Assembly: GCA_964546335.1 (NCBI GenBank) | Contig: CAZJJN010000006.1 | Coordinates: 12,120 to 76,119, forward strand | Source: an uncultured Phycisphaeraceae bacterium | GTDB taxonomy: Bacteria > Planctomycetota > Phycisphaerae > Phycisphaerales > Phycisphaeraceae | Direction of reading: 5' to 3' | Length of the DNA stretch: 64,000 nucleotides | Shown here: positions 1-64,000 of the stretch, piece by piece | Position numbering within the stretch: the first letter of the stretch is position 1 | How the letters are laid out: each line of letters opens with the position of its first letter | Notes under the pieces: model-generated | Databases searched by the model: none | What the model was told of the DNA's origin: nothing | The model's input: only the letters and a program-made list of their open reading frames with translations | Position numbers and translations under genes: made by a program

Positions 1-118
1 TTGCCATGGGCTGCGATGCAATCGAAGCGTTGATGGTCGGTGGTGATGAGAATGATGTTGGGGGGTTGTTTTGGCATGATTGTTCGTCTGAATGATAAGC
101 ATTTGCTAAAGTCGAGAC

Positions 119-2101
119 ATGTCGAAATTAACACAAGAAAATAGCCGTCAGCCTCGGCCGGGCCTGTTTCATGATGCTGAAGATGTGGTGCGGTTGCGCC
201 AACTGCTCAAAGATGAACATCCGCATGTCATGGGCATCCTTGCTTGTGCCAAAGCCGAAGCAGACAAGGCCATTGACGATGTGCTTCTGCCGCCGGACAA
301 GGAAGGCACAGCCAAGGTTGCCGGTGACTTTCTGGTGTGTTCGGCTGTGGCGTATCTCCTGACGGGCGAGGAGCACTATACCCGTAATGCGCATCAGGCC
401 GGGGTTTACATGATGTCCGGCTGGTATCGAGCGAATCTGTCGCTCTCGACCGACCTTCAAAAATTGGTGACGGTATATGAATGTTGCCGAGATGCCTGGA
501 GCACGTCGCAGCGACATCAGATTGAAGACATTCTGACACGCGGAGCGCGTACGTTTTTTCGTCAGCGTTATGCCAACCCGCATGTCATCAGCAATAACTG
601 GTGGGCCGTGACCCATGCCGGGGCGCTGACTTGCGCCTTGGCAGTGCATGGCCAGTGCGACGCTGATGGAAAAGCCATTGACCTTGCGGAAGTGATCGAC
701 TGGGCAGCGGGTCGGCTGGCATGTTTCTGCCAGCACTACGGCGATGCAGGTTACTACCACGAAGGTATCGGTTACCAGGTTTATGCTTCTGTATCGTTGC
801 TCCCAGCGCTGTTTGCATTGAAACGCGTGACAGGTCGCGATGTTTTGGCTCAATTTCCCAACTTGAAGCAGATCTTATCTGGCGTTTATTTGTTGGCGTG
901 TCTTCGCGAGTGTACCGCTGAACCTCAGCCGATTGAGGAAGATGGCAAGTCAATGGAGATGGGTTGGGGGACGACGCTTTCTTGGAATGACAGTGGGCAC
1001 CGCGTCGGGGGACATAAGATTAACAGTTTGGGCATGGTCATAGCACCCGTAAAACAACGGGGTGAGTTGCGTTGGCTGTACGATCGCTTCTTTGGGTACG
1101 AAAGTCCTCACCCGAATTATGCGCCTAAGTTTGGTGGTTTGTATCACAGCCTGGTTCACTACCCCTATGGCCATGAACCAGAGCAGCCTGGCTCATCGCT
1201 GCCTTTGCATGCGAAGGACAGTCGTCAGGGTTTATGGGCACTGCGGAACCGCTATCAGGATGGCGATGATTGCGTATTCGGTGCCTATGCCAAGGTGACG
1301 CATATTGGTGGACATGCCCAGCATGATGCAGGATCGATTCGCATGATGGGTCTGGGTTATGACTGGATTGTCAGCGCCGGGCAGAACCGGGCGGATGCCC
1401 GTTGGCAGACGGTGCTGTGTCCGGCAGAGGAGGAGGAACGCAGCGGTCGAAGGAAGGGTGGGCTGGTCATCTGGAATCACGTGGATGAACAGGGCGGACA
1501 GTTCGGCATGGACTTGCGAAGTGTTTCTGAAGGGTATCACGAGCGTTATGTCGGCGTGGCCTGGCCGACGAAGGATCGACCTTTCTGCGTCGCGCTGCTC
1601 GATCTGGTGGACAACCATTTTGAAGGGCGATCATGGTGGTGGTCCTGGGCATTCGGGGCGAATCTGGATTGCGAGATACTTAACGAGCAGCAAGGTTTTG
1701 TCCTTCGCGCACCGGATAGGCAGACGACCTGTCGCGTCCTTTTCCATGGCCTGATCCCTGATCAACTGGATGTCCAGCGTATGCCTGACAGTGAACGGGG
1801 CTTTTCCAGCGGGAAGACGGTGAGATACCCGGGACAGCCTTATGTCCGCGCGATTTTCTCCAGAAGCGATGCGCTCAAGCACATCTACGTATCAGCCACG
1901 GTGCAGCGGGGTGAGTTGCCTGAGGTGACATTGGCTGATCCGGGCGTCGCGCTGCAGATAGGGGATTGGCGATGGGATCGGCCGTTCGGAGCCGCGGTGC
2001 CGCAGGCATTTCGCTTGGGTGAAAGTCGCTCGCTTTGTCTGGAACCAGCGGGATTCGACTGGCCTGAGGAACCGGAACGGGAAAGATATCGGTTAAACTG
2101 A
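119..2101 (+). CDS. heparinase II/III-like family protein (putative polysaccharide lyase)
   Basis: 660-aa ORF. 'ISNNWWAVTHAGAL' and 'GGHAQHDAGSIRMMGLGYDWIVSAG' resemble the conserved Asn/His and H-x-D-x-GS blocks of heparinase II/III-type lyases. The call rests on recalled motifs only. Confidence 0.55.
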   Translation: MSKLTQENSRQPRPGLFHDAEDVVRLRQLLKDEHPHVMGILACAKAEADKAIDDVLLPPDKEGTAKVAGDFLVCSAVAYLLTGEEHYTRNAHQAGVYMMSGWYRANLSLSTDLQKLVTVYECCRDAWSTSQRHQIEDILTRGARTFFRQRYANPHVISNNWWAVTHAGALTCALAVHGQCDADGKAIDLAEVIDWAAGRLACFCQHYGDAGYYHEGIGYQVYASVSLLPALFALKRVTGRDVLAQFPNLKQILSGVYLLACLRECTAEPQPIEEDGKSMEMGWGTTLSWNDSGHRVGGHKINSLGMVIAPVKQRGELRWLYDRFFGYESPHPNYAPKFGGLYHSLVHYPYGHEPEQPGSSLPLHAKDSRQGLWALRNRYQDGDDCVFGAYAKVTHIGGHAQHDAGSIRMMGLGYDWIVSAGQNRADARWQTVLCPAEEEERSGRRKGGLVIWNHVDEQGGQFGMDLRSVSEGYHERYVGVAWPTKDRPFCVALLDLVDNHFEGRSWWWSWAFGANLDCEILNEQQGFVLRAPDRQTTCRVLFHGLIPDQLDVQRMPDSERGFSSGKTVRYPGQPYVRAIFSRSDALKHIYVSATVQRGELPEVTLADPGVALQIGDWRWDRPFGAAVPQAFRLGESRSLCLEPAGFDWPEEPERERYRLN

Positions 2102-2255
2102 TACGTATTCCCACCCGTTGCAGCCTATCCTCAGCCTGTTACAGTGCTTGGCTCCCGGTTACCTGCACGCGGCCCAAACCCCGCGGGAAACCGGCCCCGG
2201 AAGCCTCCGGACGCGAAGTATCTCCATAAAAAACACGGAAAGTGAGTGTACTCCC

Positions 2256-3902
2256 ATGGCGGATGGCAAGAAATTTCGAATATTGGCAGCAGACAAACTG
2301 GCCCAGGAAGGCCTCGATTACATCGCTTCGCAACACGATTGCGAACTGGTCAACAAGCCAGGCCTGAGCGAAGACGAACTGGCTGCGATTGCAGGCGAGC
2401 ATCATGGCATGATCGTCCGCTCAGGTGTGCAGGTGACCGCCAAGGTGCTGGAGAAGCCCGGCGACTTGAAAGTCATCGCCCGAGCGGGGGTGGGTGTGGA
2501 TAACATCGACCTCAAGGCCGCGACTGACAAGGGTATCCTCGTCATGAACTCCGCCGAGGCCAGCACCATCAGTACCGCTGAGTTGGCGTTTACGTTGATG
2601 ATGGCCCTTTGCCGTAACATCGGCCCGGCTTACAAAACCATGTGCGATGGCGGTTGGGATCGTTCCAAGTTCACTGGCGCGCAATTGGCGGGTAAGACGC
2701 TGGGGGTGGTCGGCTTCGGACGCATCGGGCAAACTTTTGCTGAACGCGCGCTGGCCTTTGGCATGAGCGTGGTCGCGTACGACCCGTTCATCAATGCCAA
2801 GACCATGTTTGACGGCAAGGTGCGCATGTTCACCGATTTCGACGAGATGGTCCCCGAGGTCGATATCTTCACCTTCCATGTCCCCCTCAATGACCAGACC
2901 AAGGGCATGATGGGCAAGGCCCAGTTTGAGAAAGCACGCGACAACGTGCGCATCGTCAACGCGGCTCGTGGCGGGGTGGTGGATGAAGCAGCCGTGCTTG
3001 AAGCCGTCGAGTCGGGCAAGTGCGCGGGGGCGGCTCTGGATGTTTATACGGATGAACCCCCGGCTGAGGATTCACCATTACGCAATCACCCGAAGATTTT
3101 GACCTCGCCACACCTGGGCGCGAGCACCAAGGAAGCGCAGAAGGCAGTCAGCGTTACCGCAGCGGAGCAGTTGCTCGCTTACCTGCGTGGCGAAGGCATC
3201 AGCGGCGCGGTCAATGTGCGCGGCCTGCGGGTCGATCTTGACCCGGCCCAGGCAGCGTTTGTGGACCTGGCGGCGCGCATGGCTCGCGTGGTCAGCCCGA
3301 TGGTGACGCGAGGCATCGCCAGCGTGACTTTTGAATTGCGAGGCAAGGGTCTCGCTGCTGCCAGCGGGACGATCGAACGCACCGCGATGGTCGAGCTGCT
3401 GGCCAAGCATATTGATGATCCGGTCAACATCATCAACGTCATGGAAGTGGCTGAGAAGCGTGGTATCAAGTTGCGCTGTACCAGCGAGGACGATGCCAGC
3501 GACCGCGGCCCGCAATTGGCGATCACCATTGAAGGGCCAAGTGGCGCGGTGGATTCCGACACGCACCCGAAGGATGAAGTTCGCCGAGTGGTGGGTCGCG
3601 TGTTCGATGACCTTCAGCCGCGACTGGTGGAGATCAACGGCTACCACATGGACATGGTGCCTGCCGGTGCGATGGTACTGATTCAGAACGAGGACAGGCC
3701 GGGCATGATCGGCATGGTCGGTTCGGAGTTTGGCGAATCATCGGTGAACATCGCGGACATGACCATCAGCCGACGTGACACGACTGCGTTGATGCTGCTC
3801 AAGGTTGATGGCATTCCCTGCCAGGAGATGATCAATCGGTTGAGCGCCAGGCCTGGCATTTTGAAGGTGGCGACCGTGGAGTTGGCTCAGTTGCCGAAGT
3901 AG
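2256..3902 (+). CDS. serA: D-3-phosphoglycerate dehydrogenase (long form with C-terminal regulatory domains)
   Basis: NAD-binding 'GKTLGVVGFGRIGQ', then 'NAARGGVVDE' and 'SPHLGAST', with a ~200-aa C-terminal ASB/ACT-length extension. The ORF-track TTG at 2118 adds 46 implausible residues. The ATG at 2256 gives 'MADGKKFRILAADKL'. Confidence 0.9.
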   Translation: MADGKKFRILAADKLAQEGLDYIASQHDCELVNKPGLSEDELAAIAGEHHGMIVRSGVQVTAKVLEKPGDLKVIARAGVGVDNIDLKAATDKGILVMNSAEASTISTAELAFTLMMALCRNIGPAYKTMCDGGWDRSKFTGAQLAGKTLGVVGFGRIGQTFAERALAFGMSVVAYDPFINAKTMFDGKVRMFTDFDEMVPEVDIFTFHVPLNDQTKGMMGKAQFEKARDNVRIVNAARGGVVDEAAVLEAVESGKCAGAALDVYTDEPPAEDSPLRNHPKILTSPHLGASTKEAQKAVSVTAAEQLLAYLRGEGISGAVNVRGLRVDLDPAQAAFVDLAARMARVVSPMVTRGIASVTFELRGKGLAAASGTIERTAMVELLAKHIDDPVNIINVMEVAEKRGIKLRCTSEDDASDRGPQLAITIEGPSGAVDSDTHPKDEVRRVVGRVFDDLQPRLVEINGYHMDMVPAGAMVLIQNEDRPGMIGMVGSEFGESSVNIADMTISRRDTTALMLLKVDGIPCQEMINRLSARPGILKVATVELAQLPK

Positions 3903-4004
3903 TCATCGTTTCTTCCTGAATTTTCTCACTTGTCTGAGTTGGAATACGTTTGATGGAGCAGGTTGCACGCGGTTCTGCCATCGACACTGACATATACTGC
4001 GGCC

Positions 4005-4922
4005 ATGCAATACACACGATTTGGCAAGACAGGTTTCTGTGTTTCCCGTCTGGGGATCGGCAGCATCGGCGTTGGCCCGACACCTGAGGAACAAGCCGAG
4101 GTCGTTCGCTTGATGAACCGCCTGCTTGATGCCGGTTGTAATCTTGTTGATACCGCGCAGATTTATGCCCGAAGCGAAGCGTTGATCGGCCAGCACCTGA
4201 GCCATCGCCGGGATGAGTTTTTTCTGGTCAGCAAGTGTGGCCATCATGATGTCCTAAGCGACGGGTCGATGCGATCCCGCGCGATCAGCATGGAAGACAT
4301 CGACATGGCCTTGCGCAAACTGCGTACGGATCACCTCGACGCGATGCTGCTGCATTCCTATGACTATGACCTGCTGCAGCAGGGCGATGCACTGGCGGTG
4401 CTGGAAAAGGCGCGAGCAGCGGGGAAGATTCGCTTTGCCGGTTACTCAGGTGACAACGAGCGTGCGCAGTATGCAGCCGAACACACGTTGATTGATGTCG
4501 TGGAGATGTCGGTCAATCTCTGCGATTGGCACAACGTGGACAAGGCGCTGCCAGCAACGCGGATGAATGATGTGGCTGTGATCGCCAAGCGCCCGCTGGC
4601 CAATGCCTGCTGGCGGCTGGTGGATGATCCGAGTCAGGCGAATGAACATGTCAGGCCTTATGTGGATCGATTCATCGCGATGCAGTTGCCTGCCGATCTG
4701 CCTGCGGAGTTGGGTTGCAGCAGTTGGGGCGAGTTGGCGCTGCGACTGACCTTGTCCCAGCCGGGCGTGCACTGCGCGATAGCCTCAAGTCGAAGCGAAG
4801 CCAATCAGGACGCCAACATGGCGGCTGCGACCAAAGGTTCACTCGAACCCGTAGCATTGGATCGACTGAAGCAGGTTTACGACAAGGCAAAGCAAGGGGA
4901 AGAGTGGCAGTCGCTGAATTGA
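4005..4922 (+). CDS. aldo/keto reductase family oxidoreductase
   Basis: 'MQYTRFGKTGFCVSRLGIGS', 'NLVDTAQIYA' and 'GKIRFAGYSG' are typical AKR blocks. The ATG at 4005 is preferred over the ORF-track start at 3963. Confidence 0.85.
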   Translation: MQYTRFGKTGFCVSRLGIGSIGVGPTPEEQAEVVRLMNRLLDAGCNLVDTAQIYARSEALIGQHLSHRRDEFFLVSKCGHHDVLSDGSMRSRAISMEDIDMALRKLRTDHLDAMLLHSYDYDLLQQGDALAVLEKARAAGKIRFAGYSGDNERAQYAAEHTLIDVVEMSVNLCDWHNVDKALPATRMNDVAVIAKRPLANACWRLVDDPSQANEHVRPYVDRFIAMQLPADLPAELGCSSWGELALRLTLSQPGVHCAIASSRSEANQDANMAAATKGSLEPVALDRLKQVYDKAKQGEEWQSLN

Positions 4923-4923
4923 G

Positions 4924-5988
4924 TTATGGCTTGGCCATCGGCGATTGCGAATCATCCTTGGAGTTAACTTCACCACCCATCCACCCCCCCATCGCAGGCA
5001 ATTTTGTCTTGCGCGAGAGATAGATGAAGGCAAATCCTGTAAGAAGCAAAGCGGCGCTGAGCACCTGCCCACGAGTGATATGCAGCATGGCGAACTCAGC
5101 ATTTTTCAGATGCTCGTCAGGCTCCCGCCAGAGTTCACCAATGATGCGCACGATGCCATAGCACGTGGCAAACAGGCCTGCGATCAGCCAGGGCTTGCGT
5201 GGCTTGCGCCAAGTCCAGATCAACACTAACGCGACAGCCAACCCTTCCATCAGAGCGAGGTAAATCTGTGAAGGATGGCGAGGGGTGAGTACCTGAGCGA
5301 CGGCCTGAGTCAAAGCCGGGTCACCTGCCTGAATGCGCTCAATCAAAGCATGGACTTGCTCATTCAACGTCAGGCCCGGGCCTGCGGTGTCCAGCGCGGT
5401 ATGGATCATGTCGAATCGCGGGTCGGCTGGCGACCAGGTAAGCATTTCCTGGGGGAATTTCACCGCCAGCGGGAAGTCAGGGTTGACCGCTCTGCCATAA
5501 AGTTCGCCGTTGATGAAATTGGCGATGCGCCCAAAGCCCAGGCCGATGGGCCCGCCAAACGCGACCAGATCAGCGATGTGGGCGATGGGCAGTTTGTTGC
5601 GCCAGGCGTAAAACCAGCAGCCGATGAGTGCGCCGAGCATCCCGCCGTGGCTGGCCATGCCTCCCTGATTGACCTTGAGTACACCCCAGTAGGGCATCGG
5701 GCCGCTGAAGTCGATGAACAGGTCAGGCTTGTAGAAAAGCACGTAGCCGAGTCTGCCACCGACGACGATGCTGATGGCCAGCGTGATGACCAGGTCGGCC
5801 ACCTGTTCGACCTTGAGCGGGGATCGGCCGCGCGAGACGACGCGTCGAATCATCAGGTAACCGATAAGAAAACCCACGAGATAAGACAGGCCATACCAGC
5901 GGATGCCATCAGTCAGGGGAAAACCCTGAGGCAAACGAAAGAGAAAGGGGTCGATGTTATGAACCCAGGCTTCAGCCAATAGCCACAT
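4924..5988 (-). CDS. lgt: prolipoprotein diacylglyceryl transferase
   Basis: Polytopic membrane protein with 'IRWYGLSYLVGFLIGY', 'GGRLGYVLFY' and 'FGRIANFINGELYGR' (Lgt signature). Its stop lies 1 nt from the convergent AKR stop. Confidence 0.9.
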   Translation of the reverse strand: MWLLAEAWVHNIDPFLFRLPQGFPLTDGIRWYGLSYLVGFLIGYLMIRRVVSRGRSPLKVEQVADLVITLAISIVVGGRLGYVLFYKPDLFIDFSGPMPYWGVLKVNQGGMASHGGMLGALIGCWFYAWRNKLPIAHIADLVAFGGPIGLGFGRIANFINGELYGRAVNPDFPLAVKFPQEMLTWSPADPRFDMIHTALDTAGPGLTLNEQVHALIERIQAGDPALTQAVAQVLTPRHPSQIYLALMEGLAVALVLIWTWRKPRKPWLIAGLFATCYGIVRIIGELWREPDEHLKNAEFAMLHITRGQVLSAALLLTGFAFIYLSRKTKLPAMGGWMGGEVNSKDDSQSPMAKP

Positions 5989-6015
5989 GAAACTACTCCG
6001 AGATGATGCGAGGGG

Positions 6016-8451
6016 TTATCGCCGGCGTTTGCCTTTGCCCTGACCTTTATTTTTCGGGCCTTGGCTGCGCTGGCTGCGTTTTTTGTTCCGCTTGATGTTT
6101 TGGGTTTGCCGGTGTGCTTCCCGAGCGCCCTTGGATTGTTTCCGCCGCTTTACATTGGCTGTGGATGACTTGCTCTTACTGGGGCTGGACAGTGAATCCA
6201 CAGCCACCAGATCCATCCGCCGCGCCCAGGGCTCGATGGTGGCGATGCGGACTTTGAGTCGTTCACCAATCTGAATGGATCGGCCGGACCTTTGCGCGAC
6301 CAGCGCGCCGGTCTGTTGATTTAACCGCCATTGCTCATTGCGCTCACTGCCTGCGATGTAGATCTCGCTGTGATGGACGAAGCCATCGACGAGGTAGCGA
6401 TCGAGTTGTACGAATAAGCCATCGCGCGTGATGCCTGTGACCGTGCCTTCAAAGTCATCGCCGACGAAATCGACGAGGAACTGGAGTACGAGGTATTGCC
6501 TTAAGCTGCGCTCGGCCGCCTCCGCGGTGCGCTCCGTTGCAGAGCAGTGATGTCCCGCCTGCACCAAGGCCTCGGCATCGGGCAGTCGGCTGTCTTTCTG
6601 CAAATTTTTGCGGATGTCGCGTTTCTTCTTGCTCGACTGTCGGGCTTCAAGATAAGCCTCGATGGCACGGTGGACGATCAGGTCCGGGTACCGGCGGATC
6701 GGGCTGGTGAAGTGCGTGTAGTGTTCGCTGGCCAGGGCGAAGTGGCCGATGGTCAGCGGGGCATATTCGGCCTTGGACAGTGTCTGAAGCACAGCCAGGT
6801 GGACGGCAAACTGCTGAGGTTTGCCACGCACTTTCTCCAGCAGTTGCTGCAGCTCGTGCCGCGTCGGCGAAGCAGGAATGTTGAAGCCAGCCACGCGAAC
6901 GAATTGCCGCAGCGCACTGTAATCATCCGAAGGCGGGTCGGGGTGGATACGGCGGATCATGGGAATGTTCATGCCGTCAAACAACCGGGCCGCAGCCTCG
7001 TTGGCTTCGACCATGAACATTTCAATGATGGTGTGCGTGAAAGCATCATCTTCCGGGTGAGCATCGATGACGTTGCCTGCTTCGTCGAAGACCAGTTCAG
7101 CATCGGGCAGGCCCAGCACGATCATGCCTTGCTTCATGCGCCTTTCACGAATCTTGATGGCCAACTCGTTCATGAGTTGCAAGGCATCGGTCAGCTCACG
7201 TGGATAGCGAGGCTCCGTCTTGCAGTGTTTGCGTGCTTCGCGCAGGTCGCGCTCGATCAGCGCCTGGGCTTCGAGATAAGTCAGACGACGGTTGGAACGA
7301 ATGACTGCCTGCTCAAAACGGGCGTCAATGACGTGGGCATCATCATCAAAGCGGATAAAGACCGACTTGGTGAAGCGGTTGACGCCTTCCTGAAGCGAGC
7401 AGACGCCGTTGGATAACACCTCGGGCAGCATGGGAATGACCAGCCGAGGCAGGTAACAACTGTTGCCACGCTCGTAGGCTTCGGCATCAAGTGCGCTGCC
7501 AGGCCTGACGAAGTGGGAAACGTCGGCGATGTGCACGCCAAGTTCGTAGGCCGCGCCACCTTCGGATCTGGGGTCTAATTTCGTGATGCTGATGGCATCG
7601 TCGAAGTCACGGGCGTCCGGCGGGTCGATGGTGGTAATGAACAGGTCGGTCAGATCGACGCGGTCGTCGGGTATCGCTTCTTCATCGAGATTAGCCGAGG
7701 CTTCGCGGGCTTCCTTGAGCACAGCTTCAGTGAATGGGCCGGGCAGGCCGAACGCTTTGATCACGGCTTGCGTTTCAACATCAGGTCTGCCGCTTTCGCC
7801 GAGTTTCTCGACGATGACACCTTGGGGCGGTTTGTGGTCGCTGCCGAAGTTGATGATCTCGACGACGACTTTGTCGCCATGATTGGCATCTTTCGCCCCC
7901 ACATCGCGCACGAAGATTTGCGATGGACTTTGCTTGCCATCAACCCGCACATACCATCGGTTGCCATCTTTCACGAGGTTGCCGACATACTGGTGTTCGC
8001 CGCGCTGGATGATCTCAATGATGCGACCGATGTAAGGCGAGCGATCGCTGGAGGCACGCGATGGGCGATGCTGCACTTTGGCGCGGACGCGGTCGCCGGT
8101 CATAGCCTGGCCGATGCCGTCGGGTGGGATGAACAGATCGCCATGCATGACCGGGGAATCGGGCACGAGGAAGCCGAAGCCGTTGGGATGTTTGCGCAGG
8201 ATGCCAGTCATCTCCCTGCCGGGTGGTGGCAGAGCGACCGCCTGCGAGCTGGTGAACACGATGCTGCCATCGTGGGCCAGTTCTCGTACCACTTTGGCAA
8301 AGGTGTCGTATTGATTTTCACTGATGCCGATGTCCGCTGCCAGTGCAGAGATACCTTTGGGTTGATAATGTTGCGAGCCGATCAACCTGAGAAGCTGGTC
8401 TTTGAAAGGCTTGGATTGGCCGTTGGTCGATTTGTTTTGATCTTCAGTCAC
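6016..8451 (-). CDS. rnr: ribonuclease R
   Basis: 811 aa. Cold-shock/OB N-terminal region, RNB catalytic core ('IDPPDARDFDDAISI', 'HFTSPIRRYPDLIVHR'), S1 domain ('FEGTVTGITRDGLFVQL') and a Lys/Arg-rich C-terminal tail. GTG start. Confidence 0.9.
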   Translation of the reverse strand: MTEDQNKSTNGQSKPFKDQLLRLIGSQHYQPKGISALAADIGISENQYDTFAKVVRELAHDGSIVFTSSQAVALPPPGREMTGILRKHPNGFGFLVPDSPVMHGDLFIPPDGIGQAMTGDRVRAKVQHRPSRASSDRSPYIGRIIEIIQRGEHQYVGNLVKDGNRWYVRVDGKQSPSQIFVRDVGAKDANHGDKVVVEIINFGSDHKPPQGVIVEKLGESGRPDVETQAVIKAFGLPGPFTEAVLKEAREASANLDEEAIPDDRVDLTDLFITTIDPPDARDFDDAISITKLDPRSEGGAAYELGVHIADVSHFVRPGSALDAEAYERGNSCYLPRLVIPMLPEVLSNGVCSLQEGVNRFTKSVFIRFDDDAHVIDARFEQAVIRSNRRLTYLEAQALIERDLREARKHCKTEPRYPRELTDALQLMNELAIKIRERRMKQGMIVLGLPDAELVFDEAGNVIDAHPEDDAFTHTIIEMFMVEANEAAARLFDGMNIPMIRRIHPDPPSDDYSALRQFVRVAGFNIPASPTRHELQQLLEKVRGKPQQFAVHLAVLQTLSKAEYAPLTIGHFALASEHYTHFTSPIRRYPDLIVHRAIEAYLEARQSSKKKRDIRKNLQKDSRLPDAEALVQAGHHCSATERTAEAAERSLRQYLVLQFLVDFVGDDFEGTVTGITRDGLFVQLDRYLVDGFVHHSEIYIAGSERNEQWRLNQQTGALVAQRSGRSIQIGERLKVRIATIEPWARRMDLVAVDSLSSPSKSKSSTANVKRRKQSKGAREAHRQTQNIKRNKKRSQRSQGPKNKGQGKGKRRR

Positions 8452-8521
8452 TCAAGCATGCTACCGGATTGTGTGCAAAGTGCATGAGCAGCCCGTTTGA
8501 GCGTGGCGCAGATTGACATGA

Positions 8522-9580
8522 TCAAGGCAGGCGTTCGACGTCCAGGTCTTCTTTCTTGATACCCAATTGTTTGGTCAGCGTGTCCTGCCAATTGTTGATG
8601 CGCAGTCGGATAACAGGCAGTTGGGCGCCAGGATTAAGTGCAGGTTCCGGCAAGTTGGCTTCGGACAGGCCCAGTCGGTTGGTGGTCCAGTAAACGAGGG
8701 TGGCATCGGAGTCGATGACAAAGCTCTGCCAGCTTTGGATGTCGATGTCATTGGCTGCGCCTTGCATCAAGCGGTGGAAAAGCATCTGGTACCGCGATGT
8801 GACGGCCACGAGTTTTTCCAGGCTGGCGCGGGGAGGAGCGGGTTGGGCACCGAGATAATTCGAACTGACCCCTTTGAGAATTTGAGCCGGGCCTGTGATG
8901 GATAGGGTGGGGTTTTGCAGATACAGGTTGACGCGTTTATCCAAAGCTTCCAGCAGACTGTCGGCATAGCCGGGCGTTGCGATTCGGGCGGCTGCCTCGG
9001 CTGCATTTTGAAAGACCGTGTCTTCCTTGTCCTTGGCGATCACGGGAAGCAGCGCCTGACCAATCTTCGTCTGGACATTGGCTGGAAGATCGCTGAGGTT
9101 GGTTGACGAGTCGATGTAGCGACTGGTCATTTTCTTCAAACCGGCAGCCCCCCAGTAGCGGATGGCGGGGTTCTGGTCGTCTACAGCTTTGATCAGAATG
9201 TCTGCCAGTTCAGGATGCTGCACGTCGGCCACAGCAATTAGCAGATTCAACCGAGAGGACAGACTGGCGTTGTTTTCGGTCGATTGCTTGACCGCCTCGG
9301 CCATCAGTTTGGCGTAGTCCGAGCGGAAGCCTTCTGATCCAGATGCGGCTGGACGAACCAGGCGGTCGCGGGCATTGATAATGTTGTCCGGTTCATCTTC
9401 CTCGACAGCCTTGGTGATGGCATTGGTCCATGAAAGGACGTAGGCCTTCACTTCGCGTTTGTCGGATTCAGATAGCTCATCCTTTTGCAGGATGGATATC
9501 GGTAACGAAGAAATCTGAGCCGACACGCTTACTGAAAGCAGCATCAGCGCTGTAAACCAAACACTCACAGCCGTCTTCAT
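8522..9580 (-). CDS. secreted hypothetical protein (possible HEAT/ARM-like repeats)
   Basis: 352-aa ORF with a clear signal peptide 'MKTAVSVWFTALMLLSVSVSAQ'. 'DDQNPAIRYWGAAGL' looks HEAT-like. No recognisable catalytic motif. Confidence 0.6.
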   Translation of the reverse strand: MKTAVSVWFTALMLLSVSVSAQISSLPISILQKDELSESDKREVKAYVLSWTNAITKAVEEDEPDNIINARDRLVRPAASGSEGFRSDYAKLMAEAVKQSTENNASLSSRLNLLIAVADVQHPELADILIKAVDDQNPAIRYWGAAGLKKMTSRYIDSSTNLSDLPANVQTKIGQALLPVIAKDKEDTVFQNAAEAAARIATPGYADSLLEALDKRVNLYLQNPTLSITGPAQILKGVSSNYLGAQPAPPRASLEKLVAVTSRYQMLFHRLMQGAANDIDIQSWQSFVIDSDATLVYWTTNRLGLSEANLPEPALNPGAQLPVIRLRINNWQDTLTKQLGIKKEDLDVERLP

Positions 9581-9747
9581 GGGGTTTTCTCCAGCCTGGC
9601 GGGGTCTGCTATTGAAGAGTCAAGAGTCTATCGGATCAGTGATTCAACTTCCAACCTGCCCTGGTAAAAGCGGTGGATGTTTGCCAGTCGAGCCGTGCCG
9701 ATTATTCTGGCTGACCGAAACAGCCTGAATTTGGCAGAAAGAAACAC

Positions 9748-11241
9748 ATGTACAAGACACTGACCAGCCGTACCTTTTCCAGTTCCTCACCCTCCTGTGC
9801 GATTGCGGCCTTGGATGCTGCGATGGCTTCAACTTTGGCCAGGAAAGCGGGTCTGAAGCTGGATTTGGCAGGTCACGCAGGCGTGAAAGCCTTCGATTTC
9901 AAAGCCGGCAACCAGTTAACCCTCTGGCAGGATGCCAAACACCCGGTCATCCTGCTGGGGCTGAAAAGTGAGATCGGCCAGGAGCAAGAACCATTGACGC
10001 GCTGTGCCCGACTGGCTGGTGGTGCTTTGGTCAAGACTACCGACGCACTGGGTCTCAAGGCCATCCAACTCATCCTGCTCGACAGTTCACCCGAACTGGC
10101 CAAGGCAGCCGGTGAAGGGCTTGGCCTGGGCAATTTCAAGTTCACCCGGTTTGCCGGTGCGACGGAAGCCGTCACTGCTCCGACAGACAAGCTGACTGTC
10201 GAACTATCCGAAGCCAAGGAGGCCAAGGCATTCAAGCAGGGGTTGGACATTGCGGCCGCAGCCAACGCCGCCCGTGATCTGGCTGCTTCGCCCCCCAATC
10301 TGGTCAATCCCAAGTACCTGGCCGACTATTGCAGCAAGATGGCTGAGAAGCTTGGCCTCAAATGCACCGTGATTGACAAGAAGCAGGCGAAGAAGAAAGG
10401 CATGGGGGGCTTACTCGCAGTCGGGGCCGCTGGCTCAACCCCGCCTTGCCTGATTCTGCTTGAGTACCAACCCGCAACGAGCGGCAAAAGTAAGAAGCCG
10501 GTCATGCTGGTGGGCAAAGCCATCACCTTCGACACCGGCGGATACTCACTGAAAATCAGTGGCAGCATGAAGGGGATGAAGTATGACAAGTGTGGCGGCA
10601 TGGCAGTCATCGGCGCGATGCAGGCCGTTGTTGCCTGCAAACCCAAGGTGCCGGTCGTCGGTGTGATTGCCGCAGCGGAAAACATGATCGACACCCAGGC
10701 GTACCGTGTTGATGACATTCTCACCATGTACAACGGCGTCACCGTCGAAGTGACCAACACCGATGCGGAAGGGCGCCTGGTACTGGCCGATGCTCTTTCG
10801 TTTGGTTGCGAAAAGTACAAGCCCCAGGCTGTGCTTGATCTTGCGACATTGACTGGCGGGGTGGTGGTCGCGCTGGGCAGTCATTGTGCGGGTTACTTCT
10901 GTAACGATGAAAAACTCCGCACCAGGTTGGAAACCGCAGCCGAGACCACCAATGAAAAACTCTGGCAGTTGCCTTTGTGGGATGAGCATCGGGCTGTGAT
11001 GAAAGGCAAACATGCTGATCTGGTAAACTCAGCTGACCGCAAGGCCCATCCGATCCAAGGCGCTGCGTTCCTTTCTTATTTTGTTGGCAAGGAAGCACCG
11101 AAACAGATGCCCAAGACCCCTTGGGCGCATTTAGACATCGCAGCCATGGCCGATGCGGAAGGCGACTCGCCTTTAGGCCCCGCAGGTCCGACCGGTTATG
11201 GCGTACGATTGCTGACGGAGTTGATGGAACATTGGCGTTAA
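9748..11241 (+). CDS. pepA: leucyl aminopeptidase (M17 family)
   Basis: M17 signature 'NTDAEGRLVLADAL' plus 'GKAITFDTGGYSLK' (metal ligands). Confidence 0.9.
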   Translation: MYKTLTSRTFSSSSPSCAIAALDAAMASTLARKAGLKLDLAGHAGVKAFDFKAGNQLTLWQDAKHPVILLGLKSEIGQEQEPLTRCARLAGGALVKTTDALGLKAIQLILLDSSPELAKAAGEGLGLGNFKFTRFAGATEAVTAPTDKLTVELSEAKEAKAFKQGLDIAAAANAARDLAASPPNLVNPKYLADYCSKMAEKLGLKCTVIDKKQAKKKGMGGLLAVGAAGSTPPCLILLEYQPATSGKSKKPVMLVGKAITFDTGGYSLKISGSMKGMKYDKCGGMAVIGAMQAVVACKPKVPVVGVIAAAENMIDTQAYRVDDILTMYNGVTVEVTNTDAEGRLVLADALSFGCEKYKPQAVLDLATLTGGVVVALGSHCAGYFCNDEKLRTRLETAAETTNEKLWQLPLWDEHRAVMKGKHADLVNSADRKAHPIQGAAFLSYFVGKEAPKQMPKTPWAHLDIAAMADAEGDSPLGPAGPTGYGVRLLTELMEHWR

Positions 11242-11266
11242 CCTGCCGCAATTTGAGCATTCTATT

Positions 11267-12505
11267 TTGAGTGAGCACACACCAGATCAACAAGCCGGTG
11301 GCGAAAGACTCGAAGTCAGCAAGGTTGTCGCATGGGAAACGCTGCGCATCTCACTTTGGCGGCCAGTCCAATTGGCTGCCAGCGGACAGGGGTTGTTGCT
11401 GGTCGTGGCCATCAATCTCTTCGCCCAGGATAAAGGCATCTGGCAATCGGTGGTCAAAGGCATGGTGTCCGGGTCGATTCAGACCGGCTTCCTGTTGACG
11501 CCTTTCCTGATTCCACTTTATTGCAAGTTGGCCTGGCCGGTGAATCGGATCATCGCATTTCAGACCGCACTGTCAGGCATCGCGCTCCTGGTTTTGAGCG
11601 TGGTGAGCGAACAGTGGATGTTTCTGGCCAGCACGATGATCGCCATCGCCGCAGGCAGTTCGATCATGCCTATGGTCACAGCCCTTTGGCGTCAACGCAT
11701 CCCGGACACCATCCGTGGCCGGGCCTGGAGTTTGGCTGGGCTGATTTCTCTGACGTTTGGCACATTGATCAGCCTGGGCATCGCCTGGTGGATGGGGGAT
11801 GATGCCACGCGTTATCGTCCGGTTGTCGCGCTACTTGGCTTCGGCTTGCTGTTGGCTTCACTGCTGGCACTTCGAGTTCAAAGTCAACCTCTGGAACGCA
11901 AACGACATCCTCTGCGCTTTCTGCATGTGTTGGTTGAAAACCCCTTGTTTGCTTACATCTGCCTGGCCTGGATGTTCATGGGGATTGCGAACCTGGCTTC
12001 GATTCCGTTACGTGCGCAATACCTGGATGAACAGAACTACAGCGTGCGCGATGTCCTGCTGATTACATCGGTCATCCCGCCGGTCATGCAGATATTGACC
12101 ACCTTCATCTGGGGCACGCTTTTCGATCGAATTAACTTCCTGGTGGTGCGTATCGCGATCACGATGACATTCGCCATCAGCATCGCGCTGTTTTTCTTCC
12201 CGTATCTGCCCTTGCAGATTATCAGCAACGCCTTGCTGGGGGTGGCGATGGGGGGTGGCATGGTTGCATGGGCGATGTGGGTCACCAAGTATTCTCCGCC
12301 TGAGCAGACGGCAGATTTCATGGCCGTTCACGTTTTTCTCACCGGCCTGCGCGGGAGCTTCTCGCCGATCATTACGCTGGTGATCTATGACAATTTTGAT
12401 GTGCCAATCCACACTATTGCTTTTGTCTGCGTGGGGCTGTCTTTGTTGTCCGTGGCGATGCTGGTGCCCGTGTTGAAGACTGGGCGGGTCGCGGTGGCTG
12501 ACTAG
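11267..12505 (+). CDS. MFS-type transporter
   Basis: 412 aa with about 12 predicted hydrophobic helices in two halves. TTG start. No substrate inference is possible. Confidence 0.7.
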   Translation: MSEHTPDQQAGGERLEVSKVVAWETLRISLWRPVQLAASGQGLLLVVAINLFAQDKGIWQSVVKGMVSGSIQTGFLLTPFLIPLYCKLAWPVNRIIAFQTALSGIALLVLSVVSEQWMFLASTMIAIAAGSSIMPMVTALWRQRIPDTIRGRAWSLAGLISLTFGTLISLGIAWWMGDDATRYRPVVALLGFGLLLASLLALRVQSQPLERKRHPLRFLHVLVENPLFAYICLAWMFMGIANLASIPLRAQYLDEQNYSVRDVLLITSVIPPVMQILTTFIWGTLFDRINFLVVRIAITMTFAISIALFFFPYLPLQIISNALLGVAMGGGMVAWAMWVTKYSPPEQTADFMAVHVFLTGLRGSFSPIITLVIYDNFDVPIHTIAFVCVGLSLLSVAMLVPVLKTGRVAVAD

Positions 12506-12550
12506 ATCATCAATCCTTGTTCGACTGATGACGTGCCATCGTGTTTGAGT

Positions 12551-13252
12551 TTACGCAACGAGTTTCTCCGTGCCACTTCGGGTCTTGCTTTGCTCATCGA
12601 TTTTCTTTTTCATCACCAGTTCCCAGTTCAGGCCACCACCCCACGGGGGCATGGATTGACTCATGACGATATCCGCCTGCGATTCAAACAAGGCAACCAG
12701 CGAAGTGGGGTCTGGAATCTCCAGCACGCCGTACGGATCGGTCGCGGTGTCTATCGCCAGGTGCATGATGGCAACACCACTCGGCTTAAGGACGCGCATG
12801 ATCTCACTGGCGAAGCGATCCGGGTAAAACGAGTGATCAAAGATATTGGTAAATGTGACATCAAATGTGTCATCATCGAATGCCAGATTATGAATATCGC
12901 CTTCGACGACCAAAGGTTCGCAAGCGACCAGATCAACCCCAATGGCATCGAATCCCAGATTACGAAATGCCTGCACCTCCTGGCCGGTACGAGCGCCGAG
13001 GCAGAGGGTTTTTTGATGCGAATCATTGAATAGATTCTGTTGGTACTCACGAAATTTCGAATCAAAAAAGTTCAGTTTGCTCTGCCATTCTTCACCCAGC
13101 CACTTGGCGCGACGGGAAGCATCGCACGTCTTTTCCTTTTGATGGGCAACGTATTGATCGTAGCCAGCGTAGTTCTGCACGATTGCCAAAGATTTATTCG
13201 CGGTTTGGCGCCCTGAGAACTTGGCAGTCAGTTTATTGAGCCAGGAGATCAT
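12551..13252 (-). CDS. class I SAM-dependent methyltransferase
   Basis: 'LCLGARTGQEVQAFRNLGFDAIGVDL' (motif I plus acidic loop) and 'DDTFDVTFTNIFDH'. An internal ATG at 13252 ('MISWLNKL') avoids overlap with the upstream GT4 gene. The ORF-track start is 13315. Confidence 0.75.
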   Translation of the reverse strand: MISWLNKLTAKFSGRQTANKSLAIVQNYAGYDQYVAHQKEKTCDASRRAKWLGEEWQSKLNFFDSKFREYQQNLFNDSHQKTLCLGARTGQEVQAFRNLGFDAIGVDLVACEPLVVEGDIHNLAFDDDTFDVTFTNIFDHSFYPDRFASEIMRVLKPSGVAIMHLAIDTATDPYGVLEIPDPTSLVALFESQADIVMSQSMPPWGGGLNWELVMKKKIDEQSKTRSGTEKLVA

Positions 13253-13271
13253 GTTTCTGTTCCTTTTTAGG

Positions 13272-14468
13272 TTACGCTGCCCTCTTGCTTGGCAGATTGC
13301 ATTGCTTTGCACCAAAGGCTTTGTCCAAGATCATTTGTGCCCGTTGGCGGTAAGAAAGTGTCTGTGCCAACTTCAAACCTTGTTTCACCAACTGTTCATG
13401 CCTGTCGGGTTGGCTTAATACGGCTTCAACCGCGACCGCTAAACTGGACGGGTTATCCGCCTTGAAAAACTCGGCTGTATTCTCATTGAGCCAATACTTC
13501 AACGCGGGAATGTCGCTTGCGATCACAGGCAAACCCGCAGCCAGGTATTCCCCAAGTTTCACCGGGCTTGTCCAGTGCGCACTGGGATGGTTCAGACTCG
13601 GAGGAAGAAGCGCAGCATCCGCATGCCAAAGGTAGGGGGGCAAGTCCGACTGATTCTTCATGCCATGGAAAGTCACATTCTCAAGCTGCATCGCGTCGGC
13701 CCGGGCCTGTTGACGAGACAGGTCCTCAGGCAGGCCGCCGACAAAATCAAACGCGACATCAGGCAGTAACCTGGCTGCCTCAAGTGCCGTCGCTATTCCT
13801 TTGTAGTCGTATAGATGTCCGGTATAGACCACGCGACCCCGCCGATAGTGACGGTAATCGTCGTCTTGACTGATCGCATGCCCCGTCTTGTATGGATTGG
13901 CTGATTGCTGTGCTTGCCCCGCAGCGAACTGAATGAGATCCACTGCATCGGGCAGGATCAGCAGCTTGTCCGTTTTCACGCCACGCGCTTCGTAATATTC
14001 TGCCAACACGGGTGAGATCGTCACCCAGCTTTTCATATCGTTCTGTTTGGCTGCTTCCAGTCCCAGTTGAAAGCCCGGACTATCGTCGCCGACGTGAGCG
14101 TGACTTTCCATGACGGTGGGTATGCCCATCTGACTGGTTTCCAGGGGCAAGGCAAAGTTGCGCGTGAAGACGAAGTCTGGCTCGATCCTGCGGATCACCT
14201 TTCCCGCTGCCCGGGCAAAGTCCATGTGCATATCCGCCTTGCGCCCCCAACCAAACCACGACCTGCGCTTCAGACAGACCCATCTTGGTGGATTTGTCAG
14301 CGCATAACGTTCAGCGAGTTGGGCGTCGTTGAGTTTCTCGTCACCTTCAAAAAGGATCATGGTGACACGATGGCCCAATCGGGCGAAGCCTTGCGCCATC
14401 TTGATGGTGTTGATGGCATGGGCTTTGAGTGATCCTGAGGGGAACGCGGCTGCGATGACCACATCCAT
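13272..14468 (-). CDS. glycosyltransferase family 4 (GT-B, group 1)
   Basis: N-terminal 'MDVVIAAAFPSGSLKAHAINTIKMAQGFARLGHRV' and a C-terminal E-x7-E-like region 'PVKLGEYLAAGLPVIASD'. The ATG at 14468 is preferred over 14531. Confidence 0.8.
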   Translation of the reverse strand: MDVVIAAAFPSGSLKAHAINTIKMAQGFARLGHRVTMILFEGDEKLNDAQLAERYALTNPPRWVCLKRRSWFGWGRKADMHMDFARAAGKVIRRIEPDFVFTRNFALPLETSQMGIPTVMESHAHVGDDSPGFQLGLEAAKQNDMKSWVTISPVLAEYYEARGVKTDKLLILPDAVDLIQFAAGQAQQSANPYKTGHAISQDDDYRHYRRGRVVYTGHLYDYKGIATALEAARLLPDVAFDFVGGLPEDLSRQQARADAMQLENVTFHGMKNQSDLPPYLWHADAALLPPSLNHPSAHWTSPVKLGEYLAAGLPVIASDIPALKYWLNENTAEFFKADNPSSLAVAVEAVLSQPDRHEQLVKQGLKLAQTLSYRQRAQMILDKAFGAKQCNLPSKRAA

Positions 14469-14677
14469 CGTCGATGTCGTCTGCGATCGACGGCGAAGCA
14501 AAGTCTGATATGAAAACGTCGGCGAAATCACGCTGGCATCTCTCTGACCTTGGCCTGATCCACAATGTCGCGGATTGCAACGATTGTGCAGCCTGTAAGG
14601 TTGGTATCGGATAGAGAGACGGCCTGCTGGATTTGGTCAGGCACTAAGGCCGATAATTCCGCAGCAATGTCCCGGAT

Positions 14678-15751
14678 TCAATGCATCGAAACAAAATGTC
14701 CCGGTTCACCATCCACAGGCTTCAATGGCGGGCGGTCCAGCAGGCTTCGGCGGGGCAGTTCGATGATGCCTTGCTCATTTGGCTTCATGTCTTCCACACG
14801 CTCCAGCTTCACATCGCTGGGAGTCTCAGGTTGCCCTTTGATGTGAATCGGAGAAGGCATCTCGCCAGTCAGCAGGACACGCTGCTTCTTGCCCAGCGGA
14901 TCATTATTAGGCGCTGCGGAGAGCAGTGCTTTGGTGTAGGGATGCAACGGGTTGTCATAAATCTGGTCGCGCGTGCCGACCTCGACGATCTTGCCCAGGT
15001 ACATGACCGCGAGTCTGTCGCAGAAGTGTTCGACCACAGCCAGGTTGTGAGCGATGAACAGGTAGCTTAAGCCGAACTCGCCTTGCAGGTCTTTGAGCAG
15101 GTTCAGGATCTGGCTTTGGATCGAAACGTCCAGCGCACTGACGGGCTCATCGCAGACGATGAACTTGGGCGACAGGGAAAGTGCCCGTGCGATGCCGACA
15201 CGCTGGCGTTGCCCACCTGAAAATTCATGCGGGTATCGGCGGGCCACATCCGGACTCAAGCCCACGCGATTGAGCAGGTCAGCCACGCGATCTTCCAGTT
15301 CCTGCCCTTTGGCGATCTTGTGCACCTTCATAGGCTCGCTCAGAATCCCGCCAACGGTCATACGCGGGTTCAACGAACTGACGGGATCCTGAAAAATGAT
15401 CTGCATCTCCCGGCGGAGTTGTTTCATGCGGTAGCTGGGGGCAGCAAAAACATCTTCCCCTTCGAAGTAGACATTGCCAGCCGTGGCGGGAATCAATCGA
15501 AGGATCGACCGTCCCACCGTGCTCTTGCCACAACCCGACTCGCCGACCAGGCCGAGTGTTTCACCTGGGGCGATGTCGAAAGACACGTCATCCACCGCCC
15601 GCAGGTCGCCAACATGTTTCTTGAGCAGGCCTCGATGCACGGGGAAATACGTTTTCAGATGTTGCACACTGAGCAACGGCTGTTTTTCAGCATGCTGGCC
15701 AATGGTGTTGGCTTGAACAGGGGCAGGGGCGATCGTGGCTTCTGTGCTCAT
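14678..15751 (-). CDS. ABC transporter ATP-binding protein, OppF/DppF-like
   Basis: Walker A 'GESGCGKST', signature '[15 protein letters not shown]', Walker B '[12 protein letters not shown]', and an oligopeptide-type C-terminal extension. No permease or binding-protein gene is adjacent. Confidence 0.85.
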
Positions 15752-15879
15752 GCGTGAAGTATAGACGATGCCCTGCGAAATAGCCTGAGTAGCAGGTCAT
15801 GCCTTTTTTGCTCATATTCAATGTGACTGTCGGTGTTGCTACACTGATGGTTTGATGTGTTGATGAATCAAGGAACCCT

Positions 15880-16977
15880 ATGCTGGCTCATCCGCTTTGT
15901 GGCGCAGACATCCGAACGCTCATCGACCTGGCTCGACGCCATCGCACTGTCGCAACCAGGCACTTACCTGCTGTAGGTTTGGCTACGCTCAGTGCATTGG
16001 GTCGCCTGCCTTTCAGCCTGGCGGAGCATGTCTATGTCGAAAGGCGACGGCGGCGTCTGGATCGTTCGCTGCCCCTGGTGTTTATCCTCGGCCATTGGCG
16101 CAGCGGGACGACGCATCTTTACAACGTATTAAGCCAATCTGAACAGTTTGGTTATGTCTCGCCCATCGCGACTGGCATGCCTTGGGACACGCTGTTGTTT
16201 GCTCGAATGATTCGGCCATTGCTGGTGCGCATGCTTCCTGATGAACGGTTTATTGATCGTTTGCCAGTCACAGCCACATCGCCTCAGGAAGATGAAGCTG
16301 CTCTGGCGAACATGCAGGCTGTGTCCTACTACCACGGCCTGTACTTTCCCAAACGACTGCGCGAAGAAGTCATGCGTGGTGTGTTCTTTGAAGGACTCAC
16401 CCCCAAGGAAAGTCAGCGGTGGGAGCAACGTTTTCAATACTTCGTGGATAAGATGCGGATCGAGTTCCCCGGCAGGCGAATCGTCTTGAAAAACCCGGTC
16501 TATACCGCTCGGGTGGTGCAGATTCGCAGGCTGTATCCGGATGCTCAATTTATTCACATCCATCGTCATCCGATCGAAGTCTTCCGCAGCATGCGACATT
16601 TCTATCACAAGCTTCTGGAGCAGATGGCATTGCAGCCCTATGCGACGGAACAGATTGATGAACTGGTGCTTGAGGTTTACCCGAAGATGATGCAGGCCTT
16701 GGTCGAGGAGACCGCGAAGTTACCCGCAGAACAGTTCGTGGAGATCCGCTACGACGAGATGGATGATCAGCCGATGGAGCAGATCGAGAAGATTTACGAG
16801 CGGTTGAGTTGGCCGGGCATTGAAAAAGACAGGCAGGCTTTCGAGGCATATTTGCATTCGGTCGCAAGTTATAAGAAAAACAAGCTGTCGTTGCCGGAAG
16901 AACTGCAACATCAGGTTGCCAGCCGATGGCAGGCGTTCTTTGATCGCTGGGGATATGCGATACCTGAGATGAGTTGA
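15880..16977 (+). CDS. sulfotransferase family protein
   Basis: PAPS 5'-phosphosulfate-binding loop 'ILGHWRSGTTHLYNVL' and a downstream 'RIVLKNPVYTARV' block typical of bacterial sulfotransferases. Confidence 0.7.
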   Translation: MLAHPLCGADIRTLIDLARRHRTVATRHLPAVGLATLSALGRLPFSLAEHVYVERRRRRLDRSLPLVFILGHWRSGTTHLYNVLSQSEQFGYVSPIATGMPWDTLLFARMIRPLLVRMLPDERFIDRLPVTATSPQEDEAALANMQAVSYYHGLYFPKRLREEVMRGVFFEGLTPKESQRWEQRFQYFVDKMRIEFPGRRIVLKNPVYTARVVQIRRLYPDAQFIHIHRHPIEVFRSMRHFYHKLLEQMALQPYATEQIDELVLEVYPKMMQALVEETAKLPAEQFVEIRYDEMDDQPMEQIEKIYERLSWPGIEKDRQAFEAYLHSVASYKKNKLSLPEELQHQVASRWQAFFDRWGYAIPEMS

Positions 16978-17019
16978 GTGGTGCGCCTGTGAGTAATTAC
17001 GCTTCTTACGTGGTTCAAC

Positions 17020-19653
17020 TCAATTCTCTACCGCATCGACGGTTTCTTCCGTTTTAGAACCAGGCCTGAACAAAGCAGGCAGGATGGTGAGTGTACAGAT
17101 CAACACCACAGCCATGCCGATGGCAAGTACGGCCCCCATTGAGGCTGTGCCCGGGTGGGGTGAGACAGCCAGCGCGATGAAGCTGATCAGCGTCGTGGCA
17201 GCACTGAAGATGACGCCTCGCGTGGTGGCTGTGTCGAGCAGGCTGACCTTGGCGTCGAGTGAGTCTCGGCTGCGCTGCACCATGTGGATGCCGTTGTCCA
17301 CGCCGATACCTAAAAGCAAAGGCAACGCGATGACATTGGCAAAGTTGAGCTGAATATCCAACAGCACCATCAGGCCTGCCGTGAGCGCACCGCCTGCGAT
17401 CAAAGGCAGCAGCACCGCAACAGTCAGTTTGATGTTGCGCAGTTGGATCAGCAGGATCACCACAATGGCGATCATGGCATACACCAGGGCCAGCTCAAAC
17501 GCATTGACGATGGCGGCAGCAGCAAGCACTTCAATGATGGGCTGGCCTGTCGCGGCAGGGAATTTATCAATGATCGAATAGACGAACTGAAGTCGTTGCC
17601 CATCATCACTCAGGTCGCCGGAGGGAAACACCTTGATGGCAAAAACATCGTCCTTGCTCACCCAGCGCTGACGCTCGGAGGCAGGGATGGTGTCAATCGA
17701 CATCGGCTGGGGCGATAGCCGCAACGCAAAGTCATTTAATGCGACAGGTAAGCCGGTAAGCACTGCATTTTGGGATTGCTTGAGGAAAGCGAGCTGCGCA
17801 TCCTCAGGCAGAGCATTCAGATGCATCAGCCAGGTTTGAAAAGCGCTGGCAGTTTGACCGGCAGGGGAGTTGCTGGAGTTGTCGGCGATTTGTTTAAGCC
17901 GGGCAATCAGGCTTGGAGTCGTCGTCTGGATACGCGCGACATCCTTCCTGGTCGGTTCTCGAAGCGACAGTTCAGTATTACGCCAACCCTGACTGGCAAT
18001 TTGCTCAATGATGTTCAACCGCTGTTGTTGATTGTCAGGGATGAAATCAAAAATGCTCCGCGTGGTATCGACGAACTCGTTCTTTTCAAGCTTTGCGATG
18101 GTCTGCCTGGCTTGTTCCTTGCCTTGAACGAGGATTGTCGCGCTCCAGTAGTTGGCGGCATTCTGTGCAGCCAGGCTGCGCATCGCGCTGACAGACTCGG
18201 CCGACTGAAGTTTCAAATCAAGCGGATCGGAGTTGAAACGAAGTTTGGGAATCGCAGCCAGCGAAGCCAGGCTGATGATTGAAACGATGATGAGCACGGT
18301 GCGAGGGTGACTGGCTGGGATGGCTTGCACCGTGTTGAGCCAGCGGGGTGGCGTGGAGGGTTTTTCCTTATGTACTGCATCACCCGTCCAGTGAACGATG
18401 GAAGGAATGAGCAGCAGCGTCAGTGCGAAGCTGATAGCCATGCCGCCGCCGGCGATGATGCCCAGTTCAGATACGCCGATGAACGAGGTGGGGACGAAGG
18501 AAAGGAAACCGACGATAGTGGACAGGGCACAGAGCCCCAGTGTTTTCCACTTCACCAGGGTGGTGTGTTTGAGTGCTTCCAGTCGGGGTGTGCCACGCTT
18601 GCGGATCGCGCGGTAGCGCAGGTTGTAATGGATGGCAAAGTCCACACCCAGGCCGACGTACAACAGCGCAAACGCCAGTGAGATCAGGTTCAGGCGACCG
18701 ACCACCAATGCTGCGAAGCCAGCGGTCATGATCAGGCCAATGATGAGCGTAAAAAGCGTGATCCACACGAAACGCAGCGAGCGGAAAGCCAGGTAGAGGA
18801 TGCCACCGATGGCCAGCAGGACGAGGATGCCTCCGATGCGCATGCCTGACAGTGCAGACGAAAGTTCTTCGTAGGCCAAGGCTCGCTTGCCCGTGATTTG
18901 TATGCTTGTGCCAAGGTGTTGTTGTTCAGTTTCACGGGCATATTGATGAAGTGCATCCATCAACTCGCGATTGCCAGCCGGGGTTCGATAAGCATCCTCA
19001 GGTTGGCAGATGACGATGGCCTGGCGTTGATTGGCCATGACTTCGAGCTGCTGGCCTGCGAACGCGCGCGTCCAGTCCATCGCTTTCGATTCGCCTTGGT
19101 CGTCGGGTAACGCCTGGCTTATCCGTTGGAGAAATTGAACGGTGTGCGAGTCAGGCTTCTGCTCGCGGAAAGTGACACCCAGAGTCAGGATTTCCAGCAG
19201 CTTGGGCAAGCTGGCATCCTGCTCCAGGTTCTGGACGAGTTGTCGCTGAGGTTTGAGTTGCTGCTCCAGAGTCTGGAGTTTTTCTTCAGGCAGGAACATC
19301 AATGCCTGTTTTTGAAAGTACGGATCAGCCAGGGGCAGATAGACATGCTTGAATCGCGGATCTTTGGCAAGCTTGTGCTGCATATCAGTCGCAGCGTCAT
19401 GGCTCACAAGTGGATCGCCATTGACCACAGCGATGAATTCCTGCTCATTCTGTGGAAACTGCTTGCGATACTCAGCCATGGCCTGGCGAAAGGGCAGGTC
19501 AGGTGACAGCAGGGACGCGGTTTCCGTATCCACATGCAATTTGGGGATCATCCAAGCGGAAAGCGCAGTCAGCAGCACCGTGAAAATGATCACGAGGATG
19601 GAAATGGGGGATGCGAGTTTGGCCTCGCGCGGGCTGACTATGGGGTGACTCAT
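17020..19653 (-). CDS. MMPL/RND-superfamily transporter (HpnN-like lipid exporter candidate)
   Basis: About 877 aa. Two blocks of roughly 6 TM helices are each preceded by a large soluble loop. The blocks are internally duplicated ('LGVDFAIHY' and 'IGVDNGIHM'). The ATG at 19653 ('MSHPIVSPREAKL') is preferred over 19698. Confidence 0.8.
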   Translation of the reverse strand: MSHPIVSPREAKLASPISILVIIFTVLLTALSAWMIPKLHVDTETASLLSPDLPFRQAMAEYRKQFPQNEQEFIAVVNGDPLVSHDAATDMQHKLAKDPRFKHVYLPLADPYFQKQALMFLPEEKLQTLEQQLKPQRQLVQNLEQDASLPKLLEILTLGVTFREQKPDSHTVQFLQRISQALPDDQGESKAMDWTRAFAGQQLEVMANQRQAIVICQPEDAYRTPAGNRELMDALHQYARETEQQHLGTSIQITGKRALAYEELSSALSGMRIGGILVLLAIGGILYLAFRSLRFVWITLFTLIIGLIMTAGFAALVVGRLNLISLAFALLYVGLGVDFAIHYNLRYRAIRKRGTPRLEALKHTTLVKWKTLGLCALSTIVGFLSFVPTSFIGVSELGIIAGGGMAISFALTLLLIPSIVHWTGDAVHKEKPSTPPRWLNTVQAIPASHPRTVLIIVSIISLASLAAIPKLRFNSDPLDLKLQSAESVSAMRSLAAQNAANYWSATILVQGKEQARQTIAKLEKNEFVDTTRSIFDFIPDNQQQRLNIIEQIASQGWRNTELSLREPTRKDVARIQTTTPSLIARLKQIADNSSNSPAGQTASAFQTWLMHLNALPEDAQLAFLKQSQNAVLTGLPVALNDFALRLSPQPMSIDTIPASERQRWVSKDDVFAIKVFPSGDLSDDGQRLQFVYSIIDKFPAATGQPIIEVLAAAAIVNAFELALVYAMIAIVVILLIQLRNIKLTVAVLLPLIAGGALTAGLMVLLDIQLNFANVIALPLLLGIGVDNGIHMVQRSRDSLDAKVSLLDTATTRGVIFSAATTLISFIALAVSPHPGTASMGAVLAIGMAVVLICTLTILPALFRPGSKTEETVDAVEN

Positions 19654-19715
19654 GGGGCAATCAGTTCTTGTAGTCTGCGTAATGATAGCCGGTTGCACAG
19701 GCGTGATGAATTTGC

Positions 19716-19754
19716 AAAAAAAAAGGCCGCGGCTTCGATGACAAAGCCACGGCC
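19716..19754 (-). terminator. rho-independent terminator downstream of the giant surface-protein gene
   Basis: The minus strand reads GGCCGtGGCTTtgtcatcgAAGCCgCGGCC followed by T9. It lies 27 nt after the stop at 19781. Confidence 0.65.
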
Positions 19755-19780
19755 GGAGGTTGAATGTCTACCTTTACCGA

Positions 19781-22700
19781 TCAGACGAGCAATTCGTCAA
19801 CCGACTTGGCACTGGCATCCTCCCACAAACTAAGCAGGTCATTGCTGCCTGAGTTGTTGGATTGTTCATTCCAGGCGGCCAACGCGGTGTAATCACTTGC
19901 ATCAGATGCCGAGTCGCTTGTGCCAGCTTCTGTCTGCGACAGATTGACTGCTGCACTGACAGACTGGCCATAGTTGGTAGCGAGAATACTCAAGTCCAGA
20001 ACATCGATGTCGCCATCGTTGTTGTAATCGCCTTGTCCCCATTGCCCTGTGCCACCATAGTTCGTAGCCAGGATACTCAAGTCCAGGACATCAACTACGC
20101 CATCGCTGTTGGCATCGCCGGGGAGGTTGACATAGATGGGCTGTGAGACGTAATCATCACCTGCGGTCCCATCATCATTGCCATCCAATGGATTGCCCGA
20201 CTGGTCTGTAATGTTCGCAGCCAACACCTTCAATTCGTAATGACCATACGACAAACCTAATCCGGATAAATCGAGTTCTGCACTATGAGTCAGCGCGTTC
20301 CACGTGAGTTGTGAGGATGAAAGATCAACAGAACCGCCGCCTTGCAGATTCAGTTCAAAATCACTGAGAGCAGGTGTATTGATCGCTTCATCAAAAGCGA
20401 CTGTCACCACGGTAAGCTGATCCGGACGGGCCGCATCATTTGGTCGATCAACCTGTGAGACAGTGGGCGGGAAAGCCTGGATCGTGATGGCAAATTCATT
20501 TGAGAACGGCGAATAGGTGCCATCGGACGCACGGAACGAACGGACGCGGTAACGTACTTCACTGCCGTGGGGATGTGCCGTCGTGTCTGTGTAGGTATCA
20601 GCCGTCGTTGATAACGTGTCAATCGTATTCCAAGTTCCGCCATCAATTGATCGCTGAACCTGGCCAAAGGCCTTCAACGATACATTGTCTGTCCAATCCA
20701 GTTCAATCACGGCATCATTGGTTTGTGTGCCAGTCAAGTCACTGGCCGCATCGAATGCGCCATTGAAGCCACCGATGGTCACAAGGTGTGCTTCGGTGCC
20801 ACTATTGCGTGTCTTGGCCAATGCATTGTCCGTGGTGACCATTTCGCCATCGGTGGTATTGATGTCGATTGCTGCAACGACCAGACCATTGCGCACGGCG
20901 ATGCCGTATCCGCTTGAGTCAGTACCGTTTTCGCCGTAGGTAAATGGCGTCCAGTAAGGACGTTCAGAGAAGTCGGCGGCTAACTTGGCCACATAGGCTT
21001 CACCACCCAGATAGGGAGCGAGTGGTTCACCTTCAACCAGTCGACCGTCGCGGTTATAAAGAGAATAATATGTTTGACCGGTCAGGTAGACATTCCCATC
21101 CACGTCGGCGTCGAGACCGACAGGCACCAACGTGTTGGTCTTGCCTGAATCAAGTCGAGCTTGAAGCCATTGTCCCTGGTCGATGGCACCCGTTGCCGGG
21201 TCGTAACGTCCCACCCAGGTGACGTGAGCGCTGCCGGAGTTGAAATCTTGGCTGTAGTCATCGATCACTGGTTTTTGTGCGCCAGTCAGTTGCAGATCGA
21301 TGGTTTGCGTGTCATACAGGAACATGGAGGCGGTGCCAGCGCTCTCGGCTGCGAAATACAACATGCCATCCTGACCGATGGTCACACGTTCGCCATGGCT
21401 GTCCGCCACGGTACCGGGTTGTGGGCCATTGGTGGCAGCCGTACCTGTCGGCCAATCATAAATCTCCCAGGCGTGAGTCGTCAGGTCTGCCGGGTCCCAT
21501 GCCCGCACGTTGGCCACCGTGATGGGTAACGTCGAACCCCCACCGATCTGTCGCACATTGGTACCCGTGGTGTAAACCAAGTCATGTGTCGCGCTGTAAG
21601 CCACGTCATTGAGAACCTGATCACCCACAACACGCATCGCGCGTTCATTGCCAGCATCGTCAAACAGGTCAAACCAGCCGATGAAGTTACTTGGATAATA
21701 AAGCACTGCGAGATGGTTGTTGCTGCCCAGATCAACGCGGTCGACCTGCGGGCTGTCCGCATCAAGCGTGGGGGATGCTGCATGCACTGCCGAACCGTCT
21801 GATGTCAACACGACGGGCCCATAACCTGCCACCGCGACAGCAATGCGATCATCACTGCCTACTGACACATCTTTCACGCTTCCAGGCAGGTAGGTCACGC
21901 TGAGAACCTGGGTGCCGGAACTGTTCAGACGGATGACCGCTCCGTCCCCACCACCAAGCAGGTTGTAGGTCGTGGCTGTGAAAGGCAGGTCTGCTGCGCT
22001 CAGTTTGCCCACCATCACAATCGTGCCATCGGATTGTATTTCGACGCCACCAGCATCGTCGTTGCCACTGCCGCCGATGTACGTGGCGCTCAGGATGTCA
22101 ATGTCGGTGTTGAACGCGTTGGTGGTCGCCTGGGCATAACTTGACCAGGGCGAAGTTCCCTCGACATTGAAGCTGCGCACCCGGTAGTAATAAGTGGTGT
22201 CTGCCAGCAAACCTTCGTCCACGTAGAGTTCCGTATCGGGTGCAAGGGTTCCCAGGCTGGTCCAGACAAGTTTGCCTGTCTGGTCATCGATGATGGCTCG
22301 CTCCAACTCAAAGCCAAGTTCGTCCGACGAGGTATCATCCCATCGCACATCAATGCGTTGTACGGGTGCAGAACCAGCTCGCACGCTTACGGGAGGCGTG
22401 GGGCCGGGCGGGTAGCTATCGGTGAACGCGGCATTACCCAGCACGCCACCGATCACATTCGATGAATATCCCAAGCCTGATCCACGAGCCCACTCGAAAG
22501 TCAAGGTCTCGAAGCCGTTCACATCCAGATAGACATCCTCAATCAGCGGAAGGATGCCACCTTCAAGTGAAACATCTTCAAACCACAGCGTCTGTTCGTT
22601 GGCCAAACCATAATCGCCATAAACACGAAGCGTGAATGTGGCAGATGACTGCAATGGATCAACGAAAGCGTCAAAGCGGAAGATGTCCTGATCGTCAGGT

Positions 22701-25507
22701 ACGTAATACGTGGCGCGGACGGGTACCCATGGATAATTGCTCATGGCAAAACCCACGCCGTCGGCATATACCGTGCCATCATCTGCCTGGAAGGCTGAGC
22801 CATCCCACCATTGATCGTTGTAGAGGCCCACGCGTGGGTTGGGGGACTCTTCAAAGTCCGTGGTGCGGAAGAATTGGCGTTGATAGGCAAAGCCGGAGCC
22901 GCGCTTCACTTCATATTGAAGAGACTTCATGTCAGACAGTGAAAGACTGTCGGTTGGCGTGGCCCAGTCCACATTGGTGTAACTTGAATCGCCCGAAGCG
23001 CTGTAAGCCCGGACACGGTAATACTGCTGCACGCCGGGTGTCAGGCCTGTGTCGAGATAGCTGTAGGTATCGCCGCTCACGGTGGCAATTTCAGTCCAGT
23101 TCACAGCATCGAGTGATCGTTCAACTTTGAAACCATCTTCGTTGCTGGAAAGATCAGCCCAATACAAGACCAGTTGATCATCATGGCCTGCAACTGCTGA
23201 AGCTCTCAAAGAAGATGGAGCTTGAAGGTCACCCGGTGCGGCAGCGACGAAGCTGACATCCCCCAGCACCACAGCCGCACTGCCATGAGATGTTCCATCA
23301 TAAAGGTCTTCCTCGATCGTAATGGTAAAGGTCTCGTGTCCGGCCAGATCCACGTAAATATCTTCGAGTGTGACATACTGCCCTGCGCCATACGACAACA
23401 GTCCTTCATAGTGCACGACAGACCGGACGCCGGCGCTGGCATCTGTCCCAGCATTGAAGAATGTGCCTTGGTTGTCCTCTGTGTAATCGGAAGTGATTTT
23501 CAGTCGGATCAGCCGATCGCTGGCGGTCGCGGGTGTCCCTAAGTTGGCATCGATGAAGGCATCGAAGTGCAGAACCTGATTCGCTGTATCGGGGGGCACC
23601 ATAAACGTCAGTCCTGTCGTAGGATGGCCCGTCCCCGTGTCGAACAGCATGCCCAAACCTGTGGCATATGTCACCATGTCATGGGTTTCGAACGCCCCGA
23701 GATTACGCCATTGGCCGAAGCTGTGAAGGATGGCGTTGCTGGCCTGACCATCATCAATGCGCACCAACGGCGTGGCTTCAGTGAAGTCACCTGTTGCCGA
23801 CGCGGTTGTGCCGGTGATCGGCCCCATCACCGCACCAATGTCGTCACTGTTCAAAGGCTGCAACTGGTAGAGATACGCTGTTCCAGATGATGTGGTTGAA
23901 TCTGTCCAACTACGTGGGCCCTCGCCTCCGCCGACATTGGTCAGAACTGTCCACGTTGCGCCGCCGTTATCACTTCGCAAGATATTCACACTGCTTGTGT
24001 AGTCTGTCTGTCGCCAGGACAGTTCAATCTGGCTGCCATCACCCGGAACAGCACTGGCTCGGAGATTAGTCACTGATTGGCCCGGCCCATCAGGCATGGC
24101 CGAGACGAACTCCGCATCACCCAGGACCACGCCGACATGGTTGACATTCACCGGGATGTACTGATCGGTGTCGAAGACAAACTTGACGGTGCTTTCATTG
24201 GTCAAGTCAATGTAAACATCATCGAGAATCGGCATCACCCCGTCGCCGTGCGACAGGTTGGACTCAAACAGAAGATTATTGCTGCCATCCAACACACGCA
24301 GACGAATCAGTGCATCGTCGACATTGCCTGCAGCACCCACGTTTGCATCCACGAAGGCATCGAACTTCAAAACGCGCTGGTCCACCGGTTGCTGCGTCAC
24401 GTCATAACTGACCGTCAAACCCGGTTGAAAACCATCTCCAAAGTAGAAGCCCACGCCCTCGGCATACGTTGTGCCATCCGCAGCCTCGAAGGCGGAACTG
24501 TCAAACCATTGCTTGGCATGCACGCCTGAGTTCACGTTCGTATCGCCAGATGAGATATTCACCGAGGCGGGTACCTGGTCCGAGAGATAAGGTGACACGC
24601 CCAACTCCACGCTGAACTCGCGGAAGCCGGTCCAGATTCGGCTGGTACGCTGATTGACATCATGCATGAAACCCACGGCTGTGATGTCCGTCAGGCTGGA
24701 AGTGCTGACGTTGTAGACAGCCGAAGCATCATCAAAGAGGATGTTGTTGCCTGACGGTGAATAGACCGCCCACATCTCGTTTTCGAGTGCAGCACCCTCA
24801 AGGAAGGTAACGCCGCCGTTGAAGGTGGTCTGCGAGACATAGAACTGTGAGCCGTTGCGAAGCAGGAAGCGGCCTTCACCACCCTCAAAGTTGTTGTCTG
24901 TTTCGATGCGCAGGACGTCGTCGGCGTCAAGGGCTAAAGGCTGTGCGTCATACCCGGACTGGAAGTCGGCTTTCTGCCAGAAGAAAATGGATGTGTAGTC
25001 AGCAAGATTGTTTGGCTGATACATGATCGAGCCATCGTCTGGCGAGTCATTTCGGATGCCTGAGTGGTAGCCACTAAAACTGTTGCTGCCGCCAGTATCG
25101 TCGTAGCTGATGCCTGTGGCTGCTCCGTAGAACGTGGCATTGGGCCCTGCGTAATTCGAAGTGGGCGTGATGGGGGTGACATCGTTAAACGGGAAGGCGG
25201 TCAGTTGGTCAATGGCGTCTGCCTCGCCGTCGAAGTCGCCTGACACTTGAATTTGGCTTCGGCCCCAGCTCTGCTTGCTGGTCACGTACTCACCGCCCCA
25301 ATCCACGACCGTGGTGGAGAGTAGCAATCGAGGTTCAAGGGTTTCAAAGCCAAAGAGTTGACACGTGCTGGCTGAATCTGGAAACAATGTAGAACGATGG
25401 CTATCACGACAACTCATGTCAATACTCCAATGAATAGAACCAAATGCCCCACCTGATCGGGACGAGCTTTGTCTGACTAAATATAACCCACATTTCATGA
25501 TCAGCAC
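19781..25507 (-). CDS. giant secreted/surface protein: N-terminal 'LEPRLLLS' motif, 3x (NPCBM-like module + FN3), beta-propeller region, FN3, Ig-like domain, dockerin
   Basis: 1908-aa ORF. An alternative start at M31 (nt 25417) gives 'MSCRDSH...FGFETLEPRLLLS'. FN3-like units show W/Y/YYRVR patterns (e.g. 'LSWRQ..YLYQLQP', 'YYRVRAYS', 'YYYRVRSFN', 'VRYRVRSF'). 'ATYIGGSGNDDAGGVEIQSDGTIVMVG' is an SBBP-type propeller repeat. The C-terminal duplicated 'D.N.DG.VDVLDLSILATNYG' is a type-I dockerin pair (nt ~19964-20122). Confidence 0.85.
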   Translation of the reverse strand: MLIMKCGLYLVRQSSSRSGGAFGSIHWSIDMSCRDSHRSTLFPDSASTCQLFGFETLEPRLLLSTTVVDWGGEYVTSKQSWGRSQIQVSGDFDGEADAIDQLTAFPFNDVTPITPTSNYAGPNATFYGAATGISYDDTGGSNSFSGYHSGIRNDSPDDGSIMYQPNNLADYTSIFFWQKADFQSGYDAQPLALDADDVLRIETDNNFEGGEGRFLLRNGSQFYVSQTTFNGGVTFLEGAALENEMWAVYSPSGNNILFDDASAVYNVSTSSLTDITAVGFMHDVNQRTSRIWTGFREFSVELGVSPYLSDQVPASVNISSGDTNVNSGVHAKQWFDSSAFEAADGTTYAEGVGFYFGDGFQPGLTVSYDVTQQPVDQRVLKFDAFVDANVGAAGNVDDALIRLRVLDGSNNLLFESNLSHGDGVMPILDDVYIDLTNESTVKFVFDTDQYIPVNVNHVGVVLGDAEFVSAMPDGPGQSVTNLRASAVPGDGSQIELSWRQTDYTSSVNILRSDNGGATWTVLTNVGGGEGPRSWTDSTTSSGTAYLYQLQPLNSDDIGAVMGPITGTTASATGDFTEATPLVRIDDGQASNAILHSFGQWRNLGAFETHDMVTYATGLGMLFDTGTGHPTTGLTFMVPPDTANQVLHFDAFIDANLGTPATASDRLIRLKITSDYTEDNQGTFFNAGTDASAGVRSVVHYEGLLSYGAGQYVTLEDIYVDLAGHETFTITIEEDLYDGTSHGSAAVVLGDVSFVAAAPGDLQAPSSLRASAVAGHDDQLVLYWADLSSNEDGFKVERSLDAVNWTEIATVSGDTYSYLDTGLTPGVQQYYRVRAYSASGDSSYTNVDWATPTDSLSLSDMKSLQYEVKRGSGFAYQRQFFRTTDFEESPNPRVGLYNDQWWDGSAFQADDGTVYADGVGFAMSNYPWVPVRATYYVPDDQDIFRFDAFVDPLQSSATFTLRVYGDYGLANEQTLWFEDVSLEGGILPLIEDVYLDVNGFETLTFEWARGSGLGYSSNVIGGVLGNAAFTDSYPPGPTPPVSVRAGSAPVQRIDVRWDDTSSDELGFELERAIIDDQTGKLVWTSLGTLAPDTELYVDEGLLADTTYYYRVRSFNVEGTSPWSSYAQATTNAFNTDIDILSATYIGGSGNDDAGGVEIQSDGTIVMVGKLSAADLPFTATTYNLLGGGDGAVIRLNSSGTQVLSVTYLPGSVKDVSVGSDDRIAVAVAGYGPVVLTSDGSAVHAASPTLDADSPQVDRVDLGSNNHLAVLYYPSNFIGWFDLFDDAGNERAMRVVGDQVLNDVAYSATHDLVYTTGTNVRQIGGGSTLPITVANVRAWDPADLTTHAWEIYDWPTGTAATNGPQPGTVADSHGERVTIGQDGMLYFAAESAGTASMFLYDTQTIDLQLTGAQKPVIDDYSQDFNSGSAHVTWVGRYDPATGAIDQGQWLQARLDSGKTNTLVPVGLDADVDGNVYLTGQTYYSLYNRDGRLVEGEPLAPYLGGEAYVAKLAADFSERPYWTPFTYGENGTDSSGYGIAVRNGLVVAAIDINTTDGEMVTTDNALAKTRNSGTEAHLVTIGGFNGAFDAASDLTGTQTNDAVIELDWTDNVSLKAFGQVQRSIDGGTWNTIDTLSTTADTYTDTTAHPHGSEVRYRVRSFRASDGTYSPFSNEFAITIQAFPPTVSQVDRPNDAARPDQLTVVTVAFDEAINTPALSDFELNLQGGGSVDLSSSQLTWNALTHSAELDLSGLGLSYGHYELKVLAANITDQSGNPLDGNDDGTAGDDYVSQPIYVNLPGDANSDGVVDVLDLSILATNYGGTGQWGQGDYNNDGDIDVLDLSILATNYGQSVSAAVNLSQTEAGTSDSASDASDYTALAAWNEQSNNSGSNDLLSLWEDASAKSVDELLV

Positions 25508-25637
25508 GTATTCAACTTCACGCTTCTGACATAGTAAGCTAATGAATATGGCACCTTGTTTTTGGTCAGAAATAATGTGTGTGATGAAACCCCGGCCTAC
25601 AAGCTTGAGAGCTCGTTAGGTTGTTGCCAAATAACAC

Positions 25638-26825
25638 TTAATGGCCAAGTAGTTGCTCTTTCCGATATTGTCTTGGGGTCAGACCAGTCTCTTGCTTGAA
25701 GACCGTGCTGAAGCGCACGGGGCTACCAAAACCACATCTTTCTGCCACTTCTGCGATGCTGACCCCTTCTTGAGAGAGCAAGGCTCGGGCAGCTTCGACC
25801 TGACGTCTGCGAATCTCCTGAAAGACGCTGTGGCCAACTTCTTTACGAAAGACACGGTCAAGATAAGTTCTTGAACATTGAACCTGCTCCAGCACATCTT
25901 CCACGGTACAGTGATGGGTCGCATTTTCACGGATATAGGCCATGGCTTGGGAAATTCGCGAGTTCTTGAAACGGATGAAACTCGTGGAGGCTCTGACTTT
26001 GACCCCTTTGGGTTGGATGATGGGCAATTTTGAAGGAGGAGATCCCTCCATCATTCGTTCCAATTGTCTGGCAGCCTGCACGCCAACTTCCTCATAGGGC
26101 AAATAGACCGCAGATACAGACGGATAGGCCAGTTCCGTGATATTTTGGTCATCCTCAGCAGCCAGGACACAGATTTCTTCAGGGATCGCGATGCCAGCCA
26201 GTCTGCACAAATCGCTGCAGTGGTCGGCATAGCCTGCACTGCTGAACAGGATACCAACAGGTTTAGGCAAGCTTAAAAACCAATCCTGCATGACTTCATC
26301 AGTCTGCTCTTCAATCCTTGATGAATTGATATCGCAAGGGTTATCTCGATCTGTATAGAAACACTGAACTTTTAGGCCTCGATGCTCAGCGTATGCATGA
26401 AACGCTTGAGCCCGGCGCATGAACGCCCCGGACCAGGATTGCCCGAAAATGGCAAGCTCGGGTAGTTCTAGATCGACAAAATGCTCACATGCTATCTCTC
26501 CCATGGCCATATCGTTGAATTCGCTCCAGGCTACACGTTTCAACTCCAGTTGCTCACCATTTGCGGGGTGGCCGGTGCACAACACGGTTGGCAACCCCAG
26601 GGCAAGATATTTCCGCGCCTGCTGCATGCTGGTATTGAGCAGCAGCCCATCAGGTTGAAGTCGTTTTAGTAAATCCTCTGTGCCTTCTTTCAGGGGGTTA
26701 CGCGTCACCAAACGCCAAGGCAATGAGGGTCGGCTGTAACCGATGAAGCCTCGCAAAATGTCAATCATCACGCCGCCCCCTCCCACTGTGATGATGGCAA
26801 TCAACTTGTCTCTTCGGTGGGGCAT
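25638..26825 (-). CDS. XylR-like transcriptional regulator (periplasmic-binding-fold sensor + AraC-type HTH)
   Basis: 395 aa. The C-terminal 'SIAEVAERCGFGSPVRFSTVFKQETGLTPRQYR' is the AraC/XylS HTH signature. The N-terminal ~280 aa has a sugar-binding-fold length and pattern as in XylR. Confidence 0.8.
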   Translation of the reverse strand: MPHRRDKLIAIITVGGGGVMIDILRGFIGYSRPSLPWRLVTRNPLKEGTEDLLKRLQPDGLLLNTSMQQARKYLALGLPTVLCTGHPANGEQLELKRVAWSEFNDMAMGEIACEHFVDLELPELAIFGQSWSGAFMRRAQAFHAYAEHRGLKVQCFYTDRDNPCDINSSRIEEQTDEVMQDWFLSLPKPVGILFSSAGYADHCSDLCRLAGIAIPEEICVLAAEDDQNITELAYPSVSAVYLPYEEVGVQAARQLERMMEGSPPSKLPIIQPKGVKVRASTSFIRFKNSRISQAMAYIRENATHHCTVEDVLEQVQCSRTYLDRVFRKEVGHSVFQEIRRRQVEAARALLSQEGVSIAEVAERCGFGSPVRFSTVFKQETGLTPRQYRKEQLLGH

Positions 26826-27005
26826 TTGTCCAGATTACCTACAACTCAGAAGTGGCCCAGTGTGTGTTAAATCCATTAAATATTCGTGTGATGAATTCAG
26901 TGGTATCCCAGCATGAAGGCATTATATTCATATTGTCAGTAAGACAATTTATTTATCAAGGCATCTATGTCTGCCGCTCAGAATCAGCGAAAAAAAAAGG
27001 AGAAA

Positions 27006-27842
27006 ATGATGAAAAGTTTGGTAACAACCAGCGTATTGGCTTTGGGGGTCGCCGCGACTGCTCAGGCAGGTGTTCTGTTTGAAGATGGTTATTCAACCGT
27101 CTCTGGAAACTACAGTTTCGCAAACGATGGCACCCCGACAACTTCGGTTGGGACTGCCTTGTCCTACGGCCTGCTTGATACAAGCGGTGGCAGTCTGGAT
27201 TTCTCCATTTTCCAGACGAACAGCAATGATGCTGACAGTACCGCCACAAACGATGCCGACTTTACGGATGAATTTCTGGATAATGCCGACGTCATTTATT
27301 TCAGCGTTCTGATGCAGGTGCCTGATCTGGCTGCGTTCGGCAATAATGGTGGTTCCGTTTATGTAGGTTTCAATAACACAGGCAACAATCCCTCCAGCTA
27401 TGGACTCGGTCTGCAAGTGGATGGCGCTGGCAACATCACGTATGCCGCCGACACGGGTAGTGGCAGTGCCAACCTTGGTGGAAGCGTTGCCGAAGGCGAG
27501 ACCGTGCTTCTGATTGGTCGTATCACCGGCTGGCCTGATTCTGCAAGCTATGATACGCCTTCGAGTTTTGAGTATGTATTGAACCCGGATCCTGCTGCTG
27601 CTGAACCGGGTACTTGGTCAAGTGTCTCGGCAGTGGGTAATACCAATCAAGTGACGGCACATAAGGCTTATCTTCGGGTTAATGCCTTTTCCAACAGTTG
27701 GAATGATGACAACACAGCCCGGTTCCTGATCGATGAACTTCGCGTGGGAATGACTTGGGATGATGTGACACCCGTTGTTCCCGAACCAGCCTCTCTGGCC
27801 CTACTCGGCATGGGTGGCTTGCTGATACTGCGTCGCCGCTGA
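27006..27842 (+). CDS. PEP-CTERM sorting-domain protein
   Basis: RBS AAGGAG at 26998-27003, then ATG at 27006. Signal peptide 'MMKSLVTTSVLALGVAATAQA'. C-terminal 'VPEPASLALLGMGGLLILRRR' is the PEP motif plus TM plus basic tail. Confidence 0.85.
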   Translation: MMKSLVTTSVLALGVAATAQAGVLFEDGYSTVSGNYSFANDGTPTTSVGTALSYGLLDTSGGSLDFSIFQTNSNDADSTATNDADFTDEFLDNADVIYFSVLMQVPDLAAFGNNGGSVYVGFNNTGNNPSSYGLGLQVDGAGNITYAADTGSGSANLGGSVAEGETVLLIGRITGWPDSASYDTPSSFEYVLNPDPAAAEPGTWSSVSAVGNTNQVTAHKAYLRVNAFSNSWNDDNTARFLIDELRVGMTWDDVTPVVPEPASLALLGMGGLLILRRR

Positions 27843-27872
27843 ACCATTAACGACAGCAAATAAAACAATCAC

Positions 27873-27907
27873 AAAAGCCTCAGCCTCAGGTTGAGGCTTT
27901 TTCTTTT
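27873..27907 (+). terminator. rho-independent terminator after the PEP-CTERM gene
   Basis: GCCTCA(27877-27882)...TGAGGC(27892-27897) stem followed by TTTTTCTTTT. Confidence 0.7.
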
Positions 27908-28055
27908 CACTGACTTGTTGTCACACGGGTTACTCGAGCTCGACTACTGCCCCCGCAGTGTGCCCCCCGAAACCCGCAGCGAAGATAGCATGCCGGGCGA
28001 ACTCACCTGTGGCCAACTCACGCGATAGCTTTGGTAGGTGTTTCGCGCGGTTGAT

Positions 28056-29780
28056 TTATTCTGCAACTTGCACGGTCACAGCGACATCATCTTCCTTGCC
28101 GTTGTCGCTGACCAGGTTTGGGCCGACCGACCAGAGCGAAAATGACTTGGCATCCTTGCTGACGCTGTAATTGAGCGGGGCATCGACGAAGGGATCGTCA
28201 GGCAATGCTTTGATGTAGTCGGGCACGAGTTCGCCAAGCTTGTCAGGCAGGCGTTTCTTGTCCTGCTCGAAGGCGGCGATGAGGAAAGCCAGACGGGTGA
28301 GGTGGTATTGGGCTTTCAGGTTGTATTCGTTCTGAAGCATTCGGATGTAAAGGTCACTTAGCTGCGATCCATAGAAGTCCAGAGGAGCATTCAGAAAGCG
28401 AGTCACGATTTCCCTTCGCTCTTCTGGTTCGGCGACTAAATACTGATGCCAGGTGCGTGGGGTCTTGAAGATTTCCGCTGATGTCTGATTCTTGCCAACG
28501 TTTTCCTGTTCAAAATAAGCCTTCAAACTTGCCAGTCGATCTGCAAAAGTACTTCCGCTCATTGCATTGCGTAACTTGCGATTGTCCTGAATGGTATCCG
28601 TAACCGCAAAGTTGAAATCTAAAGCCAAAGGCACAGGCTCATGCTCGATGTGGTTAGGATCAAACGAAGCTACAAGTACTCGAATACCCAGGGTCTTGGA
28701 AGTCGCTTCTTGCTGAAAAGCATCGAACTCAGCAAACAGTTCAAGGGGTTCATCGAATTCACGAAGGGCGGAATAGTCAGGTGAAGCGATTTGCAATGCC
28801 CATTTCTTGAGTAATGGCGAAGGGACACGGCGTAATTGTGCAAAGACAAGTTGAGAATCGTAAACCCCATACCATTGTGTGAACTTTGCAAGATTGTCAA
28901 CCGCATCTTCTGCTGGTAGTTGAATCGCAACCTGGCTGTGTTGCAAATCTTGCCAGGCATCTGCGATATTTCCAGCTTGCAATAGTTGCATTGAACGAAT
29001 TCGAACTGCTAAGCCATAACGAAAATGTATAAAAGATCGAATTGCATAAGCGCGAGTCGGGGTGGGGTAAACCAACAATGAGTCTTCAATGTAAACAGGA
29101 ACTGCTAGCTGTTTATGCTTCAGAATTGGAGTAAGTCTTTCAATGATTGGCTCATTGGCATTCAACCAGGCTGCGACATGTGGCTCATCCGCTGCCTTCC
29201 AAGGTGAAGTGGCAAGTCGGAGTTGAAGGTCTCTGAAATTCGCACTTCTGTCCGCAGGAAGAATATCTGACAGATATTTCCAACTCCCTTCCTTTGGTAG
29301 TTGCGCTACAACCTCCGGGTAATAGTGCTTGAATTCTGCCAACGCAGCAGGAGAGATGGAGTCGCTGCCCATGATGCGCAGCACATCCAGTGCGGCGTTG
29401 TCCTCGGCTTTCACATTCTTGAGATACTTGTCATTGATGGCCCGGTCGAAATTGATGCGGCCAGTGTCATCGCGGGGAAAATCCTTCAATTCGGGAAACT
29501 GCGAGTAATCCAGCGGAATCATGCCCCACTTGATGGCTCGCTTCTCCGCTTCAGTCAGTTCATAGCTGACGTTGATCGCTGTGTCGGTTGCCGGCGAGTC
29601 GGCTTTGGCCGAGGGGGTTGCAGCAGCGGAAGACGATTCGGCGTCTGGTTCTGCTGCAGCGGGTTGTTCTGGCGCAGGTTCGGCTAAGGTTGGCGCGACG
29701 CAGGCAAGTAAAACCGCGAGTGAGATCGTGAGTGTGAGTACGCGTGCGCGCGAAGCTAGTGATGTGATGCATACGGACAT
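28056..29780 (-). CDS. secreted hypothetical protein
   Basis: 574-aa ORF. Signal peptide 'LTISLAVLLACVAPTLAEP' is followed by a Pro/Ala/Glu-rich linker. The central part is visibly AT-richer. No recognisable family. Confidence 0.6.
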   Translation of the reverse strand: MSVCITSLASRARVLTLTISLAVLLACVAPTLAEPAPEQPAAAEPDAESSSAAATPSAKADSPATDTAINVSYELTEAEKRAIKWGMIPLDYSQFPELKDFPRDDTGRINFDRAINDKYLKNVKAEDNAALDVLRIMGSDSISPAALAEFKHYYPEVVAQLPKEGSWKYLSDILPADRSANFRDLQLRLATSPWKAADEPHVAAWLNANEPIIERLTPILKHKQLAVPVYIEDSLLVYPTPTRAYAIRSFIHFRYGLAVRIRSMQLLQAGNIADAWQDLQHSQVAIQLPAEDAVDNLAKFTQWYGVYDSQLVFAQLRRVPSPLLKKWALQIASPDYSALREFDEPLELFAEFDAFQQEATSKTLGIRVLVASFDPNHIEHEPVPLALDFNFAVTDTIQDNRKLRNAMSGSTFADRLASLKAYFEQENVGKNQTSAEIFKTPRTWHQYLVAEPEERREIVTRFLNAPLDFYGSQLSDLYIRMLQNEYNLKAQYHLTRLAFLIAAFEQDKKRLPDKLGELVPDYIKALPDDPFVDAPLNYSVSKDAKSFSLWSVGPNLVSDNGKEDDVAVTVQVAE

Positions 29781-29989
29781 GGCAAACTCCCGGCGTGTAT
29801 GGGTAGGCTAATTGTATCGGATGTGCAGTGGAACTCGCACAATTCATGTTGCGAGTCATGGAAAAACCCACACAAGGATGCGTGGGATTTGATGCGGGAA
29901 TTTCATAAGCTTGGATGCTGTGGGCACTGGCGAAGGCCTGATCCGGTACCCGCTGATGATCCAACGTCGTCAACTCCACCACCCCATCA

Positions 29990-30219
29990 ATCGCTGGCGC
30001 ACCACCACCTCCCGAACGGTTGTTGCTGGGCCGGGCCCGTAAGCCGTGGATCAGACCGGCATCGCCCCCTTCGCGGTACCGCTTCCACAGCCGTTTGACC
30101 TGGTGATAGCTCAGGGGCAACTACTCGGCTGCGTCGATCAGGGTCATTTGGCCTGTTTCGACCTGCCAGAGCAGCGCCAGACGGTCCCTTTCACTGAGTG
30201 CCATCGAAAGCGTCTCCAT
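29990..30219 (-). pseudogene. remnant of an IS transposase N-terminal HTH region, interrupted by an in-frame TAG and truncated
   Basis: The minus strand reads 'METLSMALSERDRLALLWQVETGQMTLIDAAE*LPLSYHQVKRLWKRYREGGDAGLIHGLRARPSNNR'. This is the HTH leader pattern of ISNCY/IS481-like rve transposases as I recall them. The TAG is at 30121-30123, and no catalytic domain follows. Confidence 0.55.
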
Positions 30220-30335
30220 GGGGACGTTTCTACTTCAGTCCGAAAGGAACATTTCTACTTCGGTTCTCACAGGCGACAAGAAAACATGCTGGCAGAAACC
30301 TTCATTGCGAGCATCAAATCCGTTATTCTCGCAGT

Positions 30336-31433
30336 ATGGACGAACCTGATCCCAAGGCCAGTGATTCTGAAAAAGGAACGCCAGCAGCGCCTGATGGTCA
30401 GGATTCGAGCCAAAACTCCGCAGAATCCATCAATCAGCCTGCCAGGCGGGAATCCGACGACACAAGAGTGCATCCGCTTTCACCTGAAGAGCAGCAGGCC
30501 ATGGATTTCGCGCCTGGTCCCGCTGGGGAGTTAACCAAGGTTGTTGAGGATGAAGATTGGCGTGAAAATCCTCTGACGCAGCCACAGGCCGCGCGACGGA
30601 GAAAAAAGCGGATGGTGTGGACATTGCTCATCCTGGTTTTGCTGGTGCCTTTGGGTGCAAGTGCCCTTGTCTTGCTCACCCAGCGATGGATGCTGTTTCC
30701 GCGTCATGCCATCGCTCAGCCGGTACGGATGCAACCCAAACCCGCCGGGGCCGAGGCTTACTGGATCGATACGCCCCAAGGCAAGGTGGAGTCCTGGCTG
30801 TTTCTCGGAGCCGGGGCCACGTCCGTCGATCCCGGGCCTGCCGTCATCTTCATGCATGGCAATGGCGAGTTGATTGACAACCTGCCTGACCATATCCAGC
30901 AGTACACCGATGCAGGCATCAGCGTTTTACTGCCTGAGTATCGAGGGTATGGCTTCAGCGCGGGATCGCCTTCTGAGAAACATATCGTCGCCGACATGGT
31001 CCAGTTCCGAGATTGGCTGGCTGCTCGCAGTGATGTGGATGCGTCACGGATTATTTATCACGGCCGATCATTGGGTGGAGCTGTGGCCATCCAATTGGCT
31101 GAGGCCAGGCCTCCAGCCTTGCTCATCACCGAATCGACTTTTACCACGGTGCGCGACTTCGCCGCTCAATGGTTCGTGCCCGGCTTCCTCGTGCTGGATC
31201 CGTTTGAATCCGAACGCGACATCGCCAAATTGAACTGCCCGATTCTGCTGATGCATGGCAGGGTGGATCAGATCGTGCCTCCTGAACATAGCCGTCGATT
31301 GGCTGATGCAGCCGGGGACAAGGCCAAAGTGGTATTACTGGACGGGGTCGGGCATAATGACACACCCTGGTCAGACAAGTATTGGCCGACGATTTTTGAA
31401 GCGTTGGAGCGAGAAGGATTGCTGGGGGATTAG
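30336..31433 (+). CDS. membrane-anchored alpha/beta hydrolase
   Basis: Disordered N-terminus, one TM ('MVWTLLILVLLVPLGASALVLL'), nucleophile elbow 'HGRSLGGAVA', and later 'MHGRVDQIVP' and 'GVGHND' (Asp/His positions). The ATG at 30336 is preferred over 30198. Confidence 0.8.
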   Translation: MDEPDPKASDSEKGTPAAPDGQDSSQNSAESINQPARRESDDTRVHPLSPEEQQAMDFAPGPAGELTKVVEDEDWRENPLTQPQAARRRKKRMVWTLLILVLLVPLGASALVLLTQRWMLFPRHAIAQPVRMQPKPAGAEAYWIDTPQGKVESWLFLGAGATSVDPGPAVIFMHGNGELIDNLPDHIQQYTDAGISVLLPEYRGYGFSAGSPSEKHIVADMVQFRDWLAARSDVDASRIIYHGRSLGGAVAIQLAEARPPALLITESTFTTVRDFAAQWFVPGFLVLDPFESERDIAKLNCPILLMHGRVDQIVPPEHSRRLADAAGDKAKVVLLDGVGHNDTPWSDKYWPTIFEALEREGLLGD

Positions 31434-31473
31434 GGCGGTGGTGAATTCACTTTTTTCATGAAGGGGTCCATTC

Positions 31474-31914
31474 TTGGATAACAACAAAGACATCATGCAA
31501 CCGTTGATTGCAGCGGGTGTGGGACTGGTGATGACGGTGATCCTGGGCTTCATCTGGGGTGGAGGTGAAACCAGTCCGGTTGGGATGATCGCGGGGTCGT
31601 TGATCGTGGCTGCCCTGTCAATTGTAATCGGCATTCCGGTTCTCTTTGTTGTCGCAGCCTTGATGAAAACAGGATTCGGCTCGCTGCCACTTGCTTTGCT
31701 GAAATTCCCATGCGCTGTTTTGTTTGCCACGGGTATCTACATGCTGGCCCCGATTGGTCTGCTTGGCACAGCCTTGTTTGGTGCAGGTGTCTGGGCAGCG
31801 ATCATCTGGCTGTTTGATGTGGATCAGCATGAGGCTGGGATTACAGCCATCATTTTCCTCATCGTGCAGTTTCTGATGTGGCTGGCTTTAGGCGTCATGG
31901 TGCAGTTCGCGTGA
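31474..31914 (+). CDS. small integral membrane protein, hypothetical
   Basis: 146 aa with four hydrophobic helices. TTG start, with an alternative ATG at 31495. Confidence 0.5.
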   Translation: MDNNKDIMQPLIAAGVGLVMTVILGFIWGGGETSPVGMIAGSLIVAALSIVIGIPVLFVVAALMKTGFGSLPLALLKFPCAVLFATGIYMLAPIGLLGTALFGAGVWAAIIWLFDVDQHEAGITAIIFLIVQFLMWLALGVMVQFA

Positions 31915-31957
31915 CAAATTCTGCGGGTTAAGTATCAGTCAAGTTCGTCACGCCTGG

Positions 31958-32182
31958 GTGTCGAATGATGGTGCCACACCACGGCGTGATGAAAAGCTCA
32001 AAGAAGTCGAACGCATTGCGCAGGAGGAAGTGCCTGCAGGTGTGCCCATGGCTCAATGCGCCTTGGCCTGGGTGTTGAAACATGATGCGGTGACATGTGT
32101 GATTCCCGGCTGTAAGAACGTGCAGCAGGTGGAAGATAACGCCAAGGCTGCGGATCTGGAAATGGTTGAAGTTCGAGATTAA
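31958..32182 (+). pseudogene. C-terminal fragment of an aldo/keto reductase
   Basis: 'MAQCALAWVLKHDAVTCVIPGCKNVQQVEDNAKAADLE' matches the conserved AKR C-terminus (LAL.WVL......IPG....Q..EN). No N-terminal 250 aa is present upstream. Confidence 0.6.
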
Positions 32183-32235
32183 ACGCAACGAAGATTTGTG
32201 CTCATGGCCAAACCGATGCTTAAGCTGTGCAGTGC

Positions 32236-33075
32236 TTAACGATACCACCAAGTTGGTCGTTTTCCGCGGTCGCGTTCATTGTCATCACGCCATGTGCTTT
32301 GCAGATCGTCTGTATGAATCGGTCCTGCATGGTTATCCAGAAAGACAATGTTGATGGATTCACCAGCCGGGCCGTGCCGTTCACTGACAAAGTCCGCTGA
32401 GGAAAGGTGATAAAGCAGGCCGTCGAAAACGGATATGATCTGTGAGGGATTATTTTCAAACTGACTGAAAGTGACCACATCAGTCTGATTGACATCGGTA
32501 CTGTATCGGCGGTGAGGTAAGTCACGGAAACTGCCAAAAAGGTTACTTTCAACATTGCCACCGTTGATGGCATAAGAGGTATGCGACCAATAACGTGTGT
32601 TGCCTGACGAATCGATGATTTCTGACACGGTGACTTTTCTCCGTGCGTCGGAAGTTCGCCCATCGCGACCACGGAATTCATTGGTCCATCCCCCCCAATC
32701 CCCGCCGTTGGCCACACTGGCTCCGCTGAACAATTCGGGGATGTCGTTCGGGCAACGTAAAGCCGAACTTCCCTCAGGAATATCGGATGTGTCGGATTCT
32801 GCGGAAGGGAAAGCTTCGGTATCATTGAGCATGGACGTCCAGTGTTCGCGTCGTGAGCCTTCTTTGAGGTCCATCCAGACGGTGACATCGCCGTTGTCGT
32901 TGGCGTAGATATTCTGCGCCAAGCCGATCTGTCTCATATTGGACAAACAGTTGGCACCGCGCGCCACTTCAAATGCACTGCCCAGAGCGGGTAGCAGCAG
33001 AGAAATCAGCAATGCGATGATGGAAATGACCACCAATAGCTCAATCAACGTAAACGCGTTTCTCGTGCGTGACAT
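32236..33075 (-). CDS. prepilin-type N-terminal cleavage/methylation domain protein (DUF1559-like)
   Basis: RBS GGAG, then ATG at 33075. '[31 protein letters not shown]' is the type IV pilin/pseudopilin leader. The C-terminal '[10 protein letters not shown]' sits in the position of the H-x9-DG-type tail. Confidence 0.85.
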
Positions 33076-33339
33076 GTTTTTCTCCAAAAACTGGCGATAG
33101 CCGATCAGGGCGAGTGCCCATGACAAATTCAGACAACTATGTAACTATATCGAAGTGGGCTGAAAAAACCACAGCGAAAAGGTCTTTCGGGGACGAAATA
33201 TTTTGACCGGTACCAAAATTAGCCTATTGCCGATAACCCTATATTGGTCATGGCGTTGTTGGGATTTTGCTTGAATCTAGTAACATGGCCGATATCGTGT
33301 GGGCGGAGATCAGTGGGTTTACGATCAAGGGGCTTCGTT

Positions 33340-34767
33340 GTGCAGCACTATGATTTGGCGGTTATCGGAACGGGCCCAGCAGGCCAGAAGGCAGCCATCC
33401 AGGCAGCCAAACTGGGTAAGAAGGTCTGCATCATTGAGAAAAATGAAGTGGTAGGGGGCGTGGCTGTCAATACGGGCACGATCCCGTCCAAAGCCTTGCG
33501 CGAGGCGGTACTCCATCTGACCGGGGCTGCCAAGCGCGGTTTGTTTGGTGATGCCTATCGCGTCAAACGCAACATCACCATCGCCGACCTGATCGGGGTC
33601 AGTCAGCGTGTGATCCACAGTGAGTGGGAAGTGATCCAAGACCAGCTTGAGCGCAACCATGTCGAACTGGTCTGGGGCGAAGCTCACTTTGAAGGGCCGA
33701 ACCTGTTGCAGGTCATCAGCCAGCAGAACAATGAAGCGGTCATGCTCACGGCTGACAAATTCCTCATCGGGATCGGCACGCGACCTGCGCGCCCCGACAG
33801 CATTCCCTTCGATGAAGAGTCTATCCTCACCAGCGATGAACTACTCAAACTCGGCAAACTGCCCACCACCATGATCGTCGTCGGCGGCGGGGTCATCGGT
33901 ACGGAATACGCCTGCATGATGGCAACCTTGGGCATCAAAGTCACCCTCGTTGAAGGACGCGATGAACTGCTGGGCTTCCTCGATGAAGAAATCGGCGAGG
34001 CTTTCCAGTATCACCTGCGCCAGCGGGGTGTCCGGCTAAGGCTTGGTGAGAAAGTGGAATCCATCCAAAAGCTGGAAGTGAATGACAGCAAGGAAAGCAT
34101 CGAAGGCAACGCGCCACGCGTGCAGGCCACGCTGGAATCAGGCAAGGTACTGAAGGCTCAAGCGCTGTTGTATGCCGTGGGCAGGCAAGGCTTGTGTGGC
34201 AGGTTGGAACTGGAGAACGTCGGGCTGGAATATGACGACCGTGAACGGCTGAAGGTCAATGAGTATTACCAGACCACCCAGGAACATATCTACGCTGCGG
34301 GTGATGTCATCGGTTTCCCTGCGCTGGCCAGCACCAGCATGGAGCAGGGGCGGCTGGCTGCCTGCCACATGTTCGGCAAGATGACGCAGACCATGGCCGA
34401 CCTGTTCCCCTTTGGCATTTATGCCATCCCAGAAATATCCATGGTCGGTAAGACTGAGCAACAACTCACCGATGAAGGCGTCCCCTACGAGTCAGGCATC
34501 GCCCACTACAGCAAAACCGCGCGAGGCAAGCTCCTCGGCGACGACACCGGCATGCTCAAACTGCTCATCCATCAGGACACCCGCAAAATCCTCGGCGTGC
34601 ATATCATCGGCACCAGCGCAACCGAGCTGATCCACATCGGCCAGTTGGTCATGGCCTTCGGCGGAACGGTGGACTTCTTCATCGACAACGTCTTCAACTA
34701 CCCCACACTGGCTGAGGCATATAAGGTGGCGGCGCTGAATGGCTCGAACCGGCTGAGGCATATTTAA
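33340..34767 (+). CDS. sthA: soluble pyridine nucleotide transhydrogenase (Si-specific)
   Basis: 'YDLAVIGTGPAGQKAA', and 'VGGVAVNTGTIPSKALREAV' lacks the C-x4-C redox disulfide of lipoamide dehydrogenase. 'IYAAGDVIGFPALAS', 'PEISMVGKTEQQL' and 'NYPTLAEAYKVAALNG' track E. coli SthA closely. GTG at 33340 is preceded by AAGGGG. Confidence 0.85.
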   Translation: MQHYDLAVIGTGPAGQKAAIQAAKLGKKVCIIEKNEVVGGVAVNTGTIPSKALREAVLHLTGAAKRGLFGDAYRVKRNITIADLIGVSQRVIHSEWEVIQDQLERNHVELVWGEAHFEGPNLLQVISQQNNEAVMLTADKFLIGIGTRPARPDSIPFDEESILTSDELLKLGKLPTTMIVVGGGVIGTEYACMMATLGIKVTLVEGRDELLGFLDEEIGEAFQYHLRQRGVRLRLGEKVESIQKLEVNDSKESIEGNAPRVQATLESGKVLKAQALLYAVGRQGLCGRLELENVGLEYDDRERLKVNEYYQTTQEHIYAAGDVIGFPALASTSMEQGRLAACHMFGKMTQTMADLFPFGIYAIPEISMVGKTEQQLTDEGVPYESGIAHYSKTARGKLLGDDTGMLKLLIHQDTRKILGVHIIGTSATELIHIGQLVMAFGGTVDFFIDNVFNYPTLAEAYKVAALNGSNRLRHI

Positions 34768-34804
34768 CAAACCGAATAGTGAGAATCGCATCAAGCTCAA
34801 TGAA

Positions 34805-34840
34805 CTCGATTATTGTAAGATAATCGAGTTTTCTGTTTTG
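34805..34840 (+). terminator. rho-independent terminator after sthA
   Basis: CTCGATTAT(34805-34813), loop tgtaag, ATAATCGAG(34820-34828), followed by TTTTCTGTTTT. Confidence 0.7.
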
Positions 34841-34861
34841 AGAGATGCATAAGGTACGAGT

Positions 34862-35662
34862 ATGGCTACGCAACTAGTCACAATTGCAAAAATATCAGGC
34901 GTTGCCGCGTATGCTGTTGCGGAGTTATTCCGACGATGGGATGAATCTCGACTGGTGCGAGATGAGTACGAGGAAGATCCAGCTCATTGGCCTCAAAAAA
35001 CGAAGGATGAACTTGAAAGGTTTGAGCGACAGTTGATCGATCAAGCGAAAGAATTTCCAGTAGTCTATTGTTCCCAATACATAGATAGCTATTCGGCGGC
35101 AGATACGTTTTCGTATTGGTATCCCAAGAAGAAGAAGGATCATCTCTATAGTATTCTCGATACATGTTGTTATGTATTACCCGATGATGGGTGTCTCAGG
35201 CGATACTTAAAGAAACTACTGAATCCCGGATGGTTCCAGGAAAAACCATTTTATTTGGATGCGCGGCTTTATGTAAGATTGCTCGAAGCGGAAGAGGAGT
35301 ATGATTTTGGTACAGAGAAGTCTGTCATCATTCTAATACGGGATGCGTACAGTGCTAGTCGTGATTATCCGATAGACTGGTATCGCAGTGGTTCACATTG
35401 TTCCATCACTCCTTGGATTGCCAATCTTCTAAGAGATCCCAAATGGGTGATGAAAACTGAAGATAAGGTTGTGCGTAACCAACAATTCGAGTTTCAATCT
35501 TCACTGCCAACTCCAAGGCAAGTCTACGATTCCGTGGGGCCTGAGCGTGACAAATATCAATGTAAAGTCGAAGGTTGCACTCGCGGAACGGTGAAATACA
35601 GCCCATTCTGTCGATTGCATGATTATGAAAGTAAGTATGGGAAAAGTCCTTTTGACCATTAA
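34862..35662 (+). CDS. hypothetical protein with C-terminal Cys/His motif (orphan, AT-rich)
   Basis: 266-aa ORF in an AT-rich stretch. The C-terminal 'CKVEGCTRGTVKYSPFCRLHD' looks like a small zinc-binding module. No family recognised. Confidence 0.5.
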   Translation: MATQLVTIAKISGVAAYAVAELFRRWDESRLVRDEYEEDPAHWPQKTKDELERFERQLIDQAKEFPVVYCSQYIDSYSAADTFSYWYPKKKKDHLYSILDTCCYVLPDDGCLRRYLKKLLNPGWFQEKPFYLDARLYVRLLEAEEEYDFGTEKSVIILIRDAYSASRDYPIDWYRSGSHCSITPWIANLLRDPKWVMKTEDKVVRNQQFEFQSSLPTPRQVYDSVGPERDKYQCKVEGCTRGTVKYSPFCRLHDYESKYGKSPFDH

Positions 35663-35725
35663 GTTAATGTACGTTCCCACCATTTATCACAGATTCGGAT
35701 GCCAACTGAATGGATATGTGCGAGC

Positions 35726-36064
35726 TTAAAGATCAAGTACCAGTCGCAAACCTTCATCGACCGACAGTAAGAGATGGCCCGGCAACTTGCTGACCTTTTC
35801 CTCCAGCCTGTCGTGATTGATTGCAATCATTTGGGAAACGACTGCCACGGACTCCTTGTTCAGTCCTGTCTCTTTGCGCTTAAGCAGCACATTGCCCGGT
35901 GCCTTGGCCAAAAGCTTATTGCTGGAGAGAGGAACCACAAGAACCGATCCGATGCGACTGCGGTTGAAATGGTCAGATTGGACAACCAGCACCGGCCTGC
36001 GATAGGCAGGTTCATTGGCTTGGCTTTCGCCAAAGTCTGCCCAGTAGATATCCCCCTTTTCCAT
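35726..36064 (-). CDS. type II toxin, PemK/MazF family endoribonuclease
   Basis: 'GDIYWADFGES...RRPVLVVQSDHFN...VLVVPLSS' is the canonical MazF/PemK N-terminal pattern. 112 aa. Its start overlaps the antitoxin stop (TAATG). Confidence 0.85.
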   Translation of the reverse strand: MEKGDIYWADFGESQANEPAYRRPVLVVQSDHFNRSRIGSVLVVPLSSNKLLAKAPGNVLLKRKETGLNKESVAVVSQMIAINHDRLEEKVSKLPGHLLLSVDEGLRLVLDL

Positions 36065-36300
36065 TACCAGTCTTCCCGTGGTTGGTCTTGTCGGGCAGCC
36101 CGTTCGATCACGGCATCACTGGCTTGGTTCTTCTTGTCGCTATAGACGTCATTGAGCAGTTCGGTGATGTTCTCGCCCCGCTCAGTGATGTAGGCACGAA
36201 TCGCCTGAACGTAAAACTCGGATCGACTAAGCCCTTGCTTCTTCGCAAGATAGTCTGCCTTGCGAAAGACTTCGTCCGGTATGGAAATGGCGGTTTTCAT
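36064..36300 (-). CDS. ribbon-helix-helix antitoxin (CopG/MazE-like)
   Basis: 78 aa. 'MKTAISIPDEVFRKADYLAKKQGLSRSEFYVQAIRAYI' is an RHH fold pattern. It lies immediately upstream of the toxin and overlaps it by 1 nt. Confidence 0.8.
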   Translation of the reverse strand: MKTAISIPDEVFRKADYLAKKQGLSRSEFYVQAIRAYITERGENITELLNDVYSDKKNQASDAVIERAARQDQPREDW

Positions 36301-36307
36301 AGTTAAA

Positions 36308-36323
36308 GTATAACGAGTTATAC
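36308..36323. promoter_or_regulatory. perfect palindrome upstream of the antitoxin start (candidate autoregulatory operator)
   Basis: GTATAAC-GA-GTTATAC at 36308-36323, 8 nt upstream of the antitoxin ATG (36300). Confidence 0.5.
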
Positions 36324-36371
36324 CAGGAAAATCAATTACTTTTTTTGTGCCTTAGTGACCAAATCTGAATG

Positions 36372-37931
36372 TCACGCCCCCGCAATTCTTGGAATCGGCG
36401 CGGGTTCACGTTCCATGTCCGCCTGCACCATCTTGAACATCAGTTCATTCTTCACATCCGCGTAGCTCGGATCATTGAACCGGTTCTTCAGTTCGTTGGG
36501 GTCGTTTTGCAAGTCAAAGAGTTCGCCCCAGTCGCGTCCTCGATACAGCGTCAGCTTGTAACGGTCGGTCACCAGTGTGCGCAGATGAACCGCAGTCGCG
36601 TTGTGATGGTTTTCAACGATTGCGTGGTCCCGGCAGGCGTCAGCCTCACCCGTCCAACAGGGCAGTTGGTCAATGCCTTGCATCCAGAGCGGGATGTCCA
36701 GGCCTGCTGCGCGCATGAACGTCGGTGCGAGATCGACCAATGACTGAATCGCGTCACTTTCCTTGCCCGTCGGGGTATGGCCTGGCCAGCGCAACACGAA
36801 GGGGAGTTTGATGACATCTTCGTAATGGAATGGGCCTTTCGCGACCAGGCCGTGCTGTCCAACAAAATGGCCGTGGTCGGTGGTGAAGACGACGATGGTG
36901 TTGTCTGCGATGCCCAGTTCGTCGAGTTTGTCCAGTGTTTTTCCGATCCAATGATCCATGAAGCTGATCATGCCATAGTAGATCGCCAGGCACTCGCGCA
37001 GGGTTTTTTCATCCATTTTGTGGGTGTGGTAACCATGGTTGCCCTTGCCGTCCTCGTTGAACGGGGCGAAGTCAGGCTTGTCTTCGCGTGTCAGTTTGTG
37101 AGGCAGGGGCATGTCATCAAACTCACCCTCAACAAACTCGCCGATCTCCATATCTTCGGGCTTGTACATGCTGGCCCAGGGTTCCGGGACGCAGTAGGGT
37201 GGGTGGGGGTCGTGATAACTTGACCAGCAGAAGAATGGGCGGCCTTCCGCGTGGGCTTTTTCAATCTGGGCGATGGTGCGCTCGCCTGTCCATGTCGTGT
37301 AGTGCAGTTCATCGGGAAGTTTCCAATGCATATCCTTGCGCCAGCCGTAGCCTGGGCCGGGGGTGGCTGGCGGAGCGAAGGGTGATTTTTCATCGCCAAG
37401 GGGCTGGAAGTATTCGCGCCAGTTGGTCAGGCCTTTCTCTTCCATCCAGAGGGCGTAGTGTTGGCCGACGTGGGATTCATCGCCATGCATGCGGGCGAGT
37501 TCGCAGTGGTCGAAGCCGTACCATGGCGTGCGGCCCTTGTTGAACTGTCGCCAATAATCAAGATCGCGGAGGATGGGTTGGCATTCCAGACTTTCCGTGC
37601 CCGGCTCCGACCGCAACGGTTGAAAGTGAGCCTTGCCCACCAGTGATGTCGCGTAACCCAGTTTGTGCAGTTCTGCCCCGAGGGTGGGCGAGTCCTCAGG
37701 CAGCTTGGTGCCGAGGGTGTAAGCCCCGTGCTGCGAGGGGTACATGCCTGTGATGATGGAGGCTCGGGTGGGCGTGCAGGTCGGGTTCGGGCAGTAGGCC
37801 CGGTTGAAGGTCATGCCTTCCTTGGCGATGCGGTCGAGCGCAGGGGTGTGGATTTTGGGGTTCTGACTGCCGAGGGTGGCCCAGTGTTGCTGGTCGCTGG
37901 TGATGAGCAGGATATTGGGGTGGGTGGTCAT
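36372..37931 (-). CDS. sulfatase (formylglycine-dependent, Cys-type)
   Basis: RBS AAGGAG, then ATG at 37931. 'NILLITSDQQ' and 'CTPTRASIITG' (C-x-P-x-R FGly motif) are present, with 'TTDHGH' later. Confidence 0.9.
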   Translation of the reverse strand: MTTHPNILLITSDQQHWATLGSQNPKIHTPALDRIAKEGMTFNRAYCPNPTCTPTRASIITGMYPSQHGAYTLGTKLPEDSPTLGAELHKLGYATSLVGKAHFQPLRSEPGTESLECQPILRDLDYWRQFNKGRTPWYGFDHCELARMHGDESHVGQHYALWMEEKGLTNWREYFQPLGDEKSPFAPPATPGPGYGWRKDMHWKLPDELHYTTWTGERTIAQIEKAHAEGRPFFCWSSYHDPHPPYCVPEPWASMYKPEDMEIGEFVEGEFDDMPLPHKLTREDKPDFAPFNEDGKGNHGYHTHKMDEKTLRECLAIYYGMISFMDHWIGKTLDKLDELGIADNTIVVFTTDHGHFVGQHGLVAKGPFHYEDVIKLPFVLRWPGHTPTGKESDAIQSLVDLAPTFMRAAGLDIPLWMQGIDQLPCWTGEADACRDHAIVENHHNATAVHLRTLVTDRYKLTLYRGRDWGELFDLQNDPNELKNRFNDPSYADVKNELMFKMVQADMEREPAPIPRIAGA

Positions 37932-38176
37932 CAAAAAACTCCTTGTCTGAATCAGACACCATAGCGAATTGTCTGTTATGGGAAAGTGGCCTGACACTGG
38001 GGAATTGCGCGGCCAAGCACTCGCGAATCAAGATCTCAAGCGATACAGTTTTCCGCTCTAACACACGGCCAATCAGTCCTGCTACGATTCGTCGGCGTGG
38101 GTTGGCGAACCGGGCTGGCCCCATTGCCGTAAACTATTGGACTGGCGCCCTTTGAAGCATATTGGAGACTGTTTTC

Positions 38177-40225
38177 ATGACAGCAGCCTCGACACCGAGC
38201 CCCGTTGACCATACCCACACGCACGATCATGACCATCATGGTCACAGCCATCATCATCATAATGATGATCCGCTGCACCTGCACCACGATCATGCGACAG
38301 GCATTGACGCCAAGATCATTGCTGTGCTGGTCGGCGGTACTTTGCTGATTGCCTCCGTGGTGGCGCACCTCGGGCTGAACATGGAAATGCAAAGCAGTTA
38401 CCTGGCGATGCTGGCTGCATTGCTGCTGGGCACGCCGATCGTCTGGTCTGCAGCGATGGGGTTGCTTGGGCGCGACCCACATGCTTCTTCGCACATGGAA
38501 GAACTTGTCGCGCTGGCGATCCTTGGCTCCTTTGCGACCGGGCAATACATCGAGTGTGGTGCGGTGGCCTTCTTCATGTTACTCAGTGATTTCATTGAGC
38601 ACCGTACTGCCGCTGGGGCGCGCAAATCCATCGAAGCGCTCATCCGCTTGAAGCCAACCAAAGCGACGATCCTCACCGAGTCAGGCGAGCAGGATGTTGA
38701 TGCCTCGACCTTGCAGACCGGGCAAGTCGTAGTCATTCGCCCGGGCGAAATCGTGCCCGGCGACGGCACGATTCGTGACGGCTCCTCCACGCTGAACGAA
38801 GCCAACATCACCGGCGAGTCTTTGCCTGTTGAAAAGGCCATGGGCGATGACATTTACGCAGGTACGATCAACGAGACAGGCAGGCTGGAAGTGGAGATTA
38901 CCCGCGCCGGCCAGGACAGCACGCTGGGCAAGGTGCAGGCGTTGATTCTTCAGGCAGCCAGCACCAGGCCTCAGGTCGTGCGGGAATTGGAAAAGTATGC
39001 TTCCTATTACACGCCGGTCGTGCTGATGCTGGGCGCGGTGATTTACTTCTTCACCGGTGATCTGACGCGCGTCATCACGCTGCTGCTGATCGCCTGCCCA
39101 TGTGCGATTATTCTCGCTGCCCCGACAGCCGTGGTCGCGGCAGTTTCCGCAGCCGCACGCGTGGGTGTGCTCATCAAATCAGTTAATGATCTTGAAGTTG
39201 TACGCCGACTAAATGCGATCGTTTTTGACAAGACCGGCACGCTGACCACTGGGAACTTAAGTGTGACTCGCATCAAGCCTGTCGAAGGGATTGACCCGGC
39301 TGAGTTCCTCGGGCTCGCAGCGGCGGTTGAGAAGGAATCCAAGCACCCGGTCGCTCGGGCCGTGGCTGCGGTAGCGCGGAAAGCGGAGATTCCTCTGGCG
39401 GGCGTCAGTGACTTTGAAGAAGTGCAAGGCCGGGGCGTCAAAGCAATGGTCGAAGGCCAGCAGATCATCGTTGGCAGAGAAGCGTGGCTGAGTGAACAAG
39501 GCGTGCACTTCCCGGAGATGGATCGGTCGCAGGCCGAAGGCATGAGTCTGCTGTTCGTGGCGCGTAACGGCCAGTGCATCGGATGGATCGGCCTGACTGA
39601 TGAGCCTCGCGCCGATGCCAGGGAAAGTGTGCAGAACCTGGCTGATGAAGGGGTGAAACGGCGAGTCATGATCACCGGTGACCGCTGGGATCCGGCCCGT
39701 CGCGTGGCCAAAGCGGTGGGCGTGACTGACATCCATGCAGAAGCATTGCCCGGCGACAAACTGCAACTGGTCGAGGATTTGAAGAATGGCGGTTACACCG
39801 TCGGGGTCATTGGGGACGGCGTGAACGATGGGCCTGCGTTGGCAGCAGGGCATGTGTCCATTGCGATGGGTGCGGCAGGCAGTGACGTGGCGATCAACGC
39901 GGCTTCGATCGCGCTGATGAACAATCGGCTGGATCGCCTGCCTTTCCTGATTCACCTGTCGCGGCGGACGACCACCGTGATTCGCCAGAACCTGATTGGG
40001 GTCGGCTTGTATATTCTGCTGATGCTGGCGCTGCTGGCTTACATCACGCCCATCATCGCTGCGATCGGGCACGGCGTGAGTTCCATTCTTGTGATCTTCA
40101 GCAGTGCCCGGCTGATACGTGAAGGTGAAAATTTGCCTGACGCGATTGCGGATCACCTGGCTGAGCAAAAACGCGAAGTGACGTTGGAGCATGTGCCAAG
40201 TGAAGCGAAGCCAGCGACGACTTAA
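38177..40225 (+). CDS. heavy-metal translocating P1B-type ATPase with His-rich N-terminus
   Basis: GGAG, then ATG at 38177. N-terminus 'HTHTHDHDHHGHSHHHHNDDPLHLHHDH', TM6 'CPCAIILAAP', phosphorylation site 'DKTGTLT', and hinge 'GDGVNDGPALA'. No ferredoxin-like CxxC HMA domain is present. Confidence 0.9.
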   Translation: MTAASTPSPVDHTHTHDHDHHGHSHHHHNDDPLHLHHDHATGIDAKIIAVLVGGTLLIASVVAHLGLNMEMQSSYLAMLAALLLGTPIVWSAAMGLLGRDPHASSHMEELVALAILGSFATGQYIECGAVAFFMLLSDFIEHRTAAGARKSIEALIRLKPTKATILTESGEQDVDASTLQTGQVVVIRPGEIVPGDGTIRDGSSTLNEANITGESLPVEKAMGDDIYAGTINETGRLEVEITRAGQDSTLGKVQALILQAASTRPQVVRELEKYASYYTPVVLMLGAVIYFFTGDLTRVITLLLIACPCAIILAAPTAVVAAVSAAARVGVLIKSVNDLEVVRRLNAIVFDKTGTLTTGNLSVTRIKPVEGIDPAEFLGLAAAVEKESKHPVARAVAAVARKAEIPLAGVSDFEEVQGRGVKAMVEGQQIIVGREAWLSEQGVHFPEMDRSQAEGMSLLFVARNGQCIGWIGLTDEPRADARESVQNLADEGVKRRVMITGDRWDPARRVAKAVGVTDIHAEALPGDKLQLVEDLKNGGYTVGVIGDGVNDGPALAAGHVSIAMGAAGSDVAINAASIALMNNRLDRLPFLIHLSRRTTTVIRQNLIGVGLYILLMLALLAYITPIIAAIGHGVSSILVIFSSARLIREGENLPDAIADHLAEQKREVTLEHVPSEAKPATT

Positions 40226-40249
40226 TTACTTAGCGTGATATTGATCAAA

Positions 40250-40280
40250 TAAAAAAACCCCGATTGCTCGGGGTTTTTTG
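40250..40280. terminator. bidirectional rho-independent terminator between convergent ATPase and carbonic anhydrase genes
   Basis: A8-CCCCG-attgct-CGGGG-T6 (stem at 40258-40262 and 40269-40273). A/T runs on both sides. Confidence 0.7.
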
Positions 40281-40297
40281 CTGCTTATGAATCAGGC

Positions 40298-41005
40298 TTA
40301 GTCCACCAATGTGACTTTGCCGGTGTGCAGTGAGTAGTACGCGCCAACGATCTTGATTTGTCCGGCTTCTTCAAGCTCTGCCAGCACCGGGCTGGAAGCA
40401 CGAATGTCTCGAACGGTCTGTTTCACATTCTGATGAATCACCGCATCGACAAAATCCTTGTTCCTGGAACTGCGATCTTCTTCAAAACCTTCCACGGCAT
40501 CGATGGCTGGTTTGATCTTGGCCAGCAACTCGGTGAGGTTGCCGAGTTTGACATCATCGCAGGCCCCCTTGACTGCACCGCAGGATTCGTGACCGAGCAC
40601 CATGACCAGTTTTGAGCCGGCTGCCTTGGTGGCGAACTCCATCGATCCGAGTTGATCGACATTCTCCACGTTGCCTGCCACTCTGCCGACGAAGATGTCG
40701 CCGATGCCCTGGTCAAAAACCTGCTCGACTGGCACACGTGAATCAAGGCAGGACAGAATCACCGCTTTGGGATACTGGCCTGTTGCGGATGCCTGGATGC
40801 GAGCCTTCACGTTGGGTTCGCTCACGTTGCCTGCGACGTATCGGGCATTACCAGCCATGAGGTCAGCCAGCACCGCGTCAGGGGTCATGGCCGCCTGTTC
40901 TTCTTTGGTGACAGGCAGATTGTCCGTGCTGGTCGTGGTTGCACAGCCAAAGGTTGAAACAGCAACGATACAGGTTAAGGCCAGGTAAAAACCAGTTCGC
41001 AACAT
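40298..41005 (-). CDS. beta-class carbonic anhydrase, exported
   Basis: 'SCLDSRVP' (C-x-D-x-R) and 'GHESCGAVKGA' (H-x-x-C) zinc ligands. N-terminal hydrophobic signal ending in 'STFGCATT'. Confidence 0.9.
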   Translation of the reverse strand: MLRTGFYLALTCIVAVSTFGCATTTSTDNLPVTKEEQAAMTPDAVLADLMAGNARYVAGNVSEPNVKARIQASATGQYPKAVILSCLDSRVPVEQVFDQGIGDIFVGRVAGNVENVDQLGSMEFATKAAGSKLVMVLGHESCGAVKGACDDVKLGNLTELLAKIKPAIDAVEGFEEDRSSRNKDFVDAVIHQNVKQTVRDIRASSPVLAELEEAGQIKIVGAYYSLHTGKVTLVD

Positions 41006-41133
41006 GATGTTCCTTTCAGTAGAAAAGGGATGTCGAAGTGGCGAACCTTAGGCCGTGAATGGTGGAGAGTTCCACTTTGCTTTGTAAAAATGTAAGGGCA
41101 AAATGATCAATGGAAAATAGAGTCTAATGTGAC

Positions 41134-42459
41134 TCAATGACTTGATTTAACCTGATCCAGAATCGTCAGCAGCTTGCTGGCTGTGGTGGATGACACGCCT
41201 TGCTGATTGAGGACAGCTTGACGCGCTGCCTGCCCCATTGTGGCGCGACGGGCATCATCCTGAAGTAACTGATTTGCAATTTGACCGACAGCTTCTGTCA
41301 CGATCAATCCGCCAGATTGCTGTAAAGTATCCACGACATCGGCAAAGTCGGAATAGTGCGGACCGATCAACACAGGCTTGCCTAGAGCGGCAGGTTCGAT
41401 CGGGTTTGATCCATACAAACCAAGCAGGGATCGCCCGACGAAACAGACATCCGCCAGGGCATAAGCTTTCTTCAGTTCACCCATCGTATCGAGCAGGTAG
41501 AAGCGCGAAGACTCAGGCTTCGAAGCAGATGATGCGCTAAGCGCGACAGATGATTCCTCCGCACCTGCGATTCGATCCGGGCATTGACTTCGCCTGACCA
41601 TGCCCGGCCTGAGCATTGCCACCTCATCAAACCGCTCCGGCTTGCGAGGCACCAGCACCAGTTGCGTCCCAGCAGGGCAGTCCCGCTCAATCTGCTCAAT
41701 CAGCACAGCCTCCTCACCAGGCCCGGTGGAGCCAGCCACCACGACAGGCTGACTTCGATCAATCCCCAGCGTCTGCGCGAGTTCATCCACGCCTGCCACC
41801 TTTTCCTCGACAGGTGTGGCGTCCCACTTCATCGTGCCCAGCACTTCGACGCGCTCCGCAAGCGTACCCATCGCGATAAAGCGGTCGGCAATGGCGCGCG
41901 ATTGTGCCCCCACCCACGTGACCTTTTGAAACATGGGGCGGATCAATGCGCGAATGCGGCTGTAGCCTCGGAAACTACGCTCGCTCAACCTGCCGTTGAC
42001 CACGGCGACGGGGATGCCGCGATGTTCACATTGCTGCATCAGGTTAGGCCAAAGCTCCAACTCGACAGTCACGACCAGGTCAGGCTGCACGCGGTCGAGT
42101 AGTCGTTTCACTGCCAAACTGAAGTCGAATGGATAGCGCAGGATAGGGTGGTGACTGCCATACAGTTGCTCCGCCCGGGCCAGGCCTGTGTCGGTGGTTG
42201 CGGCGATGATGACCTCGACATTGCCTGACTTTTCCAAGGCTTCGACCAGCTTGGTGATCGCGTTGATCTCACCCACACTCACCGCATGGATCAGGATGCG
42301 GCCACGCGAACCCGCAGCTTTCGCAGAGAGCGATTCCCCTTTGCCAAAGCGTCCCGGCCAGTCTGTGCGGTGCTTGCCAGTCCGCAGCATCCTGATGGCC
42401 CACACCGGCGACGCAATCACCGCGGCTGTTCCAAGCACCATGTCTGTCAGTAGGCCCAT
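41134..42459 (-). CDS. waaA: 3-deoxy-D-manno-octulosonic acid (Kdo) transferase
   Basis: 'RILIHAVSVGEINA', 'LWPNLM' and 'GGSL...GGHNPIEPAALGKPVL'-type blocks. The ATG at 42459 ('MGLLTDMVLG') is used. The 125 upstream codons of the ORF-track call overlap metG antisense. Confidence 0.85.
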   Translation of the reverse strand: MGLLTDMVLGTAAVIASPVWAIRMLRTGKHRTDWPGRFGKGESLSAKAAGSRGRILIHAVSVGEINAITKLVEALEKSGNVEVIIAATTDTGLARAEQLYGSHHPILRYPFDFSLAVKRLLDRVQPDLVVTVELELWPNLMQQCEHRGIPVAVVNGRLSERSFRGYSRIRALIRPMFQKVTWVGAQSRAIADRFIAMGTLAERVEVLGTMKWDATPVEEKVAGVDELAQTLGIDRSQPVVVAGSTGPGEEAVLIEQIERDCPAGTQLVLVPRKPERFDEVAMLRPGMVRRSQCPDRIAGAEESSVALSASSASKPESSRFYLLDTMGELKKAYALADVCFVGRSLLGLYGSNPIEPAALGKPVLIGPHYSDFADVVDTLQQSGGLIVTEAVGQIANQLLQDDARRATMGQAARQAVLNQQGVSSTTASKLLTILDQVKSSH

Positions 42460-42510
42460 GGCGAAGATTCTAAGGCTTTTGACTTTGCCACGCGGCCAAT
42501 TGACAATCCG

Positions 42511-44250
42511 ATGATGATGAATGAACAACCTGAGAATACCGGCGTGTTCTACGTGACCACGCCGATCTACTACGTCAACGACAAACCCCACCTCGGCCAC
42601 GTCTATACGACCATGGTGGCGGATGTCGTCGCGCGATATCACCGGCTCAAAGGGGATGACACCTTTTTCCTCACCGGCGTCGATGAACACGCAGCCAAGG
42701 TTTCCGACAAGGCTGCTGAGCATGGCCTGACCCCGCAGCAATGGGCGGATCAGAATGCCGCAGCCTTTCGCGAAACCTTCGAGAAACTGGAACTGACCCA
42801 CGATGATTTTGTGCGCACCAGCAGCGACCATCACAAAGAACGGGTGACTGCCTACGTCAAAGCGCTGCTTGAGTCAGGCGATGTTTATGAAGGCGAATAC
42901 GAAGGCTGGTACGACGCCGGTCAGGAGGAGTATGTCCCGGAAAACAAAGCCAAAGCCAACGAGTACAAAAGCGAAGTCAACGGCAAACCTTTGGTCAAGA
43001 AAGCGGAGAAGAATTATTTCTTCAAGTTGAGCGCGTACATCGAACCTTTGCTGGAGCATTTTGCCGCGTGTGACAAGGCAGGCGTTTCGTTTGTTCAGCC
43101 TGAAGCGCGAAAGAATGAGATCATCAACCGCATCAAGGAAGCGCAGGATGTGCCCATCAGTCGCACCGGCTCTGGCGGCTGGGGTATCCCTGTGCCCGGC
43201 GATCCGGAACAAACCATTTACGTTTGGATTGATGCGCTGTTTAATTACCTGACATATGTCGATACGGATGAGCGCAGGAAGTATTGGCAGGCGGGCGCGG
43301 TGCACTTTATTGCCAAGGATATTTTGTGGTTCCACGCCGCGATCTGGCCAGCGATTCTGCTCGCTCTTAAGAAATGTGAGTGCTACGATTGGGTCAACCT
43401 GCCCAAGCAGGTGTATTCACATAGTTATTGGGTGAGTGAGTCAGGCGAGAAGATGAGTAAAAGCCTGGGTAACTTCCTCGACCCGGCAGCGATTGATAAT
43501 TACGTCGCGGAGTTTGGTTTGGATGCGCTGCGCTATTTTCTTGCGACGCGCGGGCCTTTGGGTGTGAGTGATTCGACGTTCAGCCCGGACTTGTTTGTGG
43601 AGATTTATAACGCGGACTTGGCCAACACGTTTGGCAACTCGTGCAGTCGGGTGAGCAATATGATCGGGAAGTATTTCGAGGGGAAGGTGCCTGAGGGGCA
43701 GGGATTGGGAGAAGAGGGATTAACCACAGAGAACACAGAGGGCACAGAGGAAGAGTTGGAAGATAGGGATATAGATGCTTTGACTCGAATGCGAAATTAT
43801 ATCACGCGGCTAGATAACTCGATTGCTCAAGTTGAGCACGTTCGGATACATGCTGCCAACAACCTACAAAAGTTTCTCATGGGAATTGACAATGATTTGG
43901 GGGGGAGAGCCAATGCTGTATTGACTCTGGTAAGGCTTGTTGATTCCTACATCGAACAGACCGCCCCCTTCAAACTCGCAAAAGCCCCGGAGAAGATGCC
44001 TGAGGTGGGGACGATTCTTTACAACTGCATCGAGGCCTTGCGGATCGCGTCGATTCTGCTTTGGCCTTTCATTCCCGACGCCTGCGAAAAGTTCTGGCAG
44101 CGCATCGGTTGCGACTACGCCCAGCAGATGCAAGCCAACGCGGGCAAGGGCAGTCTCACTCAATGGGTGAAGTGGGGCCAACTTGAACCTGGTACGCCCG
44201 TTGAGAAGGGCGACCCGCTGTTCCCGCGCTATCAGGTGGAGAAGAAGTGA
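42511..44250 (+). CDS. metG: methionine--tRNA ligase
   Basis: 'YYVNDKPHLGHVYT' (HIGH) and 'KMSKSLGN' (KMSKS). The anticodon-binding domain carries an apparent insertion (see findings). Confidence 0.92.
   Translation: MMMNEQPENTGVFYVTTPIYYVNDKPHLGHVYTTMVADVVARYHRLKGDDTFFLTGVDEHAAKVSDKAAEHGLTPQQWADQNAAAFRETFEKLELTHDDFVRTSSDHHKERVTAYVKALLESGDVYEGEYEGWYDAGQEEYVPENKAKANEYKSEVNGKPLVKKAEKNYFFKLSAYIEPLLEHFAACDKAGVSFVQPEARKNEIINRIKEAQDVPISRTGSGGWGIPVPGDPEQTIYVWIDALFNYLTYVDTDERRKYWQAGAVHFIAKDILWFHAAIWPAILLALKKCECYDWVNLPKQVYSHSYWVSESGEKMSKSLGNFLDPAAIDNYVAEFGLDALRYFLATRGPLGVSDSTFSPDLFVEIYNADLANTFGNSCSRVSNMIGKYFEGKVPEGQGLGEEGLTTENTEGTEEELEDRDIDALTRMRNYITRLDNSIAQVEHVRIHAANNLQKFLMGIDNDLGGRANAVLTLVRLVDSYIEQTAPFKLAKAPEKMPEVGTILYNCIEALRIASILLWPFIPDACEKFWQRIGCDYAQQMQANAGKGSLTQWVKWGQLEPGTPVEKGDPLFPRYQVEKK
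43723..43751 (+). repeat. 3 x 9-nt tandem repeat (core CACAGAG) inside metG
   Basis: CACAGAG at 43725, 43734 and 43743, encoding 'TTENTEGTE'. Confidence 0.8.
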
Positions 44251-44276
44251 AATTGTATTGAGTGGTCGGGGTTCAG

Positions 44277-44846
44277 ATGAGTCGGTCAAACTTGACACCA
44301 CTGAAACTCTGGCAGCTTTGGGGTTTTACACCGCCATGCGAACTTTCTTCAACAGAGCTTCGTTCTCTAAAGAAGTATGTAAGGAAAAGATGCTTTCGAT
44401 GGTGGCACTATGGTTTGATAGTACTTGCCGCGTATGCTGGAAGTATGTTGTTGGTAGGTCTATTACAGCTTTTGAGATTATGTGAGCCATATGTGCCGCA
44501 CGAAACTCTCACTTCAGACTGGCAAAAGACGGTTGTTCTTTTGGTGACTCTCCTGATTGCGCTGGCGTGTTACCTGCTGGCAATATATTACTCGGGTTAC
44601 AGTGTCTACCGACTGATCTTGCATCAGAAATTGCAGATGATTTTTACACTCGATTCACCAGTGGTTTGCTGTAAAGGTTGTGGATACTGCTTGATTCACA
44701 TTCCTTTTCAGGATGCCAAGGATTACCATTTGATCCGTTGTCCTGAGTGTGGCAAAGTCAAGTCTCCCATGCGCGAGGGAATGACACCGAGTTTGTTCCG
44801 CAATGTATGGGAGTATGTGGAAGCACAGACACATCAAACTAAGTGA
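44277..44846 (+). CDS. hypothetical membrane protein with C-terminal zinc-ribbon-like CxxC...CxxC
   Basis: Two hydrophobic helices, then 'CCKGCGYCLIH...IRCPECGKV'. AT-richer than its neighbours. The start is uncertain (ORF-track 44262, ATG 44277). Confidence 0.45.
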   Translation: MSRSNLTPLKLWQLWGFTPPCELSSTELRSLKKYVRKRCFRWWHYGLIVLAAYAGSMLLVGLLQLLRLCEPYVPHETLTSDWQKTVVLLVTLLIALACYLLAIYYSGYSVYRLILHQKLQMIFTLDSPVVCCKGCGYCLIHIPFQDAKDYHLIRCPECGKVKSPMREGMTPSLFRNVWEYVEAQTHQTK

Positions 44847-44893
44847 GTCTTTCGTCATCAATGCAGCAATGCCGTGGTTACCACCCAAAGGCA

Positions 44894-46213
44894 TCATTCA
44901 CCTAAATCTTCATGAGTGATCGGCTCAAACGCGTTTTCGCGGGCTTCCTGTTCTTGTGTTGCCTGCATCTTTTCTTCTGCTTCTTTGCGCTCTTCACGCA
45001 GTTTGGCAGGATCGTGAACGTGGCCAAGCGTGTTGTTCAATGCAAACAGCGCATAGCAGGTCGCCAGATGCGGGTTGCCTTCTGACCAGCGATCGACATC
45101 GTTGGCCCATGAGCCATCCTTGGCCTGTTTTTCCACCAGCTTGTCGATGAGTTTGCCGCGCCAATCCACTTCCTCACCTGCAGGGTCGATCAGCGGGGCA
45201 TCCCAGGCATGCAGCGTTTTACCCATGACCATGAGGTAGTAGTAGTAACTTTGCATCTGCATGGCTTCAGGGAAGCCGGGGTGACGATCGACGGTGAAGT
45301 TGTTCCGCAGCCAGTTGTAGCCGGCAACGACCCGCGGGTCGTTTCGTTCCAGGTTGGCGTAGATGTAGGTCTTCATCATGGCGTAGGTCATCGAGCCATA
45401 GGGCGTCAACTTCTTCGTGATCTTGCCGTTCTCCTCGACTTGGGCAATCTGATCGGGGTCGGCTTTGGATTCGGGTTTGCCGATGTTGTCCTTGTTGACA
45501 CTGGTGGCATAGATCGCCCCGCCGTTGGGTTCGATCTGGTCGGCGAACAGGTCGTTGGTGTAGTTGCCTTGCAAGCGGGACATGAAGCGCACGGCTTCCT
45601 GCATGGCGGGATCATCGGGGCCGACGCCCATGTCATAGAGGGCCTGCACCGCCAGTTGAGTGTTGGAGCCATCGGGCCTGCCATGCTTGCCGTAGCCGAA
45701 CCCGCCTCGGAAGGAATGCTTCTCATCGATCACATTACCTGCGGGGTCTTTGTCGCCGATGTGCTGGGTCATACGAAGGTACTTTTCACCCAGGCGTAAA
45801 GTTTTATCGATCTCGGGGTCGGTTCCCTTCAATCGAGCCAGGGCACTGAGGCAGATAGCAGTGCTGTAGTTCTTATAGGTCGGGCCAGTGGAGATGCTGC
45901 CGTCCTCATTGACATGCTTGAGGATGTACTGGACACCTTTTTTGACTTGTGGGTCGTTGGGGCCGATGTCCGGCTGATCGAGCATGACACTGACGACCAG
46001 GCCTGTGATGGCTGGGCCATATTTGGGCGTCCACGCGCCGCTTTCATCCTGCTGGCTGCGCAGGTATTCGGTGGCTTTTTCGATGCTGGCTTCCGCCTGT
46101 TTGAGCTGTTTCTTGCTGGCTGCCTGAGAGATGGCAGGGGTGATCGCCAGAGCCAGCAGCACGAGACAGGCTGTTGCGACTGACCGAGTAGGTTTTAAGT
46201 GGGGTGTTAACAT
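44894..46213 (-). CDS. secreted prenyltransferase/squalene-oxidase-repeat (terpenoid cyclase-fold) protein
   Basis: Signal peptide 'ACLVLLALAITPAISQA'. Repeated 'Q..DG.W' / 'N.DGS' alpha-alpha toroid repeat patterns ('QQDESGAWTP', 'VNEDGSIS', 'QAKDGSWAN'). Confidence 0.65.
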   Translation of the reverse strand: MLTPHLKPTRSVATACLVLLALAITPAISQAASKKQLKQAEASIEKATEYLRSQQDESGAWTPKYGPAITGLVVSVMLDQPDIGPNDPQVKKGVQYILKHVNEDGSISTGPTYKNYSTAICLSALARLKGTDPEIDKTLRLGEKYLRMTQHIGDKDPAGNVIDEKHSFRGGFGYGKHGRPDGSNTQLAVQALYDMGVGPDDPAMQEAVRFMSRLQGNYTNDLFADQIEPNGGAIYATSVNKDNIGKPESKADPDQIAQVEENGKITKKLTPYGSMTYAMMKTYIYANLERNDPRVVAGYNWLRNNFTVDRHPGFPEAMQMQSYYYYLMVMGKTLHAWDAPLIDPAGEEVDWRGKLIDKLVEKQAKDGSWANDVDRWSEGNPHLATCYALFALNNTLGHVHDPAKLREERKEAEEKMQATQEQEARENAFEPITHEDLGE

Positions 46214-46483
46214 GGCTAACCTTTCGTAACAGATTTAGCGGTTTATGGTTTTCAGCGTCAATGTAGATCGACTGCGGTTGATCGCCGCAGTCTTAGCATC
46301 ATAACGCTTAAAAGGATAGGCCCCTTTCATCCTGCAAGGGTTGCAGGGGATGTTTTTTAGTGTCGATGTGGAGTGGTTGGTTTCAACCTGATTTTCCTCA
46401 ATCCTCCGCAAGGCTACACTACCGCGTTGACCAACATCGTTTAACCCCCGATTGCCCCCGGCCAAAGCCGAAAGGATCCCCCC

Positions 46484-47815
46484 TTGGGCCTGACGATCTT
46501 CAACCTCGCGACCGAGCAAGGTCGCGCTGCTTACCAGCAGCGTCTGATGCAACTGAAGCAGACGGTGTCCATGTCCGGCCCACAAGCTCAGGCCGTGGCT
46601 GAAATCGTCGAGCAGGTGCGCAGCCGGGGCGACCAGGCGGTGGTCGAGTACATGCAGAAATGGACCGACCCCGACTTCAGCGCGGACAGCATCCGTATCA
46701 AACCGGGTGAACTCACCAACGCTCTGGCTTCGATGGATGGAGCGCTGCGCCAAAGCATCGAGCAGTCGATTGACCATGTGCGTGAATATCAGCAGCACGT
46801 CATGCCCGTCGAGCCCGAGCCGATTGTCATTGACGGGGCCACGCTGGGCATGCGCATGACGCCAGTGTCTTCTGCGGGTTTGTATGTGCCCGGTGGCAGT
46901 GCCGTTCTGTTCTCCACGCTCATCATGCTGGCAGTCCCGGCCATGGTGGCGGGGGTCCCAGCCGAGGCGATCCATGTTGTCAGTCCGCCCCCCACACGTC
47001 AAAGCAATGAGCCGGCAGGCGATATCTCACCTTTGGTCCTGGGGACGTGTGAACTGTTGGGGATCAAGCATGTTTACCGTTTGGGCGGAGCGCAGGCTGT
47101 TGCAGCGTTGGCGTTTGGCACGCAGTCGGTTCAGTCAGTGGACATGGTGGCAGGCCCGGGCAATGTTTTTGTGCAACTGGCCAAGGCCATGGTCGCGGGA
47201 GTCTGTGGCTCGGACAACGGGTTCTATGGCCCAAGTGAAATCGTCACGCTTGCTGACGCGTCTGCCAACCCGCGATGGGTCGCGGCGGATCTGATCGCAC
47301 AGGCCGAACACGCGCCGGGCAAGTGTTTCCTCGTGGCATGGGAGCGGGAAGTGCTGGAAGCCATCAACGCGGAGGTGGATCGGCAGTTGGCTCAGCGCGG
47401 CAGAGCGCCAGCTATCGAGGAGTCTCTGCGTGATGAATCTTTCGCTCTGCTGGCTGACAATGAACAGCAGGCGTTGGCGCTGGTAGATGAAATCGCCAGC
47501 GAACACGTCAACCTCGCGGTGGCGGACCCGCAAGAGGTGATGGGCCAACTGAAGCATGGCGGGGAGTACTTCCTCGGGCATCAGACCCCTGTCGCAGCAG
47601 GTGATTATTACGCAGGCCCATCTCACTGCCTGCCGACCGGCACGACCGCGCGGTTTGCCAGCGGCATCAGTGTTTATACGTTCCTCAAGCGCAGCGGCAC
47701 CGTGCACTATGAACAGGGCATGTCGCCTGAGACTGCACAGGCGATCGCACGATTGGCCGACGCGGAAGGCTTGGATGCTCACGCGAATTCAGCAAGGGTC
47801 AGGTTAGAGAAGTGA
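46484..47815 (+). CDS. hisD: histidinol dehydrogenase
   Basis: 'GLYVPGGSAVLFSTLIMLAVPA', 'GPGNVFV', 'AQAEHAPG' and 'SEHVNLAV' are conserved HisD blocks. TTG start. Confidence 0.92.
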   Translation: MGLTIFNLATEQGRAAYQQRLMQLKQTVSMSGPQAQAVAEIVEQVRSRGDQAVVEYMQKWTDPDFSADSIRIKPGELTNALASMDGALRQSIEQSIDHVREYQQHVMPVEPEPIVIDGATLGMRMTPVSSAGLYVPGGSAVLFSTLIMLAVPAMVAGVPAEAIHVVSPPPTRQSNEPAGDISPLVLGTCELLGIKHVYRLGGAQAVAALAFGTQSVQSVDMVAGPGNVFVQLAKAMVAGVCGSDNGFYGPSEIVTLADASANPRWVAADLIAQAEHAPGKCFLVAWEREVLEAINAEVDRQLAQRGRAPAIEESLRDESFALLADNEQQALALVDEIASEHVNLAVADPQEVMGQLKHGGEYFLGHQTPVAAGDYYAGPSHCLPTGTTARFASGISVYTFLKRSGTVHYEQGMSPETAQAIARLADAEGLDAHANSARVRLEK

Positions 47816-47825
47816 TTTGAGCGTT

Positions 47826-47852
47826 CTTTGTGCCCTTTGTGCCCTTTGTGCT
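47826..47852. repeat. 3 x 9-nt tandem repeat CTTTGTGCC (reverse: GGCACAAAG) just after hisD
   Basis: CTTTGTGCC CTTTGTGCC CTTTGTGCT. The reverse complement differs by one base per unit from the metG repeat core. Confidence 0.8.
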
Positions 47853-47932
47853 TATAAATTCCCTTCTCTCGTGAGAAGGTTCCTGTATGCAAATCTCTAT
47901 GACTTTGCGTCCCGGTGGTTAAAACTTCCCAT

Positions 47933-48601
47933 TCACCGGTAGCGATTGACTGCATGCACCACTTGCTGATGCGTTTCCAGAGGTGAAGGGATCATTTCCC
48001 AGATGGCTTCGATCGTGCCTGTTCCCGCGGTGGCAAAGCCGATGCTACCCAGGCCGAAGATGCGCTCACGAAGTGAGAAGAAAGCTGAGGTGTGTTGAAT
48101 GGTGCGTAGTGGAGACTCGAAGACGCTGACACGGATCACCCCACGGATGCGCACAACCCGGCGGTCAGTCAGGACATACACGCGACTTAGCCACTCGAAG
48201 AACTGCCAGATGATGCGCAGGCCGATCAGTCCGACCCCCAGCAGCACAATTTCGCGCTGCGAGACTTGCAGCAGTTTGAATTCCGCCAGCCAGAACGCTC
48301 CGATGGTGATGACGGCGAAAGTGATCAGCGTCCCCATGCAGGAAAGCAGGACATACCACAGGCTGGGCTTCAAGAGGAGAATGATGGTTTCGTCCGGCTG
48401 GAGCAGTTCCGCAGGCAGGAAAGCTGCGGCCCGTCGCAGTTGATCCGCTGCGGGGTCTGTCTCAGCTTCAGCCAGTGGGAGCCGGGCTGAATCATGCGCA
48501 TGGTTTGAATCATTCATCGTCACGTGCGAAGGCAAACCCTCCTGTTTGCGCTTCGTCCACGCGGTTGGCCTGCGCGCACCTTGCTCAGGTTTGGTCTCCA
48601 T
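47933..48601 (-). CDS. membrane protein with bacterial PH domain (bPH_2/YdbS-like)
   Basis: Two TM helices, then 'VYVLTDRRVVRIRGVIRVSVFESPLRTIQH...GLGSIGFATAG', typical of DUF304/bPH_2. The start is set at 48601 ('METKPEQ'), downstream of the hpt stop. An alternative start is 48517. Confidence 0.7.
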   Translation of the reverse strand: METKPEQGARRPTAWTKRKQEGLPSHVTMNDSNHAHDSARLPLAEAETDPAADQLRRAAAFLPAELLQPDETIILLLKPSLWYVLLSCMGTLITFAVITIGAFWLAEFKLLQVSQREIVLLGVGLIGLRIIWQFFEWLSRVYVLTDRRVVRIRGVIRVSVFESPLRTIQHTSAFFSLRERIFGLGSIGFATAGTGTIEAIWEMIPSPLETHQQVVHAVNRYR

Positions 48602-48623
48602 GCTCCCGGCTGATTGTCTGCAT

Positions 48624-49238
48624 TCAATGGGCACGAGCGACCTCTGGCCGAAGTGTGTGAATATCTGGCAGATTGCGATAGTAATCGTCAAAATCGAGGC
48701 CGTAACCCACAACAAATTCATCGGGAATGTCGAAGCAGACGTAATCCACCGGGAAGGCCATGGCCTCAGGCCTTTGCTTACGCAACAACACGCATGTCTG
48801 CACACTGGCAGGCTGGCGTTCCTTGAGAAGTTCGACAGCCAGCTTAAGGGTGCCGCCGGAGTCGAGAATGTCATCGATCAGCAGCACATGATGGCCTGCG
48901 AGTGATTCGGGCAAATCGGTCAGTTGCTTCTTGACTGAGGCACCGCGCGTGGCGGTCGCGGTACCGGGATAGGAACTGACCCCCATCAGGCGAATCTGAA
49001 GATACAAAGGCAGGTGACGGATCAGGTCAGCGACGAAAATCAGGCTGCCCGTGAGAATCGGCACCAGCGTCACCTGCGGATGACGGTTGTTATGGCTAAG
49101 CTGATCGACAGTCGGCATCGGCGCATCAGGCCCGGTGAACTGGGCGTACAGATCCTGCGTCATCGTCGCTGCGATCTGCGCCACGCGCTCGGCGATGGAT
49201 TCCTTGCTGATCAGGATTCGGTCTAGGTCCTGCTTCAT
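48624..49238 (-). CDS. hpt: hypoxanthine phosphoribosyltransferase
   Basis: PRPP loop 'HVLLIDDILDSGGTL' and 'DEFVVGYGLDFDDYYRNLPDI'. Confidence 0.9.
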   Translation of the reverse strand: MKQDLDRILISKESIAERVAQIAATMTQDLYAQFTGPDAPMPTVDQLSHNNRHPQVTLVPILTGSLIFVADLIRHLPLYLQIRLMGVSSYPGTATATRGASVKKQLTDLPESLAGHHVLLIDDILDSGGTLKLAVELLKERQPASVQTCVLLRKQRPEAMAFPVDYVCFDIPDEFVVGYGLDFDDYYRNLPDIHTLRPEVARAH

Positions 49239-49249
49239 GCTGGTAGTCT

Positions 49250-51880
49250 ATGCGAAACGGCTCACTTGTTGAGCCCAAGTACCAACTTGTCATGGAAGAC
49301 AGACAAACGCCAACTTCATCCCCTTTGATAGACGCCGATCCAGTCCAGGTTGCGTCGACTACGGATTCCGCTTCATCCATCTGGTTGACGCGATATCGCT
49401 GGCTGCTGGCAGGATATTGGCTAGCGCTTGCCACGATCACACACTGGCCGAAGTTACCCGTCCCCAATCAGGAAATTGCGACGCTCCGGGCGGACGTGCT
49501 GCTGCATCTTCTGGCCTTTGGCATCCTCGCCTGGCTGATCTTTCAAAGCAGGTTATGCCCGACCGGCAGCAATCGACCGGTGCGGGGTTTAATCACACTC
49601 GTGATCGCGAGCAGTTATGCGTTGGTCGATGAATGGACTCAGCAGTTCGTGGGGCGGGTGGTCGATGTCGGGGATGTCTTGGCTAACGTGGCAGGGATCG
49701 CGGCCGTGGCTTATGTCATGGGCATGACCGGCTGGCGCGCGGAAGAAAAAGCAAAGCAACCCCTGTCCTGGCGGGCGAAACTCTTTGGCATCGTTTTGAT
49801 CTTCATGGTGCTTGCGACGGTCATCCTGTTATTGGTGTCGCGCCAGACCGTCGATGACCTTGGCTTCTGGTTCCGTACGCGAGGCATCTGGCGGGATAAG
49901 ATCGCTCATTACCTGGCTGCGGGGCTGGTGCTGATCCTCTGGCATTTTTCGCGCTGGCCGATGCGGCACCGCCCGGGCATTCGAGCTGGTTTGATCGCGT
50001 TGGTACTCCTGGCTGCCGGGCCGATGATTGAAGTTGTGCAGAGCCTTGTCGTGCCCATCCGTGGTAACAACGTGGCAGACATGGCTGCGCATACCCTCGG
50101 CGTGGTGGCAGGCATGACCATCGTCCTCTGCCTGGAGTGGGCGTTGTCGGTCAGTCGTCAACACGCCATCCTGCGCTTGCCGGTGACAACGCGGCCAATT
50201 GATGCTGACACTGCTGACCTTCCTGCTGCCGATGAAGTTTCTGATAAGCAGGGCGCGCGTCGATCGCGCGATGTTGAACCTGTCGAACGCAGCGAATCAT
50301 TCATCGGGCACGCCAAGCTGGTCAGTCTGCTGACATTGCTGTCGCGTGTCGCAGGCTTGGCGCGCGATGCCATCCTCGCGGCAGTGTTTGGTCTGAGCAG
50401 CGTCGCCGATGCTTTTTTCATCGCGTTTCTCATCCCCAACCTTTTCCGCCGACTCTTCGGCGAGGGGGCTTTGTCTGCAGCGCTCGTGCCTCATTACGCG
50501 GAACTGATCGAACGCGATCCTCCAGCCGCGAGACAACTCGCCTGGGCGATGACGGCTTTACTTATCGTCGTCACCGGCGGGTTGACGCTGCTCGGCATCG
50601 CTGTCCTGTTCGGCCTGCTATCTCTGGGTGGTTGGTCAGCGGGTACCGCACTCACGCTCAAGTTGAGCATGCTCATGCTCCCTTACATGCCATTGATCTG
50701 CATCGTCGCGATCTGGTCTGGCATGCTCAATGTGCACAAACGATTTACCCTGCCCGCACTCGTACCCGTCATTCTCAACGGCTGCATCATTGCCGTCGCT
50801 GCGACCGCGGGGCTGATCCAACGCTGGCCTGCTGAACAGACCGCCTTTGCTGTGGGCGGAGCGATCGTTATCGCGGGTTTGCTGCAACTCTTGCTGGTAG
50901 GGGGGCAGTTGTTGACCGTTGCGCCAGTGACATGCCAACTTCGTCAGGCAGCCGGGGCAGTGCGCGAGGTCATCGTCATGATGGGGCCGATGACCATCGG
51001 CCTGGCCGTGTTTCAAATCAACGCGTTGATGGACAGCCTGATCGCTTATGTCTTGTCTGACCGAGCTGCGTCGCAGCCTTTGGTGATGTTGAACTTGACG
51101 ATCCCTCAGCCTCTGGAGCCCGGGGCCGTGGCCGCGCTGCAATGGGCACAAAGGCTTTACCAGTTTCCCTTGGGTGTGTTTGGCATCGCCATTGCGACAG
51201 CCATCTTCCCGGCATTGGCGCGTTCTGCCAGCCGATTGGAATCAGGCGACACCACCTTCCGCAACACCTTGCAGCAGGGATTGCGTTTGGCTTTTTACAT
51301 CGGTCTGCCTGCGACGGTAGGCTTGATGCTGGTGCGCGAGCCAGCCGTGCGATTACTTTTCGAACGCGGCAAGTTTGAAACAGGCGACAGCATTCGCGTG
51401 GCCGGCATCTTGCTGGGATATGCATCTGCCATCTGGGCTTACACCATGATGCATGTATTGACGCGCGCGCACTATGCTGTGAAAGATGCAGCCACGCCTT
51501 GGCGGTTGTCACTGGCAGCAGTGGGAATCAACCTGATTCTGAACCTGACGTTGATCTGGCCACTAGGCGCTGCGGGCTTGGCGTGGTCGACTGCAGCGAC
51601 GGCAGCACTGCAGGTGGCACTGCTTTGGCGCAGCATGGCTGGTCGCGTCGGCCCGTTGATGACCATGCCCGTGCGTATCTCTTTATTGCGCACAGGCATC
51701 GCAGCCGGGGCCATGTTGATCGTCCTCTTACCCATCGGGATATGGGTAAATTTCCTGGCGATGGACACTACGCGGCTGCTGGTCGGGCTGATTTTGATGA
51801 TGGTGTTGGCCGGGGTAGTGTTTTTCGTGGTTAGCCGCGCGCTGAAGGCCGAGGAATTGGGAATGCTCTTGCGCAAGTAG
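49250..51880 (+). CDS. murJ: fusion protein: two VanZ-like domains + lipid II flippase MurJ
   Basis: aa 45-157 ('ADVLLHLLAFGILAWL...VDEWTQQFVGRVVDVGDVLANVAG') and aa 175-300 ('RDKIAHYLAAGL...IEVVQSLVVPIRGNNVADMAAHTLG') have VanZ patterns. From about aa 350, 'LVSLLTLLSRVAGLARDAILAAVFG..SVADAFFIAFLIPNLFRRLFGEGALSAALVP' is the MurJ N-terminus, followed by about 14 TM helices. Confidence 0.85.
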   Translation: MRNGSLVEPKYQLVMEDRQTPTSSPLIDADPVQVASTTDSASSIWLTRYRWLLAGYWLALATITHWPKLPVPNQEIATLRADVLLHLLAFGILAWLIFQSRLCPTGSNRPVRGLITLVIASSYALVDEWTQQFVGRVVDVGDVLANVAGIAAVAYVMGMTGWRAEEKAKQPLSWRAKLFGIVLIFMVLATVILLLVSRQTVDDLGFWFRTRGIWRDKIAHYLAAGLVLILWHFSRWPMRHRPGIRAGLIALVLLAAGPMIEVVQSLVVPIRGNNVADMAAHTLGVVAGMTIVLCLEWALSVSRQHAILRLPVTTRPIDADTADLPAADEVSDKQGARRSRDVEPVERSESFIGHAKLVSLLTLLSRVAGLARDAILAAVFGLSSVADAFFIAFLIPNLFRRLFGEGALSAALVPHYAELIERDPPAARQLAWAMTALLIVVTGGLTLLGIAVLFGLLSLGGWSAGTALTLKLSMLMLPYMPLICIVAIWSGMLNVHKRFTLPALVPVILNGCIIAVAATAGLIQRWPAEQTAFAVGGAIVIAGLLQLLLVGGQLLTVAPVTCQLRQAAGAVREVIVMMGPMTIGLAVFQINALMDSLIAYVLSDRAASQPLVMLNLTIPQPLEPGAVAALQWAQRLYQFPLGVFGIAIATAIFPALARSASRLESGDTTFRNTLQQGLRLAFYIGLPATVGLMLVREPAVRLLFERGKFETGDSIRVAGILLGYASAIWAYTMMHVLTRAHYAVKDAATPWRLSLAAVGINLILNLTLIWPLGAAGLAWSTAATAALQVALLWRSMAGRVGPLMTMPVRISLLRTGIAAGAMLIVLLPIGIWVNFLAMDTTRLLVGLILMMVLAGVVFFVVSRALKAEELGMLLRK

Positions 51881-52020
51881 GAGCTGGTGAAAACAAGCGA
51901 CTTACTTCACCTTGCAGTAAAGAAGGCATAATGACTTGGTATTGACTGAGTCTGGACAAGTGAACTGACTTTGCCTTTCTCAAACAACGCAAGCCTCACA
52001 TCATCCTGTCGGCGTATAGC

Positions 52021-52389
52021 CTAATGCGGCACTTCCTTCACCGCGTTGCGATTCCAGCCGGGGACGCGAGCTTCGATGATGCCCGGCTTTTCGATCACAC
52101 ATTGGCAGGCGAGTCTACTGTTGATCTGTAAGGCCGGGGCTTCTTCCACCCGGTCGAGTTCATCATCTTCCGCTTCACTTAAAAACTCATCACCCGATTC
52201 AATATAAACATGGCAGGTGGAGCAGGCACAGACCCCGCCACACGCATGCTCGATGTTGATGTCATGCGCCAATGCCACCTCCAGCAGGTTCTGCCCGATC
52301 TCGGCTGGCAGTTCCCATCGCTGCTGATGGGTGTCGGTCAAGGCGTGGGGGTCATCCAGATGGAAAATCACTTTGGTGTCGTTGGCCAT
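52021..52389 (-). CDS. fdx: 2Fe-2S ferredoxin (adrenodoxin/ISC Fdx type)
   Basis: 'CGGVCACSTCHVYI' plus a distal 'RLACQ' Cys gives the four cluster ligands. Confidence 0.9.
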   Translation of the reverse strand: MANDTKVIFHLDDPHALTDTHQQRWELPAEIGQNLLEVALAHDINIEHACGGVCACSTCHVYIESGDEFLSEAEDDELDRVEEAPALQINSRLACQCVIEKPGIIEARVPGWNRNAVKEVPH

Positions 52390-52401
52390 AACAGATTGCC
52401 T

Positions 52402-53409
52402 TTAACTTTTGCTGTTTGTCTGTGACTCGCTCGTGGCTGTCGGGTCGGGTCGGTAAATGCGGGTATCCAGCGCCCAGACTTTTTCGCTGAAGCTGCCTGA
52501 GTTTTCCGCGCCCGTATTCTCGCGCACAGCCAAGGCCATCTGCAGCTTGGCATCCAGATTATCAATCATGCCGATGGCGATGGCTTCAGGTGTGGCCGGA
52601 ATCTTGGCCGCCCCGAACTCAGGCTGGGTGTGATGTGAAATCACAATGTGTTGCAGCACGGTCAGCAACTCATCACTGAACTCCTTGCCTGATTCGCGAA
52701 GCTGATCCACCTTCTTCTGCAGCCAGAGCGCACCTTCCACGATATGGCCGACGAGTAAACCTCGGTCGGTATAGCCAAAGCCATCGCTCCAGGTCAGTTC
52801 GCTGCACTTGGCCAGGTCATGGAGAAACAGCCCGGTGACGACAAGATCGCGATTCACCTCCGGATAAATCGGGCAGATGGCATCAGCCAACCGGAGCAGT
52901 TGCAGCGTGTGTTCAAGCAGTCCACCGAGGAACGCGTGGTGCAAAGTCATCGCAGCCGGGGCCTGCTGAAACTTGTCCATCAACTCCTCATCGGTGACGT
53001 ACGCCTCGATCAGATATCGCAGCGACATATGCTTGACCGTGTTGAGCTTTTCAATCAACTCGGCATACATTTCTTCCACGTCATACTTGGTTGAAGGCAG
53101 CAAGTCGGCCAGTTGATCAGCGGTCGGCTCCGTGGCGCTGATGCGCTGGATGATGACCTGAATCTCGCCTTGGTAAGGTTGCGTCTGCCCTTCGATGCGC
53201 ACAAAGCCGTTCTGTGGCAGCTCATTGAAAAGTTGCTCGGAGATGTTCCACATGCGGCCGGGCGTGCGGCCGGACTTATCCGCGAGCAGACATTTCAGGA
53301 AAGGCTTGCCAGCCTTGGTCTGCCCAAGTTGTGCGTTCTGGATGGCGTAAAGACCTTCAATGAACTGGTTCGCTTCAAGGTCGGCAATGTTGGTTCGGCT
53401 TGGAGGCAA
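52402..53409 (-). CDS. OB-fold + HD-domain phosphohydrolase (YhaM-like 3'-5' exoribonuclease family)
   Basis: N-terminal OB ('FLKCLLADKSGRTPGRMWN') and an HD domain ('HHAFLGGLLEHTL...LFLHDLAK...GHI'). TTG start. Confidence 0.75.
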   Translation of the reverse strand: MPPSRTNIADLEANQFIEGLYAIQNAQLGQTKAGKPFLKCLLADKSGRTPGRMWNISEQLFNELPQNGFVRIEGQTQPYQGEIQVIIQRISATEPTADQLADLLPSTKYDVEEMYAELIEKLNTVKHMSLRYLIEAYVTDEELMDKFQQAPAAMTLHHAFLGGLLEHTLQLLRLADAICPIYPEVNRDLVVTGLFLHDLAKCSELTWSDGFGYTDRGLLVGHIVEGALWLQKKVDQLRESGKEFSDELLTVLQHIVISHHTQPEFGAAKIPATPEAIAIGMIDNLDAKLQMALAVRENTGAENSGSFSEKVWALDTRIYRPDPTATSESQTNSKS

Positions 53410-53653
53410 GGTAGGTCCCTTCTGCTAGGTCAGGGGGTGTTGGCTATTGTCGGGCGCGCGGTCTTTCCTCGGCCCGGTACTGTTGCAAACAGGCAAGGAT
53501 AATGGTTTGGGAGCGTATGGGGTAGTTGGTGGTACACATGATTCATTGCCAGTTGGCTAGACAGCCAAGAATCCTCAAAAAGTACGTAGAGACTGATTCT
53601 CAAACGATTCGATTGTCGATGTGGATGATAGAATGGGGGAAAGGAGCTTTACC

Positions 53654-54025
53654 ATGACAACTTTGACTACCTTGCCGAACAAAGCAACTGCGACTCTGTC
53701 ATCGCTCCCCAGACTTCCGGAGGATCAACGCATGTATGCCATTGCCTTTGATATGGATATTGAATCACTTCGTAATAACTATGGCGACCCGTATAACAAT
53801 GCTTACATGGAAATTCGAAGAATTTTGAAGAGCCATGGCTTTGATTGGCAACAAGGAAGTACCTACTTTGGGGGTGAGAAGATTAATGCGGTGACTTGTG
53901 TCCTTGCTGCTATTGATCTGGCAAAACAACTGCCCTGGTTCTCTGCCTCCGTACGCGACATCCGTATGCTTCGAATAGAGGAACTCAACGATTTGATGCC
54001 TGCGGTGCAGGATGCGAGTAAATAA
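53654..54025 (+). CDS. vapD: VapD-family (Cas2-like) endoribonuclease, solitary
   Basis: 'MYAIAFDMDIESL...QGSTYFG...LPWFSASVRDIRMLRIEELNDL' matches the VapD pattern (MYAIAFD...QGS.Y...VRDIR.FRIE). A strong RBS AAGGAG (53641-53646) precedes the ATG at 53654, giving a 26-aa N-terminal extension. The core Met is at 53732. Confidence 0.8.
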   Translation: MTTLTTLPNKATATLSSLPRLPEDQRMYAIAFDMDIESLRNNYGDPYNNAYMEIRRILKSHGFDWQQGSTYFGGEKINAVTCVLAAIDLAKQLPWFSASVRDIRMLRIEELNDLMPAVQDASK

Positions 54026-54029
54026 TCTC

Positions 54030-54572
54030 TCACCCCTGCTTCTCATACCACGCAATCACCTGTTCCCATTGCCCGCGCTGCTTGAGCAGCCACTCGATCG
54101 CTTCGCGCACCGCTCCTCGCCCACCCTTGGCCTGTGTGACGTAATCGACGACTTCGCGCACCTCGCTCGCCGCGTCTGCCGGAGCCGCGGCTACCCCGGC
54201 CCGGTTCATCGCGGGTAGATCAATCAGATCATCCCCCATGAAAAACGCCTCACTCACGTCAATACCCGCCTGCTCGCACATCTGGCTGATGCCTTCTCCC
54301 TTGTTGCTGCAGCGCTGGATGACACGGTCGATCGCCAAATCCTCCGCGCGGTGCGTCACCGCCCGAGTACATCGGCCCGTAATGATGCCCACCTCGTAAC
54401 CGAGTTTCTGAGCAGCCTTGATGGCAAAGCCATCGCGCACGTGGAAGCGTTTGGCTTCCTCGCCTGAGTCGGTGACGATGATGCTGCCATCGGTCAGTAC
54501 GCCATCCACATCGAAGATCAACAGCTTGAGTCGGGCGATGCGTTGCGTGATATTGCCAGACTCAGCCATCAT
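54030..54572 (-). CDS. kdsC: 3-deoxy-D-manno-octulosonate 8-phosphate phosphatase (HAD)
   Basis: 'LLIFDVDGVLTDGSI' and 'FMGDDLIDLPAM'. 180 aa. Overlaps the kdsD stop by 4 nt. Confidence 0.85.
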   Translation of the reverse strand: MMAESGNITQRIARLKLLIFDVDGVLTDGSIIVTDSGEEAKRFHVRDGFAIKAAQKLGYEVGIITGRCTRAVTHRAEDLAIDRVIQRCSNKGEGISQMCEQAGIDVSEAFFMGDDLIDLPAMNRAGVAAAPADAASEVREVVDYVTQAKGGRGAVREAIEWLLKQRGQWEQVIAWYEKQG

Positions 54573-55624
54573 GCTTCTCCGCGCTCAGGGGCGAGGATTT
54601 TCTGAGCCAGCAGATCCTGCACGTCAATCAAGCCGACCGGCCTGCCTGCTTCATCCACGACTGGCACCTCGTCGATGCGATGCTCACGCACCAGTTGCAC
54701 AACGTCGCGCACCAGAGCATCGGCTCGTACATGCCGGGGGTTAGCGATCATGACTTGCTTCAGCCTGGTCTCTCGCGGGTCCTGGCCGGCAAGAATCAGT
54801 CGCACTAAGTCGCCATCGGTGAAGATGCCTGCGAGTCGCCCTTGCTCATCCACGATAAGCAGTGCCCCAGCCCGGCGTAAGCCCGGCAAGGCCGTGGCAG
54901 CTTGCTCAATCGCTTCACGGACGGATTGCTCAGGACTGGCCAGGGTCAGGTTTTCGCCGACCTTGAAGCGCAACGCTTCGGTCACGGGCATGAGTTGCCT
55001 GCCCAGCGAGCCGCCGGGATGCACGCGGTGGAAATCATCCACGCTGAAATGCCTTTGGTTGGAAACGCATAGCGCCAGCGCATCACCCAACGCGAGCATG
55101 GCTGTGCTGCTGGCCGTCGGGGCGAGGTTCAGTGGGCAGGCTTCGGTCACATCGCCCACGGGCAGGACAAGATCGCACAACCGGGCGAGATGGCAGTCGG
55201 GTGGGCCGACCAACGCGATGGTGGGCACCTGATCCTGCTTGAGCAGGCTGGCCAGCGTGAGGATTTCTTCCGTACCACCTCCAAAGGAAAGCAGCAGGAC
55301 GACATCATCCCGTCGGACACGACCCAGGTCGCCATGCACTGCTTCCGTGGGATGCAGGAAATGGCTGGGAGTGCCTGTGGAGGCGAAGGTGGCACTGAGT
55401 TTGCGGCCGATCAACCCACTCTTACCCAGGCCTGACACGACGAGGTTGCCATGCTTCGCGTCAGCGGTGCGCTGGGCGATCAGATCGACCCCGGCAGCAA
55501 AGTCATCGGTCAAGGCGATCCGGCGGATGGCGTCTGCCTCAGCTTCGAGCACGCGCAAAGCCAGCGACTGCACATCCGGGCGATCCGTGTTTTGCGATTG
55601 AAGAGGCTTGGCCAAGGTGTTCAT
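54569..55624 (-). CDS. kdsD: arabinose-5-phosphate isomerase (SIS + tandem CBS)
   Basis: SIS 'VVSGLGKSGLIGRKLSATFASTGTPSHFLHP' and a C-terminal CBS pair ('EVPVVDEAGRPVGLIDVQDL'). Confidence 0.9.
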   Translation of the reverse strand: MNTLAKPLQSQNTDRPDVQSLALRVLEAEADAIRRIALTDDFAAGVDLIAQRTADAKHGNLVVSGLGKSGLIGRKLSATFASTGTPSHFLHPTEAVHGDLGRVRRDDVVLLLSFGGGTEEILTLASLLKQDQVPTIALVGPPDCHLARLCDLVLPVGDVTEACPLNLAPTASSTAMLALGDALALCVSNQRHFSVDDFHRVHPGGSLGRQLMPVTEALRFKVGENLTLASPEQSVREAIEQAATALPGLRRAGALLIVDEQGRLAGIFTDGDLVRLILAGQDPRETRLKQVMIANPRHVRADALVRDVVQLVREHRIDEVPVVDEAGRPVGLIDVQDLLAQKILAPERGEA

Positions 55625-55704
55625 CTTTCAGTGCGGGCAGGTTTCCGATACGCTCTGTATTATCAAGTGTGACTTGGATGGGAGCAAACCCGCCGCGAAG
55701 AATC

Positions 55705-56712
55705 ATGGCTGAATACCGCGTAGAACTCGACAGTTATGCAGGCCCGTTGGACCTGTTGTTATTCCTCGTCAAACGCCACGAGATTGATCTGTATGACATC
55801 CCCATTGCGGAGCTGACCAATCAGTATCTGGCCTATGTGGAAAGGATGCAGCAGATTGATGTCGAACGGGCCGGCGAATTCCTGGTGATGGCCGCCACGC
55901 TCCTGGAAATCAAGAGCCGCATGCTCGTGCCGCGTCACGAGGAAAAGTTTGGCAGCGAAGAAGGGGAGGGGGATGATGCAGAACGCCCCGACAGTGCGGA
56001 AGATGCGATAGCGTCGTTCGACCCCCGGCATGAACTTGTCCAGCAGTTGCTGGCTTACAAGAGATTCAAAGATGCAGCGAGGATGCTGGAGCAGAGACGT
56101 GAAGTCTGGGAGAAGCGACTGCCTCTGGTGCCTGCCCGGGTGAAACGCAGGGCTGCGGATGAGGGGGACGATGCGGAGCCGATTGAGATTGATCTGGAAG
56201 ACATCGGCCTGAACGATCTGGTCAAGGCCTACACGTCCATTCTGGAGTCCATCGGTCAGCGGAATATTCAGCATGAAATATTGGATGATGACACGCCGAT
56301 CGCTTTGCACCAGGCAGACCTGACTGATCGCTTGACCACGGAAGGGCCTTTGACACTGACAACGGTGTTTGAGGGACGAAAGAAAATTGAGCGGATTGGT
56401 TTGTTCATTGCCACGCTGGAGTTGGTCAGGCAAAGGCAGGTCGCGGTGTATCAGGATGAGCAGGGGGATATCTGTCTGGAGCTGATGCCTGAGGATGAAC
56501 GGGAAGGGTCGGATATGGAGGGCGCGACGGATTGGCGCGATCCTGAAACGGGCGAGATGCAATACGACTGGCCGAATGAGAAGGCGCGGTTGCAAGCCGA
56601 ACGCCGGGCTGAGCGCCGGGCCAAGCGTGCTGCCAACTTTGGCAAGGGGGACGAAGAAGCAGAGGACAATGAGGATGATGAAGAGATTGATGTAGGGGAT
56701 GAGCAAGCGTGA
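55705..56712 (+). CDS. scpA: segregation and condensation protein A with long charged C-terminal tail
   Basis: 'YRVELDSYAGPLDLLLFLVKRHEIDLYDIPIAELTNQYL' and 'EFLVMAATLLEIKSRMLVP' are ScpA kleisin blocks. The ATG at 55705 is preferred. Confidence 0.85.
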   Translation: MAEYRVELDSYAGPLDLLLFLVKRHEIDLYDIPIAELTNQYLAYVERMQQIDVERAGEFLVMAATLLEIKSRMLVPRHEEKFGSEEGEGDDAERPDSAEDAIASFDPRHELVQQLLAYKRFKDAARMLEQRREVWEKRLPLVPARVKRRAADEGDDAEPIEIDLEDIGLNDLVKAYTSILESIGQRNIQHEILDDDTPIALHQADLTDRLTTEGPLTLTTVFEGRKKIERIGLFIATLELVRQRQVAVYQDEQGDICLELMPEDEREGSDMEGATDWRDPETGEMQYDWPNEKARLQAERRAERRAKRAANFGKGDEEAEDNEDDEEIDVGDEQA

Positions 56713-56748
56713 CAGAATGTTGAGTTGTTTGTCTGAGCATGTTTGATG

Positions 56749-56779
56749 TCCCCACGAGCCGCGACCGTGAGGGAGCGGA
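56749..56779. repeat. left arm of perfect inverted repeat
   Basis: 56750-56778 CCCCACGAGCCGCGACCGTGAGGGAGCGG is the exact reverse complement of 57224-57252. One further complementary base on each side gives 31 nt. Confidence 0.9.
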
Positions 56780-56824
56780 TATAAAAGCGGTGAAAAGTTA
56801 ACCCAAGCATCGAAAAAGAATGAC

Positions 56825-57124
56825 TTGATTATGAATGATGTAAATCTGCAAGAGGAACATGATGAGATCAACATTGGTGTTGAAGTTAATCTGCTTCTTG
56901 AGGCATGGGCTGATCGTCGCAATTATGATGAACTCTGTGAACTATGGGGTGGATATCGCTGTCTGAACGGCCTTACCGATGGCTGCGAAATATTCTTGAA
57001 ATCACTTAAAAGGCTTCGAGGTAGAGCACGTATGCAGGATACACAGGTAATTCATGACGCTGAAGCTAACAAAATTAATCTTCTGATCGGCGTCGTTAGC
57101 AGGATGCTGAATAATCGTCAGTAA
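56825..57124 (+). CDS. hypothetical 99-aa protein inside the inverted-repeat cassette
   Basis: The only ORF of at least 60 aa confined to the AT-rich segment between the arms. No family recognised and no obvious RBS checked. Confidence 0.4.
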   Translation: MIMNDVNLQEEHDEINIGVEVNLLLEAWADRRNYDELCELWGGYRCLNGLTDGCEIFLKSLKRLRGRARMQDTQVIHDAEANKINLLIGVVSRMLNNRQ

Positions 57125-57222
57125 AAATCACCATTTTGAATTGATCGCTGTTTATGCCATTAGAAATTTGAGTTGGGGGTGATTGTATGTAGCATTTCAC
57201 ACTCCTTATGCAGTGCAGGTCT

Positions 57223-57253
57223 TCCGCTCCCTCACGGTCGCGGCTCGTGGGGA
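57223..57253. repeat. right arm of perfect inverted repeat
   Basis: 57224-57252 CCGCTCCCTCACGGTCGCGGCTCGTGGGG is the reverse complement of the left arm. Confidence 0.9.
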
Positions 57254-57316
57254 GTCAAGGCAACTTGATGCCAGCTAAACGCGCAAGCATTGAAAAGTCA
57301 CGTTCATACTTGAGTC

Positions 57317-59374
57317 TCAGCGTCCTTCCTCACGAAACAGCCATTCTTCTTCAAGCAATTCCAGTTCACTGGCCAGACCGTCGCGCTGGGTCATCATCTT
57401 TTCCATATCGATGGTACTGACTTCGCGATACGTATTCGGGTCAGCCAGTTTTTTGTCAAGTTTGCCAATCTCTTTTTCCAGTTCCGCGATGCGGCCTTCC
57501 AATTTGGCATCGCTGTATTTCGTGTGTGCCCCGCGACGCTCGCCTTTGGTAGCGGCGTCTTTGGCTTTAGCAACTGGTTGCGTCTCTTTCACAGTGGGTT
57601 GGCTTGCCTTCTCCTTGGCTGGCTTCGACTGAAGTTGTTGCTCCGTCTTGGCAACCGCGGTTGATTCAATGCTGACGTTCTGCTTTTCCAGCTTTTCACG
57701 TTCAGCCAGGTAATCGCTGTACTTGCCATACATGTGGCGGATGCTACCTTCGCCATCGAGAATGATCAGTTGATCGACCAGATCATCCAGCAGCATGCGG
57801 TCGTGGGTGATCAGGATGAGTGAGCCTGGCGCATCGCGTCGTCGATCATCAACCTGACAGAATTGCTTGAGCGCGCCTTCCAGGCGTTCGGCACTGGGAA
57901 TGTCCAGGTGATTGGTCGGCTCGTCGAGCACCAGTAAGTTGTGGCCTCCGGCGACGAGAGTGGCGATGCGTGCCCGGCTGCGTTCCCCGCCTGACAGCAT
58001 GCCCAATTGCTTTTCCTGATCGATCCCGCTGAAAAGAAAAGCACCAGCGAGGTCGCGTGCTTCCTGCTCACCGAGTTCGGTGCTGAACTTGATGTATTCG
58101 ATGACCGTCAACTCAAGGTTCATGTCCTCATGCGTCTGGCGGAAGTAGCCCACGTCAACACCAGTGCCCAGCCGAACCTGCCCTTTGTCGCTGGCCAGCG
58201 TCTCAAGCAGACAGGCAACCAAAGTAGATTTGCCTGCACCGTTAGGCCCGATGATGCCGACGCGGTCGCCGCGTTTCATCGAGAAATCGAAGTCGGTGAA
58301 CAACGGTTTCGTATCGTAATTCTTGGTCAGGCCCAGACAGGAGATGAGGTTTTCGCTGCATCGCTTGGCTTTGCGCAGTTGCAGGTTCATCACGCCATGT
58401 TCGCTGGGGCGGTCGATTCCTTCGTTGGATATCAGACGTTCCAGCTTGCGTTCGCGCCCGGCAGCCTGCTTGGCGCGTTGACCTGCGCGGTAGCGGTCGA
58501 TGAACGCTTTTTCCTGTCGGATTTTGACCTGCTGCTTTTCATACTCGCGTTGACGCACCAACTGCCGTTCAGCCCGTAGTTCCACGTATTTCTGGTAGTT
58601 GCCGGGGTAATCAATGAGGCGGCCTTCTTCCAACTCGTAAATACATGTCACGACGCGATCCAGAAGCCAACGGTCGTGACTGATGAGAATCACCGCACTG
58701 GGAGATTCACTGAGATACTCTTCCAGCCATTCTCGCCCGGCGATATCGAGGTGGTTGGTCGGTTCATCCAGCAGCAGGACATCCGGCTCGGACAGCAGTA
58801 GCTTGGCCAGTGAGAGTCTGCCTTTCTGGCCGCCGGACAGGTCGGCGACTTTGACATCAAACAGGTTGTCGGTGATGCCCACGCCATGCAGCACGGCTTC
58901 GACCCGGTGAGCGGTGGTCAGTCCGCCAGCCGCTTCGATCTGATGCTCGACCTGTTCGTATTCGCGCATCAGGCGATCAAGGGCATCGCCTTTAGCTTCG
59001 GCCATGTCATGGGCGAGTTTTTCGAGCTTGGTCTGCAATTCTTCGACGTGGGCGAAGGCGCGTTTGGCTTCTTCGAGAAGCGTCAGGTCGAGATTGAGCT
59101 TGGGATCTTGCGTGAGGTAGCCGACGGTCGCGTTGCGGGCGAGTTGGATTTGGCCTTTGTCGGCTTGCAGGCCGGGCAAACCAGCCATGAGCTTGAGAAG
59201 GGTTGATTTTCCCGTGCCATTGCGTCCGACCAGGCCGACGTGTTCGCCTGCTTCGAGGGTGATCGAGGCCCCGTCGAGGATACGGCGGGTGCCAAAGGAA
59301 AGTTCGATGTTAGCAGCAGCGAGGATGGCCATGGGGCCAAAGGGTAGCAAAGACTGGCCGGCAAGGTCGTTCAC
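57317..59374 (-). CDS. ABC-F family ATPase (two ABC domains, C-terminal coiled coil; Uup-like)
   Basis: Two Walker A sites ('GRNGTGKST', 'GPNGAGKST'), two signatures ('LSGGQKGRLSLA', 'LSGGERSRARIA'), no TM domain, and 'KLEGRIAELEKEIGKLDKKLADPNTY'. An alternative start is 59332. Confidence 0.9.
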   Translation of the reverse strand: MNDLAGQSLLPFGPMAILAAANIELSFGTRRILDGASITLEAGEHVGLVGRNGTGKSTLLKLMAGLPGLQADKGQIQLARNATVGYLTQDPKLNLDLTLLEEAKRAFAHVEELQTKLEKLAHDMAEAKGDALDRLMREYEQVEHQIEAAGGLTTAHRVEAVLHGVGITDNLFDVKVADLSGGQKGRLSLAKLLLSEPDVLLLDEPTNHLDIAGREWLEEYLSESPSAVILISHDRWLLDRVVTCIYELEEGRLIDYPGNYQKYVELRAERQLVRQREYEKQQVKIRQEKAFIDRYRAGQRAKQAAGRERKLERLISNEGIDRPSEHGVMNLQLRKAKRCSENLISCLGLTKNYDTKPLFTDFDFSMKRGDRVGIIGPNGAGKSTLVACLLETLASDKGQVRLGTGVDVGYFRQTHEDMNLELTVIEYIKFSTELGEQEARDLAGAFLFSGIDQEKQLGMLSGGERSRARIATLVAGGHNLLVLDEPTNHLDIPSAERLEGALKQFCQVDDRRRDAPGSLILITHDRMLLDDLVDQLIILDGEGSIRHMYGKYSDYLAEREKLEKQNVSIESTAVAKTEQQLQSKPAKEKASQPTVKETQPVAKAKDAATKGERRGAHTKYSDAKLEGRIAELEKEIGKLDKKLADPNTYREVSTIDMEKMMTQRDGLASELELLEEEWLFREEGR

Positions 59375-59664
59375 ATGTCCGATGCGGATAACTCGTTTAT
59401 TCGGTCTATGAAAATTCTTTGCGGGTTAACAGTGTTCGCTTGGTGATAACTCTTGCGCGGACGTGCGCGGCTCACGCGCGATTGTGCGCAATGATTGCTT
59501 TATAAAAGATTTACAAAATTTCCCATGAAGTTGAAGTTTGCAGTTGTCCGATAAGACCAAGTAGTCAGAGTCGTTTATCTCAGCCCACGAAGCGACCCGA
59601 TAACGACTTGTGGCAAGTGGTCGGGAAGTGGTGTCCTGACGGTTCATAGCCCCTGACGAGGAAG

Positions 59665-61053
59665 ATGCTCATGCAACGTTCTGCTTTCAATCGTTCGCTT
59701 CTGGCTGGTCTGTCTCTTCTTGCGATCGGGACATTCATGCCTGGCTGCGAAACGACGCAATACAACGGAGCATGGAGTTTTGGTGGCAATCGTCAGGAAG
59801 CCCGGTCACAGAAGCAGGAACTGGTCACGCTGCAACGCGAGGTGGATCAGACCCGCACTCAACAGGCAAACAACCAGCCTTCCGAGGCTCAGATCGCGCA
59901 GAACGCGCAGCAGCAGTACGAGCAGTACCTGGCTTCGCAAGGCGTGGTCAATGGGGCAACACAATCAACGACTGCAAGCAGTTCTGATGTGATGTTCGCT
60001 GCTTCCAACGAGCAACCCAATCAGGACCCACGAACGCTGGGTCTATATGGCAGCCTGCCCACTTCGACGGATGTGGATACGACAGGCATGGATACCTCAT
60101 CCAACACGACGCAGGTCAGTTTCACTCAGGAGGGGGCTGACTTCGATCCGGAAATTGATTTGACTGGCAAACGATTTGTCTTTGCCTCGACGCGCCATCG
60201 CAAGACGGCGGATATCTATCTGCAGCCGGTGGGTGGCACGACAGTGACGCAGGTCACCAATGACCCAGCCAACGATGTGATGCCCACGTTCAGTCCGGAT
60301 GGCCAAAGCGTGGCCTTCGCTTCGGATCGTGGGGGCAACTGGGATATCTGGATCGTCGATCTCAAAGGGGGCAAGCCTGTGCAGGTGACGAACTCACCGA
60401 CTCAGGATTTGCATCCCAGCTTCAGTCCGGACGGTTCTCAACTGATTTTCTGCAGCTTCGGCAGCCGAAGCGGGCAGTGGGAATTGTGGATCGTGGATGT
60501 GAACAACCCGGCCAAGCGTCGGCAGGTGGGCTACGGCCTGTTCCCGGTGTGGTCGCCAGTGGAGAACAAGATTGTTTTTCAACGGGCCCGTCAACGGGGC
60601 AACCGTTTATTCAGTGTCTGGACGATTGACCTGGATGATGGCGAAGCCAAGCGACCGACAGAAATCGCAGCCAGCAGTAACGCGGCTGTCATCACGCCGG
60701 CCTGGAGTCCGGATGGCAAGTACCTGACATTCAGCACGGTCTTGAACGCCAAGCCGGGCAATGTGACGGAGAAGCCCAAGCAGGCGGATGTGTGGATGGT
60801 CGATCTGGCAGGCAAGCAGCGTGTGAACCTGACGCGCAGCCAGTTCTCTGATGTCCAGCCGACCTGGGGCCCTGATGGCACGATTTACTTCGTCTCGAAT
60901 CGCGGGAAGAATGGCATCGAAAATGTCTGGCAGATGAGGCCTGACAAAGCAGAACAGTTCGCTCGCGAGGATTTCAAGACGAAAGATGCCACGGCCAAGA
61001 CCCCGGAGCCAACGGGTGAGGGGGCGACCGTGATCGCGCCGGACGGCAACTGA
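59665..61053 (+). CDS. TolB-like periplasmic beta-propeller protein
   Basis: Signal with Cys ('LLAIGTFMPGCETT'), then repeated 'P.FSPDG..(V/L).F.S.R.G..(D/E)(I/L)W' blades ('PTFSPDGQSVAFASDRGGNWDIWIVDL', 'PSFSPDGSQLIFCS', 'PAWSPDGKYLTFS'). Confidence 0.8.
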   Translation: MLMQRSAFNRSLLAGLSLLAIGTFMPGCETTQYNGAWSFGGNRQEARSQKQELVTLQREVDQTRTQQANNQPSEAQIAQNAQQQYEQYLASQGVVNGATQSTTASSSDVMFAASNEQPNQDPRTLGLYGSLPTSTDVDTTGMDTSSNTTQVSFTQEGADFDPEIDLTGKRFVFASTRHRKTADIYLQPVGGTTVTQVTNDPANDVMPTFSPDGQSVAFASDRGGNWDIWIVDLKGGKPVQVTNSPTQDLHPSFSPDGSQLIFCSFGSRSGQWELWIVDVNNPAKRRQVGYGLFPVWSPVENKIVFQRARQRGNRLFSVWTIDLDDGEAKRPTEIAASSNAAVITPAWSPDGKYLTFSTVLNAKPGNVTEKPKQADVWMVDLAGKQRVNLTRSQFSDVQPTWGPDGTIYFVSNRGKNGIENVWQMRPDKAEQFAREDFKTKDATAKTPEPTGEGATVIAPDGN

Positions 61054-61068
61054 ACGAAACTCAATAAG

Positions 61069-61089
61069 CCGATGCGATGGTCGCATCGG
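61069..61089 (+). terminator. stem-loop after the TolB-like gene (weak terminator candidate)
   Basis: CCGATGCGA-tgg-TCGCATCGG, a 9-bp perfect stem. The U-tract that follows is poor. Confidence 0.35.
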
Positions 61090-61137
61090 TTGGAATGACA
61101 CGGCGAGCGGAGGCTTGCCCATGAGCGGCAGGATGCC

Positions 61138-61980
61138 ATGACAAGTGAAAAGGCCATACCGAATCGGTGCCGACTGATCAGCGTTGGACTGTTGATGTTG
61201 GTGATGTGCTTACCGGGTTGTGTCACGTTGGACGGATCAGACTTTGTGTTGATCCCGGCTCAGCCTGCCAAACCCCTGGCCAGTCCCTATTCGCAGAGAC
61301 ATGTCTTTGCGGTGGCGCCGCTCAACAATGAGAGTGGCAGCTTGTATGCCGACCGCATTGAACTGGCGGACAAGATGCGCGGGCACTTGGAGAACACGTC
61401 GAATATCGACGCCGTTTCCATGTCGCGGGTGTTGGATGCCATGGGCCAGTTGGGCTTAAACGAAATTCGCAGCAAGGGTGATGCCTTGGCATTACTCCAG
61501 GCATTGGAAGTGGACGGGTTGGTCGTTGGGACAGTCACCAATTACGACCCGTACGACCCACCCAAGCTGGGGCTGGCGATGGAGCTTTACATCGACGACC
61601 GCATGACCGCCAGCGAAGTGGTGGACCCGCGGGTGATGTCGAACCTGACCAGCGATGTGAATGCCTTGCCTTCGCTCACGGCTGCGGAGCAGCCCGTGTC
61701 TGTCATCAGTGCGGAATTGAACGCGGAAAACCCGGATGTGCGTGGTGCGATGGACGCCTACGCGGTGAAGCGGGGTGCCCAGGATTTGAAAGATGAAGCC
61801 GGGCATCGGTATCGAAAGAGTATGGCCTTGTACAGTGACTTTGCGATGTTCGTCATGACCTATCGCCTGATGCAGGCAGAGGACTTTCGACTTCAGCGCG
61901 AAGCACTGGAACACGAAAAACGTCAGTTGGAAGCCCAGTCCACTTCGGACGGGCCAAGCCTGACCACTGCCGACCGCTGA
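61138..61980 (+). CDS. putative lipoprotein, hypothetical
   Basis: 'LLMLVMCLPGCVTLDG' is a signal with Cys. 280 aa. Co-directional with the TolB-like gene. No family recognised. Confidence 0.6.
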   Translation: MTSEKAIPNRCRLISVGLLMLVMCLPGCVTLDGSDFVLIPAQPAKPLASPYSQRHVFAVAPLNNESGSLYADRIELADKMRGHLENTSNIDAVSMSRVLDAMGQLGLNEIRSKGDALALLQALEVDGLVVGTVTNYDPYDPPKLGLAMELYIDDRMTASEVVDPRVMSNLTSDVNALPSLTAAEQPVSVISAELNAENPDVRGAMDAYAVKRGAQDLKDEAGHRYRKSMALYSDFAMFVMTYRLMQAEDFRLQREALEHEKRQLEAQSTSDGPSLTTADR

Positions 61981-62020
61981 CCTGTTGTCTCAACGGGTCG
62001 CATCGGCCCGGAGAGACGAC

Positions 62021-62371
62021 ATGACCAACGACTCATCCTCATTGCCGAACAACCCGTCAGACGCGGGAGATGCCTTGTCTTGTGCAACCAACAAAGGCAT
62101 GCCCGGCGAACCTGTCGAAGTTCAGGCCCAGCGTTCAGTCTTTGAGACGGCTGGGGAAGGCGATCATCGCGAGCTAGTGCTGGTGCACGGCCAATCTCGC
62201 ACGGTGATTAGTTATCGCATGGGCGAGGAGGCAGGGGTCTTCAAGCAGATTGAGCAACTTGCTGAAGATCGCACCACCGGTGTCGATTGGTACGACGCGG
62301 CGCTCATGGCTCACGAGATGGGCAAGCGATTGAAAGAAATTGTTCGACATAAACGTGCCCGCGCGGGTTAG
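62021..62371 (+). CDS. hypothetical protein
   Basis: GGAGAG precedes the ATG at 62021 (ORF-track TTG start at 61985). 116 aa, no family recognised. Confidence 0.45.
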   Translation: MTNDSSSLPNNPSDAGDALSCATNKGMPGEPVEVQAQRSVFETAGEGDHRELVLVHGQSRTVISYRMGEEAGVFKQIEQLAEDRTTGVDWYDAALMAHEMGKRLKEIVRHKRARAG

Positions 62372-62454
62372 CCAACTCCAGCGGCAACGGATTTGCTTAA
62401 AGCGTTCATTGAATGTCATTGCAAGATATACCAACTCCACGGAAGGACAGGGCC

Positions 62455-63477
62455 ATGCCTGATACAAACGGATTTGTCAGCCAGTTCATTGATTACCTGA
62501 AGTTCGAACGACACTTCAGCCATTACACCGCACGTTGCTATGAAGCCGACCTGAAACAATTCGCAGAATACCTTGAAAACAAGGCCAAACCTGCGATTGA
62601 GGACAGGCCTCCCACCACGGAGAACGGGCAGTTGCTGGCAACACCAGCGACACCTCAGGCGACTCCTGAAGCGGAGTTTTCATTGGATCAGTCGATGCGC
62701 CAGGCGGATGTGATGACGGTTCGCGGGTTCCTCGCACACCTGGATCAATTCGGCTACAGCCCGGCAACGATTGCGCGAAAGATCGCAACTTTGCGCAGCT
62801 TTTATAAGTGGATGCAGAAGGGCAGTCACGTCGAAGTGAACCCGATGGTCATGATTCGCACGCCCAAGCAGACCAAGCGCCTGCCCAAGGCCATCACCGT
62901 CGAGCAGGTGGACAAACTGCTGTCCATGCCTGACAACCGCGACACACTGGGTAGCCGAGACCGTGCGATTCTGGAAACGCTTTATTCCACGGGCGTGCGC
63001 GTCAGTGAATTGGTCGATCTCAATCGCAGTGATCTGGACATGCAGGAGCAGACGATGCGTGTGCGCGGCAAGGGTAAGCGCGAACGTATCGTGCCCTTGG
63101 GCACCCATGCCATGGCTGCGATCCGCCATTACCTGACGTTGCTTGATCCTGATCCCCGCTTCAAGCGGATGCGTGAGGCATTGCTGATGGGGGCGAGCGT
63201 GCCTTTGTTCATCAACAAGAATGGTGGCAGGCTCAGCAGCCGCAGCGTCCGACGTAAGCTGGACAAGTATCTGGGCATGTGTGGCCTGGATAGCACCATC
63301 AGCCCGCACACCTTGCGTCACAGCTTCGCCACGCATCTTCTGGACAACGGGGCCGACCTGCGCAGCGTGCAGGAACTGCTTGGCCATCAGTCACTGTCCA
63401 CGACACAGATTTACACCCACCTGTCGAGTATGCGGTTGCGACATTCATACAACGAAGCCCATCCCCGTGCAGTGTGA
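62455..63477 (+). CDS. tyrosine recombinase, XerC/XerD type
   Basis: 'RDRAILETLYSTGVRVSEL', 'GKGKRERIVPLG' and 'HTLRHSFATHLLDNGADLRSVQELLGHQSLSTTQIYTH' carry the R..H-R-H..Y catalytic set. GGAAGGA precedes the ATG at 62455. Confidence 0.9.
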   Translation: MPDTNGFVSQFIDYLKFERHFSHYTARCYEADLKQFAEYLENKAKPAIEDRPPTTENGQLLATPATPQATPEAEFSLDQSMRQADVMTVRGFLAHLDQFGYSPATIARKIATLRSFYKWMQKGSHVEVNPMVMIRTPKQTKRLPKAITVEQVDKLLSMPDNRDTLGSRDRAILETLYSTGVRVSELVDLNRSDLDMQEQTMRVRGKGKRERIVPLGTHAMAAIRHYLTLLDPDPRFKRMREALLMGASVPLFINKNGGRLSSRSVRRKLDKYLGMCGLDSTISPHTLRHSFATHLLDNGADLRSVQELLGHQSLSTTQIYTHLSSMRLRHSYNEAHPRAV

Positions 63478-63569
63478 TGGCCTGATCGCAAAAACGTCGT
63501 TCGTGGGTCACGACATGCAATGACACCAGACAGCCTCGCATGGAAGGTTCACGCCGTGCGAGGTTTTCT

Positions 63570-64000
63570 ATGATCTGTTGTGTGGTTGACGACAAGATGA
63601 CAAAAGGCAAAGGCAAATCTGAGAAGGATACGAGCACCCCTCTGGTGCGTGTCCGAGGCACTGGCCCGGTCGATTTCCGTTCAATCCTGCTGGTGCTAAT
63701 GACTGCCTTATTGCTTTGGCTGAGTTTCCCGCCTGTCGGTTGGGGGTGGTTGGGTTTGTTTGCGTTGATGCCTTTGGGATACGCCGCAGTATCCACGCGC
63801 CGACCCAAACAGATGATGCTGTGGGCGTGGGGCATAGGTTGGCTGTGGTGGCTGTGGGTGATGCATTGGTTGAGCATGGTGACCTGGGCGGGCTATCTGG
63901 TCGGTTGCTTGTATCTGGCAATCTATTGGGGGTTGGCTTTGGGTGGCATCCGCCTGCTGTATCGTCATCTGCATCTGCCTTTGGTGATCGCGCTGCCTTT
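63570..64000 (+). CDS. lnt: apolipoprotein N-acyltransferase, N-terminal part (runs off the window)
   Basis: My own translation of the open frame gives 'M(ICCVVDDKM)TKGKGK...ILLVLMTALLLWLSFPPVGWGWLGLFALMPL...'. This is the Lnt N-terminal 'LSFPP...W.L..(V/L)AL.PL' pattern. It is absent from the ORF track because no stop is reached. Confidence 0.7.
   Translation, partial: MICCVVDDKMTKGKGKSEKDTSTPLVRVRGTGPVDFRSILLVLMTALLLWLSFPPVGWGWLGLFALMPLGYAAVSTRRPKQMMLWAWGIGWLWWLWVMHWLSMVTWAGYLVGCLYLAIYWGLALGGIRLLYRHLHLPLVIALP

Follow-up and report, generated by a model that had tools for sequence, protein, structure and literature searches.

A large modular planctomycete protein with CBM51-like modules and a dockerin-like end, probably a glycan-binding surface protein

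The giant gene and its surroundings

The window is a 64,000-nucleotide stretch of DNA from an uncultured Phycisphaeraceae bacterium. It carries a giant gene on the minus strand, an upstream gene for a XylR-type regulator reading in the same direction (25638..26825, minus strand) and, divergent from the regulator, a gene for a PEP-CTERM surface protein (26967..27842, plus strand). The giant gene occupies a single open frame with no internal stops (19781..25507, minus strand) and encodes 1908 aa when read from a GTG codon. Public gene calls begin at M31 (ATG 25417-25415, with GGAG 7 nt upstream), which gives 1878 aa. In the orthologues 20-35 aa separate the start of the protein from its LEPR motif, a spacing that favours M31 over the GTG; judged from sequence, the ATG at 25417 is the more likely true start. 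GC content is 54.5% in the gene and 55.0% in the genome as a whole. An intrinsic terminator on the minus strand (19715..19754) has a 13-bp stem with 9 GC pairs, a 4-nt loop and a T9 run; at 19754-19725 it lies 27 nt past the stop codon, and it confirms the terminator of its own with which the gene had been credited.

Three proteins of other assemblies align full-length with the giant protein at 39-41% identity. The frame is therefore neither split nor fused by errors, and a sequencing artefact, against which the first-pass annotation had cautioned, is ruled out. That annotation also regarded the combination of domains as unusual. This view is not supported, as the architecture is found again in the three other assemblies; mixtures of FN3, SBBP, NPCBM and dockerin are common among the large proteins retrieved. 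Among close relatives, 30 genomes belonging to the family or the order were searched and yielded no orthologue. Most of the individual domain calls were borne out.

The N-terminal region

The FETLEPRLLLS leader recognised at first pass (aa 54-64) belongs to an LEPR-XLL motif (25307..25354, minus strand; aa 52-67). It matches NF012209, a curated NCBIfam domain that describes an N-terminal motif of ~24 aa and has a cut-off of 17 bits, with 21 bits on the protein and 26.5 bits in a six-frame scan of the genome. No classical Sec signal peptide is recognisable ahead of the motif, and its role is undescribed in the literature searched, where the name occurs only incidentally. The protein agrees with other LEPR-XLL giants in the position of its LEPRxLL[SA] motif, 20-35 aa from the start and above the curated cut-off, and in being large, modular, devoid of a catalytic core and encoded in a genome of planctomycete type. 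It is however only 1.9 kaa long, much shorter than examples such as the Vibrio protein of ~8000 aa with C-terminal RTX (PMC10868602), and it ends in a dockerin-like module and an acidic tail without RTX repeats.

The ~250-aa region that follows (aa ~70-325) had been left unassigned. It does lack a Pfam model, but it is not without a family. AF2 modelling of aa ~65-305 (24593..25315, minus strand) gave an all-beta sandwich (pLDDT 81, pTM 0.81), after which aa 306-326 form a disordered linker. With a profile of the domain, 1,182 representative proteins were retrieved at E<=1e-3, a lower bound on the size of the family, and 754 at E<=1e-10. No match was found in Pfam, and profile searches of the PDB with this domain and with the propeller returned only chance matches, such as TCR beta and an antibody. 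Foldseek gave only weak matches (TM <=0.32), to CBM6/lectins and to beta-sandwiches that are accessory parts of GH85/GH50, which suggests that the domain may be a lectin- or CBM-like beta-sandwich.

The family is dominated by proteins of ~290 aa composed of a signal peptide, the domain and a PEP-CTERM (41 of 51 short members), a typical build that invites comparison with the PepA-type flocculation proteins of Aquincola and Zoogloea. PepA ties exopolysaccharide to cells (PMC9850573). The PepA model NF033554, whose cut-off is 80 bits, gives sub-threshold full-length matches in 11 of 50 short members, with a maximum of 45.5 bits, and no match for the window protein. The homology is transitive and below the curated cut-off, and in the giant protein the domain heads a long chain without a PEP-CTERM. 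The connection between the family and PepA is partly driven by the signal and PEP-CTERM ends that both possess.

Repeated modules and FN3 units

The central part of the protein had been described as three NPCBM-like modules accompanied by FN3 units, a description which stands for the FN3 units and for the fold of the modules, albeit not for their sequence. Module 1 (24092..24529, minus strand; aa 327-472) is supported by a 12-sequence alignment, A2, and by AF2 and Foldseek. Module 2 (23234..23740, minus strand; aa 590-758) contains an inserted loop and is paralogous to module 1, with 36% identity in A2, and module 3 (22412..22840, minus strand; aa 890-1032) was located by A2 and a module HMM. 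This HMM has three matches in the giant protein and none elsewhere in the genome. The module family was found only in the giant protein and its three orthologues; a database search specific to the module, word-based and of limited sensitivity, produced very few matches.

Module 1 was modelled with pLDDT 89 and pTM 0.85. When the module model was compared with the PDB by Foldseek, the CBM51 structures 7jrm, 7js4, 2vmi and 2vng came out on top (E 1e-5 to 3e-4, TM 0.67). CBM51 entries account for six of the eight top matches (ranks 1-5 and 8, TM 0.57-0.67 over 147-164 columns), ranks 6-7 being taken by the GOLD domain of p24delta1. The beta-sandwich model of ~145 aa superposes over its whole length on GH95CBM51 (2vmi) and GH98CBM51 (2vng) of C. 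perfringens and on the CBM51 of ZmpB (7jrm), and the order of strand motifs is the same as in the solved structures. CBM51 corresponds to NPCBM, a family that binds galactose and blood-group glycans (PMC9513282).

No sequence model, on the other hand, detects NPCBM. Membership of PF08305 was rejected because no Pfam match appeared for the whole protein, for the excised modules or, at E<=10, for any of the 12 modules in the alignment, an HMM-versus-PDB search gave 0 matches, and hhalign against a true NPCBM domain, that of P0015, was not significant (E 0.019, probability 2.5%). With 16-21% identity to CBM51, the modules are missed by Pfam and by any sequence or profile search. They differ from CBM51 also in their setting, being joined to no enzyme and arranged as three tandem copies with FN3 spacers. 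The predicted structure, then, points to the CBM51/NPCBM fold for the repeated modules, at the level of fold only.

Four FN3 units, all on the minus strand, are recognised by a family-specific HMM, the first of them weakly. Unit 1 (23840..24067; aa 481-556) is degenerate and reaches i-E 1e-4 with a custom HMM built without it, the equivalent unit of the orthologues giving 1e-13 to 1e-15. Units 2 (22958..23221; aa 763-850) and 3 (22124..22396; aa 1038-1128) are detected by the Pfam fn3 model (PF00041) as well, for which two stretches pass the cut-off of 25 bits, the best (1050-1126) with 33.7 bits. Unit 4 (20483..20746; aa 1588-1675) was placed by the family-specific HMM and lies beyond the propeller.

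Propeller and Ig-like domain

Between FN3 units 3 and 4 lies a putative SBBP-type beta-propeller of ~450 aa (20762..22117, minus strand; aa 1131-1582). The earlier assignment of this region to SBBP survives only through its relatives: PF06739 is matched by four of the six homologous regions that were aligned, at best with 6e-6, but the copy in the window has no match of its own (E 7.1). Paralogues of the propeller occur in the genome at C36, C11 and, weakly, C12. The first-pass order of an FN3 unit followed by an Ig-like domain is retained for FN3 unit 4, and the Ig-like domain (20180..20470, minus strand; aa 1680-1776) is best described as Big_5-like: it scores 18.7 bits with PF13205, below the cut-off of 23.6, whereas the orthologue P0004 carries a precomputed PF13205 match.

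The dockerin-like module

The pair of type-I dockerin repeats proposed at aa 1796-1848 (19964..20122, minus strand) is supported by a marginal pass in Pfam. The excised region scores 23.7 bits with PF00404 against a cut-off of 22.9; the score is 26.4 with neighbouring residues and 19.9 for the whole protein. Both duplicated Ca2+ loops of this double EF-hand, DANSDGVVDVLD and DYNNDGDIDVLD, can be read in the sequence. As in the type I dockerins of cellulosomal enzymes, a 12-residue Ca2+ loop (D-x-N-x-D-G-x-[VI]-D-x-x-D) plus helix is duplicated, with the usual spacing and C-terminal location. Dockerins of C. thermocellum carry a Ser-Thr recognition pair at loop positions 10-11, which in the window protein are V-L. 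Of the 31 genomes searched (this one and 30 relatives), 28 carry dockerin-like modules, with 1-116 per genome. This genome has 24 of them, about 20 directly before a PEP-CTERM anchor, so that, unlike in cellulosomal enzymes, the module is here normally fused to such an anchor. No work combining dockerin, PEP-CTERM and Planctomycetes was found in the literature.

The acidic tail

The Ser/Asp-rich acidic tail described at first pass was likewise found, at aa 1851-1908 (19784..19957, minus strand), as read from the sequence; it ends in ...NDLLSLWEDASAKSVDELLV. The giant protein has no PEP-CTERM, a signal made up of a PEP motif, a TM helix and a cluster of basic residues, its C-terminal tail being acidic, and the genome encodes 71 PEP-CTERM proteins and an exosortase. 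LEPR-XLL proteins number only three in the genome, the giant protein included. All three possess the cassette of dockerin and acidic tail, the tails of the other two being near-identical to that of the giant protein, and their cargo differs: the CBM51 array in one, a subtilase in another, and PKD domains with a propeller in the third. LEPR-type proteins of other assemblies have similar acidic D-x-L-x-x-L endings. A word-based search specific to the tail, with limited sensitivity, returned very few database matches.

A probable multivalent glycan-binding protein

The giant protein is a typical large modular planctomycete surface protein and as such adds little on its own. The reading that we favour, and consider reasonably probable, is that it is a secreted, non-catalytic, multivalent glycan-binding protein, most likely an adhesin at the surface or in the matrix of a planctomycete equipped with PEP-CTERM proteins and an exosortase. 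From the N- to the C-terminus, the chain comprises the leader, the 240-aa beta-sandwich, three CBM51-like modules each spaced by FN3, the putative propeller, FN3 and Big_5, the dockerin-like EF-hands and the acidic tail. The short LEPR-XLL leader may stand in for a classical signal peptide, and the protein would presumably be secreted and located at the cell surface. Polysaccharide could be bound with avidity by the CBM51-like array together with the N-terminal beta-sandwich, the ligand being a glycan, either the cell's own exopolymer or algal or particle glycans. The four FN3 units and the Big_5 domain might serve as spacers which hold the binding modules off the cell. The dockerin-like module, which probably binds Ca2+, would form together with the tail the cell-proximal or sorting end, engaging no cohesin.

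A more speculative proposal, which we regard as doubtful, concerns the ends of the protein. The LEPR-XLL leader and the C-terminal cassette of Big_5, dockerin-like EF-hand pair and acidic tail ending LLxLW...ELLV might together constitute an undescribed export and anchoring route for giant planctomycete proteins. The 'dockerin' would then bind a receptor other than cohesin, such as a surface glycan or the layer of PEP-CTERM proteins, and interchangeable cargo would be displayed between the two ends.

It is unlikely that the protein is instead an enzyme, with the propeller or the N-terminal domain acting as a cryptic polysaccharide hydrolase or lyase that the CBM51-like modules would bring to its substrate. 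CBMs are usually appended to enzymes, and several families of glycoside hydrolases and lyases have a beta-propeller fold. In the structure search the N-terminal domain came closest to parts of GH85 and GH50 enzymes, and the propeller paralogue at C11 is a stand-alone protein of 481 aa. The parts matched in GH85 and GH50 are however accessory beta-sandwiches, at the low TM given above, no catalytic domain was found anywhere in the giant protein with Pfam or NCBIfam, and the propeller profile gave only chance matches in the PDB.

Rather improbable is a giant adhesin secreted by a type I system, whose LEPR-XLL leader would serve for retention at the N-terminus and whose Ca2+-binding dockerin would form, with the acidic tail, an uncleaved C-terminal secretion signal. 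The lack of a Sec signal would suit such a protein, as would the RTX-bearing LEPR-XLL protein of Vibrio (PMC10868602) and the dockerin and tail cassette common to the three LEPR-XLL proteins of the genome. The paralogue at C7 is moreover encoded immediately downstream of two genes for ABC exporters. The acidic C-terminus ends D-E-L-L-V, a motif that may resemble terminal T1SS signals. Against these points, the best match in the genome to an HlyD-type adaptor (TIGR01843) reaches 34 bits where the cut-off is 208, RTX nonapeptide repeats have no match in the giant protein, and the LEPR-XLL genes C6 and C36 have no ABC exporter beside them. No type of transporter consistently adjoins the three LEPR-XLL genes; an MFP/TolC-like pair at C2 is without an ABC partner.

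Membership of a cohesin-dockerin complex, in which the dockerin would plug onto a cohesin scaffold encoded elsewhere in a cellulosome-like assembly or a 'planctosome', can draw on the marginal Pfam pass, the two canonical Ca2+-loop patterns and a proposal of such complexes for some freshwater planctomycetes (PMC6461901), but is very improbable given that cohesin (PF00963) has no match at E<=1 in this genome, which is 94% complete, nor at E<=0.01 in any of the 31 genomes made up of it and 30 relatives, many of them complete, and that a PEP-CTERM anchor normally follows the module immediately in this genome, unlike what would be expected of a free docking plug. The same searches, set beside dockerin-like modules in 28 of the 31 genomes, lend no support to the expectation that a dockerin implies a cohesin-bearing partner. 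The absence of cohesin from the clade despite the dockerin end speaks for an ordinary giant surface protein rather than part of a cellulosome-like machine. More generally it guards against over-reading: dockerin-like modules that occur clade-wide without cohesin, mostly directly before PEP-CTERM anchors, should not be counted as evidence for cellulosome-like complexes.

The glycan-binding reading draws attention to two domain families that have no Pfam model. One is the widespread beta-sandwich of ~240 aa, typical of small PEP-CTERM proteins and known from at least 1,182 cluster representatives; the other is the rare and very divergent CBM51-like module. Either could serve as a starting point in the search for the glycans to which these uncultured bacteria attach.

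The upstream regulator and its PEP-CTERM neighbour

The gene upstream of the giant gene does encode a XylR-type regulator, as annotated at first pass, with a Peripla_BP_3 sensor (79 bits) and a C-terminal AraC-type HTH (HTH_18 77 bits, HTH_AraC 73 bits). No strong terminator separates it from the giant gene, and from this arrangement sugar-responsive expression of the giant gene through the regulator is plausible. No such regulator is present at the loci of the orthologous giant genes. An operator common to the intergenic regions on either side of the regulator gene (25418-25637 and 26826-26966) was considered and discarded, the repeat TTGTC-N5-GACAA being found once only, no more than expected by chance. 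The divergent PEP-CTERM protein was also compared with the N-terminal domain of the giant protein, which it does not share.

The regulator is one of seven paralogues in the genome, of which five are paired with PEP-CTERM genes, primarily divergent ones. Since this pairing of XylR-type regulators with genes for PEP-CTERM surface proteins is above chance, sugars may switch the cell-surface coat. The likely primary partner of the regulator in the window is the PEP-CTERM gene at 26967..27842, whose product is homologous to the PEP-CTERM neighbour of the closest regulator paralogue, at C37 (E 4e-16).

The giant gene and its start codon

The giant gene is a single uninterrupted frame on the minus strand (19781-25507), encoding 1908 residues when counted from the GTG at 25507, the numbering used here. 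Public gene calls on the same sequence (P0002) start at residue 31, an ATG at 25417, giving 1878 residues. This ATG is the likely start codon, since a GGAG lies 7 nt upstream of it and since it places the LEPRLLLS motif 28-34 residues into the protein, matching the 20-38 residues seen in orthologues and related LEPR-type proteins. Three public orthologues, P0003 (1838 aa), P0004 (1931 aa) and P0005 (1825 aa), are 39-41% identical to the giant protein over the entire length, and each domain contains conserved columns; the MAG that encodes P0005 bears the label "uncultured Planctomycetaceae bacterium". Coming from other assemblies, the orthologues rule out the frame as a product of sequencing error and argue that the architecture is under selection. 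The GC content of the gene is 54.5% versus 55.0% for the genome, a 3.6 Mb assembly of 85 contigs (94% complete) in which the window corresponds to C6:12120-76119. No orthologue was found in 30 genomes of the same family or order, and the gene is therefore patchily distributed.

The landmarks of the first-pass annotation were all found where it had placed them, including a strong terminator belonging to the gene itself: 27 nt past the stop, a 13-bp hairpin (9 GC) is followed by nine T. An MMPL/RND-type transporter gene (17020-19698, minus strand) lies 27 nt past this terminator on the same strand. The strength of the terminator argues against co-transcription of the two genes, and no link was found between this transporter and export of the giant protein.

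Domain architecture

The N-terminal motif, described in the first-pass annotation as common at the start of very large planctomycetal secreted proteins, is already curated as the NCBIfam "LEPR-XLL domain" (NF012209). Its model, which has a cut-off of 17 bits, scores 21 bits at aa 52-67 and 26.5 bits when the genome is scanned, making the giant protein a LEPR-XLL protein by definition. No hydrophobic Sec-type signal precedes the motif, either here or in the orthologues. The following region, aa 65-305, had been left unassigned, and gave no match in Pfam or in a PDB sequence search. Its alignment comprises seven sequences, namely the orthologues, the LEPR-type protein P0011 and two copies within P0007, a paralogue encoded on contig C36 of the source genome. 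AlphaFold predicts an all-beta fold (pLDDT 81, pTM 0.81), with model residues 242-262 (aa 306-326) forming a disordered linker, and Foldseek returned a loose likeness (TM <=0.32) to GH85/GH50 accessory beta-sandwiches, CBM6 and legume-type lectins. An exhaustive profile search matched 1,182 representative proteins at E<=1e-3, of which 754 were at E<=1e-10; the domain thus represents a large family (1,182 cluster representatives, public proteins P0107-P0229 among its entries) without a Pfam model. Among the best 145 matches are 51 short proteins, 41 of them with a PEP-CTERM end, the typical member being some 290 residues of signal peptide, domain and PEP-CTERM. The source genome encodes one such small member (C59:556-1452), and the family is also represented there at C36:9582-14867, on the contig of P0007. 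Full-length, sub-threshold matches to NF033554, the PepA flocculation protein model, were obtained for 11 of 50 short members (up to 45.5 bits, the cut-off being 80). PepA tethers exopolysaccharide to cells (PMC9850573). The link to PepA is suggestive only, because the score derives partly from the common signal peptide and PEP-CTERM ends and the giant protein itself does not match NF033554.

Three repeated modules follow (aa 327-472, 590-758 and 890-1032), paralogous to each other and to nine modules of the orthologues at 24-44% identity. They had been described as NPCBM-like, a description which holds at the level of fold and fails at that of Pfam family membership. No sequence method ties them to any known family, and comparison by hhalign with a bona fide NPCBM domain (aa 27-167 of P0015, which scores 147 bits with PF08305) gave E 0.019 and a probability of 2.5%. 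The model of module 1 is confident (pLDDT 89, pTM 0.85), however, and its top PDB matches are CBM51 domains: ZmpB CBM51-2 (7jrm, E 1e-5), GH95CBM51 (2vmi) and GH98CBM51 (2vng), aligned over the full length with TM 0.67 and 16-21% identity. NPCBM is the Pfam counterpart of CBM51 (PMC9513282); the modules share its fold, but not its sequence definition. Within the source genome the module was found in the giant protein only, and a module-targeted database search matched only itself and one orthologue.

The FN3 assignments of the first-pass annotation are borne out by a significant Pfam match (33.7 bits) and by an HMM made from orthologue units 2-4, with which four units are located (aa 481-556, 763-850, 1038-1128 and 1588-1675). 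Unit 1 scores weakly here (1e-4) but clearly in the orthologues (1e-13 to 1e-15). Support for an SBBP-type propeller at aa 1131-1582 comes from homologues: the window's own copy scores E 7.1 with the repeat model, whilst four of six aligned homologous regions match it (best 6e-6), so that the putative assignment holds by homology. Elsewhere in the source genome, propeller paralogues are found in P0007, on C11 as a stand-alone ORF of 481 aa and, as a weak match, on C12. The Big_5 Ig domain is sub-threshold (18.7 bits against 23.6), with support from orthologue P0004. Taken as described, the architecture is assigned with high confidence.

The C-terminal cassette

The dockerin of the giant protein scores 23.7 bits when excised, against a cut-off of 22.9, 19.9 bits in the full-length scan and, when the genome is scanned, 26.4 bits "with neighbours". 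The Ca2+-ligand pattern is present in each of its 12-residue loops, DANSDGVVDVLD and DYNNDGDIDVLD. A 58-residue acidic tail with 10 Asp/Glu, 12 Ser and 1 Lys completes the protein (...NDLLSLWEDASAKSVDELLV). The proposal that a dockerin implies a cohesin-bearing partner did not survive a genome search: cohesin (PF00963) has no match in the source genome even at E<=1, and none in the 31 genomes comprising it and 30 from the family and order, of which 28 carry dockerin-like modules (1 to 116 each). The source genome has 24 dockerin-like sites (PF00404), and in about 20 of these modules a PEP-CTERM signal follows within a few residues (...VPEPASLALLALGGLALIRRR), as in the double EF-hands of C20:5481-7106, C20:7779-10496, C63:1513-4620, C64:1853-2098 and C31:39294-39593. 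The same genome holds 71 PEP-CTERM matches and an exosortase. With cohesins absent and the modules lying mostly before PEP-CTERM signals, the dockerin-like module in this lineage acts as a membrane- or sorting-proximal Ca2+ module rather than a scaffoldin plug. The "planctosome" idea for other planctomycetes drew on genomes that do encode cohesins (PMC6461901). The protein at C63:1513-4620 (1036 aa) has a sulfatase-like N-terminal domain fused to its dockerin and PEP-CTERM.

The remaining clear dockerin-like cases in the source genome are three LEPR-XLL proteins: the giant protein, P0007 and one encoded on C7. All end in a cassette of Big_5, dockerin and acidic tail, with 86% (C36) and about 40% (C7) identity to that of the giant protein. 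Their cargo differs: in P0007 it is a propeller together with PKD domains and the N-terminal domain in duplicate, in the C7 protein a subtilase. The three tails (window 19784-19957; C36:9582-10250; C7:36084-36400) are acidic, contain [ST]xLLxLW[DE] and finish in hydrophobic residues (ELLV/ALLV); similar acidic D-x-L-x-x-L ends are seen in LEPR-type proteins of other assemblies (P0003, P0086, P0011, P0235 and P0085). This common tail may constitute an undescribed C-terminal sorting motif. Two ABC exporter genes, encoding fused TMD-NBD proteins of 619 and 681 aa, immediately precede the subtilase paralogue (C7:36084-45916, a frame of 1948 aa) in the same direction, and a second ABC pair follows further downstream. 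No equivalent transporter adjoins the LEPR-XLL genes on C6 or C36.

Possible function

Giant modular secreted proteins of planctomycetes are a kind already well known. This one combines four lectin- or CBM-like beta-sandwiches, three of them in a tandem array, with a putative propeller, FN3/Ig spacers and a C-terminal Ca2+-loop module, and is neither a PEP-CTERM protein, an RTX protein nor a cellulosomal component. After export it would sit on the cell surface or in the matrix and bind polysaccharide multivalently; the ligand may be exopolymer made by the cell itself, as has been suggested for PepA-type proteins, or glycans of algae or particles from outside. The C-terminal cassette would serve in retention or sorting. 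This reading is probably correct. It is doubtful that the LEPR-XLL leader and the dockerin/acidic-tail cassette are the signs of a route of export and anchoring not yet described, in which the receptor is something other than a cohesin. That the protein is a cryptic enzyme is unlikely, no catalytic domain having been detected in it, and a type-I-secreted adhesin is improbable, as neither an HlyD-type adaptor nor an RTX repeat is present. Membership of a true cohesin-dockerin complex is very improbable.

The upstream regulator

The next gene upstream (25638-26825), likewise on the minus strand, encodes a Peripla_BP_3 sensor and an AraC-type HTH, the XylR architecture expected from the first-pass annotation. 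Read-through or shared control with the giant gene is possible, because both are oriented the same way and the 130-220 nt separating them contain no convincing terminator. A perfect 13-nt inverted repeat is present at 25441-25453 and 26816-26828; one arm, GGTGGGGCATTTG on the minus strand, is 24-36 nt upstream of the likely ATG of the giant gene, and the other takes in the start codon of the regulator itself (CAAATGCCCCACC). Co-transcription of the two genes would put both arms on a single RNA, where they could pair, although the repeat may be due to chance, since about 2% of shuffles (65/3000) give a comparable one.

A specific link between regulator and giant gene is weakened by two findings. 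The orthologous loci L002 and L004 have no XylR-type regulator nearby, and of the seven XylR-type paralogues in the source genome, five have a PEP-CTERM signal no more than 1.2 kb away, four of them as divergent pairs. Chance expectation is 6% per site, and none of 20,000 random placements reached five pairings. Such pairs include those at 25638-27842 in the window and at C37:18634-20909, C20:1644-3679 and C63:291-7022. The PEP-CTERM gene that diverges from the window's regulator (26967-27842 for the gene) shows homology (E 4e-16) to the partner of the closest regulator paralogue, on C37, which indicates a duplicated unit of regulator and target. In relatives, where 30 regulator copies were retrieved with 1.5-kb flanks only, a PEP-CTERM ORF adjoins eight copies, seven of them divergently, in seven genomes, all of different genera (loci L018, L021, L025, L026, L031, L034 and L037). 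The primary target of the window's regulator is thus probably the divergent PEP-CTERM gene, with which the giant gene may be co-regulated. From gene order it is concluded that this regulator class would control surface-protein genes in the lineage, and the pairing suggests sugar-responsive control of a PEP-CTERM surface coat. At C12:1067-4634 a sixth paralogue is followed at once, in the same orientation, by the gene for a 745-aa protein whose propeller is related to that of the giant protein (E 6e-13), an order which mirrors the arrangement in the window.

Follow-up and report, generated by a model that had tools for sequence, protein, structure and literature searches.

In an uncultured Phycisphaeraceae bacterium, we find a genuine single gene for a 22-helix inner-membrane protein in which two tandem VanZ domains are joined, through a flexible linker on the cytoplasmic side, to MurJ, the lipid II flippase, of which the genome has no other copy. 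The gene lies at 49250..51880 on the forward strand of the window, by which we mean the whole 64,000-nucleotide stretch of DNA that was analysed, as one unbroken ORF of 876 aa in the order VanZ, VanZ, charged linker and complete MurJ. The source organism falls within the Planctomycetota (Phycisphaeraceae), which supports the view of the first-pass annotation of this DNA that the gene occurs in a lineage whose peptidoglycan was recognised only recently. An association between VanZ and flippases is already predicted computationally and nothing is overturned by the present gene; we regard the fusion as a useful natural clue and not as a surprise.

Extent and integrity of the gene

The same annotation had described a single gene with an uninterrupted frame of 876 aa. 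Both the frame and its one-gene character hold, but the length probably does not: in a sister strain that is 95% identical, a TGA occupies codon 5, within the 14-codon stretch that opens the maximal ORF, and the sister-strain gene is called from the equivalent of M15, which is the nearly invariant first residue among homologues. Because of this stop, we place the translation start probably at M15 (49292), giving a predicted product of 862 aa (Table 1). The divergent hpt gene has its ATG at 49238. Across the whole gene, comparison of the two strains shows 39 amino-acid differences, about 114 synonymous changes, and neither indels nor stops (dS 0.19, dN/dS 0.12), and base composition is even along its length. 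The source genome is a draft assembly in 85 contigs, a state in which two genes could have been merged through assembly or sequencing error, yet we assign this explanation next to no probability, since the identical continuous frame is kept in the sister strain, which comes from another sample, and in 20 independent fused loci of the series described below. The same architecture recurs in dozens of Phycisphaerales genomes that were assembled independently. Moreover, codon substitutions relative to the sister strain indicate purifying selection on each of the two VanZ domains (dN/dS 0.125 for domain A and 0.177 for domain B). This is a single real gene and not an assembly artefact.

The part of the gene that separates the VanZ domains from MurJ bears on whether the ORF yields one product. 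Here the AF2 model has a pLDDT below 50 (residues 308-345), the stretch from residue 303 to 352 holds 8 K/R and 10 D/E, and dN/dS rises to 0.59 against the sister strain, yet the segment is indel-free; the linker, 30-80 aa in length, is disordered and fast-evolving. These features, together with the two-gene versions that occur naturally and are evidently functional in close relatives, could be taken to mean that the linker is a site of internal initiation or of proteolytic cleavage and that separate VanZ-VanZ and MurJ proteins result, leaving the covalent link without functional meaning. We consider this quite unlikely. A scan of codons 313 to 362 found no ATG, GTG or TTG in frame, and neither of the nearest in-frame candidates, TTG310 and GTG312, is preceded by a Shine-Dalgarno-like sequence. 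Furthermore, the frame passes through the linker without indels in the sister strain and in the 20 fused loci from independent assemblies. The codon scan also bears out the earlier observation that no start codon lies just before the beginning of MurJ near residue 350.

Table 1. Positions of features of the VanZ-VanZ-MurJ gene within the window
Feature	Position	Strand	Basis
Codons 1-14 of the maximal ORF, likely untranslated	49250..49291	+	Sister-strain TGA; M15 conservation
Probable CDS of VanZ-VanZ-MurJ, 862 aa plus stop	49292..51880	+	No indel or stop relative to sister strain
VanZ domain A, residues 40-159, four-helix lipocone core	49367..49726	+	PF04892, NF037970, AF2
VanZ domain B, residues 174-307, diverged second copy	49769..50170	+	Profile-profile match, AF2
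Disordered charged cytoplasmic linker, residues 308-347	50171..50290	+	pLDDT, codon scan
MurJ lipid II flippase module, residues 348-876, 14-TM MOP fold	50291..51877	+	PF03023, TIGR01695, structure

The VanZ and MurJ modules and their membrane arrangement

Two VanZ-like domains had been proposed at residues ~45-157 and ~175-300, and we see them at 40-159 and 174-307. Domain A alone matches PF04892 with 41 bits (cut-off 30.1) and NF037970 with 46.5 bits. Domain B alone reaches 22.6 bits against PF04892 (E 1.8e-4), which is under the cut-off of 30.1, and the family profiles of domains A and B match each other with 98.8% probability (E 1.2e-16). In the AF2 model, both halves form four-helix bundles of four long helices each (40-64, 81-99, 109-134 and 140-159 in domain A; 174-196, 215-234, 242-267 and 275-307 in domain B), and domain B carries one helix more, a 'handle' at 198-211 between its first two long helices. 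A Foldseek search of the PDB with the tandem VanZ model gave no match at E <= 0.001, and a PDB sequence search returned MurJ entries alone, none of them VanZ.

The MurJ part looks functional and is a predicted flippase, judging from sequence profiles and from its modelled structure. PF03023 matches residues 376-833 (E 6e-84, 282.7 bits against a cut-off of 27.4), the murJ equivalog model TIGR01695 matches residues 355-875 (326.5 bits, cut-off 235.55), and the sequence matches E. coli MurJ (6cc4) with E 6.7e-48. In the 6cc4 alignment, the equivalents of R18, R24, D39, R52 and R270 of E. coli MurJ, which we take to be essential central-cavity residues, are R366, R372, D387, R400 and R635, and all of these except D387 are invariant in 86 homologues. 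Foldseek comparison of the AF2 model, whose pLDDT is mostly above 90 across this part, with 7waw gives a target TM-score of 0.88 (rmsd 3.0), and the module has a dN/dS of 0.069 against the sister strain. A periplasmic insertion of ~20 aa between MurJ TM7 and TM8 (residues ~602-624) was considered as a dock for VanZ; because it occurs in all Planctomycetota MurJ, VanZ-linked or not, we dropped this interpretation.

The gene is not part of a dcw cluster but lies among hisD, a bPH_2 protein gene, hpt, and genes for a ferredoxin and an HD protein, and the lipocone survey links MOP flippases and VanZ families to exopolysaccharide pathways. The protein might thus serve another undecaprenyl-linked glycan, such as an exopolysaccharide or protein-glycosylation precursor, instead of lipid II. 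Against this reading, which we judge very unlikely, the TIGR01695 cut-off is clearly passed, the MurJ-specific cavity arginines are kept, and no other MurJ of the genome, which also encodes two SEDS proteins and three MraY/WecA-family transferases, scores above the family cut-off; the one other MOP-like match has 25.9 bits. The downstream ferredoxin gene was also considered as part of a VanZ/ferredoxin operon of the lipocone type and rejected, as this Fer2-type gene is convergent and non-syntenic in the sister strain.

Charge bias and helix count show an N-in topology with 8 and 14 helices. The H2-H3 loops and the connector between domains A and B are net positive (family means of 2.7-3.7 K/R and 0.1-0.7 D/E), and the catalytic loops are acidic or neutral. 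The same two lines of evidence place both VanZ active-site clusters at the membrane surface that faces the periplasm, the side on which flipped lipid II leaves MurJ. Each cluster is made up of the first part of helix 2, the last part of helix 3, the H3-H4 loop and the first part of helix 4. The pTM of the full AF2 model, 0.76, hints at a defined arrangement of the modelled VanZ and MurJ parts.

Distribution and origin of the fusion

Although the first-pass annotation was not aware of a description of this architecture, the suggestion of novelty fails because the lipocone superfamily survey of Burroughs et al. 2025 states that VanZ fuses directly to MviN/MATE flippases (eLife, PMC12419801) and lists such fusions: its network.yaml records VanZ-2 N-terminal to a MATE-flippase 26 times and upstream of one 104 times (PMC12419801). 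Domain annotation leads to the same conclusion, as about 80 of the best 120 homologues already carry both PF04892 and PF03023 in precomputed public annotation; 93 of these 120 have an N-terminal extension of 270-385 aa. Poriferisphaera corsica, a cultured member of the Phycisphaeraceae, has a homologue of 873 aa. Our protein shares with the VanZ-2/flippase class of the survey the placement of VanZ N-terminal to a MOP flippase in one ORF, or of vanZ directly upstream, and in that class a zinc ribbon sometimes lies between the two and flipped lipid II head groups are the proposed target. It differs in having two tandem VanZ domains, of which the second conserves a His where the last ligand would be. 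The tandem-plus-MurJ form is absent from the survey text, in which the flippase entry gives VanZ-2 and ZnR alone as N-terminal partners, and for such contexts the summary table has entries for Terrabacteria, the FCB group and Pseudomonadota but not for Planctomycetota (PMC12419801). In the literature that we searched, we found no description of a tandem, diverged second VanZ copy before MurJ, nor of a restriction of the tandem form to Phycisphaerales.

To follow the evolution of this arrangement, we inspected the 3-kb flanks of 80 named Planctomycetota loci. Eleven of them are double-fused, 9 are single-fused, 7 have a double VanZ with murJ adjoining, 31 have a single vanZ 5' of murJ on the same strand within 3 kb, and the remaining 22 are without VanZ within 3 kb. 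Between them, the relatives cover each intermediate stage, namely vanZ beside murJ, a single fused VanZ, a fused pair, and a VanZ pair separated from murJ by ATGA-type overlaps, and the junctions of the split forms are clean, consisting of an ATGA overlap, a ATGGCTGA overlap or TAA-CGG-ATG. In one split locus, from a Phycisphaeraceae MAG (L017), the separate VanZ-VanZ protein has 282 aa. This comparison of loci shows that a two-gene vanZ-murJ operon is widespread in Planctomycetota, traces the fusion to the loss of the stop codon between vanZ and murJ, and shows an additional duplication of the VanZ module in part of the Phycisphaeraceae. One relative (G003) has a 1704-aa open frame around VanZ-MurJ that was considered as a larger fusion; the region is full of overlapping long open frames and this is probably not the case.

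Within the same order, vanZ lies on the murJ contig in 17/17 sampled genomes, fused or adjacent in 16 and at a distance of 2.6 kb in one, and no linkage was seen for the vanZ/murJ pairs that were checked from the other orders of this class. An entire order in which VanZ is next to, or fused onto, the only lipid II flippase constitutes strong comparative evidence that VanZ targets the substrate or product of that flippase. The earlier suggestion that the fusion ties VanZ to lipid II handling is supported.

Candidate activity of the tethered VanZ domains

The mechanism of VanZ had been called poorly understood in the first-pass annotation, a statement that is out of date: Llp1 of yeast, enterococcal VanZ and YfiM of E. 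coli are reported to be Ca2+-dependent lipid-linked-oligosaccharide pyrophosphatases (bioRxiv 10.64898/2026.09.16.752124). In that preprint, H87, E128, D143 and D147 of VanZ are reported as essential for activity, and alanine substitution of K28, H31, E72 and D91 is stated to abolish the activity of YfiM (bioRxiv 10.64898/2026.09.16.752124). Enterococcus faecium VanZ, Llp1 and YfiM (Li et al. 2025, as cited in the same preprint) share with our domains the four-helix membrane core and much of a constellation of K-x-x-H, E, R and D-x3-D/N; they are stand-alone proteins, whereas here the domains are tethered to a flippase.

The signature positions of our domains align with H87, E128, R137, D143 and D147 of VanZ and with K28, H31, E72 and D91 of YfiM. 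Domain A (D82, V83, H86, D127, E128, Q131, R136, D142, N146) is nearly collinear with VanZ, with H86/E128/R136/D142/N146 corresponding to H87/E128/R137/D143/D147, and departs from the constellation in having V83 for K and N146 for the last D. Domain B (D216, K217, H220, E261, Q264, R271, D277, H281) retains K217, H220, E261, R271 and D277 and has H281 for the last D. At the last metal-ligand position, where VanZ has the acidic D147, domain A has Asn and domain B has His. Among 93 homologues, D82, H86, D127, E128, Q131, R136 and D142 of domain A are kept in 88-93 and H220, E261, Q264, R271, D277 and H281 of domain B in 80-88. The V83 position is K in 89/93 homologues, and the sister strain also has Val instead of Lys. 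The Lys of domain B is weakly conserved (33/93), and domain B as a whole is degenerate in about 15/93. Set against a pyrophosphatase model are V83, given that the equivalent K28A mutation abolishes YfiM activity, and, separately, the Asn/His at the last ligand position together with the degeneracy of domain B.

These same departures (K83V, the non-canonical N146 and H281, and the weak conservation of domain B), along with the many inactive VanZ-i copies that the lipocone survey reports after active ones, would also suit VanZ domains that are non-hydrolytic and that, as regulatory modules or as modules binding lipid II or undecaprenyl-phosphate, gate MurJ, pass lipid II to SEDS/PBP synthases, or anchor the flippase in a complex. 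We treat this as a serious but doubtful possibility. The H, E, Q, R and D residues are near-invariant in domain A and only somewhat less so in domain B, as a working active site would lead one to expect, purifying selection acts on both domains, and the VanZ-1 family is described as having Asn at the last position as a rule.

On balance, we lean somewhat towards a model in which the VanZ active sites, periplasmic and beside the flippase, cleave C55-PP-linked peptidoglycan intermediates and recycle the carrier, a model that takes in the single-gene origin and the topology set out above. In line with the published biochemistry of Llp1, VanZ and YfiM, at least one VanZ domain would be a Ca2+-dependent pyrophosphatase. 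Its substrates would be undecaprenyl-diphosphate-linked intermediates, that is, surplus, aberrant or unpolymerised lipid II, with lipid-anchored glycan strands as a possible further substrate, and its products would be C55-P and phosphorylated glycan, such that scarce carrier would be recycled right beside the flippase. What the fusion would add is a fixed stoichiometry and proximity, and no new activity. Because it would be a futile cycle to hydrolyse lipid II constitutively as soon as it is flipped, substrate selection or regulation must be assumed. A related proposal, in which VanZ acts on flipped lipid II and releases undecaprenol, was made by Burroughs et al. 2025 (PMC12419801). For structural and biochemical work, the protein offers a single-chain construct of a flippase and a putative lipid II pyrophosphatase in 1:2 stoichiometry, and nature supplies ready-made controls in the split, single and double forms.

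VanZ has also been named as a candidate lipid II diphosphatase where Upr-like enzymes are missing, with the in vivo action of bacterial VanZ on lipid II still open (Voedts et al. 2026, bioRxiv 10.64898/2026.10.14.759067). The Upr-like (DUF218) enzymes UprA/B/C resemble the VanZ domains in their proposed job, which is the periplasmic release of peptidoglycan intermediates from undecaprenyl diphosphate with recycling of the carrier, but they differ in fold, and Upr cuts the phosphoacetal bond to give C55-PP whereas VanZ-type enzymes cut the pyrophosphate. Our VanZ-VanZ-MurJ protein is unrelated in sequence to the Upr-like family (PF02698, Thr-His-Arg-Glu cluster) and is not a member of it. PF02698 is absent from the whole genome and from 36/41 relatives, and the literature searched held no description that we could find of a near absence of DUF218/Upr-like factors in Phycisphaerales. 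A tentative and unlikely extension is that, in this order, where most genomes are without the DUF218/Upr-like release factor, the MurJ-tethered VanZ pair could be the enzyme that detaches peptidoglycan intermediates from undecaprenyl diphosphate on the periplasmic side, either to release glycan strands or to clear unpolymerised lipid II. A single polypeptide would then both flip the lipid and recycle its carrier, the conserved His-bearing second VanZ would have a role of its own, such as acting on a different substrate or exerting allosteric control over the flippase, and, if this were true, the fusion would open the first genetic route to the native substrate of bacterial VanZ. DUF218 and VanZ are anticorrelated (Fisher p 1.3e-4, a value without phylogenetic correction and driven mostly by one family), and strict complementarity between DUF218 and VanZ-MurJ linkage was rejected, as many genomes of the class are without both. 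A role for VanZ as a substitute undecaprenyl-diphosphate phosphatase was likewise set aside, as the genome encodes BacA (241 bits) and two PAP2 proteins.

A single gene joining two VanZ-like halves to MurJ

The N-terminal 350 residues of the 876-codon frame, numbered here from its first codon, consist of two VanZ-like halves. Taken alone, the first half scores 41 bits against PF04892 (cut-off 30.1) and the second 22.6 bits, which falls below the cut-off; because family profiles of VanZ-A and VanZ-B, drawn from 93 homologues, match each other with 98.8% probability (E 1.2e-16, 17% identity), we regard the second half as a diverged VanZ copy. An AlphaFold2 model using 86 homologues (mean pLDDT 85.5, pTM 0.76) predicts four-helix bundles at residues 40-159 and 174-307, disorder from 308 to 345 and a MurJ that begins at residue 348. 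Solved MurJ structures can be superposed on the MurJ part of the model (7waw, target TM-score 0.88), and the alignment of this part to E. coli MurJ 6cc4 (E 6.7e-48) contains equivalents of R18, R24, D39, R52 and R270. A PDB structure search with the tandem VanZ model (pLDDT 72.7) gave zero structural matches. Since the frame, Pfam and NCBIfam domain matches, profiles, model and MurJ alignment agree, the first-pass annotation had described this gene accurately as two VanZ-like halves followed by MurJ in one frame. Relative to E. coli MurJ, the flippase carries an insertion of ~20 aa in the periplasmic loop before TM8, predicted as a small beta-hairpin, and this is common to 80 of 80 Planctomycetota MurJ proteins examined, VanZ-linked or not (the N591 and R635 columns lie 38-53 residues apart).

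We judged the reality of the fusion from independent assemblies, and an assembly artefact is excluded. Between the window and a 95%-identical strain from another sample, hereafter the sister strain, the gene differs at 39 amino acids and by ~114 synonymous changes, with no indels or stops, and dN/dS is 0.125 in VanZ-A, 0.177 in VanZ-B, 0.59 in the linker and 0.069 in MurJ. The same fusion had been proposed as something to look for in orthologues and in domain annotation, and it is found in both: among the best 120 database homologues, the N-terminal extension spans 270-385 aa in 93, spans 126-186 aa in 22 and is lacking in 6, and ~80 already carry PF04892 together with PF03023 in precomputed annotation, although their source names say only 'MurJ'. 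Separate VanZ and MurJ products from an internal translation start in the linker are unsupported by the sequence, as codons 313-362 contain no in-frame ATG, GTG or TTG, which agrees with the earlier observation that no ATG or GTG start lies just 5' of MurJ.

The sister strain has a TGA at codon 5 of the 14-codon N-terminal extension (TCA to TGA), its gene being called from the next ATG, and homologues begin almost invariably with M15; for these two reasons translation probably begins at M15, leaving a 53-nt divergent intergenic region to hpt. Upstream synteny with the sister strain is kept (hisD, a bPH_2 protein, hpt) and ends directly after the VanZ-MurJ stop (window 51881-53409 versus 5590-8589 of the sister locus, L097), where the sister strain carries a 172-aa gene that lacks annotation, together with an NfeD/Peptidase_S49 gene.

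Coordinates of the VanZ-MurJ gene, its neighbours and features in relatives (G000, genome of the window; other G, relatives' genomes; C, contigs; L, loci)
Feature	Location	Detail
Maximal open frame	window 49250..51880 (+)	single frame, 876 codons
First 14 codons	window 49250-49291	probably untranslated
Probable start	window 49292	product probably 862 aa
hpt	window, ATG 49238 (-)	
MurJ PF03023	residues 376-833	Pfam, E 6e-84
MurJ equivalog TIGR01695	residues 355-875	NCBIfam, 326.5 bits (cut-off 235.55)
MurJ insertion	window ~51053-51121	residues ~602-624
Fer2 ferredoxin	window 52021-52389	convergent, 3' of VanZ-MurJ
OB-fold/HD protein	window 52402-53409	3' of VanZ-MurJ
Zinc-ribbon observation	L051 1639-2916	
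Zinc-ribbon observation	L053 1421-2716	
Zinc-ribbon observation	L068 1948-4692	
Gene between vanZ and murJ	L014 2568-3272	relative G005, 234 aa
VanZ-MurJ within 1704-codon frame	L016, C1:3674000-3684000	relative G003
Other VanZ frames, family f8	G106:C312:1759-2034; G133:C43:18515-18802	examples, ~620-680 aa
Weak VanZ-like frame	G000:C39:15697-15915 (-)	200 aa, 25.1 bits, below Pfam cut-off
Weak VanZ-like frame	G000:C42:1004-1195 (+)	140 aa, 21.1 bits, below Pfam cut-off

Fusion, fission and duplication among relatives

The names of the homologues assign the window's genome to Phycisphaeraceae/Phycisphaerales within Planctomycetota. Scanning 80 named loci with custom profiles of VanZ-A, VanZ-B and MurJ, we found a double VanZ fused to MurJ in 11, a double VanZ with murJ as the neighbouring gene in 7, a single VanZ fused to MurJ in 9 and a single vanZ upstream of murJ on the same strand, inside the 3-kb flank, in 31 (MAGs labelled Isosphaeraceae, Singulisphaera and Lacipirellulaceae among them); the remaining 22, some of them in MAGs with the labels Sedimentisphaerales, Scalindua, Brocadia and Pirellulales, have no VanZ within 3 kb. 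The split double forms meet at an ATGA overlap, a ATGGCTGA overlap or TAA-CGG-ATG, and because these junctions are proper they are true two-gene operons and not errors. For single VanZ modules the best-matching profile is always that of VanZ-A, so VanZ-B is the inserted, diverged copy. The arrangements form a classic Rosetta-stone series from operon to fusion to duplication, with fission now and then. Within the same order, vanZ is fused or adjacent to murJ in 16 of 17 sampled genomes and 2.6 kb away in the other, whereas the VanZ-MurJ pairs checked from orders elsewhere in the class are unlinked. The VanZ-linked gene, whose MurJ looks functional, is the cell's only MurJ and is fixed across Phycisphaerales.

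VanZ-flippase fusions have been catalogued before. Burroughs et al. (eLife 2025, PMC12419801), who defined the lipocone superfamily, record in their source data 26 cases of VanZ-2 fused N-terminally to MATE-flippase and 104 in which it is the upstream neighbour; for these contexts their summary table gives Terrabacteria, the FCB group and Pseudomonadota but not Planctomycetota, and the tandem-VanZ-plus-MurJ form is not discussed there. The first-pass annotation, which knew of no such architecture, is therefore out of date on novelty but right in substance, and the gene represents a tandem-VanZ version of a VanZ-flippase fusion that had already been catalogued. The same source data give 'ZnR' as a MATE-flippase partner, 2 times N-terminal and 30 times upstream. 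This agrees with the zinc-ribbon (DZR-like, cytoplasmic) tails or matches in 4 of 7 upstream vanZ frames scanned, two of them in MAGs labelled Isosphaeraceae or Planctomycetaceae; in one fused protein from Phycisphaerae, the stretch that separates VanZ from MurJ weakly matches a HypA-type zinc-ribbon-like profile (E 7e-4, below cut-off).

Several loci show further variation. The gene that splits a single vanZ from murJ in L014 has a prepilin-type N-terminus with an FTLVELL motif. The 1704-codon stop-free frame at L016 could be spuriously extended, in which case it would not mark a bigger fusion, since that locus has several overlapping long open frames. A different VanZ-containing frame recurs in family f8 of the class and lies on another contig than murJ in the pairs checked, and the window's own genome holds two weak VanZ-like frames elsewhere.

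Predicted active sites and a possible role at the flippase

The view that the mechanism of VanZ is poorly understood has been overtaken by a 2026 preprint reporting yeast Llp1, enterococcal VanZ and E. coli YfiM as Ca2+-dependent lipid-linked-oligosaccharide pyrophosphatases (10.64898/2026.09.16.752124), and VanZ-LLP1 is the current Pfam family label in sequence-collection annotation. In that work, VanZ H87, E128, D143 and D147 are essential for activity, R137 is labelled an active-site residue, and YfiM loses its activity when K28, H31, E72 or D91 is changed to alanine. E. faecium VanZ and domain A line up almost collinearly (H87/E128/R137/D143/D147 and H86/E128/R136/D142/N146, respectively). 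Across 93 double-domain homologues, E128, Q131 and R136 are kept in all, D82, H86 and D142 in 92, K83 in 89 and D127 in 88, with N146 in 67 and otherwise S, D or G. Domain B keeps E261 in 88, Q264 in 87, H220 in 86, H281 in 82, and R271 and D277 in 80, with Lys at 217 in only 33, and is degenerate in ~15 sequences. The window protein and its sister have an unusual Val at position 83 and a full D-K-x-x-H in domain B.

The N-terminus of E. coli MurJ is cytoplasmic. Since eight helices precede MurJ here, both putative VanZ active sites are predicted on the periplasmic leaflet, the side where lipid II leaves MurJ. Family charge statistics show strongly positive H2-H3 loops and inter-domain connector (mean K/R 2.7-3.7, D/E 0.1-0.7) and acidic or neutral loops bearing the signature residues. 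Docking of the VanZ domains on MurJ is compatible with the model (pTM 0.76), but a linker that is this long and evolves this fast speaks for a loose tether.

A pair of conserved VanZ sites thus lies at the outer face on one polypeptide with MurJ, in a genome that also encodes two SEDS proteins, three MraY/WecA-family enzymes, BacA and two PAP2 proteins. In the proposal of Burroughs et al., the head groups of flipped lipid II are the target of VanZ, which would release undecaprenol (PMC12419801). We suggest that at least one VanZ domain would hydrolyse the pyrophosphate of undecaprenyl-linked peptidoglycan intermediates beside the flippase, which would return undecaprenyl phosphate; surveillance, homeostasis or release would be likely roles, and bulk lipid II degradation, being futile, would not. 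The fusion lends comparative support to the view that lipid II is the target of VanZ in bacteria, and offers a ready-made construct to test it.

A second 2026 preprint, on the periplasmic DUF218/Upr-like (PF02698) release factors, puts VanZ forward as a candidate replacement in lineages that lack Upr (10.64898/2026.10.14.759067). The window's genome lacks PF02698, as do 36 of 41 Phycisphaerales relatives, and many genomes of the class lack both it and VanZ of the VanZ-MurJ type. DUF218 is enriched in class genomes without such VanZ (18/26 versus 25/95; Fisher p 1.3e-4, ignoring kinship and driven mostly by one family), a suggestive inverse association that we treat as a lead only. All 16 sampled genomes of family f10 have DUF218, and VanZ of the VanZ-MurJ type occurs in 0 of the 16.

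Follow-up and report, generated by a model that had tools for sequence, protein, structure and literature searches.

A putative REPIN-like doublet of Class 3 REP-like units with an apparently foreign gene in its spacer, at a strain-variable site of a Phycisphaeraceae genome

In an uncultured Phycisphaeraceae bacterium, a small gene with the composition of foreign DNA lies between two perfectly complementary arms, each of which matches a published REP-like unit in sequence and predicted fold. Our preferred explanation, to which we would give a probability of roughly 0.6, is that an ordinary short-loop doublet of such units, located between two convergent genes, took up about 440 nt of foreign DNA in its loop. 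On this view, a strain-variable hotspot would hold a REPIN-like doublet whose units belong to a known REP family and whose spacer contains a foreign gene; that the doublet is also a mobile cassette seems decidedly doubtful. The repeat unit is known. What is new is the doublet arrangement with a gene in the spacer.

Results

Inverted repeat and its surroundings

We use "the window" for the whole 64-kb stretch of DNA that was analyzed. Within it, the two arms that bracket the gene (Table 1) are complementary at 31 of 31 nt and are separated by 443 nt, and arm, gene, and arm together measure 505 bp. The left arm reads TCCCCACGAGCCGCGACCGTGAGGGAGCGGA, and its exact reverse complement forms the right arm. 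A perfect inverted repeat of 29 to 31 bp had been proposed from inspection of the letters, and the longer of these lengths is the correct one, at 100% complementarity. From base composition, about 6e-10 perfect 31-nt inverted pairs are expected per window, and none of 100 shuffled sequences yielded the arm match. No further copies of the 29-mer or of the 23-nt core of the arm were found elsewhere in the 64-kb window with up to three mismatches allowed.

The original prediction described an AT-rich interior, a location between convergent scpA and ABC-F genes, and no clean target-site duplication, and all of these descriptions hold. GC content between the arms is 0.406, compared with 0.55 for the window, and the spacer is free of internal repeats and of target-site-like duplications. 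The two neighbors are identified by their PF02616 and ABC_tran domains; 36 nt separate the scpA stop codon from the left arm, and 63 nt separate the right arm from the ABC-F stop codon. The last three codons of the ABC-F gene are unlike those of a sister strain, which is described below. No target-site-like direct repeats were detected at the borders of the arms or of the spacer, nor any duplication or recombination scar there; the hexamer TTGATG adjoins the left arm and occurs again 11 nt past the right arm, as had been noticed at the outset. Rfam gave no relevant match, either for the window at gathering thresholds or for 56650-57350 at E <= 10, and a scan of 56300-57700 for promoters and terminators returned no sites.

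Table 1. Coordinates (window positions) of the paired arms, the enclosed gene, and neighboring features.
Feature	Position	Strand	Description
scpA	55669..56712	+	PF02616, E 3.6e-28; homologs are Phycisphaerae ScpA
Left arm	56749..56779	+	5-nt outer extension TCCCC plus one 26-nt Class 3 REP-like unit
Unit in left arm	56754-56779	+	Foot ACGAG, bulged stem-loop CCGC-GA-CC-GTGA-GG-GA-GCGG, trailing A
Strain-specific segment	56760..57325		No collinear homology to the sister strain except the 19-nt 3' part of the left unit
Spacer ("loop")	56780..57222		443 nt, GC 0.406, foreign composition
ORF99 family gene	56831..57124	+	97 aa from ATG 56831; 99 aa from TTG 56825
Right arm	57223..57253	-	Unit at 57223-57248 on the minus strand plus 5-nt outer extension at 57249-57253
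ABC-F ATPase gene	57317..59374	-	ABC_tran x2, ABC_tran_Xtn, ABC_tran_CTD; convergent with scpA

Identity of the arms

REP-like units with an "atypical secondary structure" were described by Quentin, Siguier, Chandler, and Fichant in 2018 beside Class 3 HuH-Y1 (TnpA_Y1) genes (BMC Genomics 19:475; PMC6006769). These units were reported for Legionella, Solibacter, and Planctopirus, with a high copy number in Solibacter; they flank the Y1 gene and also occur as high-copy dispersed copies (PMC6006769). Table S1 of that study gives CCGAGCCGCGACCGTAAGGGAGCGGA for the unit of Legionella pneumophila, a Solibacter unit that begins CAGAGCCGCGACCGTTAGGGAGCG, and, for Planctopirus limnophila, a diverged unit with the foot (C)ACGAG (PMC6006769). 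The 26-nt unit inside the window arm, ACGAGCCGCGACCGTGAGGGAGCGGA, matches the Legionella unit at 24 of 26 positions, and the two differences are the first base of the foot and the free N position in the loop. A small stem-loop with an internal GA/GA bulge and the 4-nt loop GTNA is present in both arms, which fold with DNA parameters as .....((((..((....))..)))), the dot-bracket structure of Table S1 (PMC6006769). On sequence and fold, we identify each arm as one copy of the published Class 3 REP-like unit. The agreement takes in the same core apart from the free N, the bulged stem-loop, a foot of the Planctopirus type, a distribution over Planctomycetes, Acidobacteria, and Proteobacteria, and a dispersed, intergenic location (PMC6006769). 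What sets the window apart is that an inverted pair encloses a non-transposase gene, that two copies are present over 64 kb, and that no gene of Class 3 is seen there. A likeness to GC-rich REP-like elements of Planctomycetota and Acidobacteriota had been suggested at the outset; the search and PMC6006769 now bear it out. The raw arm sequence, searched in literature full texts, gave only a primer coincidence, and the family match came through the supplement of PMC6006769.

The foot of the window unit is ACGA, whereas CnGA is found in 203 of 249 exact units among the matches listed. ACGA is the main minority foot in the same matches (26 of 249 units) and is commonest in Phycisphaerae, with 13 of 35. 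Because the AC foot is commonest in this class, the arms are native-type units for Phycisphaerae and were not brought in by the low-GC insert. Other candidates for the arms were integron attC sites, dif/Xer sites, and Tn3-type inverted repeats. All three were dropped because their sequence features do not agree with those of the arms, which the match to Class 3 REP units already accounts for. Class 3 Y1 genes were sought with the motif NHVH ... W[TA] ... YV[VI]xEQ, which gave only false positives and no such gene in the 64-kb window or in 192 fetched loci. To our knowledge, a single study, based on sequence analysis, has described Class 3 HuH-Y1 proteins and their REP-like units, and we know of no activity or role established for them.

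Spread and organization of the family

The 23-nt core, GAGCCGCGACCGTNAGGGAGCGG, has exact matches in 61 stretches of IMG/VR and, with one genome scanned per species, in at least 120 stretches of genomes, making more than 180 core-bearing contigs from several phyla. Counted by phylum from the record titles, the at least 120 genome stretches listed include about 54 from Acidobacteriota (Bryobacterales, Solibacter, Terriglobia), 27 from Phycisphaerae, 29 from other Planctomycetota, 4 from Gammaproteobacteria (two of them Legionella), 4 from Chloroflexota, and one from Binataceae. This is the taxonomic spread given in PMC6006769, with some further phyla.

In the 120 genome loci listed, we counted 75 solo exact units, 41 plus/minus hairpin doublets, and 19 tail-to-tail pairs; among the matches listed, no other arrangement is as frequent as the solo unit. 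Doublet loops range from 9 to 59 nt, with one of 225 nt that contains nested variant repeats (among the matches listed), and they share no conserved sequence. Of 50 short-loop doublets, 16 have a complementary outer extension of 3 nt or more, which is 7 nt long in one locus (L170) and 14 nt long in another (L174); the sequence of the extension varies from copy to copy yet stays complementary. Units are placed in ordinary intergenic DNA, for example, in the gap between nuoE and nuoF (L138) or around grx/prx genes (L137). No recurrent neighbor gene was apparent, with at most 5 of 120 listed loci sharing one, and no cognate enzyme was adjacent. The plus/minus pairs seen at long range elsewhere (L137, L138, L155, and others) proved to be short, independent doublets that lie next to each other around housekeeping genes. 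Candidate CRISPR arrays in two stretches (L006 and L039) were also rejected, being 67/69-nt periodic arrays with identical "spacers" and hence tandem repeats. The lineage of the host seems poor in copies, with two units in the 64 kb of the window and one in 11 kb of the sister strain (L066).

One doublet or two units

The two window arms have more in common than the core. They share a 7-nt complementary extension outside it, 5 nt of which lie outside the 26-nt unit, and they also agree in foot type, in the variable N base, and in the trailing base. For an independent second unit, the probability of sharing the extension, foot, N base, and trailing base is about 3e-5. The motif CCCCACGAGCCGCGACC is present in none of the other ~190 loci listed, so the extension is not a general subfamily consensus. 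Among plus/minus pairs up to 6.5 kb apart in the ~190 loci listed, the window pair is the only one with a long spacer that has a long outer extension. Given the shared complementary extension and the agreement in foot, N base, and trailing base, we read the arms as probably forming a single REPIN-like doublet around a 443-nt spacer, and not as independent REPs; this is part of the explanation whose probability, taken as a whole, was given at the start. Gene-enclosing doublets are not a recurrent design among the ~190 loci listed. The suggestion that two inverted REP-type elements frame a horizontally acquired gene is thus largely borne out, with one refinement: the 7-nt shared extension points to one doublet and not to two separate elements.

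The site in related strains

L065, an assembly of this strain from Logan, agrees with the window at 100% identity and is broken within the left arm. The strain is also represented in SRR7048223, and its sister strain (L066/L067) in ERZ28505417 and ERR15087783. In the latter strain, ScpA is 97% and ABC-F 95% identical, and by blastn breakpoints the two genomes are collinear at 95.4% up to window position 56759 and at 92.8% from 57326 on. After scpA, the sister strain reads TCCCCACGAGC, followed by a 51-nt insert and then GCGACCGTGAGGGAGCGGA, which is the left unit, in the same place but split; the insert holds two foot-like CTGAGC partial units. The right arm is absent from L066/L067 and falls wholly within the strain-specific segment of the window. 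Past the 3' edge of the unit, the strains share nothing until three codons inside the ABC-F gene. The corresponding slot in L066 holds a 3.6-kb type II restriction-modification pair, made up of a GHKL-ATPase-type REase and a C5 DNA methylase, with a GC content of 0.48 against 0.575 for the rest. In both strains, the cargo starts exactly at the 3' edge of the unit. As the left unit stands at this site in the sister strain too, it is, by the comparison of the two strains, resident and was not imported with the gene, and with its flank it is older than the split between them. By the same comparison, the slot is a strain-variable hotspot, and on its left it borders exactly on the 3' edge of a REP unit of Class 3.

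A GTGGGG 12 nt after the L066 unit was considered as a relic of an outer stem and set aside as a weak hint (flank homology p = 0.2; fold z -0.9). An empty site, in the form of an intact short-loop doublet, was sought in relatives and not found, so the ancestral state is deduced from two strains only. A relative with 83% identity in ScpA has another gene directly after scpA, on a contig of only 1.4 kb, and in a relative with 61% identity in ABC-F, synteny is lost. The protein collection contained no closer strains, and a metagenome scan for scpA relatives gave one distant, uninformative match.

The enclosed gene

The gene in the spacer, which we call ORF99, more likely starts at the ATG than at the TTG (Table 1). 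It had been taken for an orphan, which is incorrect: six homologs with 54 to 75% identity share 39 invariant columns, and a profile search found about 61 cluster representatives, nearly all of 80 to 120 aa. Pairwise dN/dS among the ORF99 homologs is 0.05 to 0.27, and the AlphaFold model (pLDDT 84.5) is all-helical, a four-helix bundle. The low dN/dS and the pLDDT of the model lead us to regard ORF99 as a real gene, and conservation of the ORF, which the original prediction had made a deciding point, is seen in the dN/dS values as well as in the invariant columns. No match to ORF99 was found in Pfam, NCBIfam, PADLOC, PHROGs, or PDB sequence profiles, none to its structure with Foldseek against the PDB at E <= 0.001, and the protein contains no HuH or Y motif. 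Plasmid and phage collections gave no match to ORF99, and the plasmid collection gave none to a synthetic doublet.

GC at third codon positions (GC3) is 0.37 in ORF99, compared with 0.65 to 0.70 in scpA, the ABC-F gene, and kdsD. Homologs are located beside asd (two contigs), after hisS (one), and beside an IclR-like gene (one), and no repeat units were found within reach of the homologs at five other loci. With a GC3 of 0.37 against about 0.65 for the host, and with homologs at other loci that have no arms, ORF99 has the marks of foreign cargo. On these grounds, we regard it as horizontally and recently acquired in this strain, and the arms as no part of the gene's own unit.

Discussion

In the history that we favor, the ancestor would have had a short-loop doublet between scpA and the ABC-F gene. 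In this strain, the loop would have gained about 440 nt of low-GC DNA that encodes a conserved small protein, predicted to form four helices. The restriction-modification cassette of the sister strain would have taken the place of the loop, of the right unit, and of the spacer downstream. A single unit in the ancestor would account for the sister strain equally well. By analogy with TnpA_REP and IS200/IS605, the units may be non-autonomous hairpin substrates in single-stranded DNA (ssDNA) that are cut and rejoined by a Class 3 Y1 enzyme encoded elsewhere. Such an enzyme would bind the folded unit in ssDNA and cut beside it, as its relatives do (TnpA_REP and IS200/IS605; PMC6006769, PMC8266576). 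Cutting beside a folded unit would produce junctions at the unit edge and would leave no duplications; it is plausible that nicking or hairpin extrusion at the unit allows foreign DNA to join exactly at this edge. The arm pair itself is not an autonomous element. Transcription through both arms would surround the ORF with a 31-bp RNA stem, a likely RNase III target, as a by-product.

Several known systems resemble this locus in part. REPINs, which Bertels and Rainey are said to have described in 2011 (cited in PMC3733652), are reportedly REP doublets that form hairpins. They are non-autonomous and are presumed to be mobilized by a single-copy HuH-Y1 protein, their spacers are tens of nt long and geneless, and REPIN-RAYT systems are mostly lineage-specific and vertically inherited. 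The window pair resembles them in consisting of two inverted REP units that make one long hairpin with 31 of 31 nt complementary, and the short-loop doublets of the family also look REPIN-like. However, at 443 nt the window spacer is tenfold longer than that of a REPIN and contains a conserved gene, the core of the unit is identical across phyla, and the cognate Class 3 enzyme falls outside RAYT groups 2 and 3. Closer in layout is the REPtron, in which a tnpA_REP gene is flanked by inverted REP/BIME sequences (Ton-Hoang et al. 2012; PMC8266576). Here too, a single gene is bracketed by inverted REP units, but its predicted product is an all-helical 97-aa protein with no HuH/Y motif and is not a Y1 transposase. 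Transposition by HuH-Y1 enzymes of the IS200/IS605 type leaves no target-site duplication, and the lack of one in the window agrees with such elements. Terminal inverted repeats around a short, non-autonomous segment are also what MITEs, foldback elements, and palindrome-associated elements derived from IS200/IS605 have, whereas the window lacks a second copy and a target-site duplication, one of its arms is resident, and its interior is a foreign gene and not a transposase remnant. The earlier suggestion of a passenger gene inside a MITE or foldback element is unsupported for these reasons and because homologs of the ORF have no arms. In the pdif modules of Acinetobacter plasmids, genes are bracketed by inverted sites of about 28 nt for XerC/XerD and vary between similar replicons. 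The analogy is functional only: short inverted sites bracket a small gene module in both cases, while the window sites are unlike dif, with no sign of Xer and no recurrence of the module seen.

The pair of arms could have arisen in other ways. One is inverted duplication in situ, in which foreign DNA joined a single resident unit at its 3' edge (e.g., at a Y1 nick or a stalled fork) and template switching or fold-back repair then copied the unit and 5 flanking nt, inverted, at the far end. The left unit and its TCCCCAC flank are common to the sister strain while the right arm is all strain-specific, the outer 5 nt of the right arm complement the resident flank as if templated from the left, the 31 of 31 match fits a recent event, and the 3' edge of the unit is exactly where the cargo starts in either strain. 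Although all of this would be explained, the number of events is the same as for loop insertion, which makes the two equally parsimonious; no direct sign of template switching was found, and since many short-loop doublets have outer extensions, a pre-existing doublet suffices. On the whole, we think duplication in situ unlikely. A chance pair, in which two solo units independently came to flank an acquired gene that was already present, is improbable. The shared 5 nt beyond the unit, together with foot, N, and trailing base, would have a probability of about 3e-5, CCCCACGAGCCGCGACC is not repeated in the other 190 listed loci, and in a lineage where the family is rare (none further in 64 kb and one in the 11 kb of L066), two insertions 470 nt apart would be unlikely. 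This is so even though the solo form is the most frequent (75 exact copies among the listed genome loci), units stand beside unrelated genes, neighboring independent units flank ordinary genes (L137, L138, L155), and ORF99 homologs have no arms. What had been proposed as the mark of a chance pair was found in part: single copies are scattered, but many short-loop pairs occur elsewhere; no other pair among the listed loci encloses a gene; and the ORF stands without arms at other loci, not at this one.

Another possibility is that the 505-bp unit arrived whole, as a giant, REPIN- or REPtron-like mobile doublet in which a passenger replaces the transposase gene and a Class 3 HuH-Y1 enzyme mobilizes the ssDNA in trans. 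The REPtron also has a gene between inverted REPs (PMC6006769, PMC8266576), low-GC DNA exactly fills the space between perfect arms, and the missing target-site duplication is what HuH-Y1 transposition would be expected to leave. However, the sister strain has the left arm and its flank with neither the gene nor the right arm, so that at least one of the arms must have been in place beforehand. The searches did not reveal the unit or its spacer a second time, the five other loci with ORF99 homologs are armless, the window holds the sole gene-enclosing doublet among the ~190 listed loci, and neither the phage nor the plasmid collection contains ORF99. We consider arrival as a mobile doublet quite improbable; like the independent insertion of two units, it is less likely than the insertion of foreign DNA into an existing loop. 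Finally, the arms may have been selected as an RNA device, with a 31-bp stem in a read-through transcript of scpA and the ORF that directs RNase III processing or insulates or stabilizes the ORF mRNA. The predicted duplex (-75 kcal/mol) is physically plausible, the fold of 56735-57270 closes on the arms (z = -5.7), and the ORF is co-oriented with scpA, with no promoter- or terminator-like site between them. Nevertheless, a DNA-level repeat family explains the arms with no RNA function, a single instance provides no covariation, Rfam gave no match, and ORF99 homologs function without arms. A selected RNA device is very improbable indeed.

Uptake of foreign DNA into the loop of an existing doublet is the explanation that we retain. 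A much broader version of it would make Class 3 REP units gene-capture sites, where foreign ssDNA is joined at the 3' edge by a HuH-Y1 enzyme or through hairpin extrusion. A doublet could then carry a passenger as a hairpin-bounded cassette, mobilizable in trans, and the unit downstream of scpA would be a site-specific integration hotspot, with a small-gene cassette taken in by one strain and a restriction-modification system by the other. We regard this version as a long shot.

Conclusions

The strongest lead from this analysis is the border of the hotspot at the unit edge, and its weakest point is that it draws on two strains and one gene-enclosing doublet. For sequencing projects, inverted arms such as these break short-read assemblies. 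A 23-nt non-coding unit that is near-identical across at least four phyla deserves an explanation, given that REP-RAYT systems are usually lineage-specific. If only accidents were at work, the locus would still be a clean example of REP doublets marking strain-variable hotspots. The cargo starts at the 3' edge of a resident unit in two strains that are 95% identical, which makes a role of these units as entry points for foreign DNA testable. A doublet with a whole gene in its loop would mean that the hairpin architecture tolerates, and perhaps promotes, cargo.

Strain variation around the scpA block

In the sister strain (L066 and L067), the resident unit is broken one base 3' of the foot, its 5' end, by a 51-nt insert that itself holds two foot-like 'CTGAGC' partial units. 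The split unit could be a scar, left as DNA was repeatedly cut and rejoined at the foot. In place of the ORF99 segment, this strain carries a type II restriction-modification pair. One partner is a 717-aa protein with HATPase_c_3 and a weak SduA_C match, which fits the PADLOC REase_II model; the other, of 326 aa, is a C5 DNA methylase. On the opposite side of the kdsC-kdsD-scpA block, the window holds a 134-aa ORF that looks VapD-like by eye, and sister-strain homology ends exactly at its end (window 54025). Its site thus makes a second slot that varies between the strains.

L065, a short-read assembly of the window's own strain, stops within the left arm, its positions 1-28 corresponding to window 56749-56776. 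The break is due to the perfect inverted repeat, and such loci can therefore be expected to be under-represented in metagenome contigs.

Locations of the features described
Feature	Sequence	Position	Remarks
Split resident unit	L066	3100-3180	sister strain
Split resident unit	L067	2989-3069	sister strain
Type II restriction-modification pair	L066	3377-6507	sister strain; slot equivalent to ORF99 segment
134-aa ORF	window	53621-54025	+ strand; weak Cas2-family match, PF09827, E 6e-4
23-nt unit	L105	3524-3546	Legionella shakespearei
23-nt unit	L137	1424-1483
23-nt unit	L110; L122		further examples
Co-oriented units, partial-unit tandems or arrays	L006	1365-1659	IMG/VR
As above	L039	13157-13451	IMG/VR
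As above	L030	~6190-6257	IMG/VR
As above	L040	10060-10240	IMG/VR
As above	L061	2740-2870	IMG/VR
Direct repeat copies	L064	3277-3320; 3772-3812	around ORF99 homolog

The ORF99 family

A profile search with alignment A1 gathered about 61 cluster representatives of the family to which ORF99 belongs (P0127-P0187). They are small (80-120 aa), helical, uncharacterised proteins covered by no curated family. Their conserved positions, W26, R29, R30, L48, T49, D50 and E78, fall within the motifs AW.DRR.Y and NGLTDG. In one relative, L064, the ORF99 homolog lies between two directly repeated copies of a sequence some 40 nt long (ACGGGGTATGATGTTCrGGT..ATATC.GGGG).

Arrangement and conservation of the unit

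In IMG/VR contigs, the units lie in one orientation. Often they are preceded by 5'-partial units, made up of the foot and half the stem and repeated in tandem every 17-19 nt; alternatively, the units are arranged in 67/69-nt tandem arrays. A structural module that includes a P22-coat-like protein is common to about half of these contigs, and an inserted hairpin interrupts the core in L061 and L019.

The units were listed in a 2018 paper, where their cross-phylum identity was not discussed (PMC6006769). Across the IMG/VR (L001-L061) and genome (L069-L188) stretches, the 23-nt non-coding unit is conserved exactly but for one free base. Among the matches listed, such copies occur in Acidobacteriota, Planctomycetota, Gammaproteobacteria, Chloroflexota and Binataceae. 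Because REP-RAYT systems are lineage-specific as a rule, this identity across phyla implies that the unit either spread horizontally or is under a very strict constraint between enzyme and site.
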